Assembly: GCA_002104945.1 (NCBI GenBank)
Contig: MCFH01000001.1
Coordinates: 1,302,001-1,366,000, forward strand
Source of the DNA: Piromyces finnis finn
Taxonomy: Eukaryota; Fungi; Neocallimastigomycota
Direction: 5' to 3'
Length of the DNA: 64,000 nucleotides
A program made the position numbers and the translations under genes. Positions 1-64,000 of this stretch are shown piece by piece; within the stretch, counting starts at the first letter, position 1; the number at the start of each line of letters is the position of its first letter. Under the pieces are notes generated by a model, which was not told the origin of the DNA, ran no database searches, and saw only the letters and a program-made list of their open reading frames with translations.

Positions 1-1974
1 GAAAATTGGATAATCACCCTTCACCTAATAAAAAATGAAAAAGACATAGTAAATAAATAAAAATAATGGATTAATATTAATTGTTATAATTAAAAATTAT
101 TTACATTTTCGAATTGTGTACAAAAATCGTTAAAATCTCCTTCATCTGAAAAATAAAATCCTACAGCTAGTGATGGATCTAATGAAGCTATATCTATTGT
201 TTGTACTGTTGAGCATTTATATGAAATAAAATCCTTTTTTTTATTATTATAGTAAATCAATTAAAAGAAATTTATATTATGATTAATATAAATTCATTAT
301 TTATATTAATAATGATAATATTTTATTATTAAGAATATATATTGAATTATTTACATCATCATCATATTTGTCTTTTTTTTCTAATGCTTTTATGTTAAAT
401 GTATTATAATAAAAAAATATTAATTTAGGAATTCTATCTATAATTAATATATAATTAAATTACCTGGTTTTATTATATGAGGATCTAAATAAATAATGTC
501 ATTATCTAATAATATATAAATTTTAATAATTATATCATAATATCATAATATTTAGTATTTAATGTTATATATTAATAACTTTGACACTTACCATCATTTC
601 CTATTAAATATAAAGAAGATTTCGGTTTACCACTATTTATTCACATTGCATATATGAATATATTAATAGAAATTAATAGAAATTTTAGAGTAAAATATAT
701 ATATATATATTTAATTACCCAGCAATTCCTATACATTGGGGAAACTGAAAACATATCTGTTTTATTATAATTTTAAATGAATGATAAATTTAATTTGATA
801 ATATTAATTGTTTAAATATATATGAGTTTTACCTTTAATCCTTCATGATATAAAGGATTTAAACTCTTAATACCTAATCGCAAAGGCAATAATATAATTA
901 AAGCTTTATTCCAATTATTTGTAACTTTTACTACTTCATCTTTATATATTGATTGGTCTACAGACACACATACTCCTATACATTTATTGCATTCCGATGA
1001 ATGTTCAACAGCATTTTTTAATACTTGAGAAATAATCATCGGTCCAAACCATTCACCAATTGATTTATCATATTTTTGACCCAAAGTTGCAATTTTATGA
1101 ATTGAAAAGGGTTTTTCTGGAAAATCTAAAAACCAATTAATTAATTCTTTATATGTTTCGAATTTTTCCTTATTATTAATACGCCAATCTTTAATGATAA
1201 TAATAATAATACACAGATATTTAGTCAACTGATATATACAATATATATTATAAAATGAAACATAAAATAATTTTAAAAAAAAAAAAAATACCTCTTCCTA
1301 AAAAATGATATACAAAAGCATTTATTAAAAGCATTTGACCTGATCTCAACATGCATCCCCATCCCATATCTGATGTATAGTCTGACGGTAATATAGGCTC
1401 AAAGGAATGTCTATAAGTTAACCAAATTCTTGAACTATGGTCTAAGAAAAATGAAGACTCTTGTTGATTTGTTTTTTCCATTCCATTAGGATAATATTGT
1501 CCAAGTAACCACACTGGATCTTTAATAAAAAAAAAACATATATTGTAAATAAAAATTTAATATATTTAATATATTAGATATTTAATATATAATGAAAAAA
1601 TTTAAAATTAATATGTTAATTGAATAATTATATTTAATAGTCTTGAACTATTACTTGTTCTTGATTTTAATCTTTCTTTTGCTTGTATTATTACATCATT
1701 TGTCCAATTAACTATATTATAATAATAGTAAGATACTGACTTAGAATATTTACTTCCTTTATATACATAATATAATAAAAAAAATATTAATATTAGCATT
1801 CTATTAGGAAAATAATTTAATATTTAACTTTTTTATCATTATATCCATACCACTACGTTCTAATGAAACCGAAGAATCGTTTTTTTTATTATTATTTTCC
1901 ATCTCTGTATTTTCATTTTTATTTTCATTACTATTTAAGTCTTTATTGGAAGATAAATGTGTTTGATATTCCAT
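1..1974 (-). CDS. ATG4: Autophagy cysteine protease ATG4 (peptidase C54), multi-exon, 3' end runs off the window
   Basis: Minus-strand exons encode [13 protein letters not shown] and the catalytic-Cys motif [14 protein letters not shown] (ORF 1248..1514), GEWFGP (ORF 812..1228), [14 protein letters not shown] and the Asp/His motif IYLDPH (~470-500). Likely ATG at 1974 (MEYQTHLSS); exact first-exon structure uncertain. Confidence 0.93.
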
Positions 1975-2031
1975 AATTTAATAATTATTTAGATATTATT
2001 TATAATTTCAGAAACTTAAATTTTTTGAAAT

Positions 2032-2103
<72 letters not shown>

Positions 2104-3126
2104 GAAAATAAAAATAATATAAAATGAATGTATTAATATATAAATTTACTTTTTAAATTTCATATTTAAATAAAATGCTTGAAAATTATTATTTAATTTC
2201 TTGCATTTTAAAATTTATTTTTAATTCAAATTTCTTTCTTTTTTTTCTATTATATTTATAATAAGTAATTCTATATTAAAACTAGTGTTTCATATATATT
2301 ATTGTTCCTATTACTGATTTTAAATATTTAATTTTGCTTTTGTTTTCTTTTTTATTATAGTTTTATGTGTAATTATGAAAAATTCTATTATTTAAAATTT
2401 GAGTAATCGTTAATGTAGTATTAATGTGAAAAAGTTAGAGAAAATTCATATATATGATATTAATTTCTTTTTCTTTTCTTTTTTATTGAGGTTGTTGTTA
2501 TTGTTATTATTAAAAGGTCTTGAGGGAAAATGAATAATATTTAAAAATACACTCCCTAATTCTTACATAACTCTTTAAAAAAAAATACATATTTTTCCTA
2601 ATTAAATTTTAAAAATATTTACTAGGAAAAATTAAATTCTAAAATTTTCAAAATATTCCCAATATTACCTTTGAACCTTATAAATATTATATATAAGAAT
2701 AAAAAGAAAAGAATATAGTAATCTTTTTAAACTATTAATAATTGACTTTTTCTTGTTAAAAATATAATGGAAACTTATTATTTGTTGTTATCTTTTAACG
2801 TTAATATATATTTCCTTTTAACTTTTTTATAATAATAATTTTAACATTTTTTTTTTTAATTATTTTAGTATATTAATTAAATTTTAATATAAATGTAAAA
2901 TACACTTTTTATAAATCTAAAATTTATAAAAAATGAAATAATAACCGCAAATAACATAAAATTACATTTCAAAAAATAAAAAATAAAATAATAGATTTTA
3001 AAATTTAAAAATTAAATATAGTTTTCAACAATTTATCAATAGCCAACAGAAAATCAAAAATTGTTATTATATTATAATTTAAATCTATAAAATAATATAT
3101 TTTTCAATTTTATTTTTTTAAAAAAA

Positions 3127-5027
3127 ATGGTAAAAAAAACAATATCTCGAACAATATTTATTCTTGATAGTCATCCTCTATGTAAAGAGCAATCCACACA
3201 ATGTACTTAAAATTTTATATTATGCACAATAATTATTAATTTTAATTTTAATTATTTAGAGGGAATAAAGATTAATTGTAATTTAAAAAAGATTATTAAA
3301 ATTTCAAATGTTATTAAATTTTGAAATTTCATTACATTTGAAATCTATTTAAATATACATTTGAAAATTTTTATTAATAATATATAACGAAATGTATATA
3401 TATGATATTAATAATAACAAAAAATTGATGTTATTTTTATATTCACTATATAATATATATATATACATTAAAAAAAATAATAAAATCTCATATATATTTT
3501 CATTTTTGTATCATACATTAATAATTCAATGAACAAATTAATTTGAATGTGAATTATTATAGTAGTAGTAGTAGTAGTAGTATTTTATTTTACTTTTTTT
3601 TTTATTTTTTATTTTTTTGACAATTTTAATTGATTGAATTTCATATGTTAATTTATTTATAGGTGATGAATATAGCAAGAATTTACCACAAAGATCCATT
3701 TGGTCTTGTTTTATAGAAAGTGTACATGAGTATTGTCGTATATTCTATGATTTATTTGATTGTTCAGATTCAATGGTAAATGCAAATAAGCTAATTTTCA
3801 ATTGAATAAATCAAATAATGTTAATAATATAATTTAAATATATTCATTTTATATTTATATATATTATTAAAAAACAGTTATCCATACATATATCAAATGG
3901 AACTTCAAATGACATAATAAATAATTGGAATGAAAATGAACAACAAGCAAAACAAGTTAATATTTTTATTTTAAAAACATAAATTTTTAAAATATTCAAT
4001 TATCTGAACTAATAAAAATAAAATTCTTTAAAATAATATTGATTTAATTATTTAATATTAAGATTAGTAAGGGTTTATTATCAATTAATCAAGAAAAAAA
4101 TGAATCAAAGAGAGATAGAATAAAAAATTCAGTGATTCAAGCACTTGAAAATTTATTAATTAATAATGAAAAATATGATAAAATAAATGGAAGAATTATA
4201 TTATTATTACTAGATAATTCAATTAAATTAAATGAAAATAATAATAAAAATACTAATAACATTTTTAGGTAAATATTCACGAAAATAAAATATGATTTAA
4301 AAAATATAATATATTGATTTTATATATAATTTTATATCAGTTATTATGAAAATAAAAATGACATCTATGATATAAGAGATATGCTGGTTTCTGCATGGGA
4401 AGAAAGTAAAAATAAAAATAGTATTTTAAACGATAAACTGGATGACTGTATATTTGATATTATCAAAGTTTCAGACTCAGATGATGAATATGTCAATAAT
4501 TATACCCAAGATACCTATTATTACCAAGTAATAATTATTTATAATAAAATTATTCTTTTTTGTTAATGTGTTACATATGTTATATGAAAACGATAATAAC
4601 AGTAATAATAATACTGATACATTAAATAAATAATAGGTTAACGATGAAATTATATTATCTGTATATCACTCACCAATACTGAAAATTTTAAATAGTATTC
4701 GTAATCTTATACAATTACAAAAAAATTTATATACCCTTACAATCTCTGATATACCAATAAAAGTAAAGATAATCATATTATTAATAATTGAAATATAAAT
4801 AAATCTTTTAAATGTTTGAATAAAAAATTACTATTATCTTACTTTTTCATATATATATTTTTAATAATGAATAAATAATAATAGATTGATTCAGAAAATA
4901 ATAATAGTTATTCAATAAGTTTATTATACACTGGAAATGGGCATATAGCAACTTCAAGTAAATTCAAAAATATATATTTTTAATAAAAATATTTTCATTT
5001 GAATAGTTTAATAAATTATAAATTAAT

Positions 5028-5062
<35 letters not shown>

Positions 5063-6338
5063 GAGACAAAAAAAGAATTTATGAAAGTAACTACTTTAGT
5101 AATAGAACAACATTTACAAAATGGAGATCAGTAAAACCAAAACTAAAAAGTACCTAATATATTTATTAATATTATAACATTATATTATAGTAAAATAAAT
5201 ACTATATAATAAATATTAAATTATTTTTTACTTTTTATTCTTTTTTTTTTTTTTAGATAATAATTCAACAATGTGCATTCATAAAATTACACCTATGGAC
5301 ATAAGTAATGATATAACAAATCTATTCATAAATGCTATATTAACTAATAGTAAGTTTTTTGAACTATATTTAATACTGATTGTATAAACTCTCAAATTAA
5401 TATATTTTTATTATATATATCCTTTTTTTTTAAAGATACCTTTTTCTATTTTGTGCCATGTGAAGAGAAATCAGTTTCATGGAATAAAGACCAACCAAAA
5501 ATATCACATATGATTTACTTTGACAAAGGGAATTTATTATTAGCATGTATTGATTCAATTAGACCTAATATTATAAATTTACCTGCACTTCCAAAAATAA
5601 AAGAAGTCTGTAAACTAAGTTGTGAAGTAAGTCTATTTCAAATAAATATTTTTTACTAATTATAAAATTAACTTTAACATTCTTTATAACAAAATACTAG
5701 GATTTCGAAGATATAATTGAATCATCCACCATAGATGTTAATGTTCCAATTAAATCTAATAAAGATATAGAATCTCTATTTTTCAAAAATAAAGAAGATG
5801 ATTATTTTATGTTTAAACCATATGAGCATGTATCTAATAATAGATTAAGAGAATTATCTTTTATTGAGAATCCAAAAGATTTTGAAATAAAGGTTCCAAA
5901 AATGATTAATAAATTATCAGTAACATTAAAATCAATTGATGAAAAATCACCAGTATATATTGGAGAAGTGGGTATACTATATAATCCATAATAATTATTT
6001 AAATCAATATTAATTTAATATTATTTTTTTAATATATAGCCTGCAAAACTATTAAAGCCATTTATAGATAATTATATAAATGAAGAATTAAATGAAAATA
6101 TTATGATATCTATTCGATCCGTAAGTTTATATTTTATATTAATATATAAAGAAAAGAAACTTTCTCAACTTTATAGTAGTTAGTTATTAAATAATATTCA
6201 AAGGTTACTTATTATAAATTTATGATTTTGTTAGGCCTTAAAAATCTTAACAATGTACTATAATGAAAATAACAAATCACTTTTCCCATCAATTTCAAAT
6301 AAATATAAAAGGTGAGCTAAATTATTATAGAAAGAACT

Positions 6339-6410
<72 letters not shown>

Positions 6411-7586
6411 TATTTTTGCTATTTTAAAATTATTAATATTATAATATTAATGTTGTTTTTATAGAAAAATATTATACGACATATTAATAAGAGACTTAAG
6501 ACAGATTGGTGAAAAATATAAAGATAATTCAGATTCCCATAAAACTGTAATGTATATGATTATGTTTATTAGACTAGTTTTTAATTCTAATTCTAATAGA
6601 ATCAATTTCCTATTTAAAAATACTAGATCTATAATTATATAGAAAAGCATTTTTGTCAAGATAATAATGATAGTAGTAATTCAGCATCAAGACCATCAAC
6701 ACCTTCTAAGTTTGATCAAGATACAGATGATTCTAGTATTTCAACAAAAAAAGGTATTAATCGACTTTCTAATAGTACTAATTCAAGAACAGTTGCTAAA
6801 AATTCAAGAAATATGAGAATTCAACCAGCTCAACCAGCTCAACCTCAATCCCGTTTACGTACAAGCAATGCAAACGCAAAACCTCCAATGAAAGAATCAG
6901 TAAAAATTATACCTTATTTAATTGTCAATAAGCCATCAGATGAAGAAATTCAAAATGATAAAGAAAGAAAAGATAATGGTAAAAAAGGATCTCTCTTTAA
7001 TTTATATTGGAATAATAAAAAAAATCAGCGTTCTATTCTTATGACTTATTTAAATAATGTTGGTAAGTTTTTATTAATAAAACACTATTTAAAAAAATAT
7101 GTATATTATAGTTTTATATATATATTTATTTGTTTTTTGTTTTATCAATATTAAAAAATAATAATACCATATACATAATATACATATATATTAATAAAAT
7201 TCCTTAAATAATATTATTTAGGTGGTTATGGATGGAAATTGGAAAATAGAGATGATTTTTATGGAAGAAATGGATTAAATCTTGATTTACTTAAAGAAGA
7301 TGACAATGGAAATTCTGGACAAGATAGTGGATCTTTGGATAACGCTAAATCCTCCTCTTCATTAAAAAGTAATCATAATATGAATTATTCAAATGATAAT
7401 ATGAATAGTAGTAATAGTACAAGTATGAATTCTAATAATCGTAATAATCATGGGTATAATCATGGTAATCATTTTCATAACAATAATAATATGAATAGTA
7501 GTAGTAATAGTAGTAGTATAATGAATTCACAAAAAGACGTAAATAATTCTACTATAAAGCATGCCAATAAAAAAGTTAAACTTTGA
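3127..7586 (+). CDS. INTS13: Integrator complex subunit 13 / Asunder homolog (vWA-Ku-like fold), multi-exon
   Basis: Spliced exons in consistent phase (exon1 3127-3202, exon2 3663-3775). They give SRTIFILDSHP, RSIWSCFIESVHEYCRIFYDLF, INNWNENEQ, NGRIILLL, TLTISDIPIK, KITPMDI, KISHMIYFDKGNLLL and C-terminal GSLFNLYW...DFYGR. These follow, in order, recalled human INTS13 motifs: [88 protein letters not shown]...EFAGR. Confidence 0.85.
6340..6410. repeat. (TTTA)n microsatellite inside an intron of the INTS13 homolog
   Basis: Direct reading of an uninterrupted TTTA run. Confidence 0.9.
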
Positions 7587-8050
7587 TATTCTAATAAAAA
7601 TTAATACACACATTCCCGGATTTAATAATATTAACTAATCACTAAAAAAAAAAAAAAAGAAAAGAAAAAAAGGAAATAATTCATAAAAAAAGTTATTATT
7701 TTTTTATATTTCAAAGAAGAAAAAAAAATAGTTTTTTTTATATAATTTTAATATGAAATCACAACAAAATAATTAAATATTTATTATTGTATTATAAAAT
7801 AAATAAATTTAAATAAAGACATAATAACATATTCACTATATATATGATAAAATATTTTAAGATATATTAGCATTAGCATCAATAATATTAAAACGATAAA
7901 AATATTAAGTTTAATTTTTTTTTTTTTTTTTTTTTTACAATTATTCCTATACATTATTCCTACATACGTATTTTTTTTTCATCATAAACACTAACTAAAT
8001 ATAAAAAAAAGACAAGATAAATAAATTTGATTAAATAATTTTTATTATTT

Positions 8051-8082
<32 letters not shown>

Positions 8083-8260
8083 GATATTGTTTAAATATTG
8101 TTAATATTTTTTATCTTAAGCTTTATATTTTAATTCAATGTAGTTTTTATAAATACAATTGAGTTTTTAGGAAATTCTAGTTTTACATTTTTGTTTGTTT
8201 GTTTGTTTGTTTGCTTACTTGATTGCTTGAATAAAAGACGAATATATTATACTAATAAAT

Positions 8261-9107
<847 letters not shown>

Positions 9108-9768
9108 CTAAAATTTTATGAAAAAAAATGATAATTATTAATTACATTTAATATTAATATAATATTAATTTATAATAGTAAAAGATTTTAAAACAACGTT
9201 TTTATATTCTAAATATCAATTCTTAGAAAGTTCAATAATTCATTGTCGTATAATTTTTATATTTAAAACTATAATATATACTATATTAAAAGTATTTTTC
9301 TTTTTGGTATAAGTTAAAATAAAATACTCTTTTATCAAAATATTCATTTTCTTTTGTATATTTTTATTATTTTATTAATATTGAAAGATATATATATATT
9401 ATTATTTTCTTTCTCATTTAATAGTTGTTATTTATCAATTCTTTTATTTAATACTTTTATTTAAAATTCAACAAAATATGATACCAATTTAAATATAATA
9501 ATATTCCTTCACTTTTTTTTTTTTTTTTTTTTATAAAAAGTAATGTTGTATAATAAATTAAATTTGAATAAAAATGATTGATTGTATACAATGATTTTAA
9601 CTCTTATATAAACATAATATGCTTATACTTCTACTTTACATATAATACAAATAACCAATATCTTGTAACACTTTATAATAAATTTTAATATTATTCTTTT
9701 GTAAACAACGTTGTTTTTCTTTAATAATTCTTAATAAATTGAATAATGTAAATAATATTTACTTTTTA

Positions 9769-9799
<31 letters not shown>

Positions 9800-10544
9800 G
9801 TTTTTAAAAAGAAAAAACAAACAAAAATAAAAATTTCATTTTTTATTTATTAAATTATTTATTTTAATATAGTAAATTAAATTATTTATATTAAAATATT
9901 TATTTTAATTTAGGGATATTTTATTTTATAATTTTAAATAATAATTTATAAATATATAAATATAAACAATTCAATACGCCACATTATCAAAATAATCCAT
10001 ATAGGAAGCTTTATTTATTTATTTATTTATTCATTCATTCATTCATTTATTTAGTTAGTTAGTTAGTTATTTTTTTTAAAAAAAAAACATATAAAAAACT
10101 ATTTAAAGTAATTATTAAAAAATGTTTTTTAAGAAAAAAAACTTTACTATTTTAAATAATACTATTACAATATCGATGTTGTTGTTTCTTACAAATGTAT
10201 TGTCTTTATATTTAATCCTAAATATAATTATAATCAAATCTATTTTTATATGTGGCTTTGAACTTATAAATATACATATACTTTATATTTAATGGCTCTT
10301 CCATATTTTAAAAAAAAATTAAGAAAATCAACAAAAAATTTTAGTTTAAAAAGTAAAAAAAAAAACTTAAAATATTTAAAAAAGTTTAATATATTATCAA
10401 AATTTTGAAATGATAGTAAAGAATAGTAATATAGTTCTAATTATGTTTTATATAAAATTAAAATAATCTTTATTTATTTTTTTTTTTTTTTTATTTTTAC
10501 TTTATCATTTATATATATATATATAGTCTATTACTTTATCTACA

Positions 10545-12168
10545 CTATTTTCTATAAATATATATATTTCTTTGAAAACCTTTTGATTGGTTTGAACCTT
10601 TTCCCAATAATTCATAACTTTTAAAACCTACAGTTTCCATTAAATATTGATGAAATTGTTCAGGATATAATTGGATATTGTTAATGTTTGATAACATTTT
10701 CTAATATACAAATAGGTAAATTTATATTAAATATATAAAATAAAAAGATAAAATAGAACTTAGGAAAATAATTCATTTGAATGTTATAAAAAGGAATTAT
10801 ATATTTTACATATATATATATTTACTAATGATAAATTGTTACTCGAAAATAAACATATAATAAAATGAATTATATTACCTTATTATTCTTAGCCTTTCTG
10901 GAATAACCAGAAAATGGTTGAGGTTCTAAAATAAATATACCATTGTTTCTTAAAGAACTATATACTTTATTAAAAAAACGTTTAATACCATAGTCACCCC
11001 AATTTAAATGAATCCACTTCGTAATACTTAAACTAATTTTAATATTACAAATATAAAAAAAAAGTTTTAATAATATAAATAAAAATTTTATGAATAATTA
11101 TATATAACCTTTAAAAAAATAAAAATAAAAAAACTAAATATACCCTAATATAATATCATATGAGTCTTTGCTTTCCTCTATTGTTGGTTCATTTACCCAA
11201 TCGCTAACACGAAAATAAACATTGTTTGGAAATTGAGATTCCTTAATTGCCTCTATTTCATTATTATTATCATTTTCAATTACTATTTCTCTTATTTCAT
11301 TTTCTTTTTTTTCTTTTTCTTCCATAGTATTTTCAGTAAAATCACTTTCTTCTGGATTTTTTTTACATTTATTAATATTTATATCAAAATCGTTATATTC
11401 TTTTTCAATTTCCTTTTTTTTATTCTTCTCCAAATTATAATTATTAAGTGGTATGGGTATACTTCCTATAGTTAATGGGCAAGATATAGGATAATAATCA
11501 AAAAGTTTTTCATTTTCATTTAATTGAATATTTTGTTCTTTATTTTCTTTTATATCCTGATTTTTTATTAGTGAATTACGAAATATTAAATAATTTTGAG
11601 CTTTTTTAATCAAATGAGGATCAATGTCAACTCCTTCAATTATTTTTGGTTCAAAAAGCATTGCTTTTTAATTAATTTATTATTTATATATTACAAATTA
11701 GGATAGGATAGCAAAGGAATATTTTAAAAAAATAATAATTAAATAAAATAACCAACCTAGAGATACAGTTAAAAATCCTGAATTACATCCAACATCTAAA
11801 CATTTTTTATTATGAAACCATTCTTCATTAAATAGTTCAATACGAGGATCTATTGGAATAGAAGATTTATTTCTATACCCATAATAGTGTTCATAATTAC
11901 CGTAAATAAATTTATTACTCTTTATGAATTTCCCATTTAAAGAATTAGTCTTATTATTAACATTACTATTATAAGGGTGAAAGGAACCATTTGAAGAAAA
12001 TACTGACTTTGCTTTAAAAGACTTTGAGGAATTAATTACATCATTTCCTTTTGCATTAACATTTAAATGTATTCTATGAGATGAATTATTATTATAATTT
12101 CTATTATTGTTGTAATTATTATTGTTGTTGTTTAAATGTGCCAAATATGGATTAAATTGTGCTGACAT
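10545..12168 (-). CDS. BMC1: Bin3/MEPCE/Bmc1-family RNA 5' methylphosphate capping methyltransferase
   Basis: Exons encode YGNYEHYYGYR, DPRI, KKCLDVGCNSG, GVDID, FPNNVYF and the family hallmark LSITKWIHLNWGD, then FILEPQP. Stop TAG at 10545-10547. Confidence 0.9.
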
Positions 12169-13990
12169 TCTAATTTTTTTTATAAAAAAACAAATTACAT
12201 AAAAAATATCTTTTAGCTTTTATCATATATTAAATTATTATAAAAAATTAATTTATTATTTAACTATAAAAATTTTTTCCATATAAATATTATTAAATGT
12301 TTCTACTGTACAAAATTTAATAGCTATAATAGTATGGATGACTTTTTTAACAATACTTTTTATAATATTCTGTTTTATTTTGTTTATATTATATAAAAAA
12401 CATTTATATAAATTTTTACTAAAAATAAAATTAATAAAACAAATGTACATATACTTTTCTCTTTCTAATTGTTTTTATAGTATTCTATAACTTCATCAAT
12501 AATAGTCATTAAATGTTAAATGATAAAATATATATTAATTTAATAATAAATTAAATATTTTTCACCTTTTTTTTATATACAATAAACTGATTTTTAAAAT
12601 GATAATATTTTATATATCATTAGGATAAAACATATTGATTTATAAAATATATTCTTTTATATAAATTATAAATGCTTTAAATTGAAAGAAAAAAAAAAAA
12701 AAAAAGAGAAAAAGGATGAGATTTCTTGTATTAAAACATTAATTTATAGACATGCTATTTCATTATTCTGTACAATGTAGATATTACAGATATTACTCTA
12801 ATTCTACAACTATATCAAATATATATAAAGCTTTATTTTTTATAATAAAAATTTGTTAATAAATATGTATAAAATATTATAAATATATCATAAAATTGAA
12901 TTAATTTTATAGTTCAAACAGATTATGAAAAATATATACAATTTAACATATTTAATAATCAGCAAATATGGATTTTAAAATAGTAAATTAATAAAAATTT
13001 AATATAAAAATTTTCAAATTAATAATTCAAAATTTTTATTTTCTAATTATGCATAGTATATTAATTTATTTATATAAAAAAAAAGTAAATTCTTAAATTC
13101 ATAATAAAATAGATTTCTAAAGTTTTTTGGTTTTTTGTTATTCTCTTTCTTCATATTTCTTAAAAATTATATTAATTGTATTATTTAATGCCCATTTAAA
13201 TATAATAGTGATAATAAAAAAAGTATACATTATTCATTTTCTTTTAATATATGTATTGTAATATAAATGAATAGTTTTAAATTGATATTAATTTTAAGAA
13301 TATATATATATTTTTTCTTATATTCTTGTATTCATACAACAAATGAACAAATGTTTTAGATAGAAAATAATAAAAAAAACTTAATAATTGTACCTTTACA
13401 ATATAAAAAAAAAAAAACAGAAATATAAATGCATTATTAAAATAGAAAAAATAATTTATATTAAAAAAGTGCCGCATTTTTTTTTTTTTAATTTATTTAA
13501 TTAACTATAAAATTTTTATTAGACTAATTTGTATTATATTATTTAATAAAACAATTCATTTGTACTTTTTTAGCAAAAAAAAAAAAAACATTTTTCAATA
13601 ATGATTTTATTGGAATAATCAATCAAAAAAATTATCATTTTAAAAATAAATAGATATTTTTATTTTTAAAAATAGAAAAGATTTTTATTATGATAAAATG
13701 AATAATTTTAAAATTAAAAATATATATATGTTTTTTTCTATTATTAATAATATATATATCACCATCTTTTATTATTTTTTGTAATGTTTATTTTTATTCA
13801 TTTATATCTAAAAAAAAAAAAAGTGATCCTTCTTATCTTTAATTTTTATTAATATAAAACTTTAAATATCAATAGTTATTTCTAATATTATAAAATTTCT
13901 AAAATTAATATTTATGTTAAGATTAATCTTTTATATAATATAATATAATAATACAGATGAAAAAATATTTCATAATATATTTTATGAATA

Positions 13991-14140
13991 GCAATAATTA
14001 TCATTATACTTAAATTTACTAATTAAATATATATATATAAACAATAATTATCATTATACTTAAATTTACTAATTAAATATATATATATAAGCAATAATTA
14101 TCATAATACTTAAATTTACTAATTAAATATATATATATAA
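13991..14140. repeat. Minisatellite, three tandem copies of a 50-bp unit
   Basis: Unit (G/A)CAATAATTATCA(T/A)TATACTTAAATTTACTAATTAAATATATATATATAA-like starts at 13991, 14041 and 14091 with only 1-2 differences. Confidence 0.95.
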
Positions 14141-15371
14141 TTAATTAACATATATAACTAATTTTTTTTTTTTTTTTTTTTGGTAAATATATATTTATTG
14201 ATTTCAAAAGTGGTCACAAAATAATTAGAAAAAAAAATGATGATATTTCAAATAAAAAATAAATAAATAAATAAAAAACACATATGCTTGTAGATATCCT
14301 TTTTAGTTTTCAGTAACACAAAAAATACTGTTTATTGTTATTACTATTACAATTAAATTATTCTTATATAAATTGTTTGAAAACTTTCTCCTATTAAACT
14401 ATTAAATTAATATTAACTCTGTATGATTTTCTTTTATATAAATATTTGATATAAAAAAATAATTATTAGTTATTATTATATTTTAAATACTTTGAAAAAA
14501 GAAATAATAAACTAAAAATTTATATGATAAAAGCAATAATAATAATAATAAAATTATTCTATTTATTATTAAGCTTACTATTATAATAAATATTATGAAA
14601 ATAGCCTTTTTATTATAATAATATATTTAGATATTATATATTATTTTTAATTTTATTTACTTTTATTATTATAAATATGATTATATAAGTATTAATTTAG
14701 TATTATTCTTTTATTCTTTGTATTAGTTTACTACCATAATATTGTTCTTTTATAAAAATTATAATTGACATTATTAATGCTAATATCATCTTACTTATCA
14801 TTACTACCACAATTTAATTTATATTATTTATAAAAATGTGGAAATATTATATAATATTTGTATTAAAATCTAAAAAGTAATACCAGAATAGAAATTATTA
14901 TTTTATTTAATTTAAAGATATTTTTAATATAACATATTAAAAAAAATCTTTTAAATTGTTTTTAAGTTTATCAAAACATAAAAATTTAATATAAACTATG
15001 CTTTAAGGTTTAATAATATTAAAATTGGAGGTTTTATTTATAAATTAAAGAAATTTCTGTATAAATATCTTTAATGCTTTTAGTTTATACTTTTAAATTA
15101 CTAATAAATAATTATTAATTTATATTAAAGCTAATAAAAAATAACATAAAATACTATCTGTTCGTTAATAAAATATTTCAAAATTCTAAAACCCTTTTTT
15201 TTTCTTTGGTATAAAATAAAAGAATTTTTTAGTTATTTATTTATTTACTTATTATTGTTGGCATATAATGACCAACTTATAACTACAAAATAAACAATAA
15301 TTTATTTTTAATATTTTTTATAAAAACTGACCAAAAAAAAAAAAGTTTAATCATTTTATTTTATTATATTT

Positions 15372-15384
15372 ATTATGTTTATTA

Positions 15385-15421
<37 letters not shown>

Positions 15422-15632
15422 GTTTATTATTATTATTATTATTATGTTTATTATTATTATTATTATTATGTTTATTATTATTATTATTATTATGTTTATT
15501 ATTATTATTATTATGTTTATTATTATTATTATTATTATGTTTATTATTATGTTTATTATTATGTTTATTATTATGTTTATTATTATGTTTATTATGTTTA
15601 TTATTATGTTTATTATTATGTTTATTATTATG

Positions 15633-15667
<35 letters not shown>

Positions 15668-15712
15668 GTTTATTATTATTATGTTTATTATTATTATTAT
15701 TATGTTTATTAT
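15372..15712. repeat. Compound microsatellite ATGTTT(ATT)n
   Basis: Direct reading; it produces the spurious MFIIII ORF 15375..15761. Confidence 0.95.
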
Positions 15713-18700
15713 AATTAATAAAAATATTAATATATTGAGGAAAAAAATGGTATTTTCCTAAATAAATAATATTAAAGTATTAATATTATTTCTTAATATT
15801 TTCCTATAAAAATGATATTAATATATTATTTTTTTTATAAACATACTATGAATAGTTTAATTAGAAATTTTAATATTAAGATCTAAGACTATAATAATTA
15901 AAAACATTTATTTGTAATGGGAAAATAAATAATAATATTAATTTTTTAATTATATGCCTTTCATAAGCATATTGTTATATAATATTAAATAAAGAGTCTT
16001 TAGTCTGAAATGTCTATAAGATATTTAAATAAATAATATATATATATATATATATATTTAACTTACATATTTAATATATTTTTCTCATGATATCATGATG
16101 GGTTATTTAATTAATAGATTAATATCTTACTTTGAATTTCTCGGTATAAAAAATATAATTATTATAATATAAAATGTGTTATAACTAAAATATATATTAT
16201 TATTTATGTTATAGAATCATATATATATACAAGTTTTTTTGTATTATCCTTTCATACTATACAATTAGAATAGTCAGGATTTCATTATTTGACAATATTT
16301 TAAAAAAAAGCTAATATAACACTAGCATAAATATTAGCTTTGATGTTGATATTGGTGTTGTTGGCTCTAACATAATTTTATATTGATTTACAAAAATAAA
16401 TTAACACTTAAATTAACCTATAATGTTTGTATATCATAATTTATCTAATCTGCTAACAACTAACAATTATTAAATTTATCACAAAAAACTTTATATAAAT
16501 TTTATTATTTGTCGGAACCTATTTTAAAATAAAAATACTGTCTTTGTGTATTTATTTTTCTGTGCCAATAAAAAAAAAAGCAAAATAGCAAGAACAATAG
16601 ATATAATCGATATTTATAAATAAAAATAATTAAGCATTAATAATAAATAAACATATATATTTTAAATTTCACTATAATAATCTATATTAAAAGTTTTTTA
16701 GAAAATAAATAATAATAAATGGATTTATTTTTCTTTACTATTATAATACTAAGGATCAGCAAATCATATGGTTGATGAACAATTCAAATTTTTAAAATTA
16801 CACACATGATTCTTTAGAGAAAATAAAAATTATAATAATTCAATTTTCCATATGAGAATGTTGGTTAATTCAAACAATCTTAATAATAAAAATAAAAAAA
16901 AGTTATCTCTTGAAAAAAAAATATTTCAAAAATATTTTATTCTCAATAACTTTTATTTCTTCAATATATAGCATAAACTTTCATTATTATATTTTTAAGA
17001 ATAAATATACTTTACTTATTCTCAATGTAATATAAATAAGATCTAGTAAAATTTGTCAATTTAAATATTATTTTCTATTAATATTATTTTTAATAAATAA
17101 TATTTAATATACATAATTAAAATAGCTATCTTTGGCAAATTTTTTAAACTTTTTTTTTCAATAAATGTTTCATGTTTTAAAGAAAACATATCTTTTTTTT
17201 TTAATGTTTTTAATATAATGTAATTTATTCGTAATTTACTTTATATGAATAGATTAATTTTATAACTTATATATTATTAAATAGATGAAATTATTAACTA
17301 TAAATGTATAATTTAATATAACCATTTTTATATATTTCAATGTGATTCAATATCTATTTTCTTAAATTATATATTATGAAGTATGGAAAAAAAAAAAAAA
17401 AGTAAACAACATATATTAAAATTGTTTTATAAAAATAATGAAAAATAAATGACAATATAAAATAATATATACAATATAATATATTTAATATATATTTTGA
17501 TTTCTACTAAATATATTATTTTGTTAAAAGAAAAAATTATAAATTTCTAAAGACAAAGCCATATACAATAATTTTAATAAAAAAAATTTTAATATCATAT
17601 TACTAATTAAATATATCTTCATAATTTGTATTTTACTTAAAAGTATGAAGATATATTTAATTATTAATCTAAGTAAAATACAAATAGTTAAATAATTTAA
17701 CAAATTCTTTCACAAAATGAATAAAAAAAAAGTCCAAAAATAATGACCAGTAAAAAAATTGAAATCCAAAATGTATAAGCCATATTCATATTTAAAAAGA
17801 AAAAAAAAACATAATTTATTGCCAAATATATTTAATACTATTGAAATTAATATGAATTTTATGGCAACTAATTATAAATTTTATAATGAAAGAATGAATT
17901 AAAAATGATAAATTTGATATTTCTTTAAATTTCTCAATTGGATTAATACATAAATGTAATAAATGTTTCATGCATGAAAACTATTTTAAAACATTTAATA
18001 TCGCTAAAAAAAAATAAAATACTAATAAATAATATAAATAAAGTTTTCTTATTTAATGGGTGATGTTTTATAGTAAATAATAACATTTATTATGAAGAAA
18101 TAAAGGTAGGATAAACGATATCAAATTATAAAAACAATATTATGAACAATAATTAATTAGGAATATTGCTATATGACTATTATTGACACAAAAAATAATA
18201 TCCTATTATTTATTAATAAATAAAGTTCAATCAAAACTTTGATTGACTTTAATAAAATTAAATCATATTTAATATATTAATTTTAATTTTAATATATATA
18301 TCTATATAAATTAATATTTGAAATAATAATAACTTTATTTTATACTAATACTATAACTAATACAAAAAAAAAAACTGAAGCATATGATTAATTTAGACTA
18401 TAGAAAAAAAGAAATTTCCATTATTTTTTTGTTTTAATTTATCCAGACAAGAATAACAAAAATAGAATAACTTTGTTTGAAATATATTAATATATTTTAA
18501 TAATAAATTAATAATTTCATATGTAAGTTAAAAAGGAAAATACATAATAATTGTCTTTTATAATGTTGATTTAATATTGAAATAATAAACTTATATTAAA
18601 TTCATGAAGCTTTAGCAGTTTTCATTATTTTAAAATAATAAATATGAGCCATTTTAAAAAGAAAACCATTTATATTCTATTTCAATCTTAAAATATCCTA

Positions 18701-19825
18701 ATATAATAAAAACAATTAGTATGATATCACCTTTTTTTTAAAAAAAATAAAAAATATTGTGGCTTAGAAAAAACTATCATTAAAAGATGCCGTTTATTAT
18801 TTTTTCTCATACCATAATAGAAATATAATAGAAATTATAAAATTTTATTTGTTATAGTATTTTTTTTAAAAATTTTTTTTTTTGTTTTAAAAAAAATATG
18901 AGTATCCAATAATAATTTTTCATTATCTTGTCCTACCTATTCAAATTTTTCAAATAGTCAAATAAGCTATATATTAAAAAAAGTTATGTCTGAGTCACAA
19001 CAAAAATATCAATTTTTATAAATACTACCAATGTTTTTTACACAAATTATTATTATAGATACAGATATAGACTTGATATTAAAATTTCTATTGTCATTAT
19101 GATAATGGATTTTTAAATATTCATTTACATATATGTAAATATGCTTATATATATATATTTAAATTAGCCTTACTTAATTTAATCAATTGCATTATGAATA
19201 ACAAGATAATAATATTTAAAAATAAACAAAAATGTATTATTAAAACTATATTTGTATTTAATTTATTTAAATTTCAAAATTACTGAATTTGTATAAAAAT
19301 ATATATACTTCCGAATAACAAAAATTTCCATATTGAGTATTTTTATTTTTATAAATTTATTTGTAATCATTAATAAGTTAAATTATATAACTTTTTAATT
19401 GATTTTTTATTATATGTATAATTTATATGTAATATATTAAATTTAATATTGAATAGCATAAAATGTAACAATGTAAATAAGCGGCAATATTGAAGGAATT
19501 GACAATATAAAATGAAATACAGAACATAAATTTTAATACTAAAAAATAATATATAATAAAATGTTAATAAATTAAGAAATATTTAAATATTTATATTTAA
19601 TTTATTTCTAATAAAATAGAACATTTATTAAATTATATAAATAGGTGTTGAACATTTAAATACTACAAATTGAAGTGTTAAAAAAAAAAGAAAAAAGAAA
19701 TAATATTTTTATTTAATACTAACTATTCTATATTTTTCATTATTTATTTACATAGCTACATTTATTTTAATACATGTGAAAATTGATACATTTAATTTTT
19801 ACAAATGTAGATATTGATATTACTA

Positions 19826-20277
<452 letters not shown>

Positions 20278-20439
20278 TATTATATAAATGGGTTAAAGAA
20301 AAAAAAAAAGTATTTATTATTATTGTAAATGAATATTAATTTAATTTTTATTAACCTTATAAAAGAATTAGCCCTAGAAGTTATTTTATAAAAAGAATAA
20401 TGGAAAAAATAGTTTTGATTATGGTTATATTAATTTATA

Positions 20440-20995
20440 GTCGTTCCAGTTTTTATCCTGGTTGTTAAGGCGTTTCCTTAGCATACATAAGGCTTCTGGT
20501 TCGACCCCGCAGATGTCAGTGCCTGTGGATTTTCCCACTGGGTTTGCCATGGGTTGGGTTATGATATTCAGGTAAGTATAAATGAACTTTCTAATTTACT
20601 ACTATGATAATAACACTCGTCTAGCCGGCCTGAGAGGGTCTAGTGTACATGGTACATTCCAAATTAGAACTTAATAAGTGGTGACTTAGGCTATGCCAAA
20701 AACACGTAATATTCCTTAATCAATTTAAGTGTAAACATTAGGGGGCGGTTGACACGTGATCAAATTGACTATAAGAGGCTTAGCATTGTAGTTGTGAAAT
20801 ATCGTACAACGACATGCATCTAATGTACATGGATTAAGTGAGCGTCGAAGCTGAAGAAACAGTATGACAGACCAGGAGGGTCACAACCACCTAGCAATAG
20901 GAATGAGCCAACGTTTCTCTAAGAACCACCATTGGAGCTAATTCTGATCGATGGGAGAAATGCACTCGGAAGTTAAAAAAAAAAAAAAAAAAAAA
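20440..20995 (+). mobile_element. tRNA-derived SINE-like retroposon with poly(A) tail and 13-bp TSD
   Basis: GC-rich island in AT-rich DNA. TSD ATATTAATTTATA at 20427-20439 and 20996-21008; A21 tail at 20975-20995. The 5' head has a D-loop-like TGGTTGTTAAGGCG, a 5-bp/7-nt stem-loop CCTTA-GCATACA-TAAGG and a B-box GGTTCGACCCC. No long ORF. Confidence 0.85.
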
Positions 20996-23900
20996 ATATT
21001 AATTTATAATATGAATTATTAAAAAAAAATACCATAAATATAAAATAATATAAAATAGAACATTAGAAATTATTAATTTCATATTTAATATAATTAATTT
21101 AGAATTACATAATAATAATAATAATAATAATGTAGAAGTCGTTTATTTTTTTTTTTATTTGTTTGTTTATTTGCTTGTTTTTTTTTTTTTTGTTAATTTC
21201 ATTTTAAAATATATATTTTTTTTCTTTAATTGTTATATAAAAAAACTTTAAAAAAGATATTAATTTAAATTACTTGAGTCTTTTAATTCAAAATAAAATT
21301 ATTGTCAATACTTTATAAATCACTGCACATTAAAATTAAAATGTTATTATTTATTCTTTTTTAGAAACTAATAATATTTAATGAAATATGCGGGAAATAC
21401 CTTAATAATAAATGATAAAAATAAAAATTAATACAATATTATTTTAATGAAAGACTATATTATTTTATTCAACTAAAAATATTAATATAAAAAAAATAGT
21501 TAAATTTTAATAATAAAATTTTTTCTGTAAGAACTTTTTTTTTGTATCCCTTTTTATGATAATATTTTTTGTGTGACGTCTGAAATAAAATTTTTTCATT
21601 AACAATATGAAGAAAACTTTACTATTTTGATAAATGTACCAAATTAAATGGTATGTACTAATTTTATTAATTTTATTAGATTTCTTATATATTTAAAAAA
21701 CTATATATTATTAAATTATATTAGATAATATATTGATTTTAATTTAATTTAATTTATTTGGCTCAAAATTGTGAAATAGATTATTAATTGATTATTAATA
21801 TATTATTATAGAATTCCTAATCCTTCGTTTTTGCCTTATACAAAATTCAATATTACAAAGGTTATTTTTGAAAGGTATATAATCTAAGATTATAAATCAC
21901 AGATAGGTAATTATATAGTAATGAATAAATAAAAAAAAAGAGAAATATTATATGTTTTAATATATGCTCAATTGAACTACCATGCTTTTAAAAAAATATT
22001 CTAACCCATAAGCACTTATTTTTAAATATAATATTTATTACCTTTTTTTTTTGCTACTATAATCACTCCATGTATTTAATTATTGCATCCTAATAATATT
22101 ATGAATGTTTTTTTTATTTTTTAATAACTAGAACAACTTTATAACTATAAAAATTGTGATTAAAGTAAACCTAGTAAAAAAATATATAATGATGCATATT
22201 TATGCAATTATTATTCAACTATTACTTTCATGTTTATATAAATTCTCATTAAATAGCTTTTTAATATTTATTATGATTAAAACAATTTTCATACAACAAT
22301 TGAACTAATAACAAAATCTGTAAAATTATTAAAAAAATATTATATATTACATATATTAAAAATTCATTAAACTATTTTTTTAATTATTCCATCTTTTAAT
22401 TTAGGTTAAAAGAGTAGTTAGTTTAGCTTATATTTTTATTTATTAATTTTTATTTCTTATTAACTTTTTTTGATTTACTTTTAATTTACAATAAGTAAAT
22501 AAAAATTAATAAATAAAAATATAACACAATTTTTTAATATAATAAATTATTAATAAAAAGGAAAATTAATACATTAAAAATTCTGTAATGTTTATATGAC
22601 TTTATTAATTTTTTGTTTTAAAAATATATTATTTATTTCAATTTTATTTATAATTATAATTTGATGCTTATCCTAATCTCTAATTATATTTAATAATTAA
22701 TATTTTAATTTATTTGGTATAAATTAAAAACAAACATGATTTAATTTATTCACCATACTACATTTCCATTTTTTTGACTTTTAACATATTAAAAAATATA
22801 ACAGTATAATATAAATAAATAATATATATAAAATTATCCAAAATATTGCTTCTACACACAGATAAAACATCCTATTTAGATTCCCATTTAAATAATTGTT
22901 TATATCGATTTTAATATTTTAATTCATTATTTTTATTTACCCAAATTTAAAAAAAGGAAATTAATCATAATTCTGTTTTTTTAAGGGATTAATAATTTTT
23001 TTAAGATAAAAATACATTTATATACTAAGATTTAGCTTATTTTGATAATAATAAAAAAAAACTTGAAATATAATTTTTACCATTAATGAATAGTATTTTT
23101 TTTTTAATAATAATAATTATATAATTATATTTATGATAATATAATAAAATGGATGATTTAGGAAAAAAAAAGAATAAATTTTAACATCTTTAATAAAATT
23201 TTAATTTAATACAATGTTGTTATTAGTTATATTAATATTTAATGTTTACCTTTAATAAATGTTTTAATATAATAATTCCTTCTTTCTTACTATTTTAATT
23301 TAAAAAAAAGAAGGAAATGTTACATTTCATTTTTAAAAGTGTTAATATAAAAAAATTATATTCAAAATTAAGAAATAATACTAAATTAACAATATTTAAG
23401 GATACAATATTAAAATAATCATAAAATTATAGTAAATCTCCATCGACTCATTATTATTTATTATTAATTCTATTAATTTAATACGCCGTAGCCTGTGATA
23501 ATAATAATATAAAAATTAAAAAAAAGGTTAATTATTAATATTTTTGAATTGAATTATTAGATTTTCAAACCTTATTAGATATTAAATACTTGTGTAAATT
23601 TTTCTACTAAACCTTGCTTTATAGTATAATTTACAAGGTAACGTCCTTTTAAAAATCTTTATTTTTTTTTTTTAAGCAGCAAGCTTGAAAATCTTCAATT
23701 ATATTTATCGTATTGTTAAAGTCTATCTCATTTTTTTTATAACAATTAAAGTATTTATTAGTATTGCTATTTTGATCATAGTTATAATTTTTTATACTGA
23801 AATTGACTACTATTATAATCGTAATTAATTTGTGAATATTATTATTACTTTTTATTTTTAATTGTTATACTTATTATATTATTATTCATTATGAAGAATC

Positions 23901-26900
23901 AATCTAATTTCCTTAACTATTATTATAATAATTATACTTTTTTTTTTCTAGTTAATATATACTATAAATTTAGTATCTATACTTTGAATTGAAGGTGAAT
24001 TTTGAATAAACTGATTTTTTTTTTTTATTATTTTATTAAATATCATATTAATTAATTAAAGATAAAGGAGGACATAGTAAAAGTACATAACCAGTAAAAC
24101 TACTATAATTTAAATCATTTTTATTGAATTTTTTGCTATGAGAGACAAATATATATTAAATATATTATAATAACTAAAATTATAATATAATTTATAAAGT
24201 TTATTATATTGTATAATGTATTAACTGTTTATTAAATTAGTATTAAATCACATATCTCTTTTTTTTCTTTTTTTTTTAAAAAATATAATATTGTAACTAA
24301 TTCATTCATACGATGAATAAAATTATACAATGAATTAATAAGAATAGATAATAAATAAGGTTTATCATATTTAATTTAATAAGAAAAAAAAGAAAAAAAA
24401 ATATTACTAAAGCTTATTCTTTTTATTAAATTATTAATTTAAAAATATTGAAGCCTAACTTAAGCAATATTTTTATAGAAAATATTTCTTTTCAATATAT
24501 TAAAATAGAATTAATTTAATTAATTATAAAATATATAATATTATCCGTTGTATATTAAATTTAAATTAGATTGTTATTATTATATTAAATAATACTAATT
24601 TAATAATAAAACTATATATCAATAATAAATTAAAACTATTTTTAGTATATTTAAAATATATTATGATTTAATTATAAATCCACGGTATATTAAAAATATA
24701 TTGTAAAAATATTAATAAATAATGTTTATTATGTAATATATATTTTAGAGAATTCAAATTATATAATCTATATGTGAAGAAACTGTAATGGCTTATAATA
24801 AAAATTATATATTATAGATTAAATTGATTTATATTAATATATTGATAAAATAGTTTATAAAATTGTCCATTCTTTTTATTATTTTTGAAAAATAATGAAG
24901 AAATATTTCTCTTCAAAAAATTACTAATTATTTTTATACTTGAATAAATAGCTTATAGAAATTGTCATCCTAATAGTAGTGTATGAAATATGCAATTATT
25001 ATTTAGATTTAGTGCTGTGCAGTAAATTAAAAAAGTATAAAAAAGATAGGTTATAGAAGTATTATTTAAATTATATTATAACAGTTTATTTTTATTCCAT
25101 ATTACTGAATAGTATTTATAAAATAATATATTTATCTATATATTAAATATATTAATATACAAATAATTCTTATTTGAAAACTGTGATGTTGCAATAATGT
25201 TATAAAATATTTGATTTAGATATTATATAGTAATATATTATCACAACAATTTCATTATTAAAATATATTACGATAAAAATAAATACATATTAATATATAT
25301 TAATATACAAGCAATATATTATATTAAATATGAGATAAACTTTTATATTTATTGTTTTTCTATTAAAATGTAGTATAATATATTGATATTCATATAGAAA
25401 TAATTTCATATATTTTATTATATTTAATAATATATCTCGAGGTATACTGAATTGAATTTAATATACTTCTTTAAATTAATAGAATGAAGGTTATTTATTA
25501 ATTAAATGTATTGCATTATATTTAATTATCTAGACCAAATTGATTTTAATTTATTTTTTAATATTATGAAAATTAATTATTAAATTATTTTTCATTAAAA
25601 TTACTATATTGTAAATTAAATTAATTAAATTAATTATTTAATTTATATATTATGTGCAAATAAATTAATTTTTAATTTATTAATATTAGCATCCAGTAAT
25701 ATTAATATAATATATTAAATTAAATTATTATGTATATTATGAATGAAACAATACAAACGAAAATAAGTAACCATTTTAATTAATAATATATTATGTTAAT
25801 TAAATCCATTGAAATATGACATTATTATCATATATTATTTTATTAATTAAATTAGATATCATATATTATAATTGTAATATCATTACAATGCTGATGATTA
25901 TAGAATTAGAATTAACTCTAGTATATAATATCAATAATAAAATTACTTAATATATTAATAATTATTTTGTAATATATTATTAAATTAAACAGATAAATTT
26001 CATTTAATTGTTGATTTTATTTATATATTAATAATAAAAGTTGAACTTAATATATTTATATTATAATGTAAATAAATAACTATGGCATATATTTAATAAT
26101 ATTTTATAATATATTAATTTAAATCATATTTTTTGTTATTGAAAACATTGAATTTAAATTAATATATTATGATATTATTTTTATATATAATTTTGGATAA
26201 AAATATATTTATTATTTCTTTAAATAATATATTATTATTAAGTTTGTTATGAAATTAAGTTTTTCACCTAGAAAAATTAATAATGAAATGTTGTAAAAAA
26301 AAAATTCATATTTAAGTATAAAGTTTCTTCAATTTTTTTTTTTTTTTAATTTTATTTTTTTGGTTTAAAAATTAATTTAAATTTTTGTTATATATTTTTA
26401 ATATATAAATATTAAAAAAAAAATTAAAAAAAAAAAAGTAGATTTTAATTTTTTTTATTATTTGTTTTATAATAATAATTTAATATATGTTTTGATTATT
26501 AAATAGTATCAATAAAAAATATTGTGACTTTTTATTTTTTTAAAAATATAAAATAAATTTTATTAAATTATTTTGTTTTTTTTAAAAAAATAATAGCGAT
26601 AAAATAAACTCAATATTATATAATACTTTCATAGTTTTATTTTCTTTTACTAATAATTATCATTAAGTAAAAAGATAAAATTAAGAAATATTAAATTTAT
26701 ATGTAAAAATTTGAAAAAGAAATAAAAATATATAAATATTGAACGAACAAAAGAAATAATAAATTTGTGAATACATTATACATTTTAAACCGAAAATCAA
26801 TTATAAAAATCAATATTTTATTAAAAGAAAGAAAAATAAAATAATATATATTTTACCCTAATATTTTAAGGTAAATATGAATATAAAATAAAGATACAAC

Positions 26901-26948
26901 TAAAGTTTTATAAAAAAGGTATTAATATTTTTTTTTATTTAGTAAATA

Positions 26949-28493
26949 ATGTCTGATTCAAAAGGAAAAAATGAAAAATTAGTTGATAACACCATTCCTC
27001 GTGATGATGCTATCCCAGAAGAAGCTCCAGCTGGTACAAAGGAAGTTAAAAGAAGAAGAAGATTATCACCAGATGAAACTAGAATATTAGCAGAAATTTT
27101 TGAACAAACTCAAAAGCCAAATGCAGCTTTAAGAAGTCGTTTAGCTCAACAATTAGATATGTCATCAAGAGCTGTTCAAATTTGGTTCCAAAACCGTCGC
27201 GCTAAGCTTAAGAGAGATGCTTCTGAAGCTCAAAATAGTTATATTTTCGATAGAAATAGAAGATTAAGTCTTCATCTTTATGATCGTGACAACAATTATT
27301 ATATGCCTGATGGTATGGATGGTGTTCCAAGAAGAGCTAGTTATTCAGTTGGTTATCCACAAGTCAATCAAAATTATCAACCAATGATGAATGGTCAAAA
27401 TCAATATACAACTACAACTACTGGTCAAATGAATCAATATTCTCAAAATAATGGTTATGCTACTGGTAATTCTTTACAACCACAAACTAATAATATGACT
27501 TATCAAAACCAAAACGTTTACATGGGACAACAACAAGTTACTCATGTCCAACCAATACAAGAAAGACAAATTCAACAATCTATTCCAAATGAACAAATTA
27601 TGGTTAATAATACTAATAATGCTAATTACAATAATCAAAATCAACAACAAATGTATATTCAATATCAACAAGGAACTCAACAGGTTATTTCTAAACAAAA
27701 TAATGGACAACAAATTCAACAAATTGTTAATCCAATGAATTATTCAAACAACAGTATGCCACCACCATCTCAAGCCCAAAATAATCAAATTTTACAACAA
27801 ACCCAAAACAATAATCAAGTTATGGGAATTCAACAAATTGGTATTGTTGATCAACAACAAACTCAACAAAATCAACAACAATCTAATAATTACCCATTAA
27901 CTACTGGAGCTGATCTCAATTCAAACTCCTCTACTACTATTGTTCAACAAAATAATAATAATGGTTTAACTGTCACTACTTCAGGTTCTAATATTTATAA
28001 TCAATCTCAACAACCAATGTCTGGACAAGTAAGAAATTTACCATCACCACCATTAAATAACAATAAGCAAATGAGCTCTCCATATAACTATGTCAATAAT
28101 ACTAATCCATCACAAAACAATAATCAACAACAAAATAATAATTCTCCATACATGAACCAAAATAATCAACAATACCAACAAGGAATGATAAATAATCAAC
28201 CACAAAATATTTACACCGGAAATGAACCATTATCCCCAGTCTCAAAGGAAAATAATAATGCTGGTGCTGCTGCTGGTAACTCAACTCCATTAAACTGGAC
28301 TACAAATGTTGTTGGAAATGAACAAGGTATTAATTTAAATATGAACACTAATGTTTCTACTCCATCATACAATAATTCAACCAATCAAATAAATAATAAC
28401 AATACTACACCAAATTTTAATAATAATTATTATCTTTCTTATCCAAATCAAAAGCAAATGAATAGTTCATATATTTCTCCAGTAGAATCATAA
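26949..28493 (+). CDS. Homeobox transcription factor with long Q/N-rich C-terminal region, single exon, 514 aa
   Basis: Homeodomain RRRRLSPDETRILAEIF...RSRLAQQLDMSSRAVQIWFQNRRAKLKR in an uninterrupted ORF. Confidence 0.93.
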   Translation: MSDSKGKNEKLVDNTIPRDDAIPEEAPAGTKEVKRRRRLSPDETRILAEIFEQTQKPNAALRSRLAQQLDMSSRAVQIWFQNRRAKLKRDASEAQNSYIFDRNRRLSLHLYDRDNNYYMPDGMDGVPRRASYSVGYPQVNQNYQPMMNGQNQYTTTTTGQMNQYSQNNGYATGNSLQPQTNNMTYQNQNVYMGQQQVTHVQPIQERQIQQSIPNEQIMVNNTNNANYNNQNQQQMYIQYQQGTQQVISKQNNGQQIQQIVNPMNYSNNSMPPPSQAQNNQILQQTQNNNQVMGIQQIGIVDQQQTQQNQQQSNNYPLTTGADLNSNSSTTIVQQNNNNGLTVTTSGSNIYNQSQQPMSGQVRNLPSPPLNNNKQMSSPYNYVNNTNPSQNNNQQQNNNSPYMNQNNQQYQQGMINNQPQNIYTGNEPLSPVSKENNNAGAAAGNSTPLNWTTNVVGNEQGINLNMNTNVSTPSYNNSTNQINNNNTTPNFNNNYYLSYPNQKQMNSSYISPVES

Positions 28494-29181
28494 GTAATTA
28501 TTTAAGGAATAATGAAAGTCTTTCAACTTATATTTAGAAACATAAATAGGATTTTTTTAATCTTTGTGGTCCTATGACTTATAAATAATATCAAAAGATT
28601 AATTCTATTTTTTTTTAATATGAATTTTATTTTTTTATTAAGAAAATAATAAAATAAAATTCGAATATTTTTTCAATCAATTTTTGAAAAAAAAAAATTC
28701 ATTTTTATCTATTAAAAATGAAAATATAGATTTTTTTTTTAAAAATAGAAAAATTATTGAATTAAAAAAAATAGTTATAGAATTACTTTTTTCAAAAGAA
28801 AATTAATATGATATATAATATAGAGTATTTTATCGTCGTCTATATTCATTCAAAATTTTAATTTTCTATATTTAATTTTCATTTTACAATTTTTAAATTT
28901 TTTAATATTCATCATAAATATAATTTAAATGAACCTGTTTATTCGTATAAAATTAATAAATTCTTATCAATATTTATCCTGAAAGATTTTAAGGTAGTAT
29001 TTTAAATACTGAAAAAGTAGAATAGTTTATTTTTTTTTTTAAATAGTTTTATTTTAAATTTAATTTTCTTTTAAAAAAAAGAAAACATCTCATAATTACT
29101 ATTAATTCAATTGCTTAATATTATTTTTTTATTTTTTAAGATTTAAATGTAAATAATTAAATAATAAAATAAATAAAGTGA

Positions 29182-30276
<1,095 letters not shown>

Positions 30277-30289
30277 CATAATCTTTAAA

Positions 30290-32235
30290 TTGTATTCTTT
30301 AGCCTTCATAACAGTTTTTAAATTTATAAATATGAAAGAAGTATTTTTTAGAGGTATTTATTACACTCTGTTCAACATTTTATTATTTATAAACGTTGCT
30401 ATGGTGGCCTTTTCGCTGATGACATTATTCTGATTGTACCTAGCAAGATGAACCTTCAAAAGATGCCAAATCTAGTTTTTGATCAAGCTAATTTAAATAA
30501 AATGTCTTTTGGAAGAAATAAGTGTGGAATTATTGCCGTTAAACCTAATAAATCCCCTAATTATGTAGACCCAATCTATTACATCGGTATTTACTTAATT
30601 CCAATGGTTTCATGTTCTACTTGTCTTGGAATCCCATTCTACAAAGATCTTTCTCTAACTTCTATTCTATCTAGCATGTACAAAAAAGTTCAAAAATTTT
30701 TATTCTCTTTTAAGAGCTTTCTCATCAACAATTGTGTTCTTATTAGCCTAAAATATATAGTCATTTATTCCTATATTTTAAGTAAAGTCTCATATTATGC
30801 TTCATTACTTGGTTTCAACAAAAATAGAATTTATAGAGTTCAACTCCTAATCAATATTGTTACATTATGAAGTGTCAATAGCTTTCACAATAATAGTCTA
30901 AATAACAAATTTATATATTAGTCTTATTACTCTTAATAAATTTAAAGATATCTACCATTGCAGGTATTTGTTCTGCGCAACAAGTGAAATATTTTGTTAG
31001 GTGGTGAAAAGCGAACTACATTATTAAAGATTTCGTCCGACTTATTCCTCTCTTGTCTTGAGTCAAAAAAACTTATTCATTGCATAAGAAACTATTCTCT
31101 AATGCTAAAGATATTAGAGAATATTTGATAGTTTAACGAATTTGTAGAAACTAAAGATTTTACTAAATTATTTTATGAGCACCTCAAATTTTCATATAGC
31201 TACTACTGACTATTGAAAGCACGAAACAAATACAAGTTAGATGTTGCTAAATCACTAAATTAATTAATCCAGTTTGGTCTAACTACTGTTCATATTGCAA
31301 AAGTGGTAATTCAACATTAGTTAACTGAATGTTTAAGATTTAATGATATCCATATTAAACATTACAAATGCCTTGTCTGAATTATTTAATTATCATGACA
31401 AAAGTCATTCAAGAAGTCCCATCAATAATATAATGACATTAATAATAGAAATAACAATAGTAACATTAATAATAATAGTAATCATAGTAATAATTATATT
31501 AGAGCTAGTAGTATATATTGAAGATGATACTTTAAGTTTGAGTAACTCCTACAGTTTAAATAGTAATCATTAATTATAGCAAATAAAAATTTTATAAATT
31601 CCATTTCTCACTATGATAATAATTTTTATTATATATTTATGTGGAATTAACTAATGATGGCTTTAATAATTCAGTGAATATTAATATCTATATTAAAAAA
31701 AAAAAAAAATTTAAATCCTTTCTTGGGGAAAGAAGTTTAAACATTAATAATTATTCGAGGAAATGGAAAGAACTTTTCAAGTGTCGGATTAATCAAGATA
31801 CTTATGAAGGATTTCTATTTTTGGTGTTCATCATGGAACCTCTAACCATAATAGTGCCTTTTGAGCATTGACCTTTGTTGGCCAATGCTCAAAAGGTTTA
31901 TAGTAATAACCAAGAGTATTAATGCTGAAGAAACAATAAAATAGACCAGATTAACTAATGAATAACATAATTCTATTCCATAACTGAATTTGATCTCTGA
32001 GACTGAGTCACCATTGGAAGTCAAATAAAATTATTATACTCAAGTATAATAATGGCTTTCTTTAAAATTACTAGAATACATTTTATCCATTCTTTATTTA
32101 TTTATGTTAAGTTTTAAATTAAAAGGTAAAAATTTTAAAAATAAATTTAATTTTTGAATGTAGATGTATTATAATATTAAATAATAAAGATTTTAACATA
32201 ACACATTTGCTGCTATTATAAAAAAAAAAAAAAAA
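30290..32235 (+). mobile_element. 5'-truncated decayed LINE (family A, copy 2): RT domain end, Cys/His zinc knuckle, C-terminal domain, poly(A)
   Basis: RT motif GGLFADDIILI (FADD at 30412-30423), then KMSFGRNKCGII and CLGIPF. Frameshifted zinc-knuckle remnant YCSYCKSG...TECLRFN at ~31284-31345, an Asn-rich linker, FLGE...KCRINQDTYEG, and a poly(A) at 32220-32235. Confidence 0.85.
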
Positions 32236-32269
32236 TTTTTTTTGCTTGATTTTAATCTAAGACAGATAA

Positions 32270-32450
32270 AAACATTTCAGGGAAGGAATACATATCGAAT
32301 TGTAAGCATTTAAAAATCTATATCATTATATTATTCACATCTTTATAAATATTCTATTATAGGCAAAATATACATTAAATCAAGTTGAATGCCTCGATAA
32401 TTAAAAAAGCTCTTTTATCATTTATTATTATAATAATAATAATAATAATA

Positions 32451-32539
<89 letters not shown>

Positions 32540-32900
32540 TAATAAAGAAATATGAAAATAAAAAATTAATTAAAAAAAGCTTCTAGATAGTGGTAATAGT
32601 AATAATGAAAATAATAACATTAATTATTTAGATTTTTATAATTTTTATTATATTTTAAATAATTTAGCTAATAATAGTTCTTACAAAAAGTATTTAAATT
32701 TCCCCAATAATAATTCAAAGAAATAAATAGTACTTTGATTTTGATAAATTTAATTATGCAATACACTTTTGAAAATTATTAGAAAAGTCTTTTTAAAATC
32801 GAGGAAGACTATTAAATAGCCAAGAATTTTAAAAATTAATAGTGTCAATGAAAATTATTGTAATGTTTTATCATTTGTATTAATTAAAATTATTTTTTAT
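32270..32900 (+). mobile_element. Possible third, heavily decayed copy of LINE family A
   Basis: GRNTYRI resembles ARNKYKL of copy 2, and VECLDN resembles the zinc-knuckle end. An (AAT)n tract follows, then TTAGCTAATAATAGTTCT, GTATTTAAATT and AGCCAAGAAT...AATAGTGTCAATG, which match copy 1 in order. Confidence 0.45.
32430..32545. repeat. (AAT)n microsatellite
   Basis: Direct reading. Confidence 0.95.
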
Positions 32901-35900
32901 TTTTTTAGTTTTTTTTTATATTATTTTTATAAAATTTTAATAGTAGACTTTTTGAGAAATGAAAATGATATCAGATAAAGTACTTTCATGAAATCTCAAT
33001 TTTTGGTAGTTACTGCTACAACACTTTTTACTAAACTATATTTTATATTATTTACTAATAATGTTAAATATTTAGGTTTAAAAGTAACAATTTATAATAT
33101 ACTGAAAAAATAATATAGTATATCATATAATAAATTTTGATTTTAATCATCAGGATTCATATTAAAAGATTAAAAAATATGATTATATTCAAGTATGGTA
33201 GTGATTTTTTTTTTTTTCTAATTTTTTAAAACTATTAAAACATATTATCCACTTTTTTTTATTTATTTATGTTTTTCATTTCATTTTATTTATATATATA
33301 TATTTAGTTTGTGATTAATATTATAAAAGTTCGAAAAAAAAAAAAGCTTAAACACAAAAATTGAAATTTCAAGTAATGCTTAAATGTTGTGTACTTTATC
33401 AATAGATATAATTATAATCTATATTAAATTTGTGAATATAAAATAATGTAAAAATTCATATATAGATTGATTAATATATTTAAATTATTGACTTAATAAA
33501 ATATTATAATTCTTGATTAAAACTCAATAATTAAAACTTTAAACTAATAAAAAGGAAAGAAAAAGACATTTATAGAGTATTTTCAGTCTTCTAGAAAATA
33601 CTCTTTTATCTTTTGCTATTGAGATATTGATTAATCCTTAACTAAAAATACAATAAACAAATTTATTAATATGTACTTGAAAATAAAGTATTATTTATAT
33701 GAAACCTCAAATTTAAAATTAGTTTTTCTTAGAATACTACTACTACAAATAATAATAATAATAATTATGTACATAAATATTAAGTAGTTAATTATTCAGC
33801 TTTTTTCAAACTTTTTAATTTTGATTTATTATAAGAATAATATATTGAAAATTTAGCTTCATTTAAGTTATTTTTATCTGTTTTTTAACCAAATTATCAA
33901 TTATAGAAATATTAAAAATAAATTTATATTATTACAATTATTAATATCTTTTAGATTATATATATTTTAAATTTTCAAAAGTTAAATGATTCTTATATAT
34001 GCAATTTAAGAAATATTGTTATAAATTTATTATTATATTTTTATTAGTTGTTTGATTAAAAAATATAATTTAAAACACTTTAATATTTTTTTTTCTATAA
34101 AAATAAGTTTTTAAATTGAAGAATTAAAAAATATTGCGATTATTAAACAAATATTTCACTATTTTATTTTATGTTTATATTTTAATATATATATTATTAT
34201 ATATTTAATAATAACTCAACTAAAAAAAGGTTCAAGGTATTATTATTAGTCTATTCTTAATTACACTATTTTTAAACATAACATTGTTCTTTATCTTTTA
34301 AAAAAACTTATTTTCTATTTAAACCTTATAAATAAAAATAAATAAAATAAAATAAAATATAAACTTTCTATTTATTGTATATTCATGTATACAATTTTCT
34401 ATTAAGAAGTTTTAATTAAATAATTCAAACAAAAATTTCTATTTTATATTAATGGATAAGCCATATACATTAAATACATTTATTTGATCAATTATTTATA
34501 TTAAATTTTCTACTAAAGGGTGTGTATAATCCCATATACAAAATGTAATATTAATTATAATTACAATATAACATGCCACTAATTTATATATTCTTAAATT
34601 ATATTATAAGTTTATCTAAATATATTGAAAGATTGAAGCCATAAATCGTATCTTTTTTTTTTTTTTTTTTAATTTTATGCTATTATTAAACTAATTAATC
34701 ATGTAATTTTATTATTTGCTCATTTTTTTTAATTAAGTATTGATTAATATATTTAACAGTATAATCCATAATATATTGTTTGGTTAAATATATTTAAAAA
34801 TCAATCAATAAAAAAATAATATATTTCTAATGATTTGTCGAAATACAATTTAATTAATTGTAATAGATTTTTTAGATTTTTAACGTATATAAAAGTATAT
34901 TTTATAATATATTATTTTTTAAATAAAAAAAATCATATAAATAAATTTTATAATTTATAATCTATATATATTAGATTACAATCTAATATACATAATAGAA
35001 AATAATAAAAAGTTCTAAAATTTATGTATAAAATGTATTATAATATATGTTATTTACATAAAAAAATAAAATTATATTATTGTTTAAATATAATAGACTA
35101 ATATATAAGATAATATAAATATATATTAATGAATGTATAAATGTAATAGATGTAATTAAATAAATAAAATTAATTAATAGACTTTATTTTACTAAAAAAA
35201 ATTTTTATATATTCAAATTATAATCAAATATTATATATTGTTATATAAAATTTGTAAATAAATAATATTATATTAATTTAACACAATTAGATAAAAATAA
35301 ATAAATATTTTTTTTATTTTCTCTTTAAACGTCTACTTAAATTTTTTTTTATATTTTAGTAATATTAAAAAAGGTAAATATAAACATAGCATAGAAATTT
35401 TTAGATTAAAAGAAATAATAATAAAATGGTAAATCAAAATGGAGTATCATAGTAATATTCAAAAACGAAACCTTACTATTGTTGTTAATAAATAAAATAA
35501 AAATATGGTGGTATATAAGTATTCTATATATAAATATTATAGAAAAAAAGTAAACAAAGAAAATCAAATAGAAAATTAAAAATGAAACAATCGAAATGAA
35601 AAATTAAATAAATAATAAATAAAAATAAAAAAAAGTATTATTTATATAATAGCAAAGTATTAAATCAATATTAAAAAAATAAAATAAAATATAAAAGTAT
35701 AAATATAAATATTAATACATATATTAATAAAAAAATATCAATAATGAAAGATGGATTGATGCTTCAAAAAGAAGTGATTTTATCAAATTAATATATATAT
35801 ATTGAAATATGAAAATATATATTAATTCTGTAAAATAATAATAAAAATATTACATTGGAATAAGAGATGATTAATTATTTTTAATATAATTTCATATTAA

Positions 35901-35911
35901 TATAAGATTAA

Positions 35912-36653
<742 letters not shown>

Positions 36654-37346
36654 ATTTAACTAAAACGTTTGAATTTAGTGTGTATAAACATTTTATGTAA
36701 AATAAACAAAAAAAATAGATTTAATTTTTTGTTTATTTTATTTAAAAGTATTTAAATTTTTTTTATTTAATAAGCATATTAAAATTTAATTAAAGTAATA
36801 TAAGCAAACAATAATAAATCATTCAATTTACCAATTAAAGCCAAAGCAAAAAAAAAGAACATACTAATTTAAAAAAATATTAAAATCATTAATTACAATA
36901 AAAGTCTACTTTATATCAAAAAATAAAGGTATAAAGGAATTCCATGTTAGGAAAAATGTTAGAATAAATAAATATTTCTTATTTTTCTCTCAAAAATCAT
37001 AAAAAATAAAAATAATAAAACAAATTAAAAATAAAAATAATAAAGCAATAGACTATTTTTTAAATAAAAATTGAGTTTTATTTTTTTTTTAAAATATTTT
37101 TTTTTTAAAAAAACTAAAAAAAAATAGAATTAATTGTTATAGAAACTATATTTCTTTATTTAAATGTGTTCTGTATACTTAGTAATATAGAAAAATATTA
37201 TATTTTTTAGAACAAAAGTATATTCATTTTATGTATTTATAATTGATATTTCATTTAATAATTTTTGTATTGCCAATGTTATGAATATTAAATGTAATAA
37301 TACTGTTTTTGAAGGATATATTTATCGAAAAGTCATAATTGTATTT

Positions 37347-38025
37347 CAATAATCAATTCATCACTTACTCCCTGAAATGGAAGTAAGAAAAACAATTCAT
37401 AACTATATTTTTACATTCCTTCTTGGTGGAACTTTAGCTTATGATGAACTACAAATCGATAAGGCGGAACAAAGACATTTGAAAGAACAGCTCTACAGTT
37501 CATTAGGATCTCATGTCCCATATGTAGAGGGTCTCGCGGCTCTTCTTACTAAGCCTCTCAAAAAGTAGCTCAATGAAGCTACTTTTTGATAGGTTTAGTA
37601 AGACACCTAACGTAATCAAGAGCGCCGACGTCGTACCGATATGGCAAAGGAACATTCCTAATGTTCCGTACACAGGGTTCAATGTTAGTATTTCTTTGAA
37701 TGAAAACATTATGAGCTCATGGGAGAGTTTAGTGGACACCACACTATCGTACCTGATGTTACTACTCTTTTTTATTTCATTTAATTTATTAGGTAAGGAC
37801 CAATCCCACACAGTACGAATTGCAGAGTTCATTGAACTTTTATGCAACTTTAATAATTATTTTATATTTATATTTATATTTATATTTTTATATATATATA
37901 TTTTATTATTTTTATTTTATTATTATATCAATATGTATTATCATCTAATAAAATGTAATATTTCAAATTAAATAAATAAATACGTGAAAAAGTGTATTCT
38001 CTTCCTAGTCTAAAAGAAAAAAATA
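37347..38025 (+). mobile_element. 5'-truncated LINE 3' end (family B, long copy) with 12-bp TSD
   Basis: TSD ATAATTGTATTT at 37335-37346 and 38026-38037, with an A-rich tail after CTTCCTAGTCT. Encodes IFTFLLGG (37416-37430)...PYVEGLAALLTK and, after a 1-nt frameshift in an A-run, MKLLFDRF. Confidence 0.85.
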
Positions 38026-40822
38026 ATAATTGTATTTTTTTTTTAAAAAATGAAAAAAAGCAATGGATATTCTAAATTAAAATCAGAGCCTTAGTAGAAA
38101 CTCTTTATTCTTGAAAATTATTAATAAATAAAAAAATCTTGATAATTTTTTTTTCTTTTTTAAATAAAAAATACAAATTAGTAAAATAATAATAATAATA
38201 ATAATAATAATGTTTGTTATTCTTGCTTAAAGTATAGTTTAGCTAATATTTTATTTATTTATACATATTATTTGTTAGTATTTGTTATTTTTATTTTTTT
38301 TTTTTTGTTATATGTATTTATTTAGTTATTAGTTTTTATAAACATCAATTTAATAATTTATTATTATGAAAATAAAATACATTCCAAAATAATATTTTAT
38401 GTATTTTTTATGTATTTGTATTTTATAAAATTATAAATTAATATTGTACTACATTTTTTATTTGGTTATTTTTTTTTTTAAAAAAAAGGAATTAAGAAAG
38501 TTACAATATTTATATTATAAAAATAAATATAAATAAATAAAAGATTATAAAAAACCCAAATAGTTTTTTAAGTGTAAACTAAATTTATTCCTGACAATTA
38601 TTATATAAAATTTATTATATATTGCTGAAAATAAACTAACCCTTACAAAGCTATATTTTTTACTACAAAAATTAAAAAATACAAAAAAATATAAAAAATA
38701 CAAAGATTGACAAAAAATAAAAAATGAATATTCAAGTTTTTATGTAAGAATAAAGACCATCATTCTTTCCTTTTTTTTTTTTTTACTAATTTGTACCTGA
38801 AATTGCATCTTTTGATATACTATATTATAATATTTTAATTTATTAAAAGTATATAAAGATTAAAAAAAAAATATATTCTTTTATTTGTACATCAAGTTAA
38901 ATGTAAGATTTTTATATATATAGTTGTTATTAATTATAAAATGAGATATAAAATATATCCCATTTTATATAGCTTTCACAATATTCATTGTAATACTCTA
39001 ATAAATGTCCTACTAAGAATAGATTAATTAATTTTATTTTATTTAGAATGTCAAAATTATTCATTATTGACCCGTTTTTTATTTATTAATATAATTAATA
39101 CATATTTAATTTATTAGTCTTTTTACATTCTTTTTTTATAATTAACTTTGATTAGAAATTAACCAATAACGACATCAAATTCAATTTTATTCCATTTTAA
39201 CTCTTTAAATTGTTAAACCATTTCATCATCAAGTAAATTAAAAGATTTATGAATATTAATGTTACTGGAAGTAAATGATAAAAAAATAAAAACAGTAAAT
39301 TTTAATTAAATATATATATATAAATAAATTAATAGGTATTGATACGAAGTTATAATAGTATTATAATAATTAATAATTAATATATATGTATATATAAACC
39401 ATGGCATATTGACGACGTTTTGTTCACAACTAAAAAAATGAAATAATTGTAATATACCTATTTTTTGATGATATTATCAAAGGTATATTCTATTACTATT
39501 TAGTTATTACTTTTTAATTGGTAATAATAACAATGGTTACTTATAAAGTTTTAAGAAGTGGAGTATTTGATATATGTTTTTTTTATTTATTTTATGTTGG
39601 AATAAAATATAAGACGTAATATAAAAATTTAGAAAATTTTAAATAGTAAATATTAAATTTATCACTTTTTACAAAATTTAATAAATAGCAAACAATAAAA
39701 ATTAAAAGAAAAAAAGGAACAAAAACAAATTAATTTTTCTTTATCTAATTAAAACACAACTATTCCTTTTTTTTTATATTAATGAATGTATTATACCTTA
39801 TACCTTTAAGAGATTTAAGAAAAAAGCAATATTTTATTACATTATTACATATTATATTTTATTATAAATTTAACGATATTTGACAATGTCAAAAAGGGGT
39901 TTGTAACTCCAATAGTTAATGTATAATGGTTATAAATAATAAATAAATAAATAAAACATTATTATTATAGCTATCTGTATGAGGATTAATTGTAACCCAT
40001 TTCTATTTATTATTTTATCTTTGATTTATTTTTATATAAGACTATTGGTTTGATGAACTAAATTAATAAATTGGTTTATATGCTATTATATTAAAAAATA
40101 ATTAATAAAATTTATGTTTATTTTTTCAAAATCTATGATACTACCATTTTAAAGCTTAAATATTAATAAAATAGCAGGAAAAAATAGAATAGTATTTTCT
40201 ATATCTTTCTTACTATTATTAATTATTATTAATCCATTATTAAAATCGAAAATCAATTATTAAATTACTTATTGTTAATGTTTTAATTAAATGATTTTTT
40301 ATGACATTTTTTTTTATATACTATATTCCTTTTAATCATATATTATCAATGATATTATTTATAAAATTTAGATTTAATAGAGTTTGTCGTGTTTTCATTG
40401 GCTGAAAATATAGGCTATAATAATACATTGAATCAAAATAATTGTGTTAAATAATATATTAAGAAATATTAATGGATAAATTTTAATATATTGAATACAA
40501 ATAAATTTTAATCTTATAATATATTAAAAAAAAAAAAAAGTAATGGATCAATTTCCTTTATATATAAATTTTGTTTTTGTGTAATATTTATTTTTTCCGT
40601 AATTGTTTTTAATAGGATTAGATTTAATATTAAAACTTTATGTATATATCAGTATTGTAATATATGGAAATCATATATTATAATTCAATTCTAGTTCCTT
40701 GATTTTAAATAACATTTTAAAACACTTTACTAAAACTTAAAATTTCTATTAATAATTATTTTTAAAAAATTTTTTTTTCTTCTTCTTTTTTTTATCAACA
40801 ATTATATATATAATTTTTTATC

Positions 40823-42493
<1,671 letters not shown>

Positions 42494-43283
42494 ATTAATT
42501 AAAATTACTCAATTTATTAATTTTAAATGGAATACATTTTTTTTTACAATATAATTATGTATAAACTTTTTAGAGATTATAAACATTAAAAAATCGGGGA
42601 AAAATTAATTAATATAAAAATCCAAACAATAATTTTAAGAAGCTAATAATCAGTACTTTTTTTTATTATTATAAAATATTTTTCTAAAAGTTATAATTTC
42701 TTTTTTGAGTTAACGAATAATTAATTATAATAACTTAGAGAAACAAACATTCATTCAAATAACATAATAAATTAATATGTTTTTTTCTATAAATAATCAA
42801 GTTTATTAATTTCCAATACATAGAATAAGCAAATACAAAAACAAAACAAAAACAAAACAAAAAAACCAAAAAAAAAACCAAAAAAAAAAAAAAACCAAAA
42901 TAGAAAAACATGAAAACATAATACACACTATATTAAATTTATAATATTATATATTTCAATGAAGTATATTTTGAAAAAGAAAATAATTAATAAATAATTT
43001 ATAATAAATATATATATTTTTAATATTTTTTTTTTTTTAATTTTTTGTAAAGTGTTTTTTCTGTTTAATCTTATAAGTGTAAAAATAAAATTAATTTTTT
43101 TTTTGAGAAATGATGCCAGAATATCAAAATATAGGTTTTCTATTTTAAAAATTAAATATAAAGATAGAACTACTTGTATTATTTAATAGAGAATAATATA
43201 CCATTTAATTTGAATAGTACAAATAGAAAATTTGTGTTTTGAGATTTAATAAAACATATAATTCGATCTATATTCCGATATTT

Positions 43284-43582
43284 CAGGGTTCAATGTTAGT
43301 ATTTCTTCGAATAAAAACATTATTAGCTCATGGGAGAGTTTAGTGGACACTACACTTTCGTACCTGATGTTACTTTTCTTTTTTATTTCATTTAATTTAT
43401 TAGGTGAGGACCAATCCCACACAGTACGAATTGTAGAGTTCATTGAACTTTTATACAACTTAAATAATTATTTTATATTTATATATATATATATTATTTT
43501 TATTTATTATATATTATATCGATATGTATTATCAAATTAAATAAATAAGTATTCTCTTCCTAGTCTAAAAAAAAAAAAAAAA
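43284..43582 (+). mobile_element. Short 5'-truncated copy of LINE family B with 14-bp TSD
   Basis: TSD ATATTCCGATATTT at 43270-43283 and 43583-43596; A16 tail. Matches 37673-38011 (about 11 differences in the first ~190 bp, counted by eye). Confidence 0.92.
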
Positions 43583-44301
43583 ATATTCCGATATTTAATA
43601 ATGCAAGAGATACTTTGTAAATATTTTTAAATTAATAACTAGTATATACTACATACTCTATTTTCCAATATTGTAATGATAAGAACATTTTTTTTTTAGT
43701 GTACAAATATCAAAAGTGCTTAATTATCACTATTTTAATATTTATTAATCTTAGTCATATATATATAAAAGGATATTATAGTATAGATTACTACTTTAAT
43801 GTTAACAGAAAAATAGTATTACTATAATATTCAGCCATTATTAAAAACCAAACAATACATATGTTTTCTTTTATACTTAAAAATTCAAATAAGATGCTGC
43901 TAAATAAAAGAGGACAATAGATTAATGATATTTTTTCTAGCCTATTGTCAATAGTTTTTTTTTTTTTTATTTTGTTTTATGAATTTTTATAATGTAATGG
44001 TTGTTTTTAGCATTTATTTAATAGTTTAGATATTTATATAGTTTCGTTCTAATATTAAAATCTTTATATATATAAAAAAACAATTTATAAAAGGTTTATA
44101 AATATTCAAACACATTATTATTATTATTATATGATTACTCATTTTCATCAATAATTTATTAAAGTATAATTATTTTTTTATTTATCATTATATATAGGTA
44201 TTGTAATTTATATAATTAATTATAATAATATATTACAAATGTATTTTTTCATTTTTTACACTATTTTATTTTGTTACTATTTTTATTTTTTTTTTTTTTT
44301 T

Positions 44302-44349
<48 letters not shown>

Positions 44350-44513
44350 CTAATATTAATAATATAACTATTTATTTATTTTAATTTTTTTTTTTTTTTG
44401 TAATGTTTTTATTGTCATTAGGTAAACATTATAAAAATATTTATATAAATGAATATATATTATATATTTGTTTTAAAACTAATAAAAGTATTAAACAAAT
44501 GTAATAAAATATT

Positions 44514-48448
<3,935 letters not shown>

Positions 48449-49759
48449 TTTTAATTTATATAGTTTTTGTTATAGATAAATTTAGCTAATTGTATAATTG
48501 TATAAATGCTTCCTATTTATAATAATAATATGATTATACGGAATAATTTATTTTCTTAATTATTGGCGTTATTATTTGTTATTTAAATATATATAAAATC
48601 TATATTTTTATTTAAATGTAATATATATATATATTATGCTTAGTATTCTGTAATTAATATTAATAATTAAATTTATAAAAATGATTGTAATAATAATATT
48701 AATAATTATCAATAGTCTTTATACGGTTTATAATTATAATACTACTTTATTTCTTATTTCTGTTTTTTTTATCATTATTTATTTTATCCTATTAAATTTA
48801 AGTATTCAATGTAATTTATAGAAATTATATGGTTTAATCATATATTAAATGATTATTTTTTAGAAATTTAGAAAGCCCACATATAATAATAAATGTATTT
48901 TTATTTAATTATTCTATTTTTTTTTAATTTATACTCATAATATATATAAGTGACTTTGAGGAGAATAAACAAATCAAAATGATATATATACATAAATGTT
49001 TTCTAGTTGAATGAATATTATTTAATATTTTTTTTTTTTTTATAAATTAAAATTGATATGTTATTTATGTGAATTAATATAATAAGTTGGAAGTATTATT
49101 ACATTTTACTGTGAATATTAATATTATATATTTTTGTTTTTAAAAGTGCTTTTTTTTTCTTTAAAAACAATTTACTAAATGGTAATAATGCTGATAAAAT
49201 AAATAAAACAGGCTTACTTTATTTTTGATATTATTTATTATTTTTTTTAATTATTAATTATAAAATTTTATTATTAATATTTTTTTTAAATTAAATTAAA
49301 TAATTAATATTAAAATTATTAAAAATTTATTTTACTATATCAAAAAGTTAAATCATCCATAAAAAAAATTTATAATTTAAATGTTAATATGTAATAAACA
49401 CTATTAAAATAAAAATAAAAAAAATAATAATATTTATAAGAAAATAAAATGAACATATAAAAAAAATGAAATAAATTTTATGATATTTAATTATAATAAA
49501 AATATTATTTTTTTTCTTAATAAATAAATAATAAAATAATATTAATTTTTATTATTTTTTAGTTAAATGACAATTATTTTCATTATTTCATCAAAATACT
49601 AATGTAATTTATTTTGTAAAAAAACGTTAAACCATACTTTCTGTTGTACAAAGGTTAATATAAACTCTGAGTTTAAATTTTATAATTTCAATAATGTATT
49701 ATTTTTAATGTTAATGTACGTAATTTATTTATATTCAATATGTACAAAATTCTATATTC

Positions 49760-49760
<1 letters not shown>

Positions 49761-49833
<73 letters not shown>
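49761..49833. repeat. (AAAT)n microsatellite
   Basis: Direct reading. Confidence 0.9.
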
Positions 49834-49834
<1 letters not shown>

Positions 49835-51189
49835 CATTATAGTAACTACTTTTTAATCTAAAAAAGATGCTATCGATTAATGAAAAATAAAAAAAAAAAC
49901 AAGAATAATATATAATGATAATCAGTAATACTAAGTAATAAAACTTTTATAAATTTCTAAAAAAAACATTAAGATGGGATTATTTATGGTTACAGATGAT
50001 TTTGACCAATAAAAATATTTGAATTAATTAATACTTTGTTTTTTTTTCAATTGAATAAAATCTTTCCAGCTTTTAATTTATGTGGTAGATATATTGAGAA
50101 ATTTATAATTATTTTAAAAATAATAATAATAATTTTATATCAATTAATCAATTATTTAAAATTTTTTTTTAAAAAAATTATAAAATAAAAACAAAACAAA
50201 ATAGAAAAAAAAATAATAAAGTTAATAATTTAATAAAAACAAAGAGTATCAAAAAAAAAAAAAAAAAAGAAAGAATTAACAGTTAAAAAAATATTAAAGT
50301 AAATATATTTATAATATACATAAAGTAATCATAGCGAAATAATAATTATGTATATATTATTTTATTGTTTATTTTTTTGATTTTAAATAAAGTAAAAAAA
50401 TACATCAATGGAAATAAATAAATAAAAAAATAAAGCAAGATTATACATTTGAAAAAAAAAGGAAAACAAAATATATAAATAATGTTTAGGAAATGGGGAG
50501 TAAAAAACAATATTTTAAAAATATGTAATATTCAAGAATGTCATCAATAATATTATATACGGCATATAAATGAAATAAAATAAAATAAAATAAATAAATA
50601 AATAACAGAAATAGTATTAATCTATAATCTATAATATCTTTTTAATATAATCATAATTCCAATATAATTCCAATATGCTATAGATTATTATATGTATATA
50701 TTATCTTATAAAACATATACAACAACAACAATAATAATTATAACAACAACAACAACAACAACAATAATAATAAGGATAATAATAAATAAATTTAAATAAT
50801 AATTATTTTTAAAATAAAATTAATAAAAAAATTATTTTATGTTGATAAAAAAAGAAATAAAATAAAAATATAAATTTAAATAGTAATATTGGAAATACAT
50901 TTTTTTTCAACTTATAAACAATTATTTCTTTAATTTTGAATAAATTATCGATAATTTTTCTTACTGTTATCTGTTATGATATTATAGTATAAATTTGATG
51001 TTAGGATATATATTATTTTACTAGTAAAATTATTTTATTTAGATTGAAGCATCAATTACTTTTTTTTCAAGTAAAGAAATTTCTTTTTGTTTAATGAAAT
51101 AATAATCACAAATTTAACTTTATTTTATTTTAAATTAAAGTAATAGATTAATTTCCTTTTAAAAAAAGAAAAAGATTATTAGAAAGAAA

Positions 51190-52092
51190 ATGAAGTCATT
51201 TTTAATACTGTTAGGAATAGCACTTTTATGTTTATTCCAATTTACTCAAGCTTTAAGTACTTTTACTATTGATCTTCCAGCTCAAGAAGAAGCTTGTTTC
51301 CTTGAAGACTTAGCTAGCCAAGAACAACTTGATCTTGCCTTCGAAGTTTACGACAGTGACAATCTTGAAATCGATTTCTACGTAATTATTTATTATATTA
51401 ATTGTTTAAAATATATATAATTCATGCTTTTTATAGTGAAATATTCTAAATAATAATACTATAAATTAAAATTTTTTAAGATTAATGCCCCAAATGGTGA
51501 TATTGTTTATCGTTTATTCAAGCAACCATCCATGAGTTACAGTTTCTATGCTACTACCGAAGGTGTTTACCAATACTGTTTCAGTAATAAGTTCAACGGT
51601 GATGACAAAAAACTTCATTTCTCTGTCCATGGTCCAAATGAACGTACTTTAATTTTATCAAAGTCTGCTGATTCTGAAGATGGTATAAAAAATAAGAAAT
51701 CAATCTTTTAATAAAATCTAGAGAATTATTTATTAAATTTAATAAAATATTTAATTATTATTAGCTGCTGGTCAAATGGTTGATCCAATTGAAAAGGCTA
51801 TTGAAAGACTCTCTTCTTCTCTTCGTTTTATTCGTGATGAACAAGCTCATATGTACGTCCGTGATAAAGTTCATAATTGGAGTAAGTTACTAAATAGTAT
51901 TATATTATAATATATATTATAATAAGGAATATCAAATTCATTTTCAATTTAATTAATTTTGTAATAACAGCCGCAAACAGTAACAATAGACGTGTTTCAA
52001 TTTGGTCTATTTCTGAAACTGTTATGTTAATTTGTGTTAGTGCTTGGCAAATTTATTACTTAAGAAGCTGGTTCTCAGTATCTCGTAATTAG
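51190..52092 (+). CDS. p24/TMED (emp24/gp25L) cargo receptor with GOLD domain
   Basis: Exons 51190-51381, 51481-51682, 51765-51881, 51971-52092 encode a signal peptide, EACFLEDL, YQYCFSN, a coiled coil, NSNNRRVSIWS, a TM helix and the tail QIYYLRSWF. Confidence 0.92.
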
Positions 52093-53155
52093 ACAAGGAA
52101 AACTTTAAATGATAAACGCAATAGTAAAAGTTTTATTTATTTAAGGAATAACAGTGATAAAAATAATAAATAAATAATATAAATTTTAATTCATAAAGAT
52201 AAACTATTTATTAATGTTTGATAAATAAATTATATATTGAAAATAATACATTTATAATAAATAAAATAAAATAAAATAATAATAATAATAAAAAATAATA
52301 AAATAAAATAAAATAAAATAAAAAATAAAAAAAATATATATAATATTTATTTCTTTTACATTAAACTATTAATTAAAAGAATTAATAATTCCATCCAAGT
52401 TATAAAAAAACTTTTCTTTTGATTTCCTATAAGCAATAAAAATGTACCCTTTGAAAAGAAGTGTGAATAATAATACTTTATGTAATATTTAGGTATTAGA
52501 ATGACAATACATTAAAGATATATTATAACAACGCATATAATTTTATTATTCTATTCTTATTGATAAAAACATTTGTTAAATTCTATAGATTCTATAGATT
52601 ATTATTTCTCGTTTATTATAATACTATCTTCATAAATTTAATTACGTTTACTTCAATAATTAGACTTTTTAAAGAATGCTTATCCATATATATAAATAAT
52701 TATAAAAATTATTACATGGATGGTATTATAAATACCACTAAATTTTGTATATTTTATTGCTTTCTTTTATAAGAATTCATGTTCCTATGTTAATATATTT
52801 AATAATTATAAATATTAAAATAAAAATGTTAAAAAAATTTTCCCCAAAAAAAATCAAAAGCAAAACAAAAACAAATTCTTCAATTAAAGAAAATAATATC
52901 TATTTTTTTTTAGCAGTTTATATACTGCTTTTAATGAATATTTTTTAATCATTACAATTTAAAAAAATAATATTTATTATTAAAAATTTTAAAAATGTGT
53001 TTTTTATAACACAAATTTGATTTTTTAATGAAATTAGCCAATCATGTTTTTGAAGAATAATTATTTTTGAAATATTGTTAAAGTAAAAAAAAATATTAAA
53101 AAAAATAATTTTGAATATAATTAATAAAATTATATATATTTTTTTTAAATTCAAA

Positions 53156-53679
53156 ATGTCAAGAAAACAACCTCGTATTGTACCTTGGACTAGTATTCAA
53201 GAGTGGGAACAAGTTTATCATAATTTATATTCAGGATATTGGAGTAATGATTATAAAACTATTGAAAAGGGAATTAAAAGAGTAAATTTTAAAATTAATT
53301 AATTAATAATCAATTAATAATTTAAATTATTATAATTTCAATATATAAAGGAATTTATATAACAATAAACAAAATTAAAATATATTATAAAAGTTAACAG
53401 AAACTTATTTTTAAGTTTAAACGATAATTAAATAATTTATAAAATTTCAATTTTTTAAAATGCATTTCATTTCATTTCATTTTTTTTTTTAAAAAAAAAA
53501 GATTCAAAAATTCATAATAAATATAGTGAATATTATGAATATATTACAATAAAATGTATACATGTTTTAATTATTAAGTTTAGTAATTTTATATATATTA
53601 TTATTTTAAATTTATATTTATTATATTTATATTATTTTGATAAAGTTTAATTAAAATGATTCTTTAAATTTAAATTTTC

Positions 53680-53710
<31 letters not shown>

Positions 53711-55224
53711 TAAGAAATAATTATTAATGAAATTAATATTATATATATAAATTTATTATAAATTATTGTTAATATTCAACTATAGATAAAAGCTTGGAAA
53801 AGTAGAGGAAAAGTCCCACAAGCAATTGAATCAACATCAACTTTTATGGAAATTTATGTTAGAGATTGCATTTCAACTAATTTAACTTATTACCCAAATG
53901 ACGATTTAAAATATTTTACCCCGATTTCTGAAAATGAATTAAGATTATTATATACTATGACTTTTATAAGGTAATAAAATTTATTTTTATTCGTTCATTA
54001 TTAAAATTAATTATATATTCATGTTTATTAATATTATGCACTTTTATATCTAATCTAATAATTTATAAATAAAATAATATCTATTTGCAACAATTATATA
54101 TAAAATTCCTTCTTTTATATAATAGATTTGTTAATGGTATTATTGATCCATTACAAAAAGGTGCATATGCTGTTTCAATTTCAAGTTTAGCAGAACAATT
54201 AGGTTTACCACAATGGTTTGTAGACTTAAGACACGAAGGAACACATGACCAATTACCAAGTTTGAAAGTATTAAGAAATGGGTGCAAACAGGTAACCAAT
54301 ATTTAGAAAACTTTTACTTTATTTAATAATTATTATAATAGTTTTAATAGCTTTTAATAATTTTATAAATTTTATCTATTAAAATTAATAATAGGCCTTA
54401 GATTGGTTAAATAATTTCTATTGGATGAAGCAAAAGAATTTTGTTAATGATACCACTTTGTATGTTAAAGAAAAATTAAATAAATATATTATAAAAAGAA
54501 AACAATACCTGAAAGGTAAATTTTATTTCTAAAATGATTATTCCAACATTTTTATTATATTTGTATATATTAATAAATTTATAATTTTACTTTATAGAAA
54601 ATCATAGTGAAGAAGAAATGAATAATCAAGCTGATTGTATAAAACTTATTAATGACGTTATTGATGGTGTTGGAGAATCATTCCGTACAATTTTAATTCC
54701 AATATTGCTAGAAGAAGGAATGTTAATTCCTCTAAAGAAAAGGTAGTAAAAAAATTTTTTTTAAATATGAAATATGATTTTTAGCTATTAATCAAAACAA
54801 ATTTTAATTTTCTTTTAATAATTGTCAATAGACACCGTCCAACATATCCACAATTAATATTAGGAAAAAAACAAATTGATCTTTGGATACCCTGTTTAGA
54901 AACATTAAGTAATGTATGGACTGACTTTAATACAGAATTGATTTTTGCTTTATTAGGAAGACTTGATGTTGAAGGTAAATAAAGTTAAATTATATCTAAT
55001 TTTTTTTTTTTTTAAAAAAAAAAAAAAAAGTAATGTAATAATAATTATTTTAATTATTAATATTATCTTATACTATTATTTTTCCAATAAAATAAGATTC
55101 GGAAACCAATGAAGAAGAAACAAAAGATGAATATTTCGGAAATGATGAAAAAATTGTATATTCTCCAAGTTATAAAGCAACAGCTGGTAAATTAATATAA
55201 ATAAACATTTATTTCAATATATTT

Positions 55225-55269
<45 letters not shown>

Positions 55270-56336
55270 GTGATTTTATAATATATATATATATTATTAA
55301 AAAGTTTCATGGGCTAAATTTATTTTAAGCAAATCCAATAAAGATGAAGAATTTTCTATTAATGATATATTGAAAATATGTTTAAATAGACCAAATAAAT
55401 AGTAAATATGGAAATTTTTTTGATATAAATGTGCATTAATTAATAGAATATAATTTATATTTATTAATAAAATTATATATAAAACTTTAATGATAAAGTT
55501 CTAGAATGCTTATTCAAGATATAATTCAAAAAGATTTAGAATTAAAAAAAGCTTTGACACCAATATTACAATATATCGATTTCTCAATTTTAGGCATTGA
55601 TCGTTCAATAGTAAAGTGTTAAATTTATAATAGAAATAATATATATATTAAAAAAAAAAAAAAAAAGTTTTATTAATAAAAATAATGTATTGACAAAAAA
55701 ATATAATTATAGAAAATTGATGATGAAGAAGTTAAATCACTAAACAAAGAAGAAATGAAAAATGAAATCCAAGTATTACATAATAAATTATTACAAGTTA
55801 AAAAACAAAATGTAATAAATGAAATCATAAAAATATCATTAAATTTGTATAATAAGCAAAATAATAATCAATCTATCTATATATACATTTTAAATTAATT
55901 TATTTTTATTAGGAACTTCAACATAATAACAAAAATACTATTGACAATACTGATGATGATATTAATATGTATGATGATTCTGAAGAATCATGGGTAAAAT
56001 GTAATTCTTGGTCAAAATGTCCAATTGGTAGTTTTTTGGAAAATGATACTAATTTAGATTTACCAATGGAATTAGATGATCCTGTTTTCTTAAAAAAATA
56101 TGGTATATATCAAATGCCTGTTATGAATCAACCAATGTACATAGAGTAAGTTAAAAAAGAAAAAAAAATTATTATTATTATTATTATTATTATTATCATT
56201 ATTATTAACAAATATACATTATTTATTTATTATATATATATATTTAAAAAAAAACAGTATTCAAAACGAAGAAGAAAAAGTAGAGTTGAATGAAAACAAT
56301 TTAAAATATCTATCCGAACAAATCGATTTAATATAA
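53156..56336 (+). CDS. LAS1: Las1 HEPN endoribonuclease (pre-rRNA ITS2 processing), multi-exon
   Basis: RIVPWTSIQEWEQV, AWKSRGKVPQAIEST, RFVNGIID and the HEPN motif VDLRHEGTHDQLPSL; terminal exon stop at 56334-56336. Confidence 0.92.
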
Positions 56337-56831
56337 TTTATTTCTTATTTATAATAAAAACAAAAATAGAATTTTATATATTAAAATAAATAAAAAATTA
56401 TATATAATTATTTTAATACTTCTCTAAACAACACGCTAGTTATGTTAAATTTTTTTTTTTTATTGCTCACTCTTTTATTTTTTATTTTATTATCATATTT
56501 ATGTTTTAATATTTTAATTATATTTGCCTTTTTGCATATTTATTTTATTTATTTTTTATATATTTTTTTCTTTCTTTCTTTTTTTTTTTTATATACATCT
56601 ATTCAAAATGAATATATATATTTATTTTTTTTATATATAATTTTGACTCATTTTAATATTTTTATTTATGTCTCTTAATAGGCTAATAGATTCATGAATT
56701 TTTTGTGAATTATTAAAGATAATTTAATAGATCAATAAATAAAATTAAAAAAAAAAGTATATTTTCCTATTGTTTATTTTAGATCGATATTTATTAACTA
56801 AAATTTTTTATAAAAAGAAAGAGGAAAATAT

Positions 56832-58681
56832 TTATTCTTCCTTTTCTTTTGCTTCTTCTGGTTCAATCCATTCAATACGTTTTTTTAAACTTGGAAAAAT
56901 TGAAAAATATTCAGTTACTGAACGAACATTTTTTTTTGTCCAGATTTTTCCATTTTGAATGTCTTTATCAAAGGTTCCAGCCATGTTAGCGGCCTTGTTC
57001 CAACCTTCACCCTTTCCATCACAAAGGAAAAGATGTGAGAAAGCAGGATTAAAAGTAATAAGACTTTCTTTTGAGACAGATTCTGGTTGATTGTAGAGCT
57101 TACGAATAGCTGATTTCCAAGAATCGGTCATAAGTTGTTTTGGAAGAGATTGTCTTTCACGGAAACGAACAAAAGCACTTTGAGAAAGATAACAGAAACC
57201 ATTTAATATTTTTGTAAGGAAAATAAATATGGAATTTACACCAATAGCGATATCAAGAAGTAAAGAATTAGACTTCTTCTTCTTACATTCAATTAAATAG
57301 TTTCTAATATAACGACCAAAGTTATATGGAGCATAGAAACCTGAAACCATGGCAGTAAGATGGGTACCAAGAGAAGTAAAATTGGCTTTTTTATGATAAA
57401 GCATGTGTGCAATAATAGCTCTATTAATATAAGTATATAGATATAGATATATAATAATTATTAAATTATTTATATAATATATAATGATTATATTATTATA
57501 ATAAATATATAAATTAAAATTATTACTAATACTATATTTAAATAATAATATAGTTTTTGTTAAGTTCATGTTATGTATTAAAATCATAATTACCTTATTT
57601 CATCAGGTTTTAAATTATTTAATAATCCTCTAGTAATGAGAATAACAGAATTATCATTCTTAATACCACCAGTCAAACCATTAATTTCTTCACTTGGATG
57701 AATATAAACATCTGGAACACTATCTAAATTTATTTCTTTGGAAATAGCTTCAACAATTTCACAAAGTTCAGAAGTAGCTGGACACTTTTCTGCACCAAGT
57801 TCTTTAACTATCATTTTTCCACCTTGATTATATAAATGACTAACATTAACAATAGCTGGGAAATCAATTCCAATCTTTACAGCATTTGAAATGATAGTTG
57901 ATCCAGTAATTTGTTTAAATACAAAAGCACCTAAAGAAGATGCAAAAATGAAAGAGGTCCAAAGAAGATAAGGTGAAGCAGCAGAAAGTTTTTCCAAATT
58001 TTCTTTTTCAAATTTAAATGTTGATGCTTTTTCAAGAGTTGAAGGAATTCTATTTAATTTATCAACAATACTGTCTCTTAGTTTGTTGTAAAATTCTTTA
58101 ACTTCATCTTTTGTTGTTTCATTATTTTCTTTATTTTCATTATTTTTTTCATTTTCATTTTCATTTTCATTAATATTATTATTATTATTATTATTAATGT
58201 TACGTGAATTACTATTCATTGTACCACTTACACTTTCTTTATTGAAATCATTATCAACTTTATTAAAAGCTGCATTGCTAAAATAATCAGAAGAAAAATC
58301 TTTATTTGTATCAGATGGTTGATCCCTTTCTTCTTTATCTAAATTTGATGGTTGATTTCCGTCTTCCTTATCATTTTCATAAAATGATGAATAAAATCTT
58401 CTGCTAGTAAATTCTTTTTTAAATAAATAATTGCAATTAGTTTTTGAAACAGAATTATTTTCTTTAAGCTCGGCCAAAGAAGATATAATTCTACAAGGAG
58501 AAGTATGTAATAAATTACAAGAATTTAAATTTAAATTTCTAGTTGAATTATTTATTAAAACAACTTTATTAAGTGTAGAATATTGTTTTAAGCTACTTTT
58601 AATTAAAGGTAAAGAATATTGTTGAATATTCTTATTTAAATAAGATTTCTTTAAAGAATTATTTATAATTGAGAAACTCAT
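56832..58681 (-). CDS. HtpX-like M48 family membrane protein with mitochondrial/hydrogenosomal-type presequence; zinc-protease motif degenerate
   Basis: Exons 58681-57594 and 57420-56832 join in phase (AG+A). They encode PDVYI...EINGLTGG...VILITRGLLNNLKPDEIRAIIAHMLYH, RFRE, NPAFSHLFL and FPSLKKRI. The N-terminus is rich in S/K/N/L/R and poor in acidic residues. Confidence 0.8.
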
Positions 58682-61621
58682 TGTTTTTCCTGTTGATATA
58701 TATATTGAAAATACTAAATATTTATGTAAATAATTTTATATATATATATAATTGCTTTTTTTTTCAAAAAAAAAAAAAAAAGGTGAAAAGTATATTTTTA
58801 TTTATACTATTTACAATAAAGTCTCAATATAAAAATATTGGAGTACAGCAATAGTAATTGTAATAAAAGAAAATATACTTTATATGTAATATACTGTATA
58901 TAATAGTATATTAAAAATTTTAAAAAAATTTTTTATTATTTTATGTAAATATTAAAAATAATTTTATAAGATTATTCTTACAGTTTTATTATTTTTAATA
59001 ATAATTATTATTTTATAATAATGAAAAAGAAAAAAAGAAATTTAGTAATTATATATCAAATATGTAAAATTAACTTTTTTTCTATGTTTTAATAATTAAA
59101 AGAAAGAATGAAAAATATTTCCATTTTTAAAATAAAAAAAATTCAAACGATTTAAACAATTAGATAAAAAAGGAAATATATTATTTAATTAAAAAAAAAA
59201 AAAATATTAAATTAAATAATTAATATGAATAATTAAAAAAAAAAAACTTTTTAGTAAAAATAAATTTTATTATTAAACTATAAAGAAATTTTAACATGAA
59301 CTTGGTTTATTAGAAAATTATTACCATTCCTTACTTTAGTTTTGTAGCATTCAAGTTTTTTTTTTTTTTTTTTTTTTTTTTGAAATTGTATAGTCCACTA
59401 TAAATTAAAATCTTTTATTAAAGAAATAAATAATGAAAAAATATATTAAATTGTATTTTATTTTTATGAAATATTATCATTAATAAAAATAGTTTTTATT
59501 TTTTTAAATTCTCTAACACATTATAAAAAACAAAACATATAATTTTATTGGATTCTAAACTTTAAATAATATATATTTAAAAGAACAAAATTTAACAAAA
59601 ATTTAATTGATAATAGAATAATAGAAAAACTTCAAATTTATACTATTTGAAATTGTGGAATCTTTTCATACATAATACATATATATATTTATATATGTTT
59701 GTAAATTTCTATAAACCTATTTAGAATATAATATATATTTACATATATTGTATACTGTGTATTTGGTAATTTTTATTTGTATATATTTGTATATTTAATA
59801 CAATTTAATACAATATACTACATACATTTTCAATCAAAAATTACAGAAAATAAAATACATATTTTGGATACAATTTTAACCAAGGGTTATGTTATACCTT
59901 AATTAATATGCTGGTTATTAATTATTAATGTACTCTATTTTTTATTATAAATTACTAAAAGAATATATTTACTTTTTTCAAAAACTAATATTTTAGTTAG
60001 TGCATAATAATATAATAATGCATTTATATTTGAAAAAATTAAATTTATTCAATTATTAATTTTATTTTTTTAAATAGTATTTTCAATGAATAATGAAGGA
60101 TAGTAGTACAACTTATAACATATTAATGAATAAATTAATAACATAAAATATGGAATGATAATTGTATTAAACATTAATTATATATTGTATTTTCTTTTCA
60201 GCATAATTATTATTGCTATTTGACATATAATTGATTCTGTTTTATTGTTTCAGTTACATAATTTATATAAATTATTGGTAAGCGTATTAATAAATAATTT
60301 TTAATTCAATAGTAAATACCAACCAATATTGTATATAAATATAAATTTTATAATTATAAAAATTTAATTAATATAACAAATTATATAATTTTTCTTATTT
60401 TAGTGGTCAAATTCCACAAAAAACTATAAATTTATACCATAAAATAATATATGTTAAAATGTAAAATTATAAATTGAGAGTAAAATTATTTAGCCAAATT
60501 AATACTAAAATTTAAAGTTATTAAAAATTTTTTATATTATGTAAATATAAATTGATTCATTAATTGAAAAATACACCTAAAGTAAATGTGCCATATTTAT
60601 AATATATTAATGTATATTATAATAAATAATTATAATTCATATTATTTGAGCTAATTCGATTTTAATTTAAAACAAATTCAAATAAATTCAATATATAAAG
60701 TGAATATAAAGGTTATTATTAATAATTAATGCTAATATAAAATTTATCCATATTTTTATTGGTAATTTTTATTATAATGAAATATAAAGATTTTTTTTTT
60801 TTTTTTTAAATTTCATTTACATAATAACAAATTTGATTTTGATTTTCAATAAAAATAGTTTAAAAGTAATATAGATTATTATAAGAAAACATATATAAAG
60901 AAAGCTTTTTTTTTTTATTTTATTTCTTTTTTTTTTTTTTTTAAAAAAAAGAATTTTTATTTCTTTGGAATATGCATAAATAAAAAAAAAAAAATTCCAT
61001 TTAAAAATAATAAATGTTATTAACTATTTTATTCATTGGTTCAAAATAAGAAATAATACAATAATACTAGTCTTTAAACATTTATAAGGGGAATAATAAA
61101 GTCATTATTGAGAAATAATTACGAAACCAATAAAGTAAGTATAATTTTTTGGAATAAAAATATTTTGTATTTTTTGCTTTTTTTTATTATTAGGAAATTT
61201 TAACAAATTAATGGAATTAATAGAGTTAATATATAATATCTTAACACATTACTTATTATATGATAAACATTTTCTGAGAAAAATCATTTATGTAAAATTT
61301 TAGAATTTAATAATATCTATAATAATATTAAATATATTATATTAATCAATATATTTATAAAAGTAATACAAAATAATAAAGTCGGAAAAAAAAATATTTA
61401 TTTTAATATTTAATTTCATTTGTTTTTTTCTTTTATAATTATAGATTATTATTATTAATGTAAATCATCTTAGTTTTTATTAATTAATAATTTTTTTTTT
61501 TTAAAATATTATAATTTATAAAAATGTAGAAAGAATAAATAGTCGTGTTAATATAAGTTTGTAAATAATATTAAAATAAAAACCAACATACACAAAATTT
61601 TTATATATAATATAAAAGAAA

Positions 61622-64000
61622 ATGTTTTTCAAAGATAAAGAAATTGTATTTGGACAATACCAATTCGATGCTGTAAGTTTTTATTTAATTATTAAATTTG
61701 TAAAATTTGAATACCTATGAATTTTATTTTTATTACTTTTTATATATTAATGTTATTTATTTCCATTTCTATAGGAAGAAGAAGATGAAATAGGTTTTAA
61801 AGTGGGTGAACCGATTATTATAGTTGAAAAGGACGAGAAATATAATGATGGTTGGTGGAAGGTAAATTGTTTGAAATTAAATTTTGATAGTATTAAGAAA
61901 CAACAACAACAACAAAAACTTAAAATACCTTTAATTTTTTTTTTAAAATTTACAAAAGATTACATATTAACTAATACTAACAATAATATAATAAATAATT
62001 TATTAAATATTTAATTGTATAAAAATTATAATGTATTATTAGGGCATGAAATTCAATGGTACAATTGGAATTTTCCCAAGTAATTATGTTATTGATAAAA
62101 ATATAAAAAATGTAGATGTAGAAAAATTATTAAATTATAGAGAGAAATCCCTTAACAAAACAACAATAAAGTTAAAATCACCAAAACAATCTAGTAAATC
62201 CCCAAAACAATTATCAGTCGAACCATCAAATTCACCAGATTCTCTTAAATCCCCTCAATCATATAAATCTTCAAAGTCAACAAAATCAAACATATCTCAA
62301 GTTTCACCGAAATCTCCTACAACCAAAGTTTCTTCTCCAAAATCCCCTAAATCACCTATAACAAAATCCTTATCTCCAAAATCACCTAAATCCCCAATAA
62401 CAAAAGCCTCACCATCACCAAAGTCACCTAAAAAATCACCAACAACACTCACTATTGAAATGACTGATACAATTGATAAAAATTTCAAAAAAGGTAAATC
62501 ATCTAAAAATGAGTCATTTGTTTATAACGAAGAAAAATCTGAAAGTCCAAAATCACCAAAAAAATTATCAAATCAAAAATCACCATCAAAAGTAGTTATG
62601 AGTTTCTATACAGGTCAAGAAAGTTGTCATGGTAGTATCATACGTTTGTCATCAGCAGATGATCATGAATTATCAGATTCAATGATATTACCATTACCAC
62701 AAGAAAATAATGGTGATGACTCATTAATAATAAATAGAAAAGATAGTAAAAAATCAAAGAATGGATGTAATATATCTATTAATACAAATCCAATTGTTTT
62801 CAATAGTAGTAATGTTCCAAAGTCACCATATTTAATGCGTACTCCACGTAGTGCTACTAAATCACCATATTTAAGTTCCCCAAAACATAATTCATATACT
62901 CCTCAGAGTGCAACCGCTAAATCACCATATATTCAAATGAAATCATGTTTAAAACATAAAAGTACTAGTGTACCATCTTCGCCAATAAAGAAATATGATA
63001 ATAGTGTTCCAATGATTAATACAATAAATATTAAACCAAATATAGCAACCATGGAAATCGAAAATTTAAGTGGTATTTCTGGTGCATCAAGCTTATTTAG
63101 TCCAAATCGTACAACTAGATATATGGATGATTTTATGTTAGATGATAATGATCCTGAAAATCCAAAAAATTGGAATGTCGATGAAGTAGCAGATTGGCTT
63201 TATAAGATAGGCTATGTTTCAGCTTCGTCATTCTTTAGAGAAAAGAAAGTTGATGGCAAAATGTTAGTTCAAATGAATTTACCAACTCTTCGTGAAATAG
63301 GTGTAAGTACATTGTCAGAAAGAATTACTCTATTACATTCAATTTTATCATTGAAAGAAGAATATTCATCAAAATGTTTTGAAGAAATGCTATATAGTGG
63401 TAATGTTACATCAGAGACGTTGGCATCACCAGTTAAACAAAGTACTATAGATGGCAATTATTATCAAATGGAAATGAATAATATGTATGAAAAAGCACTA
63501 AAGAATCCAAATATTGATGATGAAAAGAAAAAGGTAAGAAACGTAACTAATTAATTTTACTATTATTAATAATATATATTTTATAAAATATACATTATAT
63601 ATATTATATTAATTTCTATAAATACATTTAACATTATAGAAACTTAAAAAAATGATGTCTACATTTACAGTGAGTGATTATTTAACAGAATCTCCAAATC
63701 GTGATCAAGAATATATGCAGTTACAGAATCAATTATTAAAGAAGCAACAATTACAAAATAAACAAAATGGTAGAGGTCAATTAACAATGAATCAATATAA
63801 TAATGCTTATAATGAATCTCCAAAACAATATTATATGTCTGATCAATATGGAAGAAATATTCCAATGATTAATAATAATTCTAACCAAGCAATTACACAT
63901 AATAACATGATGATGATGCAAAATTCTAAAAACTTTGTTAAAGGAAATAATAATATGTATAAGATAGAAACAAATGTATCCCCATTAATGAATGAACATA
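61622..64000 (+). CDS. Boi1/Boi2/Pob1-like SH3-SAM polarity scaffold, continues past the window end
   Basis: Spliced SH3 (FDAEEEDEIGFKVGEPIIIVEKDEKYNDGWWKG...GIFPSNYV), an SP-rich linker and a SAM domain (WNVDEVADWL...VDGKMLVQM...LREIGV...ERITLLHSI). The PH domain expected downstream is not in the window. Confidence 0.8.

Follow-up and report, generated by a model that had tools for sequence, protein, structure and literature searches.

A probable INTS13 (Asunder) orthologue in the gut fungus Piromyces finnis, with further Integrator subunits in the same genome

The 3′ ends of snRNAs are formed in budding and fission yeast by Nrd1-Nab3-Sen1, Rnt1/Pac1, and the exosome. Animal snRNA genes are followed by a 3′ box, GTTTN0-3AAARNNAGA. 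The animal Integrator complex comprises INTS1-15; budding and fission yeast are without Integrator (PMC7347597), and authors still describe the complex as metazoan-specific or as lacking in lower eukaryotes (PMC9006982, PMC7347597, bioRxiv 10.1101/2023.03.05.531184). A Ku-like VWA, β-barrel, and helical architecture is common to INTS13-INTS14 and Ku70-Ku80, an LxPF loop of human INTS13 clasps the linker of INTS14, and residues 649–694 of human INTS13 form its cleavage-module-binding motif (PMC7347597). In the human complex, docking at the INTS9/11 CTD1 site has been proposed (bioRxiv 10.1101/2024.01.30.577955).

Here we describe a gene in a 64,000-nt stretch of Piromyces finnis DNA (contig MCFH01000001.1, positions 1,302,001 to 1,366,000; hereafter the window). 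We consider it highly probable that positions 3127–7586 (+) hold an expressed, selected INTS13 (Asunder) orthologue, most likely working as in animals. A literature search on Integrator in early-diverging fungi found no paper.

Structure, expression, and constraint of the gene

The locus is a real, expressed 16-exon gene (Table 1). The model contains 15 GT-AG introns and a spliced reading frame of 2541 nt, whose sole stop codon is terminal, encoding a protein of 846 residues. A single spliced 2718-letter contig from transcript run X1 spans window positions 3000–7622 with all 15 introns gone, in agreement with the model and with the multi-exon gene first proposed for this locus. Thirteen exon joints are listed as GT..AG in the X1 contig, and removal of introns 7 and 8 was confirmed by arithmetic on its record and by an X4 contig. 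Three other runs, drawn from two additional studies, likewise show subsets of the introns spliced out. The spliced contigs of runs X1–X4 place the 5′ end of the transcript at or before position 2986 and its 3′ end at ~7622–7631; the full spliced mRNA is already present in public transcript assemblies. An Rfam search of the window returned no RNA family.

Table 1 Features of the INTS13-like gene (window positions)
Feature	Coordinates	Strand	Basis
INTS13-like gene	ATG 3127, stop 7584-7586	+	16-exon GT-AG model, spliced transcript contigs
mRNA region	3000..7631	+	spliced contigs, runs X1-X4
Exon 1, start codon (MVKKTISRTIFILDSHP...)	3127..3202	+	model; joint 3202>3663 in X1 and X2
Exon 2, INTS13 signature SIWSCFIESVHEYCRIFYDLF at 3689-3760	3663..3775	+	PF10221 and human INTS13 matches
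Exon 3	3878..3955	+	model, spliced contigs, orthologue comparison
Exon 4	4063..4268	+	model, spliced contigs, orthologue comparison
Exon 5	4341..4527	+	model, spliced contigs, orthologue comparison
Exon 6	4637..4762	+	model, spliced contigs, orthologue comparison
Exon 7	4885..4957	+	model; record arithmetic on X1 contig, X4 contig
Exon 8	5060..5149	+	model; X4 contig
Exon 9	5257..5349	+	model, spliced contigs
Exon 10	5436..5626	+	model, spliced contigs; 57/63 residues same in orthologue
Exon 11, FKPY at 5812-5823	5701..5967	+	model, spliced contigs
Exon 12	6040..6120	+	model, spliced contigs
Exon 13	6235..6311	+	model, spliced contigs
Exon 14	6465..6546	+	model, spliced contigs
Exon 15, low-complexity linker then GSLFNLYWNN... 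(6987-7062, first half of C-terminal segment)	6627..7062	+	model, spliced contigs
Exon 16, GYGWKLENRDDFYGRNGLNLDLL (7222-7310, second half of C-terminal segment), Asn/Ser-rich tail, stop	7222..7586	+	model, spliced contigs, orthologue

An orthologue lies in gut-metagenome contigs of a related gut fungus (L003–L010), at a locus with the same Atg4-like, Arf, and Bin3-like neighbors. Its exons are 80–90% identical to those of P. finnis, with gaps that are absent or multiples of three except in the low-complexity tail of exon 16, and the introns show 49–74% identity with many gaps. Over 464 codons, dN/dS is about 0.10; the gene is under purifying selection. A first metagenome scan for more distant orthologues found none, and a second yielded one 1558-nt contig. 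An exhaustive phmmer search with exon 10 recovered nothing beyond two repeat proteins and a metagenome fragment of 51 residues, with no full-length relative among them. Exons 4 and 10 compared with the ESM Atlas gave nothing informative.

Relationship to INTS13

Exon 2 carries the N-terminal VWA-domain signature of INTS13. It matches positions 45–68 of the 689-position Pfam profile PF10221 (Mat89Bb) with 24.5 bits, just below the curated cut-off of 25 bits, at an E-value of 1.4e-5, or ~2e-4 after correction for 16 exons. Against human INTS13 chains among the PDB sequences, the same exon gives E-values of 2.5e-6 to 3.5e-5; its five best PDB matches are all INTS13, and the sole further match listed, an unrelated mannosyltransferase, has an E-value of 6.8. 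A six-frame profile search of the 56 Mb genome found exon 2 as the sole PF10221 candidate. Specifically, the pattern S-x-W-x-C-x-x-E-S-x-x-EYCRI-x-YD-x-F is common to the fungal protein, human INTS13, and Drosophila Asunder (PF10221; PDB 6SN1, 8RBX), at the same relative position. Compared by sequence only, the exon matches INTS13, not Ku.

Scanned alone against Pfam, 15 of the 16 exons, all except exon 2, gave no match, and PDB sequence searches with exons 1, 6, 9, 10, 15, and 16 singly found no INTS13 match. Single exons or pieces did match Arp2/3, anthrax protective antigen, and a xylanase, but at chance level (E > 0.5), and these matches were rejected. With the exons searched singly, it is exon 2 that identifies the gene as INTS13, and the protein appears to be a diverged INTS13 relative that would share the full-length VWA/β-barrel/helical fold. 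At 846 residues, it falls in a size class near that of human INTS13 (706 residues). Unlike the human protein, it is far more diverged, with only exon 2 recognizable alone, and contains Asn/Ser-rich insertions and a ~90-residue low-complexity tail beyond the C-terminal segment. The FKPY motif of exon 11 is located, by reading against the published description, where the LxPF loop is expected and is a possible counterpart of that loop.

Like human INTS13 and Asunder, the fungal protein has a conserved short segment near its C-terminus, after a low-complexity linker; the segment is interrupted by the intron between exons 15 and 16. Searched separately against the PDB, including full-length human INTS13, exons 15 and 16 and the two 33-residue halves of the motif gave chance-level matches or none, so that similarity to the human cleavage-module-binding motif was not measurable. 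The segment is kept in two Piromyces-like species, flanked by diverged sequence, and the linker has indels. Within a tail that otherwise changes fast, this segment is conserved best, suggesting that a binding function has been retained.

The preliminary description had recognized a fungal INTS13 homologue here, with motifs collinear with the human protein from an N-terminal vWA strand to a retained C-terminal cleavage-module-binding motif. The homologue is upheld by the matches of exon 2 to Mat89Bb and human INTS13. Collinearity is confirmed for the exon 2 signature, which is significant and specific. Searched singly, exon 1 (the supposed vWA strand), the two C-terminal exons, and exons 6, 9, and 10 gave no INTS13 match that would confirm it further. 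Retention of the human docking motif found no support in the searches with the separate halves of the segment, which is conserved only locally, between the two Piromyces-like species.

Integrator subunits and snRNA downstream elements in the genome

The P. finnis genome encodes INTS11 in an open reading frame at L015:2399-5707(-), which scores 707 bits to human INTS11 versus 318 to CPSF73; CPSF73 and CPSF100 are separate loci. This INTS11 has a long low-complexity insertion and a 1102-residue exon. INTS2 (four collinear exon matches), INTS3 (six collinear exon matches), INTS7_N (89 bits), and the INTS6 barrel (53 bits) all exceed the Pfam curated cut-offs, as does INTS4_C, at G000:C167:191221-191442(-), with 44.7 bits against a cut-off of 27. 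INTS5_C gave a weak match of 21 bits.

Searches for INTS9 with Beta-Casp, Lactamase_B_6, IntS9_C, and the INTS11 protein revealed no fourth locus in a six-frame search that is insensitive to short exons. The same insensitive approach gave no match for INTS14 (IntS14 barrel and C-terminal models), INTS10 (INT10 model), or INTS1 (RPB2-binding domain model), and none for the INTS4_8HBD model. A weak IntS11_C match fell in an Argonaute/Piwi-like open reading frame and is a false positive, and small-exon VWA_2 candidates for INTS14 proved to be Rpn10, TFIIH p44, and the VWA of INTS6. INTS13 itself was matched by one exon only in the six-frame Pfam search, so blanks for other subunits do not show absence.

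In common with the animal complex, P. finnis has INTS2, 3, 4, 6, 7, 11, and 13; unlike in animals, INTS1, 9, 10, and 14 were not found, and INTS11 carries its insertion. INTS13 is thus no orphan subunit, the case that the preliminary description had named as a refutation, since its genome also contains INTS11, INTS2, INTS3, INTS4, INTS6, and INTS7. The animal-like Integrator suggested there is supported by these six subunits; INTS9, INTS14, and INTS10 did not emerge from the insensitive six-frame search. Budding and fission yeast are also fungal, with the same snRNA substrates; in P. finnis, by comparison, an unmistakable INTS11 has been retained alongside CPSF73 and CPSF100. The presence of an INTS13-like gene together with INTS11 and other subunits in one genome indicates that Integrator probably survives in an early-branching fungus.

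The search for 3′ boxes downstream of snRNA genes, advised at the outset, uncovered a box-like element after all Pol II snRNA genes found. An element, TTAATTTRAAAAT, lies 13–29 nt downstream of every Pol II sn/snoRNA gene found, and none follows U6. As the pattern [TG]AAT[TG]TRAAAA, with a background rate of 6.3e-5 per nt, it occurs 13–29 nt past all U1, U2, U4, U5, and U3 loci that score 80 bits or more, and no U6 locus is followed by it. The stricter form TAATTTRAAAA follows eight of the nine independent U1/U2/U4/U5 loci at the same distance (P about 4e-20), and U3 loci likewise have it downstream. Like the vertebrate 3′ box, the fungal element is A/T-rich, has a TTT-then-AAA core, and follows Pol II snRNA genes; unlike it, TTAATTTRAAAAT has no AGA half. 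We infer from its sequence and placement that it is a candidate Integrator signal.

Function of the fungal protein

A protein derived from INTS13 might no longer belong to Integrator, being kept for a different role (nucleic-acid binding, for example, or one of the cell-cycle/dynein-related roles once ascribed to Asunder), with its C-terminal docking motif lost or replaced. The divergence outside exon 2, the C-terminal segment without detectable similarity to human INTS13, and six-frame searches that found neither INTS14 (the partner) nor INTS10 (the scaffold) would fit such a history. We nevertheless regard it as unlikely: the genome contains the cleavage-module subunits INTS4 and INTS11 and the core subunits INTS2, INTS3, INTS6, and INTS7, the C-terminal segment changes less than any other part of the tail, and the searches that missed INTS14 and INTS10 nearly missed INTS13 too. 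Less probable still, by about half, is an unrelated lineage-specific protein that has come to share a 24-residue motif through convergence or coincidence. The sub-threshold Pfam score and the 15 exons lacking a family match when searched singly speak for it, but the PDB matches are specific to INTS13, the Pfam E-value withstands correction for 16 exons, both the position of the motif and the size of the protein are as expected, and the genome contains the rest of the complex.

That the gene is foreign DNA, through contamination or recent transfer from an animal host, is barely credible, even though animal guts are the habitat of the organism and the best-known members of the family are animal proteins. 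Its GC content of ~17% resembles that of the rest of the window, its 15 introns are short and AT-rich, and it is embedded in a contig exceeding 2.5 Mb. The orthologue with the same neighbors in a related gut fungus and the only distant similarity to human INTS13 also argue against a foreign origin.

As a working INTS13 orthologue, the fungal protein would have INTS14 as its partner in Integrator's Ku-like 'arm', as in animals. Again as in the animal complex, its C-terminal segment would tether this arm to the INTS4-INTS9-INTS11 cleavage module, and INTS11 would cut nascent Pol II transcripts, for example snRNA precursors, downstream of the 3′ box. A wider proposal, to which we give even chances, is that the complete animal-type snRNA gene system operates in this early-branching fungus, with fixed promoter elements at Pol II snRNA genes, a near-complete Integrator cleaving at the 3′-box-like TTAATTTRAAAAT, and an INTS13 arm that docks via a diverged, lineage-specific C-terminal motif.

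The strong divergence of the fungal sequences singles out the parts of INTS13 that may be indispensable, namely the exon 2 signature and perhaps the short C-terminal segment. The candidate 3′ box offers a concrete, testable signal, and an RNAi protocol is available for a related gut fungus (PMC5796279). An expressed INTS13, an unmistakable INTS11, five further subunits, and an snRNA downstream element together indicate that this machinery is older than animals and was later lost among fungi. If the wider proposal is true, Integrator-dependent snRNA 3′ processing would go back to the shared ancestor of animals and fungi or further, with subsequent loss inside the fungi, rather than being an animal invention.

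Gene structure, transcription and fungal origin

Three-frame translation combined with splice sites yields a 16-exon model for the candidate INTS13 (Asunder) gene on the + strand, whose start (3127) and end (7586) coincide exactly with those proposed in the preliminary description. All 15 introns have GT..AG ends, and a script check of the joined exons gave 2541 nt, or 846 codons, in an unbroken frame with a sole stop at the end. The gene stretch is present in four public sequencing runs (X1-X4) from three studies, whose label 'RNA?' is a guess. When contigs were placed on window positions 3000-7700, with placement interrupted at some intron microsatellites, one 2718-letter contig of run X1 spanned 3000-7622 with all introns removed. 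Thirteen joints with GT..AG are listed in this contig at exactly the model boundaries; introns 7 and 8, which adjoin skipped repeats, are supported by record arithmetic, with exon 10 starting at record position 1184 as modelled, and also by X4 record 12. Runs X2-X4 carry subsets of the X1 joints. Because the 15 introns are absent from the X1 contig, it must come from spliced RNA, and the gene is thus transcribed and spliced as modelled.

An exhaustive protein search with exon 10 yielded, apart from two repeat proteins, a single 51-residue metagenome fragment, which led to eight gut-metagenome contigs (L003-L010) of one related species. In global alignment with this orthologue, exons are 80-90% identical and either ungapped or gapped in multiples of three, with the exception of the low-complexity tail of exon 16, where the gap count is not a multiple of three. 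In the introns identity is 49-74%, gaps are numerous and the splice sites are kept. The dN/dS ratio is 0.10 over 464 codons (twelve equal-length exons). The metagenome contigs preserve the neighbour order Atg4-like/Arf/Bin3-like. The window, with a G+C content of ~17%, is part of contig C1; the assembly totals 56,455,805 bases and has 232 contigs. Base composition, short AT-rich introns and conserved neighbours argue against contamination, and the gene is fungal.

Features of the INTS13 candidate gene, its surroundings and related loci (G000, P. finnis genome; C numbers, its contigs; L numbers, loci)
Feature	Position	Strand	Remark
Exon 1	3127-3202	+	
Exon 2	3663-3775	+	
Exon 3	3878-3955	+	
Exon 4	4063-4268	+	
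Exon 5	4341-4527	+	
Exon 6	4637-4762	+	
Exon 7	4885-4957	+	
Exon 8	5060-5149	+	
Exon 9	5257-5349	+	
Exon 10	5436-5626	+	
Exon 11	5701-5967	+	
Exon 12	6040-6120	+	
Exon 13	6235-6311	+	
Exon 14	6465-6546	+	
Exon 15	6627-7062	+	
Exon 16	7222-7586	+	
(TAG)n microsatellite	3560-3582		intron 1
26-nt A-run	5034-5059		intron 7
(ATTT)n microsatellite	6331-6405		intron 13
Atg4-like Peptidase_C54 gene	90-1514	-	upstream neighbour
Arf GTPase gene	8261-9101	-	downstream neighbour
Bin3/MePCE-like methyltransferase gene	10545-12168	-	downstream neighbour
INTS11 ORF	G000:C200:531398-534706 (L015:2399-5707)	-	mostly one 1102-codon exon
snRNA and U3 genes followed by the candidate 3' box element	G000 L038-L042, L044-L049, L052-L054		none inside window
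Three identical U2 genes	G000:C146:599794-601833		tandem, 923-bp period

Relationship to INTS13 and the C-terminal segment

Family and PDB sequence searches were run on single exons. Exon 2 matches positions 45-68 of the 689-position Pfam profile PF10221 (Mat89Bb, the INTS13/Asunder family) with 24.5 bits (E 1.4e-5), and its site is the sole PF10221 candidate genome-wide. In the PDB, the same exon hits the sequences of five distinct human INTS13 chains (E 2.5e-6 to 3.5e-5), and the hit that follows, with E 6.8, is to an unrelated protein. The fifteen other exons, searched singly, gave no match. Homology to INTS13, drawn from a single conserved element near the N-terminus of a protein whose length fits, is thus very probable by sequence, and the match of exon 2 bears out as probable the earlier claim of INTS13 in a fungus. 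The collinearity with the human protein that the preliminary description proposed beyond this element may serve as a lead.

The human cleavage-module-binding motif comprises INTS13 residues 649-694 (PMC7347597). Its proposed fungal counterpart is interrupted by intron 15, with the first half, GSLFNLYWNNKKNQRSILMTYLNNV, at the end of exon 15 and the second half, GYGWKLENRDDFYGRNGLNLDLL, at the start of exon 16. This segment is nearly unchanged between two Piromyces-like species, and the flanking linker and tail contain substitutions and indels. Searches with whole C-terminal exons or 33-residue pieces against a PDB set that includes full-length human INTS13 gave chance-level matches only. The suggested retention of the motif is a possibility; we read the segment as short, apparently functionally constrained and rightly placed, and as a candidate counterpart of the animal motif.

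Other Integrator subunits

The protein is not an orphan subunit. INTS11 is encoded by a 1102-codon ORF that scores 707 bits (E 8e-212) against human INTS11 versus 318 bits against CPSF73, and CPSF73 and CPSF100 occupy separate loci. An exon further upstream must encode the first ~36 residues of INTS11. Between its nuclease domain and a C-terminal end that appears to read like the animal INTS11 C-terminal domain, several hundred residues of low complexity are inserted. The sole genome match to IntS11_C itself (G000:C189:790556-790795, locus L002) falls within an Argonaute/Piwi-like ORF and is a false positive. INTS2 and INTS3 are represented by four and six collinear exon matches, respectively, INTS4 by its C-terminal domain (44.7 bits), INTS7 by its N-terminal domain (89 bits) and INTS6 by its beta-barrel (53 bits), upstream of which lies a VWA exon. 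These six subunits all exceed Pfam curated cut-offs; INTS5 gives a weak match (21 bits). INTS9, INTS10, INTS14 and INTS1 were not found in the genome by six-frame search. This method nearly misses INTS13 too, and a lack of matches in it does not indicate that a gene is missing. The proposed animal-like Integrator is supported for seven subunits counting INTS13, and the INTS9, INTS10 and INTS14 part is left without matches by this insensitive search.

snRNA genes and a candidate 3' box

Rfam models located two U1, five U2 plus one weak copy, one U4, three U5, three U3 and two U6 loci. Downstream of these genes, where the preliminary description proposed to look for 3'-box elements, a shared element, [TG]AAT[TG]TRAAAA (core TTAATTTRAAAAT), lies 13-29 nt past the modelled 3' end at every Pol II-type locus of at least 80 bits (U1, U2, U4, U5, U3). 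The exact word TAATTTRAAAA occurs at eight of nine independent U1/U2/U4/U5 loci, against a background of 6.3e-5 per nt (~205 kb of genome), for a binomial probability of ~4e-20; the window holds 8 copies of this word versus 11 in shuffles. The element is absent after the weak U2 copy and after both U6 genes (Pol III), which end in a T-run. In form and position it is similar to the first half of GTTTN0-3AAARNNAGA, the vertebrate 3' box as given in PMC7347597. We consider it a candidate fungal 3' box, which Integrator may read.

Upstream, a TATA box (TATAAATA-like) is fixed at -37 to -45 in all U1, U2, U4 and U5 genes and at -38 in two of the three U3 loci, U3a having none. Some of these loci carry, in addition, an ATCATYCA-like element near -82.

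Integrator has been called metazoan-specific or absent from lower eukaryotes (PMC9006982, PMC7347597, bioRxiv 10.1101/2023.03.05.531184), and our literature searches on this point brought up no article about Integrator in early-diverging fungi. The protein looks like a much-diverged INTS13 family member within a largely retained Integrator. Its gene is expressed and under purifying selection; the protein is likely an INTS13 orthologue that most probably works as in animals, and the downstream element makes the function testable.
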